This document shows positions 1 through 64,000 of a stretch of DNA of 64,000 nucleotides, in pieces; position 1 is the first letter of the stretch, and every line of letters starts with the position of its first letter. The notes below the pieces were generated by a model. The model searched no databases. It was not told the origin of the DNA and was given only the letters and a program-made list of their open reading frames with translations. Source of the stretch: Raillietiella orientalis (taxonomy: Eukaryota); the NCBI GenBank assembly GCA_036172245.1, contig JAYWIR010000012.1, positions 992,001 through 1,056,000 on the forward strand, in the 5' to 3' direction. A program made the position numbers and the translations under genes.

Positions 1-360
1 CGAGTAACAGTCGCGTCGTTGCTATGTCATATGCGCTATGATGCACTGGCCAACTGTGAGAGACGAAGTCCAAATGCAGAGTTTACCCCGAGTTTTTGTA
101 GATTTAACGAATTTTAATGAAAGGCATTTGCGCTAGTTTCTTGTCACGATCGGCGTGCCAAAGATTTGTGGGTTGTGCTTCTTTTATAACTTATTTAAAA
201 AATGTGAAAGTAGTTACGGTTATTTGAATTTTCGAAATTTATATTAAACCCCTATTTTTTATATTTTAAAAAAATTTGTAAATGTCATGTGGCCCGCGTG
301 AATCTTACCAGTCGCATTAAATGGCCTGCGGTTGAAATCAGTTTGGCACACCTGTTCTGT

Positions 361-575
361 AGGGTCGGCTCCTTGCACCGCTCGTCCATCCCAATTCCTT
401 TGCCTTGGGCGGTGGGCAGTGTACCACAGACCTACCCATACTACTTGACGACCTGCAAGGCAAGGCGGCTGAGAAGTCCGTCAGCAGGCCCCACTCCCCG
501 GAGACCCTTGGGAGCGCGGCTGCAACGCGTGGTCGGAAAGCCAGAAGGCGTTGCGAGAGTGGCGGAACCGACTAG
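361..575 (+). ncRNA. Candidate structured RNA (unknown ncRNA or structured 5' leader) upstream of ELP3
   Basis: GC-rich island with nested complementary stems 363-372/564-573, 378-383/557-562, 398-407/456-465, 411-416/431-436, 468-472/481-485, 494-498/510-514, 522-528/548-554 and 530-533/540-543. G:U pairs favour the + strand. Inr-like TCAGTT at 338-343. No known family recognised. Confidence 0.3.
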
Positions 576-882
576 GAATCGTTTCCTTTTCGATGGCATT
601 TAGAATCATTAAATCTGATTAGCACTTAGTTGAACGAATTATCAACAAAAAGGCAAGTTATCTTATATCGGGTATTGTTTTGTTTTTTTTCCTTCCTTCC
701 TTTGACTCTACGTAGCTAAGGATTAACAAGTCCTTAACTCGTAAAGCGTATGGTGCGTAGCTGGATTTTGTGTGCACAGCGTGGGGGCTTTTTGTGTCTT
801 GAGTTTTCACGTGGTTGCCATCCGTCAAAACTTTTAAGCATGATTTTTCCCAATGGAATTTTGAAGGTTTTTTCTTTTGCAG

Positions 883-3800
883 ATGCATTCTCAAGAGGAA
901 CTGAAAGTATTAACCATAGGAGAGATTGTTCAGTCTCTGATTCAAGCACATAAAACAGGCACCGATGTCAATTTGAATAAGTTGAAAAGTTCAATCTCTT
1001 CCAAATATGGATTAAAAACTTCTCCCAAACTTGTGGAGATAATAGCAGCTGTTCCAAATGAATATAGTAAATCTCTGCTTCCTAAATTGAAAGCAAAGCC
1101 GATAAGAACAGCTAGTGGAGTAAGTACATTCTGTGTAAACATAGAATATAAAGAATTAGCTCATTCAGTAAATAAAAATTTCAGAATCACCCCAACATGT
1201 TGCTTTTTCTTAGTGTTTCATTTATTTTTGTTTGTTTGCACACACATTAACAGGATAATGTTGATTGCTTAAATGTTATAAACTTAATTCACATGTTTCA
1301 AACCATTTCATGAATTGGTATGTTTCATTGCTTCATACATGCATATGAACAAAAGATAATTCAAGTAATGTCTAGATCTTTGATTTATGATTTACAGATT
1401 GCTGTTATAGCAGTAATGTGTAAACCCCACCGGTGCCCACATATAAATATGACAGGAAATATTTGTGTATACTGCCCAGGAGGTCCAGATTCAGATTTCG
1501 AGTATTCTACACAATCATATACAGGTTATGAACCTACTTCAATGAGAGCTATTCGTGCTCATTATGATCCTTATTTGCAAACCCGGCATCGTATTGAACA
1601 GGTGAGTGTTGACAAATTCAGTTCCAGTCTTGTAGATTTATATTTCCCTACTTTGATCTTGTGAAGCTTCTATATCATCTTTAGTTTGGTGTTTGAGCTT
1701 CACAGCACTTTATCCATACTGTTGTAATCTTTCTGATTTATATTGCTTTGCTATTGGTTATATTGATGTGAAGTGTGATTGCCACTGTTCAAAAGCTTAG
1801 GACTTTGGTTTGTTGATTAAATTCACTGCTTACTTATTACATGGCAGATGTAGCTTTGATCAAATGAAGTTCATATTTGATTAGTGTTGTGTTGTATTTC
1901 TTTGTACAAAACTTTGTAACCTAAAATGGAGGAGTGTGTATGCTGGTTATTACTTTTTATTTGTTTCTGTGATTAATGTGAACAAAAAAGTTAACCAAAT
2001 GGTAACAAAAAGAAACTGGAATCTTGAATAAAGAATTTGCCAATTAATTAAGTTCTGGCAAAGATGAACAAAGAAAATTATGAAACAGTAAAACATTAGT
2101 ATGCTCGCATACAATGGAAGTTTGTTGCATGAAAATGCTGTTCTGTTTAATGAAATGCATGTAAAATGTACCTGAAAGCTCAGAAGCTAAATTAGAATGA
2201 TGCTCTCCAAATTTTTTTAAAATTCAATTATTTGAAATAATGAAGTATAGAAATGGAAAGCTCATTGATCCCTACATTGAATGCAACCATGTGTTATTTG
2301 GTGTAAATGCCTGCAATCACATGATTATATGTGCATTAATCACATTTCTGATGTTACATCCTAGAATTGTATAATCTCTGATATTTGGCATGATTGGAAA
2401 TTATACATGCATGAACTATATTTAAATTTAAGTTAGTTGTATTTTTGCAGCTTCAAGAGCTTGGACATACAGTGGACAAAGTGGAATTCATTGTAATGGG
2501 AGGTACTTTTATGTGTCTTCCTGAAGATTATCGTGATTACTTCATTCGAAATCTTCATGATGCTTTATCAGGGCATACAAGTCAGAATGTAGCAGAAGCA
2601 ATCAGGTAGAGATAATGGTAACAATTAGTGATTCTATTCATGCAAGCAGGTATTCAGAGTGGAGCAATACCAAATGTGTTGGTATTACTATTGAGACAAG
2701 ACCTGATTATTGTCTTAAGCGCCATCTGTCAGATATGCTGTGCTATGGATGTACCCGATTAGAGGTTGGTGTTCAGTCTGTGTATGAAGATGTAGCTAGA
2801 GACACAAATCGTGGCCACACTGTCCGTGCTGTATGTGAAAGCTTCCAGCTTGCTAAAGATGCTGGCTTCAAAGTTGTGGCCCATATGATGCCCAATTTGC
2901 CAAATGTAGACTATGAGAGAGATGTAGAACAATTCAAGGTTGGGAGGCAATGATGGATGTTTTATTTTGCATTGGATGATATCAGGAATTTTTTGAAAAT
3001 CCTGCTTTCCGTGCTGATGGTCTTAAAATTTATCCTACTTTGGTAATCCGAGGAACAGGCTTATATGAGTTATGGAGAACTGGTCGATACAAAAGTTATG
3101 ATGCCAGTGCTCTTGTTGATCTGATAGCTCTCATCCTCTCCTTGATTCCTCCCTGGACTAGAGTTTACCGAGTTCAAAGAGATATCCCTATGCCCCTAGT
3201 TAGGTAAGAGTTCTTTTTGTATTTTGTTTAAATGTGGCAGAAGTAAGCAATGTGCCATAATACTAGTAATGCAATAAGATATTAGCAAATATGGGTGAAC
3301 ACGAGTCAAAGAATGTCTTATAGAAACTGTTGTTTTCATTAGAAATTTGATGGACAAATGTATTGCATGGGTTGAAGTGCATGTGCTTGTCTAATTGCGA
3401 GGGGATATCTTGGCAGCTTGGAAGCAGATTATGCACTCCCATACTTGAAAGTCCTGCTTATCAGTGGTATTGTTTCTCTCAGGGTTTGTTTGCAGAAAGT
3501 TGTCTCACATCATTCTTGAAAGTAGATTTAAAATATTCTTTGATTTATACCAAACCCCAAATGTTTTTTAATACAATCATTTATTATTAGTATATAATAT
3601 ATTATCCTTTATTTTCTGTTTGTTGTAAATACTGTCTCATCTTTGCCAGCTGCATAGCACAGTGTCTCATTTCTCCATAGTTGGATATTTTGAAAAGTGA
3701 TAAGAATTGATTTCAGATGTATATTAAATTGTTCAACATAAATCACATTTAGTTCATGTATAAGTGGGGTAACTTAAAGAACATACCCATAAATATATGG

Positions 3801-4705
3801 GTTTGTTTTTTCACTTGCATTGTAATTATCTTATGGTGAGAAATGGTGAAATGGTTGCCAAATTATAATCCAGATTTTAAATGATAATTTTGTATTTTTA
3901 GTTTGTATTTGGTTTGTTTGAAAGGAATTTACTAGTAGAAGTGAGGATTAAATTCTTTAAAAGTGTGTTAACCATTTGTATTGAAAGTTAAAAAGGAGAA
4001 TTTGGCACCCAAGCTTTATTTTTCATTTTTGTTTATCTTGCAAATCGCTTCTTGCCATGTGTCAGTGATGAATACCACCATTTCCAGTTCTGGAGTTGAA
4101 CATGGGAACCTGAGAGAATTGGCATTGGCTCGTATGCAAGAAATGGGCTTAAAATGTCGTGATGTGCGTACTCGAGAAGTAGGAATCCAAGAAATTCATC
4201 AAAAAGTCAGACCCCATCAGGTATGAGGCTTCAAAGTTCTCTTATTTATGATATGCTTATTTATTTCTCTGAAGGTAGAGTTAATTCGGAGAGAGTACTA
4301 TGCAAATGGGGGCTGGGAAACCTTCCTTTCATACGAAGATCCTCATCAAGATATTTTAGTTGCACTACTGAGGCTGCGTAAATGTTCCAAGGAAACATTT
4401 CGGTATTGCATTGTCAGCACTGGCGAAAATACTTGTTTCACATTTTTAGGCCCGAGCTCAAAGGAAAAGTTTCTATTGTTCGAGAGTTACATGTCTATGG
4501 TTCAGTGGTTGCTATAAGTGATAGAGACTCTAATAAATTCCAGCATCAAGGCTATGGTGCTCTACTTATGGAGGAAGCGGAAAGAATTGCTGCTGAAGAA
4601 CATTGTAGCACAAAAATTGCTGTCATCTCTGGTGTGGGAACAAGAAATTACTATAGAAAGTTAGGATACCAACTCGATGGTCCTTACATGAGCAAAATGT
4701 TATAG
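883..4705 (+). CDS. ELP3: Elongator complex protein 3 (radical SAM + GNAT acetyltransferase), 539 aa from ATG 883
   Basis: Exons 883-1119, 1398-1601, 2451-2605, 2650-2938, 2986-3203, 4088-4220, 4275-4402 and 4450-4705. All introns are GT-AG and the exons join in frame (1620 nt). Motifs [66 protein letters not shown] 883 follows an acceptor AG, so a short upstream exon may add residues. Confidence 0.97.
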
Positions 4706-5999
4706 GCCATTTATTTTGGATGTATCACTTTGAAAATCATTCTGTTTCATTCACAGGCATGTTTCTGTGCCTGTTGTTCTTGCTTGTTCATGGCCACATT
4801 CCAGAAACTCTTCATGAATTCTGACTTCTTATTTCGATTGAAATCAAATATCTATCGGATACACCGATATTTTTTGCATTTTTGGATAGCAGTTTTGTAG
4901 AATTCGTTTGATTCTGTATAGAGATGCTCCATATTTTAAAAATATATTCCTATAACTGCAACCTCGTATAAAGAAATAAATGATTTGAGAAAGTTTTAAC
5001 CATCGTTCGTGAATAACAAGTCGACCTCTGCCACAATACTTGGGACAGAAGTGCCCTTGGGCTTGTGGTTCAAGATACCCAGTGAGCCCACGGCAAGTCC
5101 CATATCAGCGATACAAATTATCAGGATAACCAAAGACAACGAAAATGATTTGGTTTCAAGAATTAAAAACAATCGTTTTTCAATTTAGTTCTGGAGCCAG
5201 TGCTTTTGTTTTCTTTGGCTCATGTTCTTTTGGTTGCCACGTCTGATTTTGAAAACACCGTGAAAAACCTTATTTTGAAAGGCGGTTCGCTAATGCACAA
5301 GGCTGGCATTGATGACATCGGTCGCGTTTCACTCGGAATACTGCTGCTTATCGAAAATGAAATACCAGGAGTGAAATCGGAGGTCATGTGTGTTCATACG
5401 TGTGCAGGGCTGCTGGGTTACAGCCGTTGCAGATGAGACTGCAAACATGGCAAAAACTCGTCTAGCCAATTGGGATTATTTAAATAAATATTTGAAGGCA
5501 TAGAAAACCGAAAAAAAAAAAAAAAAACGAAATTGTCCACTTCACTGTGGATCGTGTGTCTGTTTTGCAAAAGAGTTTTACGTGAATTGCGGAAAATTCC
5601 CGAAGCAGAAAAATACCTTTGCTACATACAAAGAAATGATTGCTAGTGGTGCTCTACCAACAGTCATTTCTGTAGGAATTTTCTATGGAAACTAGGATTT
5701 TTTTTTCTTTTTTTTGCTGAAGGTTAATTTGGTAAATGATTTTGGAAACACTCAGGAATGCTTTCAAAGATTTAGAAATGTGAATTCAGAAATTTTAAAT
5801 ATCTTACTCTGGGAAGGAAAGCCTATTTATGTTTACCTAAAATAACAATCCAGGTTGAAGATGCAGTTTGTTAGTCTCCGTGATATATCCGTTTTTCTGT
5901 TTACAATGCTCCCTGGAATTAGTTTTTCTTAAAGTCTTTCTATTGATGAAGCTGTAAACTCTTATGGAAAAATCACCTAGCGTCACTTTAGAATCTGTT

Positions 6000-7150
6000 G
6001 TTCAGAATAAATTCCTCCAGAAGGTATGGAAAAACCGAAGACCTCTTGTGACTGCATCCTCCTCCGTCATGAAATCACTGGTCTCCTCTTTTTATGGGAA
6101 AGTCGTGGGTAAAAATCATTAGACCTTATGGAATAATGTTCTCGAACCCGAATGCAACAATGACCAAAACATTAAGATGGCCACATTCAACACTTGAGCT
6201 TCTACTTCGATTGCTGGATGATTAGAACATAGTTCGGAGGAGAATTTCCATTGCTTGGTTTCCTGCAACCTTTCAAGAGTCATAGATCATAGCACTTTTG
6301 TCATAGAAGGCAAAAGGTTGCCTTTCTCCTGCGGAGTTAAAAATTACTTTAAATGGCTTTATGAACAGGAACAATTCCAATTTGTTCTCCTGCAAATAAA
6401 GTTCTTAGCTAATCTGTATGGTGTGTTTGATTGTGGTCGATTCCATAATTTTTTGCAATCGCTATTTTCTTAGTGCAGCCAATTGTTTCGACTCTTTCCC
6501 TCCCTTTTAAGTCTGAGCACACTTTTTTTTTTAATGGTGCGTGTAGGTAAGGAAGGATTTTTTCAAAAAAAAAATTGTTTTTTCCAAAATAGAACTTCAA
6601 ACTTAGGCAATTCTACCATCAAAATAGTGCACTAATGCTCCTCTTCGTATCGGTACAAAACTGAGAGTGGACAAAAGATTTACTGGGGTGCTATTTGGAA
6701 AGGGAAATTTCCAGCGAAAGCAACTCAAGGATGAACATGTATTTCATGAAAAATGTATATTTCCAACTCTTCAGAACCTGCAAAAACGCATCATTTGCAA
6801 TGTGAAAGGAAAAAAGGAAAAAAAAAAAAAATAGCCATTCACTAAGTAGATAAATTCTTATACACACATCTATTATAATACACAAAAACTAGTTGGTAGA
6901 AGTGGAAGATAATCAGTTACTTGGATGTTTGCTACTTTTCACTAGTTGGACACGTCCAGGCTGAAGGTGCAAGATGCCAACCGGAAACCACGTGTCCTGA
7001 TACGATGAATAGACAAATGTGAGACTCGATTCCAGCAGCCTCCGTATGCTGTGATTCTTCCATAAGAGAAATGATCACATCCACAAAACCCAAGATACAA
7101 ATATTTACAAAAAAACACGCATGCATATAACAGTGGAAACGATTGAAAAC
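6000..7150 (-). pseudogene. Possible decayed trypsin-like serine protease (homologue) pseudogene
   Basis: Exon-like pieces occur in S1-protease order: FCGCDHFSYGRI (activation-site-like), GHVVSGWHLAPSAWTC (LISxxWxLTAAHC-like), EIHVHP* (IxxHPxY-like) and VLVIVAFG (GIVSFG-like). Stops and frameshifts present; similarity is weak and judged by eye. Confidence 0.2.
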
Positions 7151-7529
7151 CCATTAAAATGACAAGGAACAGACGATATAGGATTCCATGAGAATATATC
7201 GTCTGTTTCTGTCATCTTTCCTCTCCTTGTGAGGGTAAAGCCCGAAAGTAGTGGCTGCACATTCACGAGGCCTGCACATTCAGCTTTGAAAGAAATCATT
7301 CATTTGTTACTCCACCAAATCTAGCTTCTTTTTTTTTTTTTCCTTTTCAAACAAGAAAATACTTGACCACTTTGGAATTTTTATATGATTTCGCATTGTA
7401 GAATGTTCGCTTCCTTTTCCTTAGACTTCAGAAATATCACGCCCCCAGCTACTATTTCTTAGTTAGGAAGAGTATCTGAAGGTGCATCACTGCACTGAAA
7501 CAACTTCAAAAATCAACTCATGACAGTGA

Positions 7530-7611
7530 AGCTTGGAATGAACAAAAATTCAATCATTATTACGGTGAATATAGAAACCAGAACTCACCCATCTGAATGA
7601 TTATCATGTAT
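7530..7611. repeat. Left copy of ~80-bp direct repeat flanking a LINE
   Basis: agcttggaatgaac...ctcacccatctgaatgattatcatgtat recurs at 8850-8928 with 5 substitutions and a 3-bp indel. Confidence 0.9.
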
Positions 7612-8849
7612 TTTCCCCTAGCCCCACGAGGGGTGGGGTGAATTTATTTATCCCTTTTCCAATCACGCTACATTGGCTCATTCATTTACTACTCACACCC
7701 CAGGTATCACTGTTCAATCCGTTTCTACTTTTAAGGAACATTGGTTGATGTCGTTGCCTGGGCATCGTCCTTAATCCTATTCAGGATATAGCGGTACGTC
7801 CAGGTCGGTACTCGTCCACAATTCCTGATGCCAATCTCCCTTTGGACTAACCTTTTCAGGATTTCCTTTGGAGAAGGGGCTATCCTGGCGTTTTTCATCT
7901 TCCACCACCGCACGAGTATGGCGGTGATGAAAAGGGTAATGGGATTGTAGCAGGGAACATTTCCATCTCCCTGGAACATCCCGGCGAGTATTTCCATTAC
8001 TGAACTGGTTGTACGTCCTATAATCCTTTTCAGGGTCAGCCCGTCGCGGAGTAATGTGGAACAGGTTAAGACATGTAGTCTCGTATCAATGTCTCCACAT
8101 GTCTTCGTCTTCACGTATTCCCGTGTAGTACTTCATTCTGGACCCGCTCAGGATTCCTCCGTGGTAGAACATCAGGAGGTTGTCCTGGATGCCCGGCGGT
8201 AGGTCACTCCTCCAGAGAGTCGTGCTGATCGCTAACAGGTTCAACCTGTCGCTCCCGTAGCGATGGGCAGCTTCTTGGAGGGCACTGGTATCTTGGTCTT
8301 CCTCTTAATCAGATTTTGGAGGTTCTGCTTGTTCACCCTGGACCAGGTAAAGTCCCTGTGGTTTTTCCACACTTCGCGTGTCCTATGGGTGAATCTTCCC
8401 AACATCGTCTCTATATACCGAAGTATACGAGTATGATATAGGTATCCTCCTCTTCTCCATTCCTGGATTCGTTGTGTGGTAACTCTGGGCCTCTGGTATA
8501 TCCAGCTTCTCGTGTCCGAGGGCACCTGAAGCATCCAAGGGATTACCAGGATGGATTCCATCTACCAGAGTTCCTTGCTTCTAGGAACGATGGTCGTTGC
8601 TTCTAGCAGTTGGTGCTTTTGCACCAGCTGTTGTTTTGTCTCCCAGGTGGGGTCTATGCTGATCCATTCCCCTACTCGGCCTAGCAATGCCGTCATCAGG
8701 CCTTTCGAGTTGTTTAATAACATCGAGTAGGCCCTATGAGCTGCATAGGGCCAGTCATCCCAGTGGGCAGCGATGTCCAGGATGTGTCGCGTATCCATGA
8801 TTTCCATGGAATGTGCAAGCGATTTCATCCCGGAACCGCCCTCCTCCTT
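7612..8849 (-). mobile_element. 5'-truncated L1/Tx1-like LINE (ORF2 C-terminus and 3' UTR)
   Basis: Minus frame starts AKEEGGSGM (post-RT PKxxGGLG motif), then HVLTC and RWWKMKN (zf-RVT, IWxxRN-like), with a few stops. It ends in AATAAA, a GC hairpin and a short A run. Confidence 0.8.
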
Positions 8850-8928
8850 AGCTTGGAATGAACAATTCAATCATTATTATGGTGAATAAAGAAGCGGGAA
8901 CTCACCCATCTGAATGATTATCATGTAT
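8850..8928. repeat. Right copy of ~80-bp direct repeat
   Basis: Matches 7530-7611. Confidence 0.9.
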
Positions 8929-10049
8929 CCTATTAGTGTAAATATTCTTATAACGGCAGATGGACACTTCTGATTGTAGCTTTAAGTTTCACCGTCAGTG
9001 TCAGCTGTTCTTCCATGTGTATTTTCGTTTGTTGATTCGTCTTGCACATGGAGCTCGCAGCACTGAATACAAGCTTGAGTTTCTATAAGTTTCTCAAATG
9101 GAGTAGTCATATGTTAGTCAGACACACTCTTCATGCTTTCCTTTCTGTATTGAAGCAACTAATACATCTTATTCTAAGAGATGTTCCAATATGGTCCGCA
9201 TACTCATGGATGATTTCTAAGTCATCCGAAACGCAAATGAGGATTATTTGGGTTTTAAATTATTTCCATGGTTATACACATGTTAATTTTTTTTTGTAAA
9301 TACTTGTATCCTGAATTTCGTAGATAAATAACAACTCAATTTCGGGACAATATTTGGGATCGAATGGGTGTTTTTCTTTTTTTTTTTTTTTACATCTTGC
9401 AACTTCTGGCCTTAATAGAATGTCCACTGTGAGTGAACGCGAAGAAACAGATTAGATTTGGGCACAAAAACTACACTCTCCAATGTAAACACCCAACCAC
9501 TCAAACCAACAAAAATAAACAAAGATTTGTGTTGCTGCATTTCGTGTGAGATCGGTTGACACTGCAGGACGTATGCAATGTGCTTACACGGGCAAACACT
9601 CCTGCAAACAGGAATTCCTGCAGACTGTTAATCTTCCCAGAAACGTCTGCATACATAATCATTATTTTCTTACGCTTATGTACATTAAGATGCTGCTATC
9701 ACTTTCATGGCAAACATGTGCGGTCTTCTCCGAAGCGAAGGTGGGAGTCCCAATCCATGTACATTAGCTTTCAAGTTACTTCCACAAGGTTTCCATGAAA
9801 GGTCGTTGATAATCTGCTGAAGTTGCGTTGCACAGGTCGGTCCCTTTGTTCGTTTGCATCTCCATCTTCGGAATTTGGATTTTTCTGCTTGCTGGATTTC
9901 ACTTTCGTTTTCGCAATCGTCAACCAAAAATGGAATCAAAATGACGTGATTTAGTCAGAATTTTCCTTTCTCAGCTGCTCACTACAGGATCGGATCAATA
10001 GGAAAAAAAAAAAAAAAATCTGATCTAAGCAGTAGCGTTCAGAGTACCT

Positions 10050-12400
10050 TTGCGAGGACTTCATTCCGAGGATGCACTTCGAGTGCAAGGACAGCAGAAC
10101 TCCACAGAACTCTCAGCTCGTGAAACTCGGAATGAAATTCCCAGTTCCATGTGCCATCTTTTCAGAGGGTGAGATGCATCTCACGAGCTAGGTGCTCTTC
10201 CCCGGCAGCTCCAGATCCATCCTGAAATTCGTGCGGTTGTGCAGATGAGATTCTAAACAAAGAGCCGCGAAACAAATTTCAAGGGTCGTGTCAGCAATCG
10301 GGGTGGCATAGTATTACCAGGTCAACAGCGAGGTGAAATGAGAGAGTGGAAAGGGGAAATGGTAAGGCCCCTTCGCCTTGTTGCCACACGAATCCGTGGA
10401 CGAGGATCGAAGGGACTCTTCAGTTCACAGGAATATAAAGGAAGACGTCTAAAAGAACTCGCTGTGATGGAAATGCACTGTGATGTAATTCTGAGGCGAC
10501 ACTGAGGAAAAATGGTGAAGACGGTTTTGCGTCTTGGATAGGCTGAGGGTGCCGGGCATTTTCCCAAGTTCCGCAGGAGCAAAACGGATGTTGGCGATCC
10601 GATTCCCACAACGATCTACCTGCCCATACGTAAATGAACCCAACTGGGCAGCCATAGTGAAAACAGTTTCCGCTGCGAGTTGTTCCCCAGCTTGTTGAAC
10701 GTACAGATAAACTGCGTCGCCAAGTAGTGAGATGATGATGCTTTTAGTGATCAGATCGCGTCTGCACCCCTCGAAACTCTGCCTTCATCTCATAAAGTGA
10801 CCGAAGTTGCATAATCTGTTGCTGCTGTTTTTCCAGCCTTCATGGAAAATGCAAATGCAAACGGGAGCGAAGGGTACGTGTGCACCTTTTACACTCTCGA
10901 GTGCGCCCTTTCTAAGCTTCTTGTGTTCCCTCTGACGATGGTGCACTTGGTTGATTAAGGGTGCGCACTAATCTGAGGCAGGCAGCAGGAATGAAGAAAT
11001 GCTGTAATTGCTTCAAGTATTTTTGCTGAATTTTCATCACATGGAGAAGACACCACCGCATGGTTCTGGACACAGAAGCAGGGAGACGAAAGAGATGCGA
11101 AAGCAAGCGGGGTCTTGGCAAAAGCGAATGTCTGATTGCCCAATCGGCAAGCATGGAGGAGGGATTCGCAACGTATCCGGGATAAGCGATGGCACCGATA
11201 ATCAGACGGGACTTGCGATAAAATAGTAAGTCCGATAAAGCATCTCTTCAAAAGATTAAAGGAGCGTGCGAAGTTCCTAAGAGTAAAAGGTGTACTTGTT
11301 GGGGCGTTCGAAGGAAAAATGATCTTGAAACGAGCAAATTGAAAACAGGGAATGGAGGCCTTATTATCCCATAAACTGCCCGTCGTTTCACTTGCAGCAG
11401 CAGCAAACGACTTCCGTCCCTTTTCCCTTCATGTGCTCAGGATAATAAATACTTGCAAATCTGCTTTGATTTCCCGGACTACCATTTCCTCAACCCTCTT
11501 CCACGGGTCAGCGTTCAATTCGCACGGTCCATCGGCTTTTGCCGAAAACACGCGAATTTTTCGGTAGCGATTTCATCGCGTTTCTTGTGGTGCTGTCTCC
11601 TTCCTCGGCACCTTTGGCACGTAGGCAACACATAACACGAGCTGACGCAAGCATCCGTAAATGCAATAGATCTTCGTTTCTCATTGCTTTTCCGGGCATT
11701 CTCACTGTCCTTTCCATTTCGAGCACCTGTAGGCAGGGAATTCATCTGGACAGCAACCGTCGTGACCGATATGCAAGCACGTGCCACGAAAAATTCCTGG
11801 ACCAGATGCCGCTTTCCAGCTTTCTTTAGCGGGGACTGGGAAAACTCGTTATCAGCAAGCTCTCTGGAGAACAATTTTTCAAGCTCCCAAAGTCGATCAA
11901 GAGAATGTTGTGGGAACGACCTGAAAGAAATACAGTGCTACCTTGGCAACGCAGATTCGCACCGAGTCCGCAAGCGAGGTTTTCTGGATGCAGTTGGTGA
12001 AACCCTCCAAAGTTCCTGCCTATGCTGCGCGAGGCGTGCAGCAACCAAAAACCTCAGGAAATTTCAAGATGTGAAATCGTGGCACTTCTCCATCACAAGC
12101 GCTCTGTGACGACGGAGTCGAGAAGCAGCCTCCTTCAGAAGGTGATTCTTGCCTGTGACAAGGTGGGGAACGAAAGAGCCGAGAGAGTGCTTGAAAAAAA
12201 CCAAAAGAATTCCTTTCGTACGACCAAGCCGATGCGAATGTACATACTTCATGTAAATGACACCGGGACACAAGAGAGCTAAGGAAAAGGATGACCCCGA
12301 AACGCTGCGGTGACGGGGTCCAGCAGGCAGTGCCTTGAGATGACGAACTCATCCATCCGGATCGGCTTCGGAATCCCGCCGATTCCGAAAACTTCCATTA
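10050..12400 (-). mobile_element. Decayed LINE ORF2 relic (endonuclease to RT)
   Basis: Degenerate motifs in LINE order: FGVILF..ASAWSYERNSFGFF (EN), GFVWQQGEGALPFPL (QG.PLSP), YYAT/IADT (YADD-like) and EFCGVLL (YLG-like). Confidence 0.5.
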
Positions 12401-12896
12401 ACCACCCGAATCGACCGCAGGCAAAGACACCACACGAAGGTTGAAGCGGATCCTGGCGTGCGATCCTTCTTGGTGGCGACTGACACGGAGTACACTTTCG
12501 CAGGTAAGTCACCCCCCTTTGAATGAAACAGCTGGGAAAGGGACGTAAACTGAGTTCGCGATCCCCGGCACGCTTTCGAGGTGGAGGAATCAATGAACGG
12601 TCGATCGAGTATGGGGCGATCTAGTCTTGCTAAGGGGCGATCCAGTCTTGAAATAGTGCCTGCTCGGGATAAACACAAGCTGCTGCAAGTGGAAACACGA
12701 CGTTCCATGAGAACCGAGCCACCATCTGGCATTTGCATCGGAAAGTCTCGAGAGTTGGATGAAAAGGTTCGTAAAAATACACATTTGTACAACACAGACG
12801 GCGCACATAAAACACATCGGGAGGGGGGGGGGTCAACACATCTCACAAACTATTCCCGATTGTATGTATGGTAAGCAGTGTCCTTACTGAGCACGA

Positions 12897-13222
12897 AGGA
12901 CAGCAGAACTCCACGGAACTTGCAGCTCGTGAAGCCCGGAATGAAATTCCCAGTTCCATGTGCCATCTTTTCAGAAGCTGAGACGCACCCCGCGAGCTAG
13001 GTGCTCTTTCCCGGCAGCTCCAGATCCATCCTGAAATTCGTGCGGTTGTGCAGATGAGATTCCAAACAAAGAGCCGCGAAACAAATTTCAAGGGTCGTGT
13101 CAGCAATCGGGGTGGCATCGTATTACCAGGTCAACAGCGAGGTGAAATGAGAGAGTGGAAAGGGGCAATGGCAAGGCCCCTTCGCCTTGTTGCCACACGA
13201 ATTCAGTTTACAGGAATATAAA
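12897..13222 (-). repeat. Direct duplicate of 10087-10440 (RT part of the LINE relic)
   Basis: Near-identical over ~330 bp; the second copy lacks a ~27-nt segment near its right end. Confidence 0.9.
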
Positions 13223-13721
13223 GTAAGGGAGTAAACGAAATGAAAAACATCTCGAGCCGGGATCTTGCTATCCTCGCATCACACAGTACCGATTCTCAGA
13301 ATCACATCAAACAGCTCATCGTGTGCAAACACACCTTTTGCAAATCATCCAACACCCAAATCCAAAGATTCAAAAGCCTGAATCGATGACAAAGGTCAAG
13401 CAGGCAAAGGGTGATAGCAAATGGCTGCATTCGAGCAAAGTTGTCGCCCTCTATGGAAATCCCACGATTGCATACTTCAAGATTTTCGCTCAGGATATTG
13501 CATTTGTCCACAGCACAAGGGGAGCTCTGGTGTTTTTGCTTCCAGGGAACAGATGCATTTCAAGAGGTAAAAGGAAAGAAAAGAATGCGGAAGTGAGGTG
13601 ACGCTGTTACTGTGTTTAGAAATGATTAAGAGATACCTGCAAATAACAATTCTCGTTTGAAAAATATGAGGTGGGCATAGTTTTCATGTGCTTCAATGAA
13701 ATCTGAAGTATGGGCAAAAAT

Positions 13722-14837
13722 TTATTTTAAATCTACAATAAAATTGCACACTTGGGGGAACAAAAATCCTGCTGAAAATTCACCTACTTTTGAAAAATTA
13801 CCAGCAAGATACCTGCTACTCTGAATAAGAATTTTAAAAATACGCATCATCTGAGATTGACTAATTTCCGAATTTATTACATTGGGGTCATTGATCCAGG
13901 TTTTGCATGTATTATCAGCTGCTGAAGTATAAGCATATAACACTTTATAAGCCTCATGACAATCACACAAGAATTCTTCATTTGTATCTGTACTAGTGTG
14001 CTCAGCAAGGAAAACACTTAAATTAGTTTCCAGGAACCATATCAATAAGAACACTTTGCTTTGTGTTGCATATTCCCATGACTGCAAACATATTTTGGAA
14101 GTTGAAACACATGTATTTCTGAGGCGCAATAGCTTCAGTGGTAAATTATCTACATTGTATTTAAATTGAAAAGCTGTGCTTTGAATGATGATGGAGCTTT
14201 TCCATATGGATACTCCTTCATGCATTTTTTTCCCGACATCATTTAAACAAGTATTGCAGAAGAAAAAGTTGCCTTCAACATAACATCCACTCTGAATGAC
14301 TGACGTGGAAACAAGTAAATAATTTTCTCCAAAGTAACAGCAGTTGCTCTTAAAAGTTAAATGTTTGCTTAAATCGAAATCAAGTTTGGCATGACAAAAC
14401 CAATCACAAAAATTATCTTGCCAGTTCTCACTTGGTAAGGCAAATACGGTTTCAAAGTACACATTATCATTGAGAACAGTCTCACATTTGGAACACTTAA
14501 AACTAAGTTTCACTTTCTCTAACTGATTGGATTTGAGTTCGTCCATAGTTTCATCGAACTTCAAGTGCGAAGAATCATTACAATCAATTAAAGATACATT
14601 AGAAGATAAAAAAAGCTTCAGTACAATTCCACTTGAGGTTGCAGAAATAAATGAAACTGACTTAATTTTATCAAAACAACTGACCAAGTTTAGTATAAAG
14701 GTTTCATTATTCATGGTTATATGGAGCCTATGCTTGATTATCTCTGTTTTTATTCGCATTGGAAAGTCAATTTTCAAATCCGTGATATATACATACGCTG
14801 CCCCTAACAGCTTCCATTTTTCAATCAGTATCCTCAT
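13722..14837 (-). CDS. UBE3D: E3 ubiquitin-protein ligase E3D-like (HECT_2 family), 371 aa, intronless CDS
   Basis: Uninterrupted ORF with FKCSKC...ALPSENWQDNFCDWFCH and a later CNTC..VG, matching the UBE3D/Ipa1 CxxC..LPSENW..W.CH signature. Confidence 0.88.
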   Translation of the reverse strand: MRILIEKWKLLGAAYVYITDLKIDFPMRIKTEIIKHRLHITMNNETFILNLVSCFDKIKSVSFISATSSGIVLKLFLSSNVSLIDCNDSSHLKFDETMDELKSNQLEKVKLSFKCSKCETVLNDNVYFETVFALPSENWQDNFCDWFCHAKLDFDLSKHLTFKSNCCYFGENYLLVSTSVIQSGCYVEGNFFFCNTCLNDVGKKMHEGVSIWKSSIIIQSTAFQFKYNVDNLPLKLLRLRNTCVSTSKICLQSWEYATQSKVFLLIWFLETNLSVFLAEHTSTDTNEEFLCDCHEAYKVLYAYTSAADNTCKTWINDPNVINSEISQSQMMRIFKILIQSSRYLAGNFSKVGEFSAGFLFPQVCNFIVDLK

Positions 14838-15689
14838 GTTTCAAATACTTGCAACCGAAATTTTCTATAACAGTTCTCACTTTCGAGATAAATACCCAGT
14901 TAATGAAAAATTCTTCTGGAATCCTAATGAAATATCGAATGGGATCGCAGGAAAATTATGTGCTCAAAACTATATTCCTGTTTTCATCAAATTTACACCC
15001 TTTGAACACCTTGCTCATGATGGTTTATGATTACTAAGTACGTTATCACTCCAGCCACCAGAGCATTAAATTAGCCTTCGCTTGATTTCTGAAGAACTTA
15101 GTTCTCAAGCTTACACAACCACAAATGGGCATCCCAGCATTATCTTTTATCCAGGGCCCCAATCCCACACTTTCGGCAGAGGGTATAAGGTACTTCGCAT
15201 GCAAGCATGCACATAGGCACACCGGCTACGCTTCAGGATGCCAGGTTCTCCTAGAGTTTTTGTTGGAACTTCAAGACTCGGTCAAAAGCTATGACAAAAA
15301 CACAACTGATATACAATGATCGCTTTTGTAATACATTGTGCTATAGGTGCACAATTAAGGGTTTCAAGATGTGCTTTCAAATTGGAAATACTGGAATTTC
15401 CCGGACTGCATTACACCTGAGAACAGAACCATTCCAGTGATCCTCGATGATGCACTGTAATGCATTCTGAAGACTATGAAAAAGTATTGAAACAATTCGA
15501 TCGAAAAAAAAAAGTTCATTATATGCGAAAATTCGCGTTCTGACTAGAACCTCAAATACCTCCAAATATTTGCTATTACAAAATATATAAGGATTAACGT
15601 ATGAAGGCGGTACCGACTTTCTGTGCTAGAATTTTGAAGTCGAGAAATAATGATTTTACGTGATAGCATCAGTATACGTATACATGCAT

Positions 15690-15745
15690 TTGCGTGTATG
15701 TGTGTATGTATATATATATACATACAAATTATATATATATATATA
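15690..15745. repeat. (TG)n/(TA)n microsatellite
   Basis: gtgtatgtgtgtatgtatatatatatacatac...tatatatatatatataa. Confidence 0.85.
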
Positions 15746-18599
15746 ACACTTCACATCCATGTACATACATATGTTAAGGAATTATAACTTCTCACTTAGA
15801 TATATAATTTGTCGTGCATGTTATACATCAGAAATCTTTTCTGCGCAGATTTTCTCTAAGATTTCTGCATACAAAGAAATAGAATTGAGTTGTCGAAAGC
15901 AACCAAGTTGGATAAGGCTTTTAGAAAAAAAATCTTCCAAGAAAAATATAGTGGTACGTTTCTATTTGCAAGAAGTGAAGAGTTCCAGTACTTTCAATTT
16001 GGTACAAGCACAAAATTCAGCTATAAAGTTTCTTATATTTGACGACTTCAAAAAGCCAAAAACGAATAAGTTAAGATTCGTTTACTACCTGTGATCTTTT
16101 GCAGCGCATTATTAACTGGAGTTCCTTATAGAGTCATATGATAAATATGAATCCTTATAAGTTGCACTTTAAGGATTTAATGATGATGGAAAAACTTTAC
16201 TGTCACAGCTGAATACTTCAGTGCCTGACTATTGTACCGTACTTAAGAAATATATCATGCTTTTGTAATTTTAACTATAATTTCCCCCAAAATTAAGATC
16301 ATCATATGATGAATGAAATTTTCATTGAAACACCTTTAAGAAAAGCGGGACCATCGTTTGAAGTCAACTTTGCAACTAGATAGAAAACATAACTTTAGTA
16401 AGTTCTTTTTGAACTAATTTTGACCATTTTTCTTAATTTCGAATATCCCATCGATTACTGACAAATAGATTAAATTGAGTATTCATAGTCTAACATTCAA
16501 AGATCTTTTTTCGAGTTGAAATAAGGCCATATATGAACTGACTTGCAAGACTAGTAAAGCACAAAAAAGTTTTCTAAATACGTTGTATATTTCTAGATAG
16601 GAAACTATCGTTTTGCGACTTCTGAAGTATTCACAGACTATTTATCTAACTGCTTTTCTAAGCTTCCATATACATTTGCTTCATAAATAAAAATTATCAA
16701 TTGGTTTTTCCTTTATTTTATCTATCAGAGAATTAATTCAAAGTGGTTTTTTGTTTCTAATAAAACTGAAACAATATTTTCGTTTTTTCCCCTTCATTTT
16801 AGTTCAAGAATTCCCAATTTTTTTAAATGCCAACTGTGAAACAAAATCAGTGATTCTTGCAAAATCCAAAAAAAAAAGGAGGGATAAAAGAAAAATTAAA
16901 GCATTTGTTCTTATTATTTGTTTAGAGGCACTAAGATGGATGTAGAAATTCAAGGTTCCTACTCAAGATTTGAGTTGAAAAGCGAATTTACTAATACCGA
17001 TTCTTCGCTTGCATTTAATTTCACATATGTGAAATTAAATGTCAAATGCGTCTGAGGCTGATTGCAAATCAAGCCATACTTGAGAACGAGAACTCATGTT
17101 TTCTAGGAATCCTCTAAACGGTCAAAATAATCTCTGAAGCTATTGCGGAAGTAGAGTCGTGTATGTGTAATCCATCCGAAGCTCTAAGGTTTCAGTCTTA
17201 AGCCTATCATATTTCTTAAAAGAAAACAACGCTTATTCCTCATAATATTATTCCACTCAAACAGATATGTTGCACTTTGGTCTTGATGATGACGTGCATG
17301 ATGTACTAGAAAAGAATCACCGAGCATCATCATCATCATTAATTAATTAAGATACTTAATGCTCATCAGCATCTGTATCTATGAATTCATACGCAGTTTT
17401 TTGCATCTGCATTGGCTGATACAGTTTGTAGACAAATTTGCCAATCTCATCAGAGGAGACAAGAGAAAATTGACCAAATCGATCGTACCTTGCTCTACTC
17501 TAGCAGCATCTTGATAAAATTAGAAATCAAATCCATGAGTTTATGGCAAACTGTAGGGAGAACAAATCAAACAGGAAGACGTATTTGTGCTCAAATAAAC
17601 CATGCAGGTACAAGGATGCAAAAAAGAATGTCCAAAGGGATTACTTGGACATTCACACTCCATGTGAATGTTTCCTCCTTTCTTCATATAGGTTCCCACG
17701 AATTTAGTTTCGCGTAAAATTACCTAAACCTATTACACATAGGAATGGCTGAAGGAGAGTTAGAAAGGATGAGCAACACAGGAGAACAGAAGATCAGCAG
17801 AGGCGAAGATACATATCCACAAGATTGCCAATTTACTGTTCTAGAAAGGGAAAAGTGAAACTATTTAGTATTTTGATGAAAGAGCAAGATCCAGGACAGA
17901 TCTTCATGTTTGAAAAGCAAAGGCTTGATAAAGCACGTTCCATCCAGAGGGGAAGGCAGTGGATCAAAAGCACCAGCAGTCCAGGAAGCAAGGGAAAAAA
18001 GGTCTAAAAAAGAAAGCCAGAATGAAAGAAAAACATGAGAAAATAAACAAGAGAGATATGGATAAGGTAAGCTGATGAAGAGTGATTAAGAATCTGATAT
18101 ATCAGAAGATACCTGATTCCAAGATATCATCAACAGAAGTCGGTCGGACCATCTTGTAGTTCCTTGTTTCCTGTCCTTCCGTCAAGAGGTTCGGCTGAGA
18201 TCAACAATTTTGGGAATAATGACATCTAGCTGTGGAACCATCAAGTGACTAGTTGAGAGATAGCATGCTGCCATTTTAGTATATCTGAAAGAAACAATGG
18301 ACACACACTGCTGTTGAAGAAGCAGCGATGTTAATAATTGGGACTTCAGTTTGCCTCATTTCTAGAGAGCTGGGGGATATTTCTGAATAGACTTCGTAGT
18401 GGGTGGGTACGGTCAAACAGGCTTTACCGTACATTTCAAATAAGTTGAACACTTTTACTTTAAAGGAACTACTAAGACTTTTTTTTTTACTCTAAGAGGA
18501 AAGTTGTGCGATGTTTCATGGAAGGGAAGAACTCGAGGTTGGAAGATGCATGAAGCCGCAGTTTGATTCGTCGGAGGAGGAAAATCATCTTTGAAAGAT

Positions 18600-19635
18600 C
18601 TTATGCTCTTTCGGATTTAGCATATGAGGTACCTCACTTGTTGTAATGGTAAAGCGTGGCTACTTGAATTTCCTTCTACTTCCGCATGATAATTCCCTAA
18701 CAATCCTTCGGGGTGTTGGATATATGGTTCACGCAGTTCTAGAAGAAAGCTGCACCTATCTCGAACACCTCGCAGATTTTCAGGGCGTATGAGTTGTGCG
18801 GTGTTCCGGAACCACGATGCCACAGTTACCCAGAGTTTCCCAAGATTTTTCATCCTCTTTGTAAGGGTAATAGTGGTACCTTACTGAGATCAATCAAATC
18901 AACCTTGCATTTTTTTTTGGAGGTTCGCAAAGTGCCGAAGAACCGTTCTCCTAGAGGATCACGGAGCTTTGTGACTACCCACGCTACACGAGAGTGCGTG
19001 TAACTCTTCAAGTCATAGGAGGTCACTCCAGAGGGACCACCTTATGAATCCAAGAAGGTTCCGGAGGAAGGAGTCCGTTCCTCACGCTCGCATGGGAAAC
19101 CCCGAAGGGAACCCTCGCTTTGGATGTCTCCGCAGGGACCCTCAAGAAAAGATCTGCTCTTGGAATTTCTCTGATGACACACGCGAGGCAACCGCTCCCT
19201 ATTTCCTCTTCTGAAGAGAACACCGGAGGGACGCTTCCCAAAGAGAGTAGAGGCCTTTCATAGCACTCTGGAGAGGGAATCCCCGAGGAGGGTGTTAATC
19301 AGCTCCGTGGTGCACGATGGATGGTCCTCCCTTGAGGAGGGGCAGGGCTCCATTTCCACAGCCGGAGGGGAACCCCGGAGCTCCTTGATTCCTGGAAGGA
19401 CCTCGGAAAGTCAACTTCTAATCCCGGCAGGTCGACGGAGCATCCAGGGGTTGCCGGCTTCCATCAGTGCTGCATGCACCCGAATGGGCCGACCAGCATC
19501 ATCCTGAGATGAGGGGAACGCGAAACCCGCGACGCATCCCCCGTTCTCGGGCGTCTATCTTTCCCCGGTCGGGATTGAACCCGCGACGTTCGGTGCCGTG
19601 CGCGGAGACGGCAGCCATGCGGCCTCAAGGTGGTC
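18600..19635 (-). mobile_element. tRNA-headed LINE 5' end (copy A): B-box head plus decayed ORF1-like body
   Basis: GGTTCAATCCC at 19581-19571. Body is homologous to copies at 29020, 55205 and 60197. Downstream reads ISVRYHYYPY..LGNCGIV and TLYHYNK*GTSYAKS (decayed CCHC-knuckle-like). Confidence 0.65.
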
Positions 19636-20695
19636 TTTAAACTTTTCTTGTGACACATCGGGTACGGTACTCCAGAAAGCTGAGTCTCATAACGATGCCA
19701 CCTTCTGCGAGTGACAAACTCAAGATCATTCTATGGGATGCTTTCCTGCAGACACTAAATAAGTGTCGAGAACCAGGAAGATTATGCCAATGGAATGCTC
19801 AAATGAGGGATTTAAAAAAAAAAAAAAATGCAGACCGGCTTCAGGTTTGGACAAAAAATTGACCACTGAACCCGTTTGCAAGCTGCTGCTCTTTTCCGGC
19901 AAGGAGCAGGGACCTTGTCTTAGAATTCGATTCAGGAGCACCAGAGGCGAGGCGATCCTTCGTGATCCTTTCCCAGACCGTCCCTGCTCCCTGTTCTCTG
20001 GCATCATCTCTGGTCCTCATCGCTCCCGCTCCTCCGCAGCAGCGCAAGAGCAACTTGCGTCCTCCTCCCTTCGAACGGGAAATCTGAATCTTTGGGTCGT
20101 TGGCGAGAAAAGAGTGGATCGCTGCCGCGCTTCCTTGCCGTTCATTTCTAGGAATTCATCTCAACAGTTCAAATGTCTTTAAAGAAAGAGCCTAGCGGAC
20201 GATAAAGTCTGCTGAACGCCGCAGTCTGAGTGCGCTGTCACCCACCCTTTTGTGATTTGGCGTGTCTTCAAAGAAATGCGTGATGCGACTGCCGACAAGT
20301 GCTGTGAAGGCTATACACCCACGTCAAAGGTCACTTCCGCAGACACTGCGAACGCAAACAACAGCAAAAACTTTGCTTCTCCGACCTTGGAGGAACGCGT
20401 GCGGGGCTGCTACTCCCCCCGTCCTCTTGATCTTCGTCGCACTTTCCTGAAGCATCCAACGCAAGTGGGCTTGCGTTTCACGATTGCTGGAATGGATTCT
20501 TCAGGGACGCTCTCTCGGGCGGAGCTAAGAAGCCAATGCTGAGGGAAGTTCCAAAGCTGTCCTCCGTGAGAAACCCACTTGAGAAGGTTTCCCAGTTCAC
20601 GGATTCTTCCATGGCATTCCACATCCAACACTATCTCTGGGAGAGGGTTGGGATATGCTTTTATCTACGAATATCATAAAGGTAAAGGATATTAA

Positions 20696-21267
20696 CCCTT
20701 CGGGTGTACAGCTCGTCAGATGGAAACGTCCTGTGTTGACGGCGCGCGAGTCGCAGTGGTGACCTCGGTGGACGGAACGCTTCACATACTGAGTGCTCCA
20801 TCGAGCAACCGATTGACTACATAAAATGCTCATCAAAGTCACTATTGTAATTGTTTATTTACACCACATTAAATAAAATACTTCTACTTTTCCCAAACAT
20901 ATATTATTTGTTTAAAAATTATAATTCCAATAAGATCAATAATCCATTTGGATGTGGTACAATATAATAAATCATATACGACACAATTATAATATCATGC
21001 TACTCTAGACCATAGTTAACTGACAATAGTGAGCCGATATAAACAGAATCTTGTTTACTGTCGTTGCTAAGGTAATCATAAGAACGTAAGTGTGTGTGTT
21101 CATCTCAAACATTGATAGTGTTAGCTTATGTATAAGGTAAAAACATTTGCCAAACGCATACATGAGTCTATAGACCACGCCGATCTTTCGTCGAACACTA
21201 TATGCATCACTAGTGTACGCCGATAGTTTTCGCCGAACACATATTTGCGCCCATGGCACTCAGAGGG
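20696..21267. mobile_element. piggyBac-like non-autonomous element
   Basis: TTAA at 20692-20695 and 21268-21271. Termini CCCTTCGGGTG...CACTCAGAGGG (imperfect TIR). Subterminal direct repeats acgccgat..cgaacac near the right end. Confidence 0.55.
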
Positions 21268-22489
21268 TTAATAGATATATAATATAGCAAGGCTGCAACA
21301 AAGTCTACAATAAAAAGTGCACTTTAAAAGAAAAAAATGATCGAAAACCGGATAAATGGTGAGACAGTGATTTGATTTGGAGTTTCTAATAATTGCATGC
21401 ACGCATACGATGTAAAATAAAGTGGTACCGTATTCCAAAATCAGATAAAAGTTTTTGTAACTTCGAACTGCTTTTCGTTTTGCATTACAATTACTTACAA
21501 CTGGGCACGTTTTACTTATCACGGGGTATATTTCTTGGTTAACGTGTCAGCAGTGTGGTAGAAATGACATACACTGAATTCGGGATTTTCCTATGGTGAA
21601 GGTGTTGGCAGCCCTGATCGTATCTGCTTCATCTTTGGCTTTTCCGGCGTGGTGTCTGTGGATTTTCGGACAATCATGATGGTATTCGATTCTGTTGATC
21701 GGGACAGGCGGTCATCGGGAAATTCCACTACTAGGGCGCCAGCAATTATGTTGGTTAAGCATCAGAGTAGAGTTGTAATCTAATTGTAGGTTTTCTGTGT
21801 GGGTGGGCATTACGAGACCAGTTTGTGGAGCAGAATTAGGTACTCTGACGTAGACAATGGATAACTAAGGATCGGGGAAGAGGACTGTGATGATTCCGGG
21901 AAGGGAGGGTTATATATAAAATCAATAATTGATGACCAGCGATGAACCTTCTTTCTTGTCTGTGCATGGTTTCGATTAGTTAGTAGAACAGAATCTTTGT
22001 GAAGGATGTTTCTGAGTTCCAATCAAGATACAATGAAGCTTGAAGTGCACCACGGTGTGTTGAGTTGGGGCCTGCAAATGTGATTTTGCAATGAAATGGG
22101 AGTTGTACCAAGGCAAGGGACTGAGATCTCGTTGTTCCAACTGTCGACAGTTGTGGATGATTGCATGGTTTACGGATATGAAATTAGGATATTAAAAAAA
22201 GAGACGGCAAATTGCTTGAAGGGCCATTCTTTTGTATCAGAAGGAAATTCAATGGGCACGAACACTCGGTACTCAGATGTTGGAGTTGAATAGGATCGGT
22301 GCTATGGGTGGCAAAACGTAGCCAAGCCCACCGCTCGGCGTTGGTGTATTCAGTGCGGTACCATAAGTTTTAGGACGAAGATCAATAAAAATCAAAACAA
22401 AAAAACATGGAGTACTTGTTTTTACATTTTATTCATTCAAAATAGCATCCATATGACTCAATACACCGCTTGGGGCGGGATTCTAACTT

Positions 22490-23080
22490 CCACATGGCAT
22501 TGACGTAGTCAGGGATATCCTTCAAACGCTTTGTCACAGCCATCTGGATGTCATTGATCATGTGAAATCGAGTCCGACCTGCCATTTCATTTTGAGGAAT
22601 AGGAAATAGTTAGGAAGAGACAAATAAGGCGATTACGTAGGGATGGTCCAATGTCGAGATCTGTTTTGGCGCAAAAAACTCGCCAGTCTCGTTGCTCCTT
22701 CGACGGATCACGGGACGGATTGCGCGCGCAGTTTTCGTTTCTTCAACTCTTCCTGCAAGACGCATGGTACCACAGTCTTCGGTACGCCAAGGGTTCCTAC
22801 TGTTATCCGGGAGGTCGGTTGTCGGTCCTCTTCGAGCGGCTTTGCAGCAACGGCGACGTCATTGTCGGTTCTCGTTGTTTTCCAGGGCGACCGCTGAGTT
22901 CCTCGTCTTTCACCGACCGTCCACCATCTCGAAACCGCGCATGCCGCCGAAGAACGTTTGAGCGATCGGTGGATGGATTCGTCCCTCCCGTGAGTCTTCT
23001 GAACCAGAGGCACTGCGTCTGCAGCCGACGCGCCAGCTTTGAAACGAAACCTTCTTGAGATGCGCTGTCCCTCCTTCACC
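22490..23080 (-). mobile_element. Internally deleted mariner transposase relic
   Basis: FRFKAGASAADAVPLVQKTHG..TTRTDNDV..EEDRQPTSRI..LQEELKKRKLRAQSVP (HTH region up to the WVP-like motif) is joined to SPYLSLPNYFLFLKMK..DIQMAVTKRLKDIP (YSPDLAPxD-like C-terminus). Confidence 0.8.
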
Positions 23081-23138
23081 TCCGTCCCAAAATTTTGACA
23101 GATTTTCACCCGGTGACTCTGGGGTGTTTCTTCTAAAA

Positions 23139-23345
23139 CTAATAATGACAACACTACTACTACTACTAATAACAACAACAACAATAACAATAACATCAAT
23201 ACCGATAACAATAGCAATGCTAACAATAATAGCGATAATAATAATGACAACAATAACAAGAAAAGTGATAATAACAATAATAATAACAAAACAATAAAAA
23301 TAGCAATAATAATAATAATAGAAACAGTAATAATAATAATAAACA
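23139..23345. repeat. Degenerate (AAT/AAC/ACT)n trinucleotide tract
   Basis: Directly visible; it produces the spurious poly-I/L/Y ORFs in the track. Confidence 0.9.
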
Positions 23346-23499
23346 AGTTGAGAAAAAGGCAGTTCCCGGAACAAAAAGAAAAAGTTCATTGGGAGGGATC
23401 CACCGACAACCGACACGCAGGTACGAGATGTTCGGAACGAGAGGAAGGTGAGTAGAAATTAAGAAATAAACGTTCAGGGGTGAGGACGAGGGTCTTTGG

Positions 23500-24050
23500 T
23501 ACGTCTCGTTCCTTCTTTCTAAAGCCGACGCTGCATGTCGACGATCTCCTTCCGGACTTCTTCCGGGTGAGGTCATCTAGTAGCCGTCCTCATACGGACG
23601 GCTGCCGTGCAGGTGACCTCCCTTCGCTGCACCAGAAACTCCAACAAATGGCGGGCTGTGACGATGGCGCGGATGCTGCATGCCGCCGCAGTGACGGTGC
23701 CCGCCGCGGCTTCGTCTGTCGAGAGGAATCGCTGCAGCAAGTCCTCAGCAGCGTCTTCAGGATGCGGGAGTGCTGGATCCAGCCTCCGCCCAAAGTTCTC
23801 AGAGAACACTGCAGCCCAACTGAGGTGCAGGAACGATTCGATCGCTCCGCACCTTGAACAGCGTGGGGGCGCACCTCTCCCGGAAATTAGGTTCCTGCAC
23901 ACGTTGCTCTGGGGACCCCAGCGAAGATACAGCCAAATTCCCCGTTTCCACTTCAAGGGGAATGAGGAATTGCTCGCGCACAAGGGAGGAATGGCGAGTT
24001 CTTCGAAGGGGCGCTTACTCAACAGTTCTCTTCACCGAAGCGGTCTCCAC
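23500..24050 (-). mobile_element. L1/Tx1-like LINE 3' relic (zf-RVT)
   Basis: FPLKWKRGIWLYLRWG..PRCSRCGAIESFLHL. Confidence 0.65.
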
Positions 24051-24881
24051 GACGCGGAGTGGCGGCGGTGTGCGCCAGCTCACTCGGTTTCCAGCCGCCC
24101 AGGGGTTTGGTTCTTCCTGACAGGATGCACGAGATCTCTCACTCCGCCTGGTAGGCAGCTGCCGTTCTCCGCCCAAAATCTTCGGCAGGAGGAGAAGAGC
24201 GCAGGCTGCGCGGAACGTCTTTTCTTGACAGCAACCGAACTCACGGTCTATTTAAGGAAAATTTATTTGGTTCCTCTGCGCGCGCCGGCAGATGGCGTGA
24301 CCAGTGCGGCCGTAAAAGATTCGGTCCCAGAACGCGTGAACCTCGATGAGTGTTCTTCAGCTTTTCCTTCTTCCTATAATGAGGAACTTCTTTTATGCAC
24401 GAAGGGACTGAGGAGTTGGAATCATTCCAGCCGGAGTTCCAGCTTTAAAATGTCTGGTGATGCAGGGTTTTGGTGATGGTGGTGCTTTCGAGGGTAGGTT
24501 ACGTGATGTGGTTGGCTGGATGATTTGGGGCGGTGTCCCGTGCTGAGGGGTGGGGTGGGGTGGAGTGGGGGTGTGAAACGCAGTGGGTGAGGAAACGACA
24601 GAATCCGCGGAGGATGGTAGGTACTGCGAGCTGGGGCATAGAAGTGGGATTGACCTTTAAGTCGGAGCTCCCGCGATCACGTTGCGGGTGGTGGCAGGGA
24701 TATGCGCTGCCGACCGCTCGTGGTATCTACGTGTCGCGCCTGCACTAGCCTGTTGCAATGTTGTCCGGTGAGGGCGTTGTTTTCATCGGTCCTCAGAGAT
24801 ATCTCCTCAGAGGATTCCATGGTGGTAGGGAGGAGAGAAGAGTGAGTGGAAAGAGTCCGTGAATGGCGCGGGTTATGTTGT

Positions 24882-25064
24882 GACGCCCTTCGGCCAGCAG
24901 TCTTGCTTGCAGACTCATGTTGCCTATGCAGGATAATAGATGCCTGGAGCCACGCAAGAGGAAGGCACAGAGACAGAGATGACACATCCACTTTGCCGTG
25001 CGATTCATGATGGCATTCATGATGACCGCACCTGGAAAACAACATCCAGCAAGGCATCCTCAAA
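24882..25064 (+). repeat. Inverted near-identical copy of 28112-28294 (LINE ORF2 C-terminal fragment)
   Basis: Reverse complement matches with few differences; both give MRMPCWMLFSRCGH in the ORF track on opposite strands. Confidence 0.85.
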
Positions 25065-26039
25065 AGATCCCCCCTTCCTTCCTTTCCATGGGAACCTGGA
25101 CTGGATGCCCTGCCCTAGGAGGCGCATCCTCTCCCCTCCCCCCTTTCTCCTCGTCATCTCTACAGTTTCCATGGCAGCGCGGTGTTTACCCTAAGTCCCG
25201 CTGACGGCAGGCGCGAAATGATCGAAAAGGCAAGCAGCTACCGGGATCCGGCCGCCTCGTAGATCAGGGGCTCGTGCGACCCGGAGTTTTCCAGCTTCTG
25301 AGAAAGGACTTCTGGCGGCGATGCAGGAGATCGCTGCCGATGTGGGATGGCGAGAAGCCTCCCTGAGCGTGCCGATCCCGAAGGTGAGGAGGAGGAGGAG
25401 GTGAAGGGAGGGGGAACGGAAGATGCCCTGACTCTCCCTCTCCCTCTCCAAGCCGCGGAGAAGCACCACCAGAAGGAGCAGGAGCTTAGGCATGCCATCC
25501 CGACGAAGCTGGCGCCTCTGAAGGAGTTGGCCTTGGGATCCATGAAGGCACCCCTACTGGTGGAAGGAGGGTTCGCGGGAACGGCGGTGACTCCAGACTG
25601 CTTCCTCGTGAAGACCGGTGAGTCCCGGGCCAAAGTGGCAGTCTCGTGTAAGAGGAGGGGTCAAGATGGTCCCCCTATTGGAGGTGATCGTCCGGCAACG
25701 CCCCACGAAGGCGCAGAGCGCCAGACCCTGACCCGCACCACAGTACATGTGTTGGAATATTTCCATTAATCACAACGGATAGTTGAGGTCGTTCTGGTTG
25801 TATGACGGCAAGAATGAATTTATCAAATAGCGACTTTGGGTTCTGAAGGATTATTTCTCGGTAACAGTATGCGGTGTAAAAAGAAAAAAAGGTGTATTTT
25901 TTATTTGTTTTACGTTGCCAGAGCAGTTGCCTTCGCTGAGTCTTTCGTGCTCACGAGACCGGCGCTCTGCATCAAGTCGCTGGGGTTCTTGCGGTCCGTG
26001 CTCGCTGGGATGACGAAAAGCGAAGAAGCATGGCCTTGA

Positions 26040-27230
26040 TTTTCACCTGGGAGCTCAGGGGCCTTTATTGAAATGAAATTAGAATGAAATTAGAAAAAAC
26101 ATTAGAACTTGATAGGGACAGAGGTCCTATCAGGTTCTGTCCTTTCCACAGCTTGCCGGTGCGCAGACCGGAAGGGATGGCTTCGACAGCAGAGGGGATG
26201 GGAAAAAGAAAAACATACAGTGGTACTTCGGCACTCATCGGTAATTCGTTCCGGAACTTGTGACGAGTTCCGAAACCGAAGAGTACCGAACGACCATTGA
26301 TTTAGGACATGATTAACGCTTAAAATGCACAGAAAGCACACAAAAAGGAAACAATTCGGGAGGCACTCTATGGAAGTATTCGGCACTGTTCGTGAGCTAC
26401 CATGAGACTAAAGCATTCACTTGCTTCATCATGAGAGTGGGATGTCGAGTTCCGAGCATGCACCGAGCGTCAAAACATTTTTTTCTCGTCAAAATGCGAC
26501 GAGTACTGAGTGTGACGAGTTCAAACACCGTCGAGAACCAAGATACCACTATAAAGGTTGATAAATTCTGTGGGACAAAGGAAGGAATCACTGCATGGAG
26601 CCCGTCCTGTTCATCCTTTCCATGATGCTGGCAAGTTCTACTCTCGTATTCTTCAGGTGAGGCCATCTCGTTGCCCTTCATAGGAAACGTAATGTGAAAT
26701 GGATGAAGTCCCTTCTGCTTCCTCCTCCATTGGCGTCATTCCACGTCGCCATAATCCCGTGTAGGCAGCAAAGCGCTGCTAGGGGTGCGGCCGGCGGCAA
26801 TGCGTCGTGCACAAAGAGGGGTCTCAGTGCATCCCTGGGGTTGCCACGTGGGTCCGAAGAGTCGTCTCTGCAAAAAACGTCCCCACAGTGATCGCAGGGC
26901 AAAGCAGTTCACAAACAGGATGCGGGAGGGTTCCACGTTCCCCACGCCTGCTGCAATTCTTCGGGTCCAGTGATGGCACTCATTGCATGGGACGCCCCAG
27001 TGCAAAAGCAGAAGCGCCGACTCCCTAGACTTGAAAGGGAGGGTGAGGTTGTTCGGTAGCGCCCGGGCCCACTCGAGATCCTCTCGGGGAATGCTCAGCA
27101 GCTCATCCCAACCCCCAAGTCCTTTCAGCTGGAGACTTGGGGTCTCAGCGTCGATTATCTGGCCCGTGGTGTCCAACCAGTGTCCTGCTTCAGGAGGGAA
27201 TCCAGCAGAAGACTTCCCATTCCGCCGGTA
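26040..27230 (-). mobile_element. L1/Tx1-like LINE 3' relic interrupted by a MITE
   Basis: LPFKSRESALLLLHWGVPCNECHHWTR..LFVNCFALRSLW; 3' UTR with ggtctgcg motif, AATAAA (26069-26064) and hairpin. Confidence 0.65.
26218..26551. mobile_element. pogo/Tigger-like MITE
   Basis: TA|CAGTGGTACTTCGG...CCAAGATACCACTA|TA: imperfect TIRs, TA target duplication, and internal gacgagt repeats near both ends. Confidence 0.7.
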
Positions 27231-27899
27231 GGTTGCTGCTGCCGAGATGCTCCCTCAGGAACGGCAGTGCCGGGCAAAAAAAAGCACGGCCTCAAGATGC
27301 CTTCGCGGTCGGTGCCGCTTGCATTGCGACGTGCATTTGTAGCCGAGTTCGCCTGCGGGCGTGTCTTGTTGCTGCGCGACGCACCCGAAATTCTAGACGG
27401 CCGGAAACGTCACCCTCAGAAGAAATCGGGCACTTTTTGATCGGGTGCAGCACGGAAGCTGCGCTTAGGCACTGCAGCTGCTGACGATGGGTTCAAGAAA
27501 CTTACTCCTGTCAGAAGCTGAAGACGCAGCGCAAGCTCCTGACGTCAGTCATGACGTCTGCACATGTGAAACACCATTAGGAACGTCTCGCCCTGCTGTC
27601 TCGTCACCGACCTTCCATCAGTTGCACCCTTTTTGCTTCCGGACGGGGCCGCGGAAGTAGGCACTCTTTGTGCGCGCAATAGGAAGAGCTCAAAGGGCCG
27701 CGGACGAACCGGAGAGGTGCCAATCTCCGGAAACATTGTCATTGGTGTCACCTGCAGACAGTCAGCTCGGTCTTCATCTGAAGATTTCAGCTTTGCGGTC
27801 GCATGCAAATGATGCAGCAAACGCCGCTGCTCTCTGTGCGTTCAAAGGGCACACTGGAACATCGACTGTTACCCGAGTGCACCGGGGCGTGCATGTCGT

Positions 27900-28720
27900 A
27901 TATAAAAAATAAACAATCATGGTCTCTATGGTTGGACCACCACTGGTCCAACCACTTACAATTTAGCGGGAGCCTCCCGGGTTACCAGTACGCAGACCTT
28001 TAAGGTCCGCCACGGCAGCAGAGGGAAAGGGGATACACAAAAAAATAAACAAACAAATTTGGAAGAGTGCGGGAAGGGGTAAAGTCCTGCTAGCGGCGGT
28101 CCTCTGCATCCTTTTGAGGATGCCTTGCTGGATGTTGTTTTCCAGGTGTGGTCATCTCGATGCCATCATGAATCGCACGGCAAAGTGGATGTGTCATCTC
28201 TGTCTCTGTGCCTTCCTCTTGCGTGGCTCCAGGCATCTATTATCCTGCGTAGGCAACATGAGTCTGCAAGCGAGACTGCTGGCCGAAGGGCGTCGCGTAG
28301 GAGGAGGGTTTCAGAGCATCCCTGGAGTTGCCTCCGGGGGGATCCCAGGGTCGCAGCAAAGCGTTCCCAGAAAGACCGGATGGAAACAGGATCCACTAGC
28401 GGGTGCGGGAGGGATTCGCTCTCCCCGCACCTGCCACGCTCCCGTGTCCAGTGGTGCCGGCGGGCGTTGCACGGGAAGCCCTAGCGCAGCAGCCTTACCG
28501 CCGACTCCTGCCACCTTAATGGGAGGGCGTGCATGACCAAAAACACTGGGGGCCGCTGCAGGTCTTCCTCGGGAATACCGAGTAGCTCGCTCCATCGCAA
28601 AAGTTCTCGAGGTGGGGCACTCGGGGTCACAGCGTCCGTAAGCTGACCGTCGTCCACTCACCAAATGCTTTTCTCCTTCCGGAGATTTCTGCGCTAAGCT
28701 CCCATCTAGCCGCAAGGCTG
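27900..28720 (-). mobile_element. L1/Tx1-like LINE 3' relic
   Basis: LPLRWQESAVRLLR*GFPCNARRHHWTRERGRCGESESLPH..RSFWERF; 3' UTR shares the ggtctgcgt motif with 26040-26200 and 54880-55030. Confidence 0.65.
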
Positions 28721-29019
28721 CTGTCCATGTGCTCCCTTAGGGAAGGAAGCGTTGCGATAAGGGCGGTTCTTTCTGCCCACGCAGGCAGAACCGCCCACAG
28801 TTCTTCAACGGGTGTTCCAGGACCTCCCGGAGCGAGCAGTTATAGTAAAAGCAGTGAGGCAAACGATGTGTCTGTTTCGGGCTTCGCTCGTTGTGCTTCG
28901 CCCACGTGCGGACGGTTCCTTGTAACCAGGCACTACCGTTCGCGGGGCGGCACGAGATCCAGTTGTTGGTCCTGGTAGCTACACGCCGAAGCTGCAGTCC
29001 GCCACTGGAACATGGAGAA

Positions 29020-29420
29020 GAGGCCCGCGCTGGAGACCGTGCGGCTGTCATGTCCGCGCGCGGCACCGAGAGTCGCGAGTTCAAATCCCGCCCGAGGAAA
29101 GATCACTGCCCCAAAAACGGGGGTTTGGAGTCCCCTACTCTCAGGATTACGCTGGTCGGCCTATTTGGGTGCGGCATTGATGGAAGCCAGGAACCGAACG
29201 CTACCGTTGATCGGACAGAATTGGAAGTCGACCTTTCAGGGTCTTTCCAGAAATCAGGGAGCCCCGGGGTTCCATTCCGGTTGTGAAAATGAAGCCGTCC
29301 CTTCCCCTCAGGAGGCTGTCTCTCAAGGGCCTTGGAGACATGGGTGTGGGATGCATGAAAATCAGCATCCTGAACCGTTGAGTGTGCTCTGGCACAGATC
29401 TTGCGCCACTCGGAGTTAAT
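29020..29420 (+). mobile_element. tRNA-headed element (copy B)
   Basis: AGTTCAAATCCC at 29078-29089, followed by the shared ctcaggat..gctggtcggcctatttggg body. Confidence 0.65.
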
Positions 29421-29619
29421 TTTTTGCTTAGCTACCCTGAAAGATCAACCCCCTTCTCCCCTTCCAGACAACAATAACAACAAACAAGTAAGAAGCAATG
29501 CTTATCTGGTTCTTACAATGAGAATGGAGGTTTGGTAGACAACAAAGAGTGCATATTCCATCCGATAGAAGAACAAATGACGCACTGACTTTGGTCCACA
29601 TGTCCGCCCGACCGGGTCC

Positions 29620-32600
29620 TCAGAGAAGTGGTCGGTATGCCACGCATGTGATGCAGCAGGTGTCGTGATCATCCCTCTTCAGTCTCATGTAACCTCCCTC
29701 CCCCCAGCTTTCTCCCCAAGAGTTTTTGACGATCCAGTAATCTGTTCCAGAATCCAGATCCGTGCCGTACCCAACCACTACGCCAAAATGGTTGTACGTC
29801 ACAGAGGAACACTTCCGGCCAGAGTGTATCCCTGGTCATCGCAAGGGGGTTTCCCCGGTAATGCTTTGATATCCGAAACAATTACCTCTGTAGTAGAACT
29901 GGAACGTCCTGGCCGAGACGTCCAGAGACACGGAAACGGGACCGAAGTCTGTCACTTCTTGCAGCAGCTCCCGGCTATCCTCGACCACTTTGAAGCCGCT
30001 GACCCTGATTCCGCTCGTTTCCTCCGCAGCGGAGCATCCACCTGCCTGAGGAGCACCATCGCTTCCAAAACCCCGTTTCCTCCCCTCCCTTCAGTACTTT
30101 ATCGAGATGAAGGTATTCATCCTGCTTTAGAACACTGTGGGATGTCAGGTATCTCATTGCCGCTTCCAGGGATCCCTCAGGGATGCAGTCCACCAACTGC
30201 TGAGCGCTCAGGTTCCTCAAGAGACCACTCTTCAGAAAGAACGTGCTCTCCAAGGATTCCACCTTTCGTTGTTCGAGAGGAGGTGAGAGGGGGGAAAAGA
30301 GACTGAGCCGACATCGGTTTCCGAGACTCACGACGCTGAATGCCCATCCCGTTCTCAACTTCTTTTGCCTCTTAACGGTCGTCACGGCTCCCAGCTCCCT
30401 CCAGTCCAGGGATTCGGAAGAGAAAGCTTTCCCGCTTTCTCGGGAAGGAGGACGATTCCTTTCGGTGCGCCTCGCGTGGTGCGCGAAACCAGCCACCAGC
30501 AACGAGAACTCCTCCTGCGTCTGGAGGGGTCGACGGAGAGGGGCGCCGTGCCTTGAAGGCTGCTGGTCCCGCACTCACCAGGTCTCCGAACTCGTTTAGC
30601 AGCAGCTCGACGTCCTCCTCGCCTCTCCAGTGCTTCTTGTTATGCTCGTCGACGAACCTGCCATTCTTCAAGAAGACGTCTCTCCTGAAGTGCTCTTCGT
30701 CCGGTCCCGAGTACGACTTCCCGTACACGTACTGGGGGCAGAAAAAGGACGGGCTGTTGCTTTCGCTCCAGGGAGCAGCGACGCATCGTCCCGCTCCCTG
30801 CTCAACCTTGACTCCCCCTTCCGATTATCCCCGCTCCAACCGTCACGGGTGCGGCGCGACCGGTGACGACGTTTTCCGCGGAGATCTGGGAAAGGGCAGA
30901 GGGTGTGGCGGAAAGCTACTGCCTCGATCGTGCTGGAACGAGTCGGATCAGGATGGACGGAAGGGGTCTCTCTGGGGGAGGCTGACGCGCATGGACCGGC
31001 CCCCCTCTGGGGAGGAAATCGCTTCTCCTCGGTAACCTCTCGAGACCACCTCGGTTTCTGGCTTCCGGACTTCCACCCTCTTTCGCGAAATGAGTGTTCA
31101 CACGGAGAAGGGGAGGCAAACCGCCGGAAAACGGGAATTGGACAAGAGCTTCGCAAGCTTCTTTTCTTCTTGGACCGGCTGGCATGGAGAGGATCCTGCA
31201 CGTTCTCTCAGTGGGGAGGAAAATGGCGAACCCCTGGCTTAGCCATCTTCCCGCGTGAGCGCCTGGGAATTCGCTGCTGCACTGTCGCACCTCTGCGACC
31301 CTTGCACAGCCTTATCAAAACCTTATCGGTCACCCCTGCCCCCCCTCCTCATGGTTCACGGGAAGTGCTTACTTCGCATCTGGACTCACCAGCGGAAATG
31401 GCCCTACACAGGAAGCGCCGGATCGCCCTGCCCGCTGCGGCTGCGAGCGGCGCCGGCAAGAAGGTCGCGTCTGGTGTTCGCCACAGCACTGCGGTGCTGG
31501 CCACCCTCTCGGGGAGACGGACGGAAAGCCCAAATGCTTCCGCCAGGTGGTGCTGCGCGCGTGCCAGAAGAGCACAGGGCAGTGGCGAGTCCTCTCCTCG
31601 TTCTAAACCTCCTCCTTCTTCACGTATGCTGAGCGATCTCCGCCGGAAAGCCGGTTTGCCTCCCCTCCTACAGTCATCTACAGTCTCCTTTGCAGAGAAC
31701 TCTGACCTTCTTTCTCGAATCCCACTTATGCTCATCTTGAGAGCAGAGACCTTCCTTCCCTCCCGTCCCTTGACGGCATGCTGGCGAGAGGGCAGCAGCT
31801 CCTAACGAATCGGTATCGGTCCACTGTCGCTCTCCGGAAAAGACAGCAAGTGGAAGGGACTGGTCCTCCAATTGGGAACGCGCGCATCCCTACTTGCACC
31901 CTGCGAAGTTTGCGATGAGCGCCTAACAGTATTCCCGGGGAAGCAGACCGCTATCGACAGGTCCCTCCCACAGAAGGGCCACCTCTTTCCACTTGGCCTT
32001 GTCTTCCTTTTTCCTGCCCTCGACCTCGGTCTCCCTCCTCTGGGAGCGCTTTCCCTTCTGCTTGCCGGATCCGCCGTCCTCAGAAACTTGGCTTGTCTTC
32101 CGGATGTTGGCTCGGGGTGACGAACCTCATGACCTTGCTTACGCGCCTTGGTTGCAGCCGATGATCAGGATGAGTGGTCGCTTCGAGTGATCCCAGAGTC
32201 TAGAACGCGACCCGGACTCGTTCGGGTCAGCTTCGTCTCCATCGGGAGCAGCGGACCGGCGCAACAGGTCTCCTTCCTCGAGATCGTGCTGACCCACAAC
32301 CATCCCTTCCCTAGCATCCCTCTTCGGAGGACTCAATCTTTTCTCTCCTGACTTTCCCGCCGGCACTTCAAAAAGGAGAGAGGGCGGGCTTTCTTCCCGC
32401 ACCCGCTACCATGGGAACCGCCTGCAGAGGAACGCACTGCCGTCGACCCAGGGCTGCTTGCTCCTCCCCTGGCCTTCGCGCGCCCTGCGGAGCCGTGGCG
32501 CGCCGGCACGCGCTCTCATCTGCTTGCCTCCTCCAAGACGGAAGTCCTTCTCGCCCTGCCTCTGCCTTCTGTATCCCGATGAGGATCTCCCTGTGCTCCC

Positions 32601-33401
32601 GACTGCGTGGCCTTCCCCTCGCCTTTCGCCTCCAAATGCTTCATTCGCTTCCGAGCTTTCACCTCCCTCCTCTTCGCACGGCTCCACGGTCTAGCTTCTC
32701 GTTCTTTCTCGTTCCTCCCCCTTTTCTGCTTCTGAGGGTAGCAGCAGAGCGACCCTCCGTTGCTCCGCAGCTTTCCCTCTTGTGCCGCCCTTTTTCCCCC
32801 TTCCCTTTCTGCTTCCGTTCCTGCGGACTGGCAAGCAGGCGTGGGTGGGGCACCACGGACATGGATCCGGGGTCTCCCCAGCTCCGAAGAGAAACTGCGA
32901 CGTCCGAAAAATTCGGGTGAAAACAAACAGCCGACATCTTCGATATAGAGGGGCTCCTTATCACTGCGGGGCGAGGAGGGAAACACGCGGTGACGTCACG
33001 GGCTCTCGCAGCAGAGGTGGGAGTGCACATAGCCAAAATGCCAAGGAAGCGGAGACCGACCCCGTCCTCCCCTTTCCTCAGCTTGGTGTGCTCGACTGCC
33101 GCTGCCACTTTGCTCCAGGTTGCACAGCACGCATGACCCTTGGACCCCGTTGTCGATGGTCCACGGGTCACCTCTGGCCAAAATGCTCTCGCACTTGGAT
33201 CCGTGAAGGATCGGCATGCGTAAAAACCAACAGGGAATCCTGGATTCTTCCGCCACGGGAAACGAGGAAGCTGGAGGCGTTCAAAAACAGAAGAACCAAC
33301 AGTACCTTGAACAGCTCCCACTGCTGCTGCTCGTCCAGCTCGAAAGCGCCTGCGGTAAGCGAGCATGCCGCAAGGAGGAGGGTGAAGCCAGTGTTCTTCA
33401 T
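29620..33401 (-). CDS. Secreted cathepsin L-like (C1A) protein, 324 aa, catalytic Cys replaced by Gly (non-peptidase homologue)
   Basis: Exons 33401-33306, 30731-30579, 30520-30332, 30262-30098, 30045-29886 and 29831-29620. All introns are GT-AG; 975 nt, no stops or frameshifts. Signal peptide [20 protein letters not shown]29 prodomain [15 protein letters not shown] and LNEFGDLTQEEF; mature domain [73 protein letters not shown]. Confidence 0.92.
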
Positions 33402-36400
33402 CTTCGTCTTGCAGCCTCTGCTCAAAGGAAGAATATGCCTTTCCGAGCGTTGCCTGTTGTGATAGGGAGTGATACATTCTCTTTGCAGGTGGGATGCTTC
33501 CCATGGAGGAAAAAAACTCAACACCAGGACCTCCTGTCTTTAAGAGGTCAAGCTCTTCCGGAAAAAAAAAAAAAAGATAAAATTTTCGTGGTGGAGGCAA
33601 GCTGACAAGACGATGGATAGGTTTTGGACCGATAAGACGACAAGAAATGAGCTCCCATTCCTGCTGACTGTAAGGGTAACGAGACCTCTTCAGGTCTCCC
33701 GGATCTCCAAAGAGGCCGAAATGCTGATGCCTGGCAGAAGCAAGCACTGTTTCCTTCCTTCGTAGGATTCTTCTCCGGGCAAAGGAGCCACGTGTTTGGA
33801 TTTCCTTGCGTGCACGATTTCTTCAGGATCTGAGACAAGACTTCGCCTCTTTACAGACGTGGAATAACAGAATAGACCAGTCGACAAGGGGGATTTCTGA
33901 AGTCACGTCCGACCTCTAGAGAATTTCTCACAATTTACATTCTACTGCCATCTCTCTCGCGAGTGTTCCCAGAGCTACCCGCATCGCCATCTCGCAAAAA
34001 ATAACCGTAGGCACAGAAAACAATTTACAACTTCCGGCACACGAGAGTTTACATATTTACCTGGAGTGACTCTACATATTTTCTCCTTGAAAATCCTTGA
34101 CGTAAGTATTTTGTCTACAAGCATTTTTTCCGGATAATTAGTTGGCAGTGAGACCAGGTAAAATAGCAGAAAATAAAAGAGGAATATTAAAAAGGACAGG
34201 ATGGAACATGAAAAATTAACGAAATTGAAAAAAAATTCATTGCAAAAATAAAGAGGATTTTAAACTGATATGTTATCATTTTCCAATATAGTATGCGGAC
34301 TCTCTCATTTCACACTACCATTTTATCACCGTCGTTTCTATCAAATCGATATACGTAGCTGTTGTCATACATCGATTGGTATTTAAGACCACCACGTCGT
34401 GTCATCTGTATAGACCATTATGAGGGTTAAGATTTATATAATATACAAAGGAAAGTACTGAGAGACTTCCTGGAGATCAGTGGAGAGATGAACCCAAACT
34501 ATCTACTATTTTATCTTTTAAGGCAAAACTGTCGTGCAGACAATTAGTTTTTCGGCAAAGATGTTGAAAAACTGAAGCCAAGGAGGTTAGGACATTTTCC
34601 CTTGGAAGGTACAGATCCCGTTAGATTTCATCGTGCCTTTCTTCCAACGCAGTGGTCTGTTTTGCAAAGGGTAATGCATACACATTACATCGTACATTAG
34701 ATACATCGAGAACACAAATTCTAAAAAAGCAACGTTCAGCAAATTTGCTACTGTCCACAGAAGCTGCAATGATGAGTACACGTAGAATTCTCCTTTTGCA
34801 TGTATGCACATCTTTCGTATCTGAACGCATGTTGAATATGGACACAATTCATTTTCGAGAAAACCCTTTTGTGTTTTATCTCAACCCTCAGCAACGTTGG
34901 ACTGAGAGGTTTTGTAAAGGTGTTTTTTGGGGAGCTTCATGTGCAAATCCTAAACGTTTCCAAGAGATTTTACCAGTCGTTCGTATGATCTCGGATGATG
35001 AGTTAGCCGGGTGAATTCGGGCAAGCTGATATTGCAAACTTGTTCAGCGATCAGGCCGTGTTTCACACATACACTAAGAGATGCGGGGATTATTATTATT
35101 ATTACTGTTATTTTCTATACTTTTCCATTTGCCGATAGGTGGGCGGGGTGTTCAACCGGTACAACATCGACTATCTGCATGTCTGCTGAGTACCAAACTC
35201 TTTGCTTCGGCATTACGCTGGTCGAGAGATGATCGAGTGTGGTCCGGAAGCTTACCACTCATTCTGATCATCGACGGTGATCAGATTCTCCGATTGATGA
35301 CACTTAATTCGTAGTGGGTGGCTTACTCGAAACATTTCTCTCCACGAAGACAGCAACGATTGGTCGCCTTGTCCTTTGCTGCTTTCCCTACAGCATACTC
35401 AATTCCTTGTTTTCTGCGTGAAATTGGGCTCTAAATGCTTTAAAGGAAATTCCCGCCTCCTAGGCAAGGCATCTGTAGCCCCACGTCCCTTTTATGTAAT
35501 CTGCATTTTGAGGTTTTTGTTTTTTTTTGAAAGGGTAATTCTAAATAAAACAATGTGCTCCTGGAGTCGCACAGAATTATGCATGCATTTATTCCCAGTC
35601 AACCTCTTGTCCATACAGGTCTGCTGATAGTCACTGATTTTATTACCTTACCAGTATACTTTGTTTTTGTGATGGATATGTTAACAAGCGTTTGCTCAAT
35701 AACGGTTTTGTTTCGTCTCCTTTAGCATATTTTAGGATAGTAATCCCATTTTCCACTTATATGCGGTTTGCTCATTCCAGACTCATAAAATTACTTTGTA
35801 TGCTTTAGGCCGAGGATGACATCATCCGTCTCGAGGTGATTTTCTGTTTGAATTGTTTCTCTTTTAATATCCCTATTCAGAACGTCTGAAGTTTTCATTT
35901 CGATGACATTCATGCTCATTGATTGCCTGTTAATGCCTTGCCGTTCCGGTGTTTGTATGATGTGGTTTTACTAAACATCAAGGAGATTAGCTTATTATTT
36001 GATCTGGCTTTGAAAGTTATCAGACTTAGGCTCCATGAATGTGAAGGGTGATTTCATATTCGTTGATCATTTCGGTTGGTATTTGAAAATTCAAACAAAA
36101 CATCTTTATGTGTTTAATAAATGCTGAAAAAATTGGCAATATCATTGGCATTATTTGGTTTGTAGAGTGTTTTAATGTTATGCAAGTGGAAAAGTTGCAG
36201 GTGTAATTTTTGTTCAGCATGAATCCTAATTCTGAATGCACCTTTTAAAGTGGACGTTTGTGCCTCCAGTGAATCCATAATTTGGAAATATTTTGCCTGG
36301 AAAGTTTTTTTTTTTTTAAGTACAGTGTGCATTTCTTTTTCTTTTCTTTTTTTCGCTTCCTTTTTTTTTTTTTATTTGCTAGGGCAATTAAGATAACTCT

Positions 36401-36771
36401 AATGTGAGAACACTTCAGAATATATTTTGATTTTCATCACAGGTTAAGATTTTGAAAAAAAATCGATGTAAAATCTTCCAAAAATTGGATATGATTGGCT
36501 ACATACAGTGTTAACATGGAAGTGTAAACTATCAAGTTATGTCTTATACAAAAAGACTGATTTAAAAATTATCACAGAAGCATGGAATTGAATTCTACTT
36601 GTAAGTTCAGTGTAATGCCAACATGATGGTTGGAGATCTAATGTTGCAAAAAAAGCAAAACTCAGTGCAAAATGTTTTTGAAGAAGGCAAAGTAAATTTC
36701 ATTTCATTTTGTATTATTGGAAACTTCTCTTGTAAGTGGAGGACACATGTGAAGTGCTTGTGATTATTGTG

Positions 36772-37938
36772 ATGGGTAATCGCAAAAGTTGCTGTGCACA
36801 TTATAAACAGTGCAGTGCTCTGGATGTGTACAAACCTGATGCCCATACCAAGAAGAAAGAAGAAAGTACTATTCTCCAGCACATAAGTGATAGAGAGCCT
36901 GAAGAATGGGATGCAGATCCATCCCTTCATCCAACTGCAGGCCCTCTGTTTATGGCTAAATCCAAATCACTTCTCGAAAGTAAGGAACAAGTTGCACTTA
37001 TGGGTGATTTATTGTGTTGTTTTCTAGATGGTTTGGTGAAGAGGAGAAGCCACAGCCATGTGAGTATGACAAAGCATAAGGTTTCTTGATGTAGTTGGCA
37101 TCTAGTTATTTAGTTCTTGGATGCTTAAAAAGAGTAGTTCCTGCTCCACAATCTTTTTGGATGACAGTACTGTTTCCCAACCAAATTTGAAGACCACATT
37201 GCGCTGTGTAAGTTTGGCTATCTGCTACCACATTCAGAATCGTACTTCAAACCGAACCATGGATATTTTTGACGAAAGGCGACATCCTTTGACTGTAAGA
37301 TGAAGTAGTGAGAGAGTTTATTAAATATAAAAGTGGTAGAAAGAGGGTGTACCTCCGGGATATGACAAGTACAATCCAGAACAACGACAGATATACAAGT
37401 TTCTGCGAACCCTATTTAGTGCAGCTCAGTTGACTGCAGAATGTGCCATCATTACCCTAGTCTACTTAGAACGGTTATTGACATGTGCTGAGATTGATAT
37501 AACACCATCAACATGGCGCCGCATACTTCTTGGAGCTATTTTGCTTGCTTCCAAAGTATGGGATGACCAAGCCATTTGGAATGTAGATTACTGTCAGATC
37601 TTGAAAGATGTAACAGTAGAAGACATGTAAGTTTTGCATTTCATGTATCTGAAAGAAATGCATCTTTTTCTAGGAATGAATTGGAACGCCAGTTCCTGGA
37701 AATGTTGCAGTTCAACTTTAATGTCCCATCCAGCGTGTATGCCAAGTATTACTTCAATTTACGGCATCTAGCAGATGCCAATTTTCTCAATAGCCCAGCT
37801 GAAGCCCTAAGCAAGGAACGCGCACTCAAGCTAGAAGCAATCTCAGAAGGACGCCACGCATCGTCGGCATCATTACGGAAGTGGTGCAGTTTGGAAAGTG
37901 TTGGCACTCCTCAGCGAAGTTTGGCAATTCTTAGCTGA
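36772..37938 (+). CDS. CCNY: Cyclin Y, 326 aa
   Basis: Exons 36772-36979, 37028-37059, 37106-37294, 37340-37626 and 37674-37938 (981 nt, GT-AG). Motifs MGNRKSCC (acylation), [62 protein letters not shown]. Confidence 0.96.
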
Positions 37939-40900
37939 TCTGTTTGATAAAGTGGCAAAGGAATGCTTTGCGACCTGTTTCGAAACAGCATACTTCCTAA
38001 CTGCAAATTGCTGTACATATTCTCATTTTTATGTATTTTAAAGAGCTGTGCGCTTTGTATTTTAAATCCTGATCCAAAACTTTGTATCAGCAGATGCAGG
38101 AAATAGATCTTTGATGCAAAGGAAATCTTCCTTTGCGGTCACGTTCGGTTCGAGTTTTCAATGATGAAATGAGTGGATAGTGTACACATCTATATCGAAT
38201 GTCGCAAGTTGAGAGAGTAGTAGAAGTAAGGACAAGTCCACGTTGTAATGGGACTTCAACACGTTTTTTTTCCTAACTTGTTACATTTTCGTATCCCTGG
38301 ATCGGACCGAAGAGATGAAGTTCGTAAAAGACACATCTTTTTTAATGGCATTACCGGAAGATAAGTTTGCATGCGAGGTTTTTGTGCTCGTCGACGGATC
38401 ACGCGAAAACCGACGATGTAAAATCCGAGTGACGCACTGCATAAGCACAGAAGCAAACTGAAGCACCGGCAGTAACTGGATGCGTTTCATTTTTTGTTCA
38501 ATGGAAGGGTGGAGTGCTTGCAGAATAGAAAAGGTTTCTTATCCTTCGAAGTTTTCAGTTTCGGAAAGTTAAGTGGTTTTGCATTGGCATTTCCTGATCT
38601 GTGGGCACCTACTGTAACCTTTAAAGTTACCATTTTTTCGTGCACCTACGTTCCCGTCTCCCCGGTCTCTGATCTCTGATTCTTTGTACGGATTTTTATT
38701 AAGTACCAGCTTTATCAAGCCCATACGAGTGTTGTGCAATGAGATGTAAAGCAGCAGTTGAGCATCAGTCGCATTAATAAAAATATTTTTAAAGCAAGAG
38801 TTTTGTGTATCACTGCGTTGCAGACTTAGCAGTCTTGCGCTCTCCCGAAGGGGCGTGCAAAGGGGGTGCACTTCATGCTTTGTGTATTTTGGGTTGTCCA
38901 CATGAATCAGGAGCAAACAATCCAATGAATTTTGGAACAGCAGTTCTCACATCCATGCAGTTTTGGAGGGAAGACCTTCCGAGACCGCGGAACTGAGTAT
39001 GGTGTACGTAGGCATTGTACATTAAATTAAGTGCTCAGTCCATGTTGTACTCGGAACTCGAGAAAGCCAAAATTCCATGCGCTTTCGCTCAAGCCATTCT
39101 CAAAAGAACAGTACCAGAAAGGGTAAGAGTCACAGGAATGAGCACCCTTATTTCGGCAGCTCAATGCAAATCGGAAGCGAGGGGCACACCGCATGTCATC
39201 GTCACCGTGCCCTGCTGCTAAATCGAATCTTAATTACAAATCGTGATGGTAGGCGATCGCGCGGGTAGATTCAGCAGTACTTTCTCTCGTTGCTGGGATC
39301 AGTGAGCAAATGCAAGTAGATTCCCCCTTGCAAAAAGCACCAGAAGAGCAACCCACTATCATTTCTCATCGGAAGGAAAATCAGGAAGCTTCGTAGGGGA
39401 TGAAAGATCAAGGATGTACACATCCAGGATCAAAGTAACACCGCTTCCATCATGGAGTCCTTCGCTAGAGTTTCAAGCAGGTCGATGCTATTCTTTCTTG
39501 TATCAATTGGTGAGTGGCACATGAGAGAGAAACAAAAAAGTCTAAAGTGGATTCAGCGGATATGGCACGTGCCGAAATGTGGGATGATGACCCTTGTTCC
39601 TGGTGACTGCTGTCGTCTTTGCTTGCGTGAGAGTCTTTGGTGTTCGCAGTAACATTTCACACTTGGTGCGCACTCTAATGGGTTCCTCTACAAGAAAGGA
39701 TCAGATTCTACATCGAAAAGCCGAATGATCTTTGTTACCATTATCGACACATGAAGGAACAAGTAGAACCATGTTTTACGTCGGTCGGAAGAAAGAAACC
39801 GCTTTCCAGGTGTCTGGAATTTCCATTCGGTTGCTTCGCACTCTACGATCTACTCGCTGCAGCAGTGGTCTTGTTTTTTGTTCTCTGCACAGAATCGATT
39901 CCCACTCAGGGGATCTACAACAGCCTTTCTGGAGCTTCATCTGCTCAAACGCTGCCATGCTGAGGAGGACGGCAAGATAGCCCCAACCTGAAAGAAGCTT
40001 GAAGGAAGGCACGATCCTCTTCTGCAGAAGACAAGATAAGATCACCAATGACCCCCCATCTCTTCTTATCTGTTTAGCTGTTCATTTGTTATCCTCTAAC
40101 CTTGCCCACTTGGATCTTGTTCACAGTCCACTTGAGAGTTGATTGCCCTACTGGAAATTTCGACTAGTGTAGGAGCAAGATCCCAACAACCTATAAACGT
40201 CCCGGAATGTGACAGCTGCAACACTACCTACTCATCCGTGTCTGCCGCCTAGGATTCGTTATGAAGTGTATTCTAGAGGAAAGGATTTTCTTCCATCCGA
40301 ACTTTCGGCTGGCAGGTGTCTTTCGAAAGGTCTTGACTGAGATCTTCAGGTAGTGAAGTTAGTGCTTGGTTACGTTCGTTTTCCCGAGGGTGGTTAGTTG
40401 TGCAAGATTTCCTCTGTTAGCAGCGCTGAACCTACAGTCGAAAGAAGCTTTGTTGTGAACCGGTAACACGGATGCATCCCCGAGGTTACTGGTCGCCTCC
40501 GTTTCCTCGCCAAATCTCCTGGAGGCCATTTTGAAATCACCCCTGTTTTCTCGGGAAGAAGCAGGGTTGGCACAGGCTGAGGGTCACTCTCCTAATGGCT
40601 GTTCGCGACCTTGTCTTGCTGGCTGGTGAAGCAAACAGAAAGGATGTTGAGGATTGTGGTCAGGAGGTTTTGAGAAAGTGGAGTGTCCAAACTGTCGTTC
40701 AAAACGGACCGAAAATCTGTGTGCCATTTTATAACATCACAGGTCTGTTGCGGTAGCATGCGACGACTCATGTGACCCCGAGTGGTCGTTTTTGCAATTT
40801 TTCTCATTGGCTGTGACTCTTATCTACGCTTTGCGGCAGGTCATAAGATGAGACCAAAGTTCATGTGTGTTCCGTCTCAACTCGAGCAGTCGTTTATCAT

Positions 40901-41699
40901 TCGGGAGATGTCTCCGGGAAAGTTTCCTTGCACACCGCGTCCTCTACTGAAATTCCAGTAGGAACTCGAGGCTGCTTCTTCTCTTGAGTGTCTCGGGTGC
41001 TGAGGCAACCCGATCCTATCTTTCCTCCTTACAAGCCCTCCCTGTGGTTTCCAGGGGGAACGCTGACATACAAAAATCTCGCGTGGAACCGCCCTTGCCA
41101 CGGACTTTCGTGGTAGTTGGCACGGTGATCATGGAAGTTGGTACTTTGCTTAACGACTCGTATGCTGAAGCAGCAAACTCTGAAGTGGGCGGAGTGTCAG
41201 ACCTGTCACAGAGCGCTGGCAAAGAGCCCTTTCTGCCTTCCGGCGTTCTGGCGATCCTAGCTCCTGAAGCTTGCATGACGCTACCATCGTCACAGGCCTT
41301 GTCGGTAAGGGCAACTGTGATGTTGAGGTGTCCGGTTTTGACATGACAAGAAGGCTTTTCTGCGATCATGCCTTGGGGAGAATCAGTGACAAGCCTGGGG
41401 AGAGATGACCGGAGAAACTCTCGTTCGGTTTCATTGACACGATTCCTGCCCTACTGCTTCCTAGCAACAACATCTCGTTTCTCTTCCTTTGTGACGGAAA
41501 CGTGAATCTTCTTTTCCTTCCTCTCCTGTGAAAACAGCACAAAAATTTACAAAATGCACTCTGGGGTTCCCGGCTGATCTCATTCCACCCATCCCTCGAT
41601 CCCAGTCAGTTTGAATTGCAAGCAGGGATTCACGAAGCGGATTTCCTCAAATCACCGCGAAGAGGTGTTTGCCTTAGAGTATTTCAGGCTTTGACAACT

Positions 41700-43700
41700 T
41701 TCCTGAGGATGAGCCGGTAGCGAGGAAGCTGCTCTTTGGAACCCAAATCCTTTCAGGTCAGAGCCGTCTCTTGCCGTGTGTGACGCCACCAAAACAATCC
41801 TCCACGGAGCTTGAAAAAAGCCACTCTTTTCTTGGCCCTTCTGGCGAACGAGAAACGCCATCCGGTTCCTGGAGAAGATCAACCTGAAGGGCATTTTTGC
41901 GGCTTTCGCTCTTTCTCTCCGCGGATGCGGTTGGCTTCTCGAGATCTCTGTGTCCGCATCCGTGGCTTCTGGTTCTGGTGATGCCGTTCTCCAACATTGG
42001 CACTCACAACCGCCCACGGCCCCACTTTCACCATAGAGCGAAAATAGAGCCTCGCACAGGAGGCTCCAGAGTGGCATGGAACCAGGCAGCATGGGAGTGG
42101 CAAGCGGGTGGAAGAGTACGGGCGAGGAAAAACATCCGGAACCGCGTCTGCTCGGATGTACATGAGCTAAACTTCGCCGAATGTCTTTGGATGGAGTTGC
42201 CAGAGATATCACAGCTTTTGAAAACAAAGTTCACTTTCACAGTGGACCGTCATCCTGGAAAATCGCATCATATTTCGAGTAGCAAACGGTTCGGTATCTT
42301 GGCAGCTACTCGTTCTCTGGAGTCAGAGACGCGCCGTGATTCCCGCTGGATTCCGGTTTCCGTAGTCAGCCGGCGAACGGCTTCCTTTCACAGGAACAGG
42401 CACTGCCATCCGCTCCTTTATGGTGCTACAGCGGCTCCAAGGAGACAAGAAGCAGTTTCGCTTGCCTGAGGGCGGAAGGAGGGAACAACTAGAAGGGTTA
42501 TTCCGAGGTGTATGAGGGGGTTCGAGAATGTGGCCGCCTACTCCAAGAAGGTTCCAGTGGGCATGTGGAGAGAGCCAGCCCCCCCCCCCCCCCGCAACTG
42601 CTGCTGGATTGCGGTGCATTCCGCGGTGGACGGGAGAGACAGGCCCTGCTCCCCATCCCATCCAGACGGCGTCCCTGGAGGCGTGCTCTTCTCTGCCAGT
42701 GTCGGACCCTCTCCAGACGGAGCGATCGCAGCCTTGGCTTCCATCCGCAGAAACCATGCGACGCTTCTGGGTCCAGAAAGGAACCAGCAGCGACGCGAAG
42801 CCACTCTCATGGCCGTTGCGCCATCCGCTATCGATAGCGACGGAGCGGCCCTACAGGAGTGAGGCAGCCCACGTCACCCCCCGGTGGAGGTACTCCACCT
42901 GTGCGTGACGAGGAGGACTGCGTGCTGGTGGGACTGTCGTTCTTAGAGATCTTTATTTCCGTCTTTAAATGTCCTTTCCCATTCCGGTCCAAAGTGTCGG
43001 CGTTACCAGGTGACTGCCCCCCGTAGAAAGGAGAAGTTCCTGCGCGGTTCATCCTCTCATTCATGAGAGGGAGGAGGCAATCAGTGCGGAGCAACCGGCG
43101 AGACCTCAGCAGACCGAGGCACGCCCAGGCATCGATCCCGTGCGCTCTTCCCAAAGCGCTTTGGGCCTTGCGGGGACGAACCGACAAACGGCGCTCGTCC
43201 GAAGGGTTCCTGTGGAGGCGCCCCTCTTGTTCCATGTCCGCGGAATTCCACTGCCCTGACACTCCAGAGGGGTCGTTAGGACTCCCCGGGGGTCCACAAT
43301 GTCACCACTCGACGCCTGAATGCGATATAGGGGCGACTATAAGGCTTTTCCTACGCGGTGCATCTACTGAGGAGGTGCAGTCCCCACGACCGCTCCAGCC
43401 TACGGAGCGAAGAAAAGCCTCCCTTTCTTTCCGAAGGGGTGGTTTGAACGCGGTCTTCCCCTTTCGTGAGGGAGGATCTTCCCAGGGGGCAAGAAAAAGG
43501 CTGGGGAGGGGAGGGGAAAAAACGGTCTTTCACCTCGGCCTGATCCAAGCGATACCCGGATCCTCATCGCCACTTACTGGGCTGCCCGCCTCAGGGAACA
43601 CCGCGGAGTACAGTCGCCGCATGGCTTCTTTCCCTCGGTGAAGGTGAAGGATGCACTCTCCCGAGCGTGGGATTTCCTGGTTAGGGGCCTGGGTGGGGCT
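41700..43700 (-). mobile_element. Decayed LINE RT relic
   Basis: Ordered degenerate motifs on the minus strand: VVTLWTPG..WSVRAV (ITLIPK..NWRPI), AQSALGR (Q.GF..GR), DTLDR (AFDR), GWRNG..ASLL (QG.PLSP), VSADG (YADD) and IHLGITL (YLG). Confidence 0.55.
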
Positions 43701-44490
43701 TCCCTGCTCCTGTTGGACGGAGAGCTGATCGCCACTGCTGACCTTCCTTCCCAGAAGCGCTCGCGGACGGGGAGGTTCCATGACCCCGCTCCGAACCTGA
43801 CGGAGCTGCCTATCTCCCATCTGACGCTTGGCCTCGCCTCACCTGCTGCCCCTGACCAGAAGGTGCAGCTCAATCCTTTCGGATCCGGAGGATCCTGACC
43901 TTTTCTGCCTTGCCCAGCGCCCCCCGGAAGCTTCGGACTTCCTTGTTCACCCGACCCATGCACTCCCATTCTTCCCGGCTTGGATGAAGCCAGGGCTCCT
44001 CCCCCCTCCCTGCGACTGGGAACCGGCGTCCAGGCCCCCTGACGGCTGACCCCGCCCCAGGGACGGCGTGGTGCCACCTGCACGGCCGCGAGCGCGCGAC
44101 TCTACGTCCCGTCTGCCACCGCCGGTGGCGGAGGGGTGCTACCCGTGCCTCCTCCCTTGCTTCCCTTCCCGATTAGGGAAGGGGAGGCTAGCGGCGCCGA
44201 GCTGCTCTTCTCCAGCGCGTCGGCTCGGGACGGACGCAAAAGATCCCTCAGGCGGCGAGGAGAGGCGCGAGCGGGAGACCCATGCTGACCCCGCCCGCAC
44301 GAGGTCACGTGCGCTTGGTTTTTTTTTCCTTCCCTCTCTTTCTGTAGCTTCACATGAGCTGTCAGCGCGACGCGCCGGAGGTCATCAGGGCAACCGGTGC
44401 GCGCGCCTTCCTTTTCCTCAGGACCACGCGGAGGCCCCTCCCCGGCAGAGAGGGGCCTCCTCCGCTTCCGGGAGTCGTGACCCCGGAACG

Positions 44491-47400
44491 TCACGCGTCG
44501 TCGTCGTCCGAGCCGGGGGTCTCCACCCTCTCCTCGAGGGGAGAGGAGGGGAGCCACGGACCTGGTCCCTCCCCGCATTGCCGGCGCAGCGGCGAGACTC
44601 GCATCTTCTTCTTCCTGCCCAGGAACTCCGATCCCAGAGGGCGCTTCAGCAGGACCTTCGGGTTCCTGGCCGCCCGCTCCCGGAAGTAGGTGACCTCGAC
44701 GTCGCGTGCCACCGGGAAGCTCGGCCACGAGAACCGGCCGTCCTGCGGGTGGCGCTGGGCGACGGACAAGCGGGCCGGATCGTTATCCAGGAGGCTGTTC
44801 TCTTGAGCGCCAGGGGCTCCTGACCCCTTCTCGATCTTTCCGTCGAAGATGGGCTCGAAGGGCTCCCTGCGGCGACTATTGCCTGCAGGGCGTTCGACGA
44901 GCGGAAGGCGGGGAAGGAGGGGCGGCCTTTTACCGGCCCTCGGCCCTCGAAGCTTTGGCACGAGATCGGGGAATCCGTCCGCGACAGTCTCCATCTCCGA
45001 CCCTTCCGGGAAGCGCAGACCTGGGGGGAGAGACGAGGGCTTGATCAGTCGTGAGGTCAGGGTGGCGCTGCCCGAAGGATTGATATCCCGGAGATCCTTT
45101 GCGGCCGCCCGGTTCATGCACGCGGTCCCTCTCCTCAAGAGCTACCCCGAAGACGGAGGGTGGAACCCTGAAGGAGTCCCGAGATGTCGTGCGCTGCTAC
45201 TTTTCGACACCATGGGGGTCCACAGATCAGGGGGACAATCGACCTCCGGGAGGGAAATAGTCTTCGCCCTGCAGAACCGAGGTCAACCTCGACCGCTGTC
45301 CCAGCTTTCCCCTCCCCCTGGAGAGGGATAGGGGTCGAAATCGAGACGGCACGGAAGGTCCTCTCTCCGGCGACTTGCAGACGCTCCCCTTCGCGCGTGA
45401 GCGCCGCGTCAGCGCCTGAGGGTGAGTGAGAGGCGGACGCGGGACTCCCGGATGACGGCAGCCGGACATCGCAGCCAGCAGAGGATGCCGCCGCTTCTGT
45501 TGCTTCGGATCATTCGGGGTCGTCCTTGGTGGCAGGCTGTTCGGGCCGGTGGCAGTGGCCCGATCCCGCCTTGGAGAGGAACTACGCCCTCTTCTGGTGC
45601 GGAAGAGTCGAAGATCTGCGGCTTCCGTTCTCAGCAAACCTTCCTGGGGCCGAGGTCAGCCCCCACATGAGCTCGCGGATAACCCGCCGATACTCCCCCC
45701 TTCCTTCACATGTTGAGAAGGGAGACCCCTCCTTGTACCCCCCTGCCTTCGGAGAACCGCTCGACTTCCTGCACTTCCTGTCAGCCTCTCTACTTCCGAC
45801 CTCGAGGCGTTCGAGCGTTTCCGGGAACGAAAGAGGCGGGTCTTATGGAGGTCTTGGGTCGTCGACTTCCAGTGAGCTCGAGCGCCCTCTGATCGCGGGG
45901 CTGCTGCTCCTACGGCTCTGGGGGCTGCCATAGAGACAGAGGAGGACGAGCAGGGGAAGGGCTGACGCGACTGCTTGCCGGATGTGGTCGAGACCGCCTC
46001 CGGCGCCGAGGATGGTCACCGCACCATTCCCGCGTCGCCGTCGGCGGCCGTTCACGCCGCACCAATGCGCCAATGTGGAGGAGGGTCGTCAGGGATCGTC
46101 GCGGCTCGAGACCAGTCGAGGTCGCTTCCAGGGGTGACCTTTTGGCTGCTGCTCTTGGAAGAAGTCGTCATCCGCAGCTCATCCCCAGCGCGTACTTCCT
46201 GGATTTCCTGTTTCTAAGGGTTCGCCGCGGGAAGATCAAGAGGTGCAAAGTCTCTGCAGGCGAAGGAGGCCCTCCAGTGCTATTTCCAGCCGCTCGTCAC
46301 GCCTTTCTGGCCTCCAGGGGGGAGGGGGCTGCCGCTTCTAGGAAGCCCTTCAGCTGACTTTCTCGCAGACTTCGATTCGTCGTGGTGGTCACCGCCTCCG
46401 GGAAGTCTCGACCTTGAGCGCGGAGAGCTCTGTCGGGGGTCCAAGGGTCGGCAGGTGCGCAGCGGACAACCAAATCCGAGTTTCTTACGGGGTGATGGGA
46501 CTCTGGACCAATCTGGGGCGCGCAGACACTTCCAGGAGCCGACAACTCCCTCTCCCTCCAAGGTTCCCTCACTCAGGTGTACGGGAACAAGGACCTGACA
46601 GGAATGGTGGCGTCGAGGGTGCTGTCTTGCCTCCAGTGGCGCGCGAGGCCGTTCCTCCGGTCACAGGCGCAGCGGGAACAGTCCGGGGAAGTCGCTCGCT
46701 TAGGGTGGAGGAGGGAGGTCGGGGCGTCGGGCACGGGGTGCCTCGTCCCCGCCAGAGAGCCTCGCGATTGCCCTCGCGCTCCAAGCAGCAGCCAAAATGA
46801 CGCCACCGTAGCGCGCGTCCGGTCGTCTGAGACAGGGACGGCCGGAGACCTTCGGGCTGGTCGTCGGGCGGGAGAGGCGGAGGTCGCGGGAGGTCACTGG
46901 AGCCGGGAGAAAGGGGTTCGGAGATAAGGGGATACATCCACGAACCGACAGGTGGTTCCGTGAGAGTCCAAAAGAGCACCGAACTGAATTCCTGGGTGGT
47001 CACTTGGGTCCGCGTTGCTAACGAGCAGATGCGGGAGCTCTGTCTTCGATGCCTAGCCCTTGCGCACGTCTCCTCGCCTTCGAGCTAGGGCCGCATGGGA
47101 CCCACCCCTCTGTCACCACGTAACTTCTCGCGCGGTCCCTTCACAGGCGGAGGAAGCCCCGAGGGTCGGTGGGGAGCGACAAGAAAGGGGGGGAGGAAAA
47201 GCCCTCATCAGGGAGACTCTGCAGCCGGTCCATCGGGCTGACAGCTGCAGAAGCTGCAATTCCCAAGGCGGGAAGAGCGGACGGCATCCCTGGGGATGAA
47301 TCCTCAAGGAAGGGGAGGAGGAGGGGAGAAACGTGAAGCCGGGAAAGCTCTGGGAAGGGTTGCCAAGCGCCCAGGGAACTCGGAGGCGGCGGCTCCTCGG

Positions 47401-47634
47401 CCCGGTCACCCCGGCGATCCCACGCTTTTCCCGTCGGGAGGCTCTACAGGACCTCTGCTAGTAGAGTAGGTCACTAAGGGCCCAAGGGGGTCACCGCGAC
47501 TAGTAGTGGGGGGGAAAAGGGAGGAGGATGTACGTACGTGGCGGCGGCTCCGTGAAGTGGCGACCCTCCGCTGCCTGCAGGCAGCCCAGCGTGATACAGA
47601 CGAGGTTCAGGATGCAGGACCTCCGCAGCAGCAT
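44491..47634 (-). CDS. Probable EFLamide (GSEFLamide, TRH-type) neuropeptide precursor, ~253 aa
   Basis: KR-PLGSEFL-G-RKKK at 44646-44605. Signal peptide MLLRRSCILNLVCITLGCLQAAEG follows a strong acceptor at 47685. Proposed exons 47634-47538, 45924-45739, 45020-44934 and 44882-44491 (762 nt, GT-AG, all phase 1). Middle exons are uncertain. Confidence 0.65.
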
Positions 47635-48204
47635 CTCCGTGGGCTTTCCCGGTGGCTGCTGCGATCCGATTGCCGAGCTCGGGCCTGTGGATGAAACAGG
47701 AAGAAAGGCGAGGGCCTTCGGCGCCAGCAACGGGGACCGCCGACCGTCCTCCCGCCCCGCGCGCCGGCTCCGAGTCGTGAGGGGAGCGTTGCTTTCCACG
47801 GAAAACCGTTGCAACGGCAGGGGGAGCGAAGGAAGCCCCCCCTCTTTAAACGCTCCCTTCGCGGACGGGCGGAAGGATCTACCTACTCCTGCTGGCCTCA
47901 AGCTCACCGCCTGCGGGCACTTCCATAGGATCTGCCGCTGCGGCTCAAGCAAAGGGCCGCCAGGAACGAGCGAGCAGGTGGCCCCGCAAACTGCCCACGA
48001 AGTCCGGGCCCCCTCATCGTGCATTCCTTGTCTGATCCTTTTTTTCGCTTGGGCAGGGAACTCTGGACCTTGCCTCCTTCCTCCAAAGGCAGCAGAAACC
48101 CCCTCAGGGAGTCCATTCCGCCACCGACGCAACGCGCGCGACCTAGTCTACCCATAGCAATCACCCTGTGCCAGGGGGTAGCTCTTCCTGAGTCTACTCC
48201 TGGA

Positions 48205-48560
48205 GGAAGAGGTGAGGAGGAGGATGTGGAAGAGAAGGAGGAGGAAAAAGAAAGGTAAAAGGAAGAGGAGGAAAAAGAGGAGAAACAGAGAAAGAGGAGG
48301 AAGAGAAAGAAGGGGAAGAGGAAGAAGAAGAGAAGGAGAACGAAGAGGAAGAGGAGCAAAGGAAGAAGAGGAAAGAAAAGAAAAGAGGAAGAGGAAGAGG
48401 GGAGAAGTAAAGGAGGAAGAGGAAGAGAAGAGGGGTAAAGGAGGAAGAGGAAGAAGGACAAGGAAGAAGAAAAGGAGAAAGAGGAAGATCTGGAAGAGTA
48501 GGAAGAAGCAAGGAGAGGAGGAAAGAAAAGGAACGAAGGACAAAGAGAAACAAGAAGATA
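48205..48560. repeat. Polypurine (GA-rich) low-complexity tract
   Basis: ~350 bp almost exclusively A/G on the + strand. Confidence 0.9.
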
Positions 48561-50011
48561 CCCACATGGGCAGATCCTCCCGGGACTAGTCCATGAGTCG
48601 CCCTGCTCCGCACGTCGTGGGTCCCGCATCCCTCCCTTCCGCACAACTCTTTTCCCACGCGCTCCTCTTCCTCCTCCTCTTTCAGAGGAACTCGCGACGC
48701 GCGCGTCTCGAAGTCCAGGCCCCGGCTTTCTGACAGGTTTCATCAGCGGTAGTGGGGGCTCGGCGCGGAGGGCGGCCACGGGGGGAAACAGGGGAATGCG
48801 GCTCCCGGAGCTGGCCGCATTCCTCTCACGTGCGTCCCGAGACATATTGGCTTCTCCGTGCCTTCGATCCTGTCACCGCGGGGACCTTTCGGGAGCGGAG
48901 GAAGGAAAGAGGAGGGGAAAGAGGGAGGAGGAAGGAATGCCGACGGAGGGAGAGTAGACCCTCCCCCGTCGTGAGGGAGAAGGGGAACCGTTAGGTCTCC
49001 TCCGGCAGGGGGCGCACGACTCACCGCCATCCAGCTGGACCACTGCCACCTCCCGAAGAGGACGCTGGAATGCTGACCGGAACCGCTCGGGTCACGATGC
49101 TTGCACGAGAGCCCTTCCTCCTCCACTATGCAACCTTCGGAACCCCGGTGGTTTTACGGAGAACTTCCCGGAGGCGCTGCCGGCGCGCCTGCTTCCTGAC
49201 CTGACGCTACCTGGCCGGAGCGCAGATCAAAAGGGCCCTGGAGACGGCGCGTGGGAGGTTCTGGCGTCAGCCTCCCGTCTCCCAGATGGAGTGTTCCGGA
49301 TTCCCGGTCCGGCCACTGAGAGCCTCCGTGCAGAATCCCCGTACGCGGTCCCCGTTGCTATGGAAGGCGCTGCTCCGCGCATCGAGTCCTTCGATCTTTG
49401 GTCTTCAAGGCCTCCCTCGGCAAGTCACACCCTCCTGCTGAGTAGACTCATCCTCGAGAAAGCTCGCGCCGCGCCTACGCAAAAGACCTGGGTCCGCGAG
49501 AGGGGCGCACTAGTCCCGCGTGATCTCACCGCCGCGGGCCCACATCCTGCGGCTGCCCTCCCTTGAAGAGACCCGAAGAAGACGCGCCGCGGCCCGAGAC
49601 TTCCAGAAGGCAGTGGGGGTTCCACATTCCGCTTGACTCTCCCCCCATGACCCCACGCGCGCTCTCGAAGGCGGAAAGCTCTTCCCCTCGCTTGCTCAGT
49701 TGGCTGCCGGCAGGCGGAGAAGGTCGCGCCCCGGAGGGCGAGACTTCAGAGACGCCTGCTCCCCCCTTCCTGCGCCGGGGAGATCACGTCGGCCCCCTCA
49801 CCCTTTCCTCCTTTCCCTTTCACTTCCTACCCCGGTCGCGCTCCTGGACCAGGGTGCGCTCCGCATGCAAAGCCGCGGCGGCCGCAGCGCGAGCGCCAGG
49901 AGCAAAGCGGGGAGGTGGTGACGGTGGTGGTTACCTGTGCAGGTGGCTGCTGGCGACGATCAGCGAGGACCGGAGGGCGATGCTGGCACTCGGCTGCCTG
50001 TCGTCCACACG

Positions 50012-50070
50012 TATATAGGGCGAGCACTCCCCGGCGCAGAGGAGGGAGCTCTCCGCGCGGGAGCCAATCA
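50012..50070 (-). promoter_or_regulatory. Putative Pol II promoter of the EFLamide gene
   Basis: NF-Y-like AGCCAATCA (CCAAT 50064-50068) and TATATA 50017-50012, then a short non-coding exon ending in CAG|GTAAC at 49935. Confidence 0.4.
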
Positions 50071-51271
50071 GAGTCGTCCGGCCGGACGGATCCGCCGCCT
50101 CCGCTCAGTTGCCCCACGCACCTGTCCCGAACTGGCTCGCTCCAGGGAAAGATGATGATGAGGGGAAGTAGGACTCGCTCCTGTGGTCCAGATCTTCTGC
50201 TCCCACGACCACTGCCCCTCGCGGGAGCTGGCGGTCAGCAGGCGCCTCCTCCGCAGTCCGAGGAAAGCGGAGGTGGGAAAACCAGTCGAATTCCTCCTGG
50301 AGTACCCTCCGATGCCCCACCTGAACCTTGCGTGCCCCGGGCCGATTAGGAAGACAGCAGGGTTTTCCCCAAGCTCCGGGGCTCTGACGTTCCTTCTTTC
50401 CCTCACGAGTGAGAGATCTTCAGGGGGGGCCTTCCGCACATGGAGGCGAGTGACCTGGGACACTCCGGACCGCACCCGAGCCTTCGTGCACAGTTGCGGT
50501 CTCGGAGCGACTCCTCTGCCACCCGAGTTCCAGGAGTCCACGACGCCTCAGCCCCGCCTCGACCTTGCCTCTCCCATGGCGCTGCACACCGAGTGCTAGC
50601 GCCCCCGGGCAAGTTGGGTTTCGAGAATCTCAATTGGTTCGGAGGTTCGGAGGTCCAGGAAGAGATCTGCTCCTGAAGTTTCCCCAGGAGACACTTCACC
50701 GGAAGCACCCCACTCCTAGGAAGTGAAAAACACCGGCTGGCCAGCGGCGCCCTCGGGTCATGTGGACGGTGCTCTCAGCGGTCCGCTCCCAAAGGTCTGG
50801 GCAAGTTCCCTTCTTCAGAGGTTCTGCGCCTTCCCAGTGGTTCGAGGGAGCCACCTCATGAAATAGGGAGCGCTAAGGGACAATCTGTGACCCCCATTCC
50901 TCGAAGTGCGCGCAGACGGTGTAGCGCCAGACCCTTCTCAGTGGGAGGAAGCAATTCCTGCAGCTCTGACGCCTCTTCCGATCCGGCTTCCCATCATGGA
51001 ATCTCTCTCAACAAGTTGACTGATCCCTGCGCACTTCCTGCTTTTGAAAATCACCTGGGATGACTCATGAACGAGGGTCATCGCGGGTCGTACTCCCGCG
51101 CTCCCCTACAGCACAACGAGATTGTGGGAAGGGTGTGGATCTCCGGAAGTGGAGGTTCAGCATCTGTCACCATCCACTCCTCCCTCCAGGTTCCTTTCTC
51201 GTCTACTGTCCAGTTCGAGGGTCATCGCAGGATCTTCGATCCTCCGGGGGTGAGGCGGGCGAGCAGGCAGT

Positions 51272-52034
51272 GCCACGCGGCGGCGGCAAAAGAAAGAAAT
51301 CGCTCGCAGCTGCGTTCTGCGCGGAGATTCCAAGCACGGGCGCGTCTCCGTGGGACCCCAAGGGGCAGATTGGTAGTGCTTATCATCCGGTTTGGTTGGT
51401 TACCTACCCTGCACTCTCCTCCGAGGGGCAAAGAAACCTCCCTACTTTACACTTCTAGTTCACTCGTCATCCCTCGCCCATCCCAGGTGCCCAGGTGGCA
51501 GCACCGGGCTCCTTCCTTCTTCTCCTCCCTCCTTCCTCTTCCTTTCCTCCTCGCTCGTTGCGTCCTCTCTGAGCCTCCCCTTAGTTTCTTCTGCGCCTGA
51601 ATGAGAAAATTTCCTGGGAACTCAAGGCTTCGTCCTCGGGGGATGGAACTGTCCCGGAGGTCAGGAGCCAGGAAGGAGGCGCGGTAGCGTGAGAGCGTGG
51701 CGAGAAATGCGTGGAGCATGGAGCATTCCCCGCCCCCCTCTTCGGCCGGTCAGTAGCAATCAGGAACGCTGAACGGCTTCCCACCACCTCCCGACGGAAC
51801 CGCCTTCCAAAGGAAAGCAGCTCCCGGGAGTGGGAGACCCCACCCAAGCGAAACTGCAAGACGGCCCCGTGGAACGCTTCGTGTCCCGGTGCCATATCCC
51901 AGGGCTGCATTATTGGCTCTCCTGCCTTCCACTTACCCCCATCCCACCCGCCCCTCGGAGGAGAGCCCGTGCTTGGAATCTCCGCGCAGAACCCAGCTGC
52001 GAGCGATTTCTTTCTTCTGCCGCCGCCGCGAGGC
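51272..52034. repeat. ~79-bp inverted repeat pair (51272-51350 / 51956-52034) within LINE endonuclease relics
   Basis: Arms nearly identical; they encode VLGISAQN..DFF (NxYAPN..FF-like). Confidence 0.8.
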
Positions 52035-53399
52035 GCTTGAGATCCCGACGGATGCCCTCCTCAACAGGATCATGGGGTGTATGTGCAAAGAGCCGCGGGA
52101 GGAAGGTGGGATTCCCAATCTTCCTCCCGCCCCCTCTTCCCCTTCGCGCCACGTTCTGGAACGATGTTCCTCGGGATTACGGCGGGGCAGTCAAGGTGGT
52201 CGTAAAGACTGGCGGGGCGTTCATCTTCGCCCCGCGCTGGGGATGCCGATTGGATCCCGGAGGAGTCCGTTACTCTGCTTGATGGGCTGCCGGGAGCGTG
52301 CCGGCACCTGCACGATCATCAATCGCCGCCGGGATCACGCCACGCGGATCCGTTCAGGTATCTCCCGCATATGAAAATGCAGGGCCTGCTGAGGGGAAAT
52401 GGGTGCAGGCTGAGGCGATTAAATGGTTCCGCAAAGAGCAAATATTTAGGGGAACACACACACATACACACACGATCCCAGGACGTCGTTCGCACGTAAA
52501 AGCAAATTCCGGGATCACACGGGCACGTGAGTGCGGCTCGTCTGCCCATGCATCTACCTCGCTGGGAGTTATTAGGGTTTACGAGTGGGGATTCCCAGTG
52601 CTACTCTTAAGACGCCTTACGGAGCTTCCGGTGTAGGGGACTGCCTGCTCTGCGCCTTTCGGACAGGGCCGGCTCCGTGAGGTTCGTATCCTAGGTGCGT
52701 TGATGGGTCAACGCTGCGGCTTGCGTCCTGCCGCCCGAGGAAGAAGAATACACCGTTTATTGGCCCACACGCGCTCCGGAAAGTGAACGGATTCTCGTAA
52801 ACGTATTGCCGTGGACCGTTTGACGGACAGGGGGGGGGCTCGGAAAGATAAAGTTCCGGCTCTTCCATCCTCATATTTCGTCCAATGCTACCGTCTGGAG
52901 CCGGACTGCTCATCCCTCTTCGTTTCATTCGTGGTTCGTCCTGGTACGAGCCGTCCGTGCGTGTTTCCTGGAGTGGAACGTCCTTGCCTGCCGCCCCTGG
53001 CGCCGTTTTCCAAAAAGAAACTCTCCTCCCCTTCGTGCTTTCATCCCTTCGCCGCCGCAATGCGACTTTTGTCTGAAGGTCATTCTAGGCGTCCAACAGG
53101 TGCCACCGCGCGATCTGGCGCAGACGCAAGCATCTGCGGCAGGAAGCAGATGAAGGTGTGCCGCCAGGTTGGTTGCCTAGAGCCAAAGATGACTGAGCCA
53201 AAGGGACAAGTCATGTTGAGCCCTTATCTACCCCACACCATCCTTTTCTCCCTCACCTTATCCCGAGATGTCTCCGCGGAGTGGTAGGCGTCTCCTTGAG
53301 AGCGCGGATAAAGCCAGGTCTTGCTGATTGCATGCCCTCCATGAAGATGCCCGGCTGCTTCCAGATGTGCGCTTTCAGCAGCCTTCTGGCTTCTTCTCC

Positions 53400-55205
53400 T
53401 CAGCTGCTGCCTGCTGTAAGCTCTTCTACAGCAACCAACGCTTTCCGATAAGAGCGATCTTCTTTACAATAAGGGAGATCTCTTTTGATCTTGAGAGCAG
53501 CAGGGGCTTCCAGCATCTCCCACGCACCACTGACTCGAAAGAAGAATGCAGGAAGCGGGCAGATCCCTCTTGGGTGCTCCCTGCAGCTTTGGGATCTTCC
53601 CGAAACGTTTCTGAAGAGAGAACTGCGCTGATCTCGAAGCGAGAATTCCGTTGGGCTAGAGCTTGTCGGGAGGATGTCGGTCCCTCTCTTTCGGAAGCCC
53701 TTCTGTTTCCTTGGAGGAGAGAAAGGAGATCCGCCTGTATTTCCTACAATGTCAGGAAGTGAGACGCCGTCCCAGACAGCGGCGAGCTCCCTGACCCTGG
53801 TGGTCCTCCCGCGCGGACCCAATCTCCCTCAGGAGAAAATCCCGGAACCGACCTCGAGGCGTCTCAGCAAAAAGGCGTGAGCCACTTCTGCCACGCAACC
53901 GTGAAGGTCAATAGCCACACGTTAGCAGGCCATTAGCAGTAACTCTTCATGTTGAGGGACAACCCCAGAGAGACCACACCATGGATCCAAGTAGCCTCCA
54001 AGGAAGGAGTCCTTCCTCAAGGTCCTGGTTGTCTCCTAAGGGAGTCCCGAAGGGAAGAATCTCTTCCTTGTTCTCTCCGGAGGGACTCCTCGGTTTGTGG
54101 GAATCCCATCTCGTTTCTCTTCTGAAGAAAACCTGGAAAGGATTCATCCTTGTTACTCCTCTGAATAGAACCCCGAAGTAATGCTTCCCGTTTTCTCTGA
54201 AGGGCGCTTCCCGAAGGGAGCAGAGCTCTTCTTGACACTCTGGAGAGGCAATCCCCCGAGTGGGGTATCAACCAGCTCCATGATACGCGATGGAGGGCTT
54301 ACCTGCGAGAAAGAGGACGGCTCCATGTTTACAACCGGAAGGTAGAAACTCCGAAGAGCTCCTTGATGTACTACAAGGACCCCAATGGGTCAGCTTTTAG
54401 CCTTTTTCGGTCAACGAGGCATCCAATTTCCGGCTTCCACTAGTGGCGCACGCATCTCCTAGTGGACTGTATTACCCTCCTGCCCCTTTGAGTATGCTTT
54501 TCTGCGACTTTTGGAACCCCCGGTGGCAACGCCCGAGACGTTTTAAAGCGCTTCCTACTTGACGCCCTCACACCGGCCTTATCCCTAGCAGCGCTTTGCT
54601 GCCTATGCATCCACGATCCTATCTACGCAGGATCGTGGCTGCATGGAGCAACGCCAGAGGAGGCCAGAACGACAGAGACTCCATCTGTTGTGCTGTCCTC
54701 ATAAAGAGGACAGCGTGGAAGATGGCCTCATCTGGGAGTCTTGAAACAGGAACTTGCCGGCATCCTTACAAGGATGCAGAGGATACCCTCCAGCACACCG
54801 TGGTCCCTTCCCCAACCCCCCTCCCCATACCATTTTTTGACTGTTGTTCTTTCTTTTATTTTTTATTTTTGTTTTTCTCCCCTTCCTCTGTGCTGTAGAG
54901 ACCAGCCCCGCTGGTCTGCGTGCCGGTTCCCGGCAGGTTCCTTCTCGTAGTTATAAGTAACGTAGAAGGATCAAATGTCTTGCCACAGACATGTTTATTT
55001 TATAAATAAAGACCCGGCCTAACTGGGTGTTAACAGGTGGCGCACGCAAATAGGCCAACCAACGTCATCTTAGGGGGGGAGGGAAGTCGACATCTACTAT
55101 TCTCCTCGCGTTCTCGGCGTCGATCTTTCACCGGGAGGGATTCGAACCCGCGACGCTCGGCACCGCCGGCAGACATGGGAGTCAGCGGCTGCCAACGCAG
55201 GCCTT
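53400..55205 (-). mobile_element. tRNA-headed LINE 5' end (copy C), split by a nested insertion
   Basis: GGTTCGAATCCC at 55148-55137. Body resumes at 54454 and is homologous to copies A and D. Confidence 0.65.
54455..55036 (+). mobile_element. 5'-truncated LINE 3' end nested in copy C
   Basis: 12-bp TSD gtggcgcacgca at 54443-54454 and 55037-55048; SYLRRIVAAWSNARG; ends in AATAAA plus hairpin. Confidence 0.75.
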
Positions 55206-55649
55206 TACGTTTTCCGCCATAAGAAAAAAAGCGTTACAGTTGGTATCAGGAGTCCCCTTTTGATCTCTGACCGAATCCCTACTCTCTCGTGGACGTCTTG
55301 TTCGATGTTATCCTGACGAGGGGTACCCGCGAGTGGCCCTCGATTGGTTGCAAAGCATCCACATGGAACGGACATCCATCACTCCCTACCCTCCCCTTTC
55401 TTGGGTGATCTTCCGAACGGGCACATCGATTGACAGACTGGGTACATCTCGAAGTCTCTCCCAATCGGGGAGATTGAAAAGAGGTAGACCAGAGTTTTTC
55501 GCTTCCCGGACGCAGAGCGCGCTTTCCCCTCGCCTTCGAGGAACGCAGCAAAATTAGCGACCTTCACGACACTTCTCTGGTCTCGTTGAAACACCAGCCG
55601 CAGCAGGAACAACATGCAGAGGGAGAGAGCGAGAATTTGCATCTGAATG

Positions 55650-56260
55650 AAAATGGGGATCGCTCCCAGCTATGAATGAAGTGGAGCTGGAAGACCTTGT
55701 TCCACGCATTGCATTCCCGTTCGTTTTCCTGGGATGCCCTCACGTGGATGGCACAATCCTCTCACATGATCAAAGCAGCAGTGCAATCTCAGGCAGCCGA
55801 AGATCGCCGAGCGCTCGAGTGGCCGTGGAAGCGGAGTCTGGAAATTCTATGGAATCAAAAAAAGAAAAAAAAAAAAGCGAAGGTGCATGTCGGACAGGAA
55901 GAAAAGATCGATCGCCTCATCCATTGGCTGCTGCTGCTGTTTTGTTTTTTGTCATTAATGAGAGACGCAAGCAGACCATCCCGATTTGGGGTCTCTCGCT
56001 AGCGCCAGGATTCCCAAAGTCTTCCGAGATGTCTCCATTGCACGCTGCAGCTGCTGCAGATTTCCTCTCATCCTCTCAACTCGTGATCCTTCCCAAGAAA
56101 GGGGTTGAACCCACGAGCCCCTGCATCCCATGGAAGTGGTCAATCTGGATTTGGAAGCTGCTTGACGGACCGAGGTCAGAAATCTCATTGCCGCGCGAGT
56201 GAATCTCCACGCTTACTCAGACGGGCACCATCCTTGATCTGGACCGGAAATCTCCCTCGT
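55650..56260 (+). mobile_element. Decayed LINE post-RT relic
   Basis: FVFLGCP (YLG.P-like), WKRSL, IWIW..PR. Confidence 0.4.
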
Positions 56261-57499
56261 GGGAGATTTTCGGTCCAGCACTGCAACTGGTAAAGCTGTG
56301 CTTCTCTTGAGATTTGGCCTCTGGTGCTCTTCATCCTGAGCTCATTGAACTGCAGAAAAAAGTGCAGTCCACCCGTCGGGGAGGAAGGGGGGGAGAGAAG
56401 GAGTGGCCGCGCTGACTGACCGCAAACCCTTCCCTCCCCCACTAGTGACAAGAGTTGGCGTTGCTGGTCTTTCATGGGCGCGTCTCCACTACAGGGCGCA
56501 GAGTGTGGATGCCAAATGTGGAAGGTGAGGAGAGAAGACCCTCTCTCACTTTCTAGTGGACTGTGCCGCCCTCCGATCCCTTCGGGATCGCCTCACAACG
56601 ACCGTAGGAATACCAGTTGGAGGCTCCAGGGACTGTTTACGACCCCTTTTACAATCTTGAAGACCGCCTCGAGATGGTTCCACGAAGTAGTCTCTGAGCA
56701 GAACTTTTTAGCATCCTGTCCAGGATGCTGAGGACGTCTCCCAGAGAAGTGTGATCCCATCTTCCGTATTCTCCCTCGTCTCCAGTGAAACTTTTCTTCC
56801 CGTTTTCCTCTTTTTGATTGTTTGTTTGTTTTTTCCTGGTTTTCCTTTCCCCGTCACCGTAGAAACGGACCTTGCTGGTCTACGTGCTGGTCGTGGCAAG
56901 TTCCGAGCACGTGGTGCAACCAAGTGTTCCACCACACTTGAACATTTCACTGGACTCTTATTATTATTATCATTTTGTTTAATAATAAATGCCCCCAGAC
57001 AAAACCAGGTGGCAAACCCCAAACACTTCCGGTATTCTGGTATCCCGCTTACGAGGACATCCAAGCAATGTGCAGAAGACCTTCCATTCCTTTCGAACTC
57101 GGGACGAATTGTCATTGGACGGCTGACAATGGATGTTGCATGCATAGCCCGAGCATCCCGCGGCAAAAATCACGTGCTCTGTCGCGTCGAACGGCCGCGA
57201 GCGCAGTCTCTCGCTGCTTCCAAAGCATCTCTCTTTCTCGCAGAGTGTGTCGTACCTGAGCCTCTCTGCTCCCGCAACTCGGGAACAAGATCCCAATCCG
57301 TTCCCGTTCCAGCCGATCCCTGGCGTCGGAAAACGAAGCGGAAGCGAAAATTAGGATTCCGGTGGGGTACGCCTGCTTCCCGACCCAGCTGCATCCCGAG
57401 ACGAGAACTCATCTATTCATCCGCGTCTTTATAAATCACACGCAGCCGAGTTATCGACTGTAGCTGTCAGCTTGAGCACGAATGCAGGCCGAGCTGGAA

Positions 57500-59900
57500 A
57501 CTTTTGGGGACTGGGATGACGGCAGCGCCTCGTCCGAAAGGGGATTTCGGTCCTGAAAATGTAGGTTAACTCTCCCGACTGGGAAACAGAGACGGAGATC
57601 CGATTCTGCCCCCTGGATACGCGTACCGGACCCGTTTGGCTGAAAGCAGCGATGGACTGCCGGGCAGGGACTCCCCGGTTCCGATTTCATGGTCAGAGCT
57701 CAGCCAAGGACGGATCTCCGCTCCTTGGAGGTGCTGCCGGCACGACGCCTCCTCACTTGATGATCGCTTCCCTACCGGGTCGTCTCCTGTTCGTCCACGC
57801 CTTTTCTTTGGGTACTCGTTGGTGGGTCGGGGTTGATTTCCGTGACCCACAAGAGTCGGACAGTATGGACTTAATGCGAGTCTGGACCAAGGGATGAATT
57901 CGCAGGGAAGGAGCAGGATTCTGCCTACTTGAGCCATCCAATCCATTCTCGAATATTCCTTGAAACAAAAACAAAAGAGAAAAAGGAGAGAAGAGAAGGA
58001 AAAGGAAAAGTTCTTTTTCTTTGCGGTTGAAAATGTGCAATGAAGAAGGCGCTCCTCGCAAAGGTGGCAGAAACGTGCTCTGAGTGCCTTGTGCAAATTG
58101 GGCTCAGCGTGGACCAAAGTATTCAAGACGAGGGTCAGTCATCGACATTCTCTCATGTTCTTCTGGATGCTCGTGAAGACAATCAATCAATAATCTCTCC
58201 TCGGAGAGCAGCAGCGGCACTCTGTTTGCTCTCGGCGAGGCTGATCGAAAAGGCGTTCCCACAAAAGTACCTATGCTCTGAAGAGGTCTCTGACCGCCAG
58301 TTCTTTCCATCCGGTGGTGGAAGATTGAGCAAATCGTTTGGTCGATTGTACACACCCAGAAGCATCTCTCGCCGTAACTTGCGATTAATAATTTCTTTGG
58401 ATACGTCTTCTTTGGAGTGATGCACAGACACCGTTGCCGAGAAGGCACATCTTGTGGTCTTCAGAAGATATCCAGAGCGTGGTTCCAGCCGCCTCTTGGA
58501 CGCAAGCACTCACTACCCGCTTGTGGATCTTACTCTGCTTTTGTCAGTTTTAGCGTTCCATGTCTCCAACTGAGAGTTTTCCAGCTTTTCCTTTGGAACA
58601 ATTCTGGCATCTTTCCGGTTTATACATCCGCTTCCTCTGTAAGAGTTGTTGAGGGTACTGGGATTCGTCCCACGGCTTCAGGCCATCGCTGACTGAGGCT
58701 CTATGGATCTGTGCTCTGCTGCCGGTCGGACACCAGTCTGCATTCCGGCTTTGACACTCCAGAATGAGGGACCCCTCTTCCTTCCCTCCCAAACTACAGA
58801 ACGAGTTTTTCTGAGGCTCGATGCGGTGTCTTGGTAAATTACGCCGCTTTGGTACAGAAGAGAGAGACTGAGGTATCAGAAATAAAGTCATGACGTCATT
58901 GGTATTTGTGGAGGATAACGAACTCATCTCATTTCTCGCGTTCTTCCACATACCATGAGCTGTTTCTACAATGCAACTCTTCTGGATGAGGTCCAGGGGA
59001 AGATATGACAACATCCTTCGCCAGACGGGATGTATTTGTTTGGGAGTGGCCGTCTAGAAGCCGATGTCGAATGCAGAGTACTCGCTAAAGTGGACGCCTC
59101 TGCAGTCGCCGCCACATACCACACACACTCCTACGTTTTCCGAAGATGTTTAAGGATTTCCTCGGTGTGGCTCCCGCTCCGTAAGTGCGGCACTGCTGCC
59201 ATGCCAACGGGATGAAATTGACCCAAAAGTATGCATCCCGGAGCCACTCTAGAATACCTTGGAGCTTTGTGGATTGTCTGCTGGTCGTTGACTCATTTAT
59301 AATGGCCCTCCTTCCTGGAGAGGAGGTATCGTCCTTAGAGCTGAGATTGAAGACGAGAGTTGAACCCCCGTCAACTGGTCGAGAAGTGAAGCTGATCCTC
59401 CGGGGTTCTTCCAGGAATCGAGGAGCCCTTCGAAGTTCCATCTGGTTGTAAAGATGAACATCAGTTGCCTACCACGAGAGTCTTCTTGTTCCTGTTTTCA
59501 AGATCCAGCCAGGTGTTCGATCCTCTGGAGCAGGTGCTCCAAGTTTGTTTTCCAGTAGCATGTTGGCAAGAAAGGGAGCCACCAGGAATGGCACTGCAGG
59601 TTGACAAGCCTCTTGCCTAGCAACGGATAAGTAATCAGCTCACGTAGGATGCACTTCAGGGAACCCAAACCGGAATCCTAGATGCTGGAATTCTTGACAT
59701 CACGTGAGGGACGTCCACCTATCGACAAAGCACTCTGAGAGCCATGCTTTTGTACGCTGCATGCTTTTGATGCTCCCGGAAAACGGAACGATCTTCATAG
59801 GTGAAGATTGGGATCCACTGTGATCCATGTCCACTACGGAAAAGACTCTCCGCTGATGGGAGAACGCCCACCTCGTTTGACCTTGCTTGCTCGCCAGGCT
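57500..59900 (-). mobile_element. Decayed LINE ORF2 relic (EN-linker-RT)
   Basis: DGGSTLVFN (GGDFN), WLRDAY (L.D.WR), MWKNAR, LPPPDG (SPGPDG), RGEIID and TLVHAEPNLHKALRARF (SLLN.DYK..K.LA.RL), in order. Confidence 0.6.
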
Positions 59901-60196
59901 TCTGAGCACCGAATCCCCGTTTCAGTTCCTGGAAGAAAATCACGAGACGTCGGCAGCACGAAGAAGGCAAGCTACGAGAGATGGTGATAAACAGAAGATG
60001 GGAAAAAAGGGATGGATTTAGTCGGGCGAGTTTACGAGAAACACAATGGACCATGAACACTCGAGAAAAAAAAAAAAAAGAAAATACTCCTAATTCGTTA
60101 AAGAAGCTGCACTTGACAGTGGTAGTTGATCCTAGAAGGACACGTTCTGCTAATTAAGACCCATTGGGTTAGGAACCGGGAAACCGAAGGGAGAAA

Positions 60197-60980
60197 TCCT
60201 TGAGGCCTTGGAGACTGTTCGGCTGCTTTTTCCGCGCTTGGTGCCGAGCGTTGAGGGTTCGAATACCTTCCGGGGAAGGGTCGATCCCGAGAAATTGGTG
60301 AGTCATGGGTTTTGAGCTTCCTTCTTCTCAGGATGGCGCTAGTTGGCCTATTCAGTTGCAGCAGTGGTTGAACCGCATGCCCCCGTTGACCAGCTGGGGC
60401 TGGAAGGTACTTCCAGGATATCAAAGAGCCCTTCAAGATTGTCCTCGAGTTGTGAGAATGGAGCCGTTCCCTCGCTCGGGAGACATCCTCCATCGTGTGC
60501 CGTGGAGATGGTCGATTCCTTCCCTAAGTGCAAGAAGCACTCTGCTGCCTTCGGGGAGCGCCCTGCAGTGAAATCGGGAAGCGTCCTCTTCAGAGGAGGG
60601 AACAAGGAGGGGTTGCCTTGCGGGTGCCATGCGGAGAAGAAATCAGAAGATCCCTTTAGGATTCCCTTCGGAGAAGGAACGAAGGCTGGATTTCTTTTAG
60701 AAGGGTTTCTCTGGAGAGAGTAAGGATGAGGGTCCCTACGAAGCGTAACGGACTTCTTCCTCTAGAGCCTTCCTGGATTCAAAGGATGGTCCCTCAGGAG
60801 TTATCCCTCTACTTTAAGAGCTCCGTAAGCTAGGGGATGCGCACCCGTTCCCTTGACTTAAGGGAATGCGCGAGCTTGAAGAAACGAGGAAGTCTTTGCG
60901 CAAGAGGCACTCAAAACATCTGACAGTCATCCGGAGGAAGATGCCATTCATAATGACAAAAGGAGGAGTTCCCTGAGTCG
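60197..60980 (+). mobile_element. tRNA-headed LINE 5' end (copy D)
   Basis: GGTTCGAATACC at 60256-60267; ~780 bp alignable by eye to copy A. Confidence 0.65.
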
Positions 60981-60999
60981 TGCGCAAAGAAACAGGAAT

Positions 61000-63400
61000 T
61001 TGTTGCTAGATCTCCTTCTTCAAAGAATCCCCTTTTCCCTATCACAGTTCACCGGAAAAAGAAAATTTTCTTTTGGAAGGGGATGCAACCTTCTGCTTTG
61101 CTGGCTGCTTTTTGTCTGGAGGTCGCTCCCTGCGGATGAGCGGTCTGCATGCGTCAAGAGCCAAGCATTCCCATCCCAAAGATAGCTCCTTCATGCATCC
61201 CATCTCCTGCTCCTTTCGCTCGGCCTCCCCTATCCTGGGATTTTCCCTGCGCTCCACTGCTGCTTTCCTCCAGGGATCTTGGAGTCAGTGGCTTTATTTA
61301 GGAGGTGAGGCTCGGCGCCAGCAGTATGGCAGTCCGTTCACCCCGACTGGGAGCAGCGAGGAGCCAGCGGGTAGATCGGCGCCGCAAGCCGCGCTTCCGA
61401 AAGAACGAAAGTAATCTCTCTTCCTGCCCACGGATCTTCCTATCTGAGCAGCTCCGTGCCTCCCGGACGTGCGTGTGGGCTGCCCCGGGTGACTCGTAAC
61501 GAGATTTGCACCGAGGAACTGACTTTTTCAGAAGTACCGACCTATGGCTGCCGGGAAGAAATCTGCATCGGGAGTCGCATACTTGGAGCCCATGCGGCTC
61601 CGCGTCGGCATGGAGACGCCATTTTCTCCGTCCACCGCGCGTTTGGGATGGCTTGCACCGTGAGCAGCCAGGAGGAGTCCAGGTTCCCTATTGGGAGTTT
61701 CACCTCACACGAAGGATGACCCCGACTCCTCTTTGGAAAACGGGGTTCTGACGCGATGCATTGGACCTCGAAGATGCGGACGATGACCAAAGAAAGCTGC
61801 AGAAGCTGCGAATTTGCATCAAGGGATTCTCCCGCTGCGTGGCCGGAAGCGGTAGTGGCTCCAGGGATCCCGGCGTTCGCGCTGTCCCGGTCTGGGAACC
61901 AGGGAGGCGCCATTGCTGGAAGTCTTGAGTTCACCTTTGAGGATTCTGCGTATGACAACGATGGTACTGCGGGTCAGAGGGTGGGTGTCTCAGTCCCGGG
62001 CACCTTTCACTGGCAGAAGGGAAGCCGCGCGCATATTTTGCGCTCCACCTATTAAAAAGTGACCCATTATGGAACCGGGGAGGTCTGGGAAATCCCTTCG
62101 TCAGGAGCAGCCCTTCTCCATCTCCACGTAAATTCCGTGCTATCTGAACGGCATCTTGATGCATCTGAATCAAGATTACGAAGAAGGGCGAATCCCCAGG
62201 ACCCAGAGTCTTCCTCGTGCGCGACTCGCAGCAAGGGTATGACTCCTTCAAGAGAGAAGGTCCTTGAAAATGGTGCTACCGAGGTTTTTCCGACTCTTGG
62301 ATTCTGCAGGAGGAGCAGGAGTCATTTGATGAAAGATCCGCTCTGCGTTCCTTCCTCAGCTTTCCACAGTCCGACCACCCTCGGTGGCTCATCCCAGAGA
62401 TTTCGAGCATCGCCTTCCACCTGCGATTTACCCCGTAGATCAGTTCCCACGGAAGAGAATGTGGTTTCCCTGGGGCGCTTATGGTAAACAGTGTGACCAG
62501 CAACTCGAGGTCGTACCATGACCTAACCACTAGAAGGCAGATGCTGTGTAACCAGACAGTGAGGCCCGCTTTGGGAGGGTAGAAGACGAAAGAACAGTAG
62601 ATGAATAAATAGAAAAAGAGTTAATAGAAGTGAAGCTACTTAGCACCACTCTAAAGGCTTCACACTAGAACCAACCACAATCTATAAGGAAGAGGAATTA
62701 TGGGTAATTCCATTTACTCCTCCAAATCCTCATGCATTTCCTGAATATCCAAGGAAACCATAGGAGGTGGAGGCCGGGGTCCAGCTCCGTTCCGTTTTCC
62801 TGGAACCCACAGTCATGTGGGGAGCCATCCATTCCAGACAGCGGAATGGGTCCTCTTGCATCCGTCAGCAGATTGAAAAGTGCTTAGGATTGTGACGTAG
62901 AAGTGGCAAACGGATCTCTTAATGGGCGAAAGGATCCAAGAGATGCACTGGACTTCCAGTCTCTCGGATGATAGCTCTGCAGACGGCAGATTCAAGCTGC
63001 TGACCGCACTCGAAGGTATACTCAGGAAGCCGTGCGAGCGGTGACACAAAAGCAGATCTTAAAGGACCTGACCGCACGTCGATCTCGAAAGATCCATACG
63101 CGATATCACAATAGGTGGATTGCTGCCGACTCAGTAACGACATGGGGGTCAGTGAACAATAGAACGTTAAGATTCCGGCCGCCTGCAGAATGCCTGGACT
63201 TTCGACGATCCAAATCCCACCTTCCTAAAGAATCACCTAGGGGAAGGGAAGACCCGCATCGGCCAGCATGGCGAGTCCAGCACCACTTTAAAAGGAGGGT
63301 TGCAGTCTCCTGCCTGTTTCGTGAGATACTCGGCTCCATCTCCTTCTGGACGAAGAACATCCATGGGAGATGAGGCAAGCCTTCCCACGTGCAGGGGATT
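61000..63400 (-). mobile_element. Decayed LINE ORF2 relic
   Basis: NLNVLLFTDPH (DI..LQETH), ISWILSP (NVYAP) and PLSGMD (GGDFN), then RT-like remnants. Confidence 0.45.
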
Positions 63401-64000
63401 TGAGACGAGAGTCCGCTGCCCTGTTCACACGGAAATAGACTGCAGCGCTCTTGCAAGATCAGTCCGTTCATCGGCAACGGTCTAGCCGTATACACTGACT
63501 TTCATCTCGCAGCAGCAGCGGATCAGCCAATCGGCAGGACGATCCAGGATTGAGTCGCAAAGGATGGCGGTCGTTTGCTCTTCTATAAGATGGTAGGCAA
63601 TGTTTCTCCATCGCAAATCGGGAGAGAAGGGACGAAAGACGAGCCAAGTAGAGGAACTGCTGCAGAGGATTTAGGCTGCTGCCTTTTCTTTTATTAGGCC
63701 CTCGCACAATCAGAACGGCAGTGCATGCAACGCTGCCAGGCTGGGAGTCCACTGACGGTTTCTTAACCATCTGCAAAGTGCGCAGCTTCCGGTGAAACTC
63801 AAAAGCATGAAGATGCGAGGCCGCCTCCTTGCGCAGCGTCCAAGTCCCCAATTCCACGCTCTGACTTGTGAGGGATCCCCCTCCTATGAAACCGTTCCTG
63901 CAGCTGACGAAGCATAAAAATGCGAGGATGGTTGACAAAGTCTCGATTTTCATCCTTGTGGGCATCCATCCCACACAAACAAATCAGGTTGCCTGGAAAT

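Follow-up and report, generated by a model that had tools for sequence, protein, structure and literature searches.

A cathepsin-L-like gene of Raillietiella orientalis, here called the Gly25 gene (contig JAYWIR010000012.1, positions 29620..33401 of the window, i.e., the whole 64,000-nt stretch analyzed), is probably a cathepsin-L duplicate that has been kept as a noncatalytic binding protein of the secretory pathway. In its product, the L-domain (left) wall of the cleft is dismantled as a unit, while the right half stays.

Gene model

Six exons on the minus strand were spliced into 975 nt, that is, 324 amino acids plus a stop, with an open frame and all ten splice dinucleotides intact (Table 1), confirming the clean 324-residue ORF described in an earlier, sequence-only reading of this DNA. 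All five introns were GT-AG, with phases of 0, 0, 0, 0, and 1. A search of the 210-Mb genome gave 124 Peptidase_C1 matches, and 38 cathepsin-L-like loci (several of them probably duplicate haplotypes) were modeled with a custom spliced aligner, leaving out the loci on C4, C45, and C1:8.15-8.19 Mb, which were other C1A types or fragments. The genome also gave 11 Chitin_bind_4 matches and 0 matches to nematode cuticle collagen, a result that points to an arthropod. An active paralogue had an intron at each of the five positions, in the same phase as in the Gly25 gene, an arrangement common to 28 of the 38 modeled loci, and the gene model is therefore no chance splice. The last three introns of the paralogue models were mostly 40 to 60 nt long. 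The earlier description of a gene hidden by micro-introns was thus misleading, since introns of this size are typical of the paralogues in this genome and intron 1 spans 2.6 kb. Retention of intron 3, which falls inside the stretch coding for the central helix, was considered and set aside because the paralogues splice at the same place. The differences in length between the internal exons of the Gly25 gene and those of its paralogues were multiples of 3 only.

Table 1. Features of the Gly25 gene, with positions in the window
Feature	Position	Strand	Basis
Exon 1: ATG, probable signal peptide (about residues 1-19, ending AGA), prodomain start	33306..33401	-	splicing, hydropathy
Intron 1, 2574 nt, GT-AG, phase 0	30732..33305	-	no repeat match in genome
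Exon 2, 153 nt as in most paralogues: I29 prodomain core	30579..30731	-	Pfam PF08246, E 1e-9
Intron 2, 58 nt	30521..30578	-	splicing
Exon 3: prodomain end, basic linker, mature N terminus with catalytic-site motif	30332..30520	-	alignment to PDB chains
Gln135 = oxyanion Gln19, retained	30365..30367	-	alignment
Leu138 and Arg139, replacing Cys22 and Gly23	30353..30358	-	alignment
Gly141, codon GGA, replacing catalytic Cys25	30347..30349	-	alignment
Intron 3, 69 nt, in frame, stop-free; same place as in paralogues	30263..30331	-	
Exon 4, 165 nt versus 192 nt in most paralogues; Cys172 (Cys56) retained	30098..30262	-	
In-frame 8-residue deletion in exon 4, removing papain Cys63 and Gly65	near 30176/30175	-	
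Intron 4, 52 nt	30046..30097	-	
Exon 5, 160 nt versus 166 nt: Cys205 (Cys95), GPVSV strand, prodomain-binding loop	29886..30045	-	
Intron 5, 54 nt, phase 1	29832..29885	-	
Exon 6: Trp293, Cys262/Cys313 pair, two new Cys (314, 317), stop	29620..29831	-	Pfam, alignment
His269 (His159), then Phe270, in exon 6	29790-29788	-	
Asn291 (Asn175) in exon 6	29724-29722	-	

In the Pfam analysis, exon 6 matched Peptidase_C1 (PF00112) above the cut-off (E 1.5e-18) and exons 3 to 5 gave weaker matches to the same family; a genome-wide profile search also found the locus. The I29 (PF08246) match scored 39 bits (cut-off, 24.4), and exon 2 contains what we take to be ERFNIN-type and GNFD-type motifs. GC content by codon position was 0.55/0.42/0.70, versus 0.58 to 0.60 in the introns. 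The claim that the surrounding DNA is decayed held for the 3' flank, where repeat remnants 70 to 83% identical to copies elsewhere lie 1 to 3.5 kb downstream, but found no support in the gene itself, whose 4-kb span matched itself alone in a DNA search of the genome. The gene has a cyclin-Y-like gene and a HECT_2 gene as its neighbors, one on either side.

Lost and kept residues

Conservation columns were defined against 20 active sequences (script numbering follows bat cathepsin L, P0014), and residues of the Gly25 protein are given papain numbers (Gln19, Cys25, His159, Asn175, etc.). The mature domain keeps 51 of the 75 near-invariant columns, and retention rises from variable to near-invariant columns (6/49, 12/46, 17/45, and 51/75). 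It has lost 24 near-invariant residues, whereas each of 11 active paralogues lost between 0 and 14 of some 76. Besides Cys22 to Leu, Gly23 to Arg, Ser24 to Thr, and Cys25 to Gly, the small residue that follows the catalytic His (Ala/Gly160) has become Phe, and position 157 is Tyr. Both partners of the Cys22-Cys63 disulfide are absent, with no unpaired remnant left, while the Cys56/Cys95 and Cys153/Cys200 pairs are kept, as are Gln19, His159, Asn175, Trp177, and the I29 prodomain. The sequence-only reading had reported the loss of Cys22 and its partner loop together with the retention of Gln, His, Asn, prodomain, and signal peptide; all of this was borne out, the signal peptide as a probable one, and the losses extend further. 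In an L-wall set of cleft positions picked after seeing the data, 9 of 12 near-invariant residues were lost, compared to 15 of 63 elsewhere, and at positions 160 to 200 (cathepsin numbering), the loss was 1 of 16. The Fisher p value of 0.001 for this clustering is overstated because the set was post hoc and a single deletion was counted as several losses.

The codon at 30349-30347 is GGA, as had been claimed, and in an ungapped alignment with papain-family chains from the PDB it falls on the catalytic position. It was also said to be two changes from a Cys codon; it is indeed two changes from TGY, but one alone of these is nonsynonymous. Even so, a single base error had been rightly called unlikely, and the probability of an assembly or base-calling artifact at this codon is close to negligible: none of codons 136 to 141 agrees with the consensus of active enzymes, and exon 4 falls short by 27 nt, all in frame, which is beyond one error.

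The Gly23/Gly65 pair is described as crucial for substrate binding in the available sections of PMC4336737. With the nucleophile and the S1 glycines lost, normal proteolysis by the Gly25 protein appears very unlikely, and normal substrate binding seems doubtful. Hydropathy reached 2.2 over 9 N-terminal residues and no later 19-residue window exceeded 1.0, which makes entry into the secretory pathway probable. The label "secreted" that it had received agrees with this hydrophobic N terminus, seen both by eye and by hydropathy, but goes too far as to the destination: a lysosomal location would be equally possible as the exterior.

Paralogues and tree placement

At least 25 loci in the genome have an open frame and Cys25. 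A clade of dead cathepsins with Asp25 comprises 9 of the 38 modeled loci and carries a QGxCxYDW motif that is not present in the Gly25 protein; one of its members has also lost the catalytic His. Paralogues sharing the Gly substitution, for which a genome search had been proposed, were not among the modeled loci, the other dead cathepsins having Asp. The Asp25 clade stood apart from the Gly25 gene in 200 of 200 bootstrap trees, but a common origin was not rejected (AU p value of 0.12). This genome has probably turned cathepsin L into a nonenzyme at least twice.

Protein searches of the same genome with exons 3-4 and exon 6 returned distant paralogues alone (local identity up to 49% with the former and 54% with the latter), and all paralogues were less than 43% identical to the Gly25 protein, with prodomains only 23 to 36% identical. 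The top three exon-6 matches were GC-rich paralogues on C22 and C9, which share with the Gly25 protein a short insertion after GYG. In the tree, the gene adjoined the GC-rich paralogues C9:295715, C9:322103, and C22:3171389 (90/69). When the catalytically intact Logan protein P0154 was added, the gene moved beside it (97/95); P0154 was not accepted as an orthologue, since the grouping joins two long branches. The position of the Gly25 gene in the tree shifts with sampling.

Database and literature searches

None of the 189 proteins retrieved was an orthologue of the Gly25 protein, the best full-length match being 37% identical. A word search with the exon 3-4 stretch left 0 of 76 candidates at an E value of ≤0.001, and phmmer against 1.84 billion representatives gave 69 matches, none of them orthologue-like. 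With exon 6, 155 of 203 candidates were generic C1A proteins (top rows, 44 to 55% identity), and the ESM Atlas returned generic Peptidase_C1 clusters alone, at 0.93. The proposal of a lineage-specific family therefore fails, there being no close copy in the organism's own genome and no orthologue among the proteins retrieved. In the literature searched, which covered few subscription papers, no arthropod cathepsin L with Gly25 and without the loop was described.

Among 171 retrieved proteins that aligned ungapped across the catalytic site, a sample biased by the query, 15 had one or more domains lacking the catalytic Cys, and in 4, one of these from the beetle Ignelater, the residue was Gly. 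In two retrieved proteins, Cys22 and the Cys63 loop are missing as well, namely, the lectin-fused P0055 and the Zophobas morio protein XP_063906136.1 (P0127), named "testin-2-like" automatically. The latter is 42% identical to the Gly25 protein over 197 columns and shares with it Leu22, the absence of Cys25, a shortened loop after Cys56 without Cys63, and the retained His and Asn, but it has Pro at position 25 and no prodomain. With the loop and disulfide columns removed, XP_063906136.1 grouped with an active Zophobas cathepsin L of adjacent locus tag (98/89), for which reason its loss is probably convergent, i.e., independent of that in the Gly25 gene; a joint clade of the two was not rejected (AU p value of 0.097). 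A broader generalization would take the removal of the nucleophile and the Cys22-Cys63 loop as a repeatable route, followed independently here, in beetle P0127, and in P0055, to a new kind of open-groove receptor or to a water-activating catalyst built on the Gln/His/Asn/Trp half-site, and would place the Gly25 protein in a larger group of secreted dead proteases encoded by this genome. We regard this generalization as unlikely.

Is the gene maintained?

Neutral decay was simulated by random substitution of a paralogue (2,000 runs per level, with a simple mutation model and no indels). At 0.10, 0.15, and 0.20 changes per site, the frame and the ten splice dinucleotides stayed intact in 15, 3, and 0 of the 2,000 runs, with a mean retention of 0.80, 0.72, and 0.65, respectively, versus 0.68 observed. 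The terminal branch of the Gly25 gene was very long (2.2 to 2.4 changes per column), a length compatible with both relaxed and positive selection. In the 1 kb after the stop, a search for 10 poly(A) hexamer variants found no match; AATAAA or ATTAAA occurred within about 400 nt in 27 of the 38 paralogue loci, and the 11 loci without a hexamer included open-frame active ones.

This lack of a hexamer is what a recently silenced duplicate could display, decaying under weak constraint, untranscribed, and with a stop or frameshift still to come. Such a fate would also suit a single copy on a long branch, with repeat remnants downstream, in a family of fast turnover (5 of the 38 modeled loci were broken). 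We nevertheless consider it unlikely, because in the simulation an intact frame with all splice sites hardly ever survived decay strong enough to remove 24 near-invariant residues, the length changes are all in frame, and the losses are clustered, with the disulfide lost as a pair. Among silencing scenarios, the data fit solely one in which silencing came after a long functional, noncatalytic phase.

The gradient of constraint in the protein partly records its past as an enzyme. Nevertheless, a long functional phase without catalysis is well supported, a present-day function appears likely, and the gene looks preserved by selection. The view that this is a maintained, noncatalytic C1A homologue with signal peptide and prodomain thus gained support from the motif losses, the gradient of constraint, and the simulation.

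Comparison with known systems

The Gly25 protein has in common with cathepsin-L-like peptidases (MEROPS C1A; e.g., human cathepsins L and V and its own active paralogues) the prepro architecture, the I29 domain, Gln/His/Asn, two of three disulfide pairs, and the five intron positions, with a mature domain 33 to 42% identical. It differs from them in lacking Cys25, Cys22, Cys63, Gly23, and Gly65, in the deleted loop, in Phe160, and in two new C-terminal Cys residues. By its sequence, it is a C1A nonpeptidase homologue under the definition cited in the accessible part of PMC13520124, which asks for a substituted catalytic residue in an otherwise homologous domain; the same paper also reports expressed C1A pseudopeptidases in barley relatives.

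The SMIPP-Cs of the scabies mite, as presented in excerpts of PMC5956821, have the catalytic Cys changed to Ser and the His to Gln or Leu, lack a propeptide, are multicopy, and were compared with mite group-1 allergens; from the portion of PMC7815109 at hand, they bind calcium, associate with forming fibrin, and are procoagulant. Like the Gly25 protein, they are, according to these excerpts, arthropod C1A proteins without the catalytic Cys, found beside active paralogues and mostly with signal sequences. When set against this published description, the Gly25 protein has Gly instead, keeps the His and the propeptide, is encoded by a single copy, and is of the cathepsin-L type. The tenebrionid proteins TmL29, TmL30, and XP_970773, in which QC is changed to ES or CA and Gly23/Gly65 are kept (PMC4336737, available sections), sit, like the Gly25 gene, inside an arthropod cathepsin L expansion. 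In contrast to them, at least as they appear in those sections, the Gly25 protein keeps Gln19 and loses Gly23 and Gly65.

The plant proteins P34 and SPE31 have Gly at position 25, and SPE31 (PDB 2B1M) matched exon 6 of the Gly25 gene. Both belong to the papain family, as the Gly25 protein does, but they are plant vacuolar proteins of separate origin. Soybean P34 (Gly m Bd 30K) is described as lacking the catalytic cysteine in the accessible text of PMC2292165 and PMC4274471 and, going by a reference title in the latter, binds syringolide. Testin and silicatein are cathepsin-L-like and nonproteolytic, with Ser at position 25 (PMC3265493, in the part available). They differ from the Gly25 protein in that Cys became Ser, not Gly, and they belong to other animal lineages.

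Silicatein offers a loose analogy for a further possibility, namely, that His159, Asn175, and Gln19 use the cavity created by Gly25 to activate water or a group of the substrate and so catalyze ester hydrolysis or a condensation. The retention of Gln19, His159, Asn175, and Trp177, with the single near-invariant loss in that half of the domain, is compatible with such a nonproteolytic catalyst, and so is the His, which SMIPP-Cs (from the same excerpts) and one Asp25 paralogue have lost. However, silicatein has Ser and not Gly at position 25 (PMC3265493, same part), the retained residues belong to the structural core and are likewise preserved in other dead homologues, and Phe160 and Arg23, to judge from the alignment, would crowd the site. 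We therefore rate catalysis of this kind as highly improbable.

The prodomain could, by analogy, be the useful part. CTLA-2, crammer, BCPI, and salarin act in trans as I29-type inhibitors or stabilizers, and the Gly25 protein might do the same to active cathepsin Ls, with the dead domain as a carrier. The I29 domain is intact, the open-frame Cys25 loci would provide possible targets, and free propeptide-like proteins are known to inhibit and stabilize cathepsin L, as stated in the available portion of PMC4089206. However, the known I29 inhibitors are stand-alone prodomains that dropped the enzyme domain, while the Gly25 protein has a full mature domain after its prodomain, with 206 constrained residues. 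In addition, the prodomain is not unusually conserved (37.6 bits, compared to 44 to 57 in most paralogues, besides its low identity to theirs), and service as a chaperone would by itself account for its retention, all of which makes action in trans rather improbable.

The Gly25 protein is best filed as one that would work like known C1A nonpeptidase homologues, outside the named ones compared here.

Proposed function and significance

As a noncatalytic binding protein, the Gly25 protein would enter the ER and fold with its own prodomain as chaperone. It would be unable to self-activate and so would stay in the pro-form or be trimmed by an active paralogue, which could happen in the lysosome, in the gut lumen, or outside the cell. 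A widened groove, with Lys20, Lys21, and Arg23 along its edge and S2 presumably narrowed by Tyr157 and Phe160, might there accommodate a binding partner. Since both S1 and S2 would be remodeled, this partner is likelier to be a new ligand than one of the usual peptide substrates or canonical inhibitors. A binding role of this type would have a precedent, by analogy, in SMIPP-Cs.

Mites, beetles, mammals, sponges, and plants all have dead papain-family proteins on record, and one more is therefore unsurprising. What the Gly25 gene adds is its clean anatomy, with one cleft wall removed and the other untouched, and a similar loss is present in two unrelated database proteins. The gene is at present a single orphan copy; if its ligand were found, it would show the conversion of a protease cleft into a binding site.

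Genomic context of the pseudo-protease

The cyclin gene in the window, which we take to be cyclin-Y-like, lies ca. 3.4 kb upstream of the pseudo-protease and points away from it. The two arms of the inverted repeat are 97 to 99% identical and separated by 3 kb, with older repeat remnants located between them. Among the cathepsin genes of the genome, third-position GC was 0.30 to 0.33 in three (C3:314456, C3:322339, and C18:2605770), while the remaining copies had values of 0.45 to 0.89. This split matches the one within the window, where the housekeeping blocks are AT-rich and the others GC-rich.

Coordinates of features in the window and of related loci in the R. orientalis genome
Feature	Location	Strand	Loci
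ELP3	window 865-4705	+	
HECT_2 (UBE3D-like) gene, intronless	window 13722-14840	-	
Simple repeat tract, AAT/AAC-rich	window 23131-23351		
Inverted repeat, arms of ca. 185 nt	window 24882-25066 and 28111-28294		
Cyclin gene	window 36736-37938	+	
Active cathepsin L arrays	C9:1046413-1069539, C173:854-44274	alternating	
Asp25 clade	C3:7369794-7395265, C141:23427-48884, C88:123693-124493		L031, L053-L058
Pepsin-family matches	C13, C21, C26		L074, L080, L081

Catalytic-site variation among cathepsins

Nine loci in the same genome form one clade with Asp at the catalytic position (motif QGxCxYDW), additional cysteines, and no Gly65/66. His159 is replaced by Gln in one of them, and two carry a frameshift. 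The members on contig C141 seem to represent the C3 cluster in a second haplotype.

The near-identical active cathepsin L genes arrayed on contigs C9 and C173 differ mostly near the cleft, for example, in GLM/GWM following the GG pair and also ahead of the catalytic His. Separately, a DTG-like motif was not found in 3 of the 12 pepsin-family loci scanned in this genome.

Among database proteins, the 486-amino-acid P0055 has Gly25, lacks Cys22, and has a shortened loop; a Pro-rich linker joins its cathepsin part to a ricin-B lectin domain (PF00652). Cathepsin-L-like records without Cys25 also came from the arthropods Ornithodoros (P0059, Ser), Ignelater (P0149, Gly), and Aromia (P0183, Ser in both domains). 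The dead cathepsin of Zophobas morio (XP_063906136.1; P0127/P0193/P0194), whose locus tag adjoins that of an active cathepsin L (P0138/P0197), has no prodomain and combines Leu22 and Pro25 with deletion of the Cys63 loop. Its cleft is probably a convergent version of that of the window gene.
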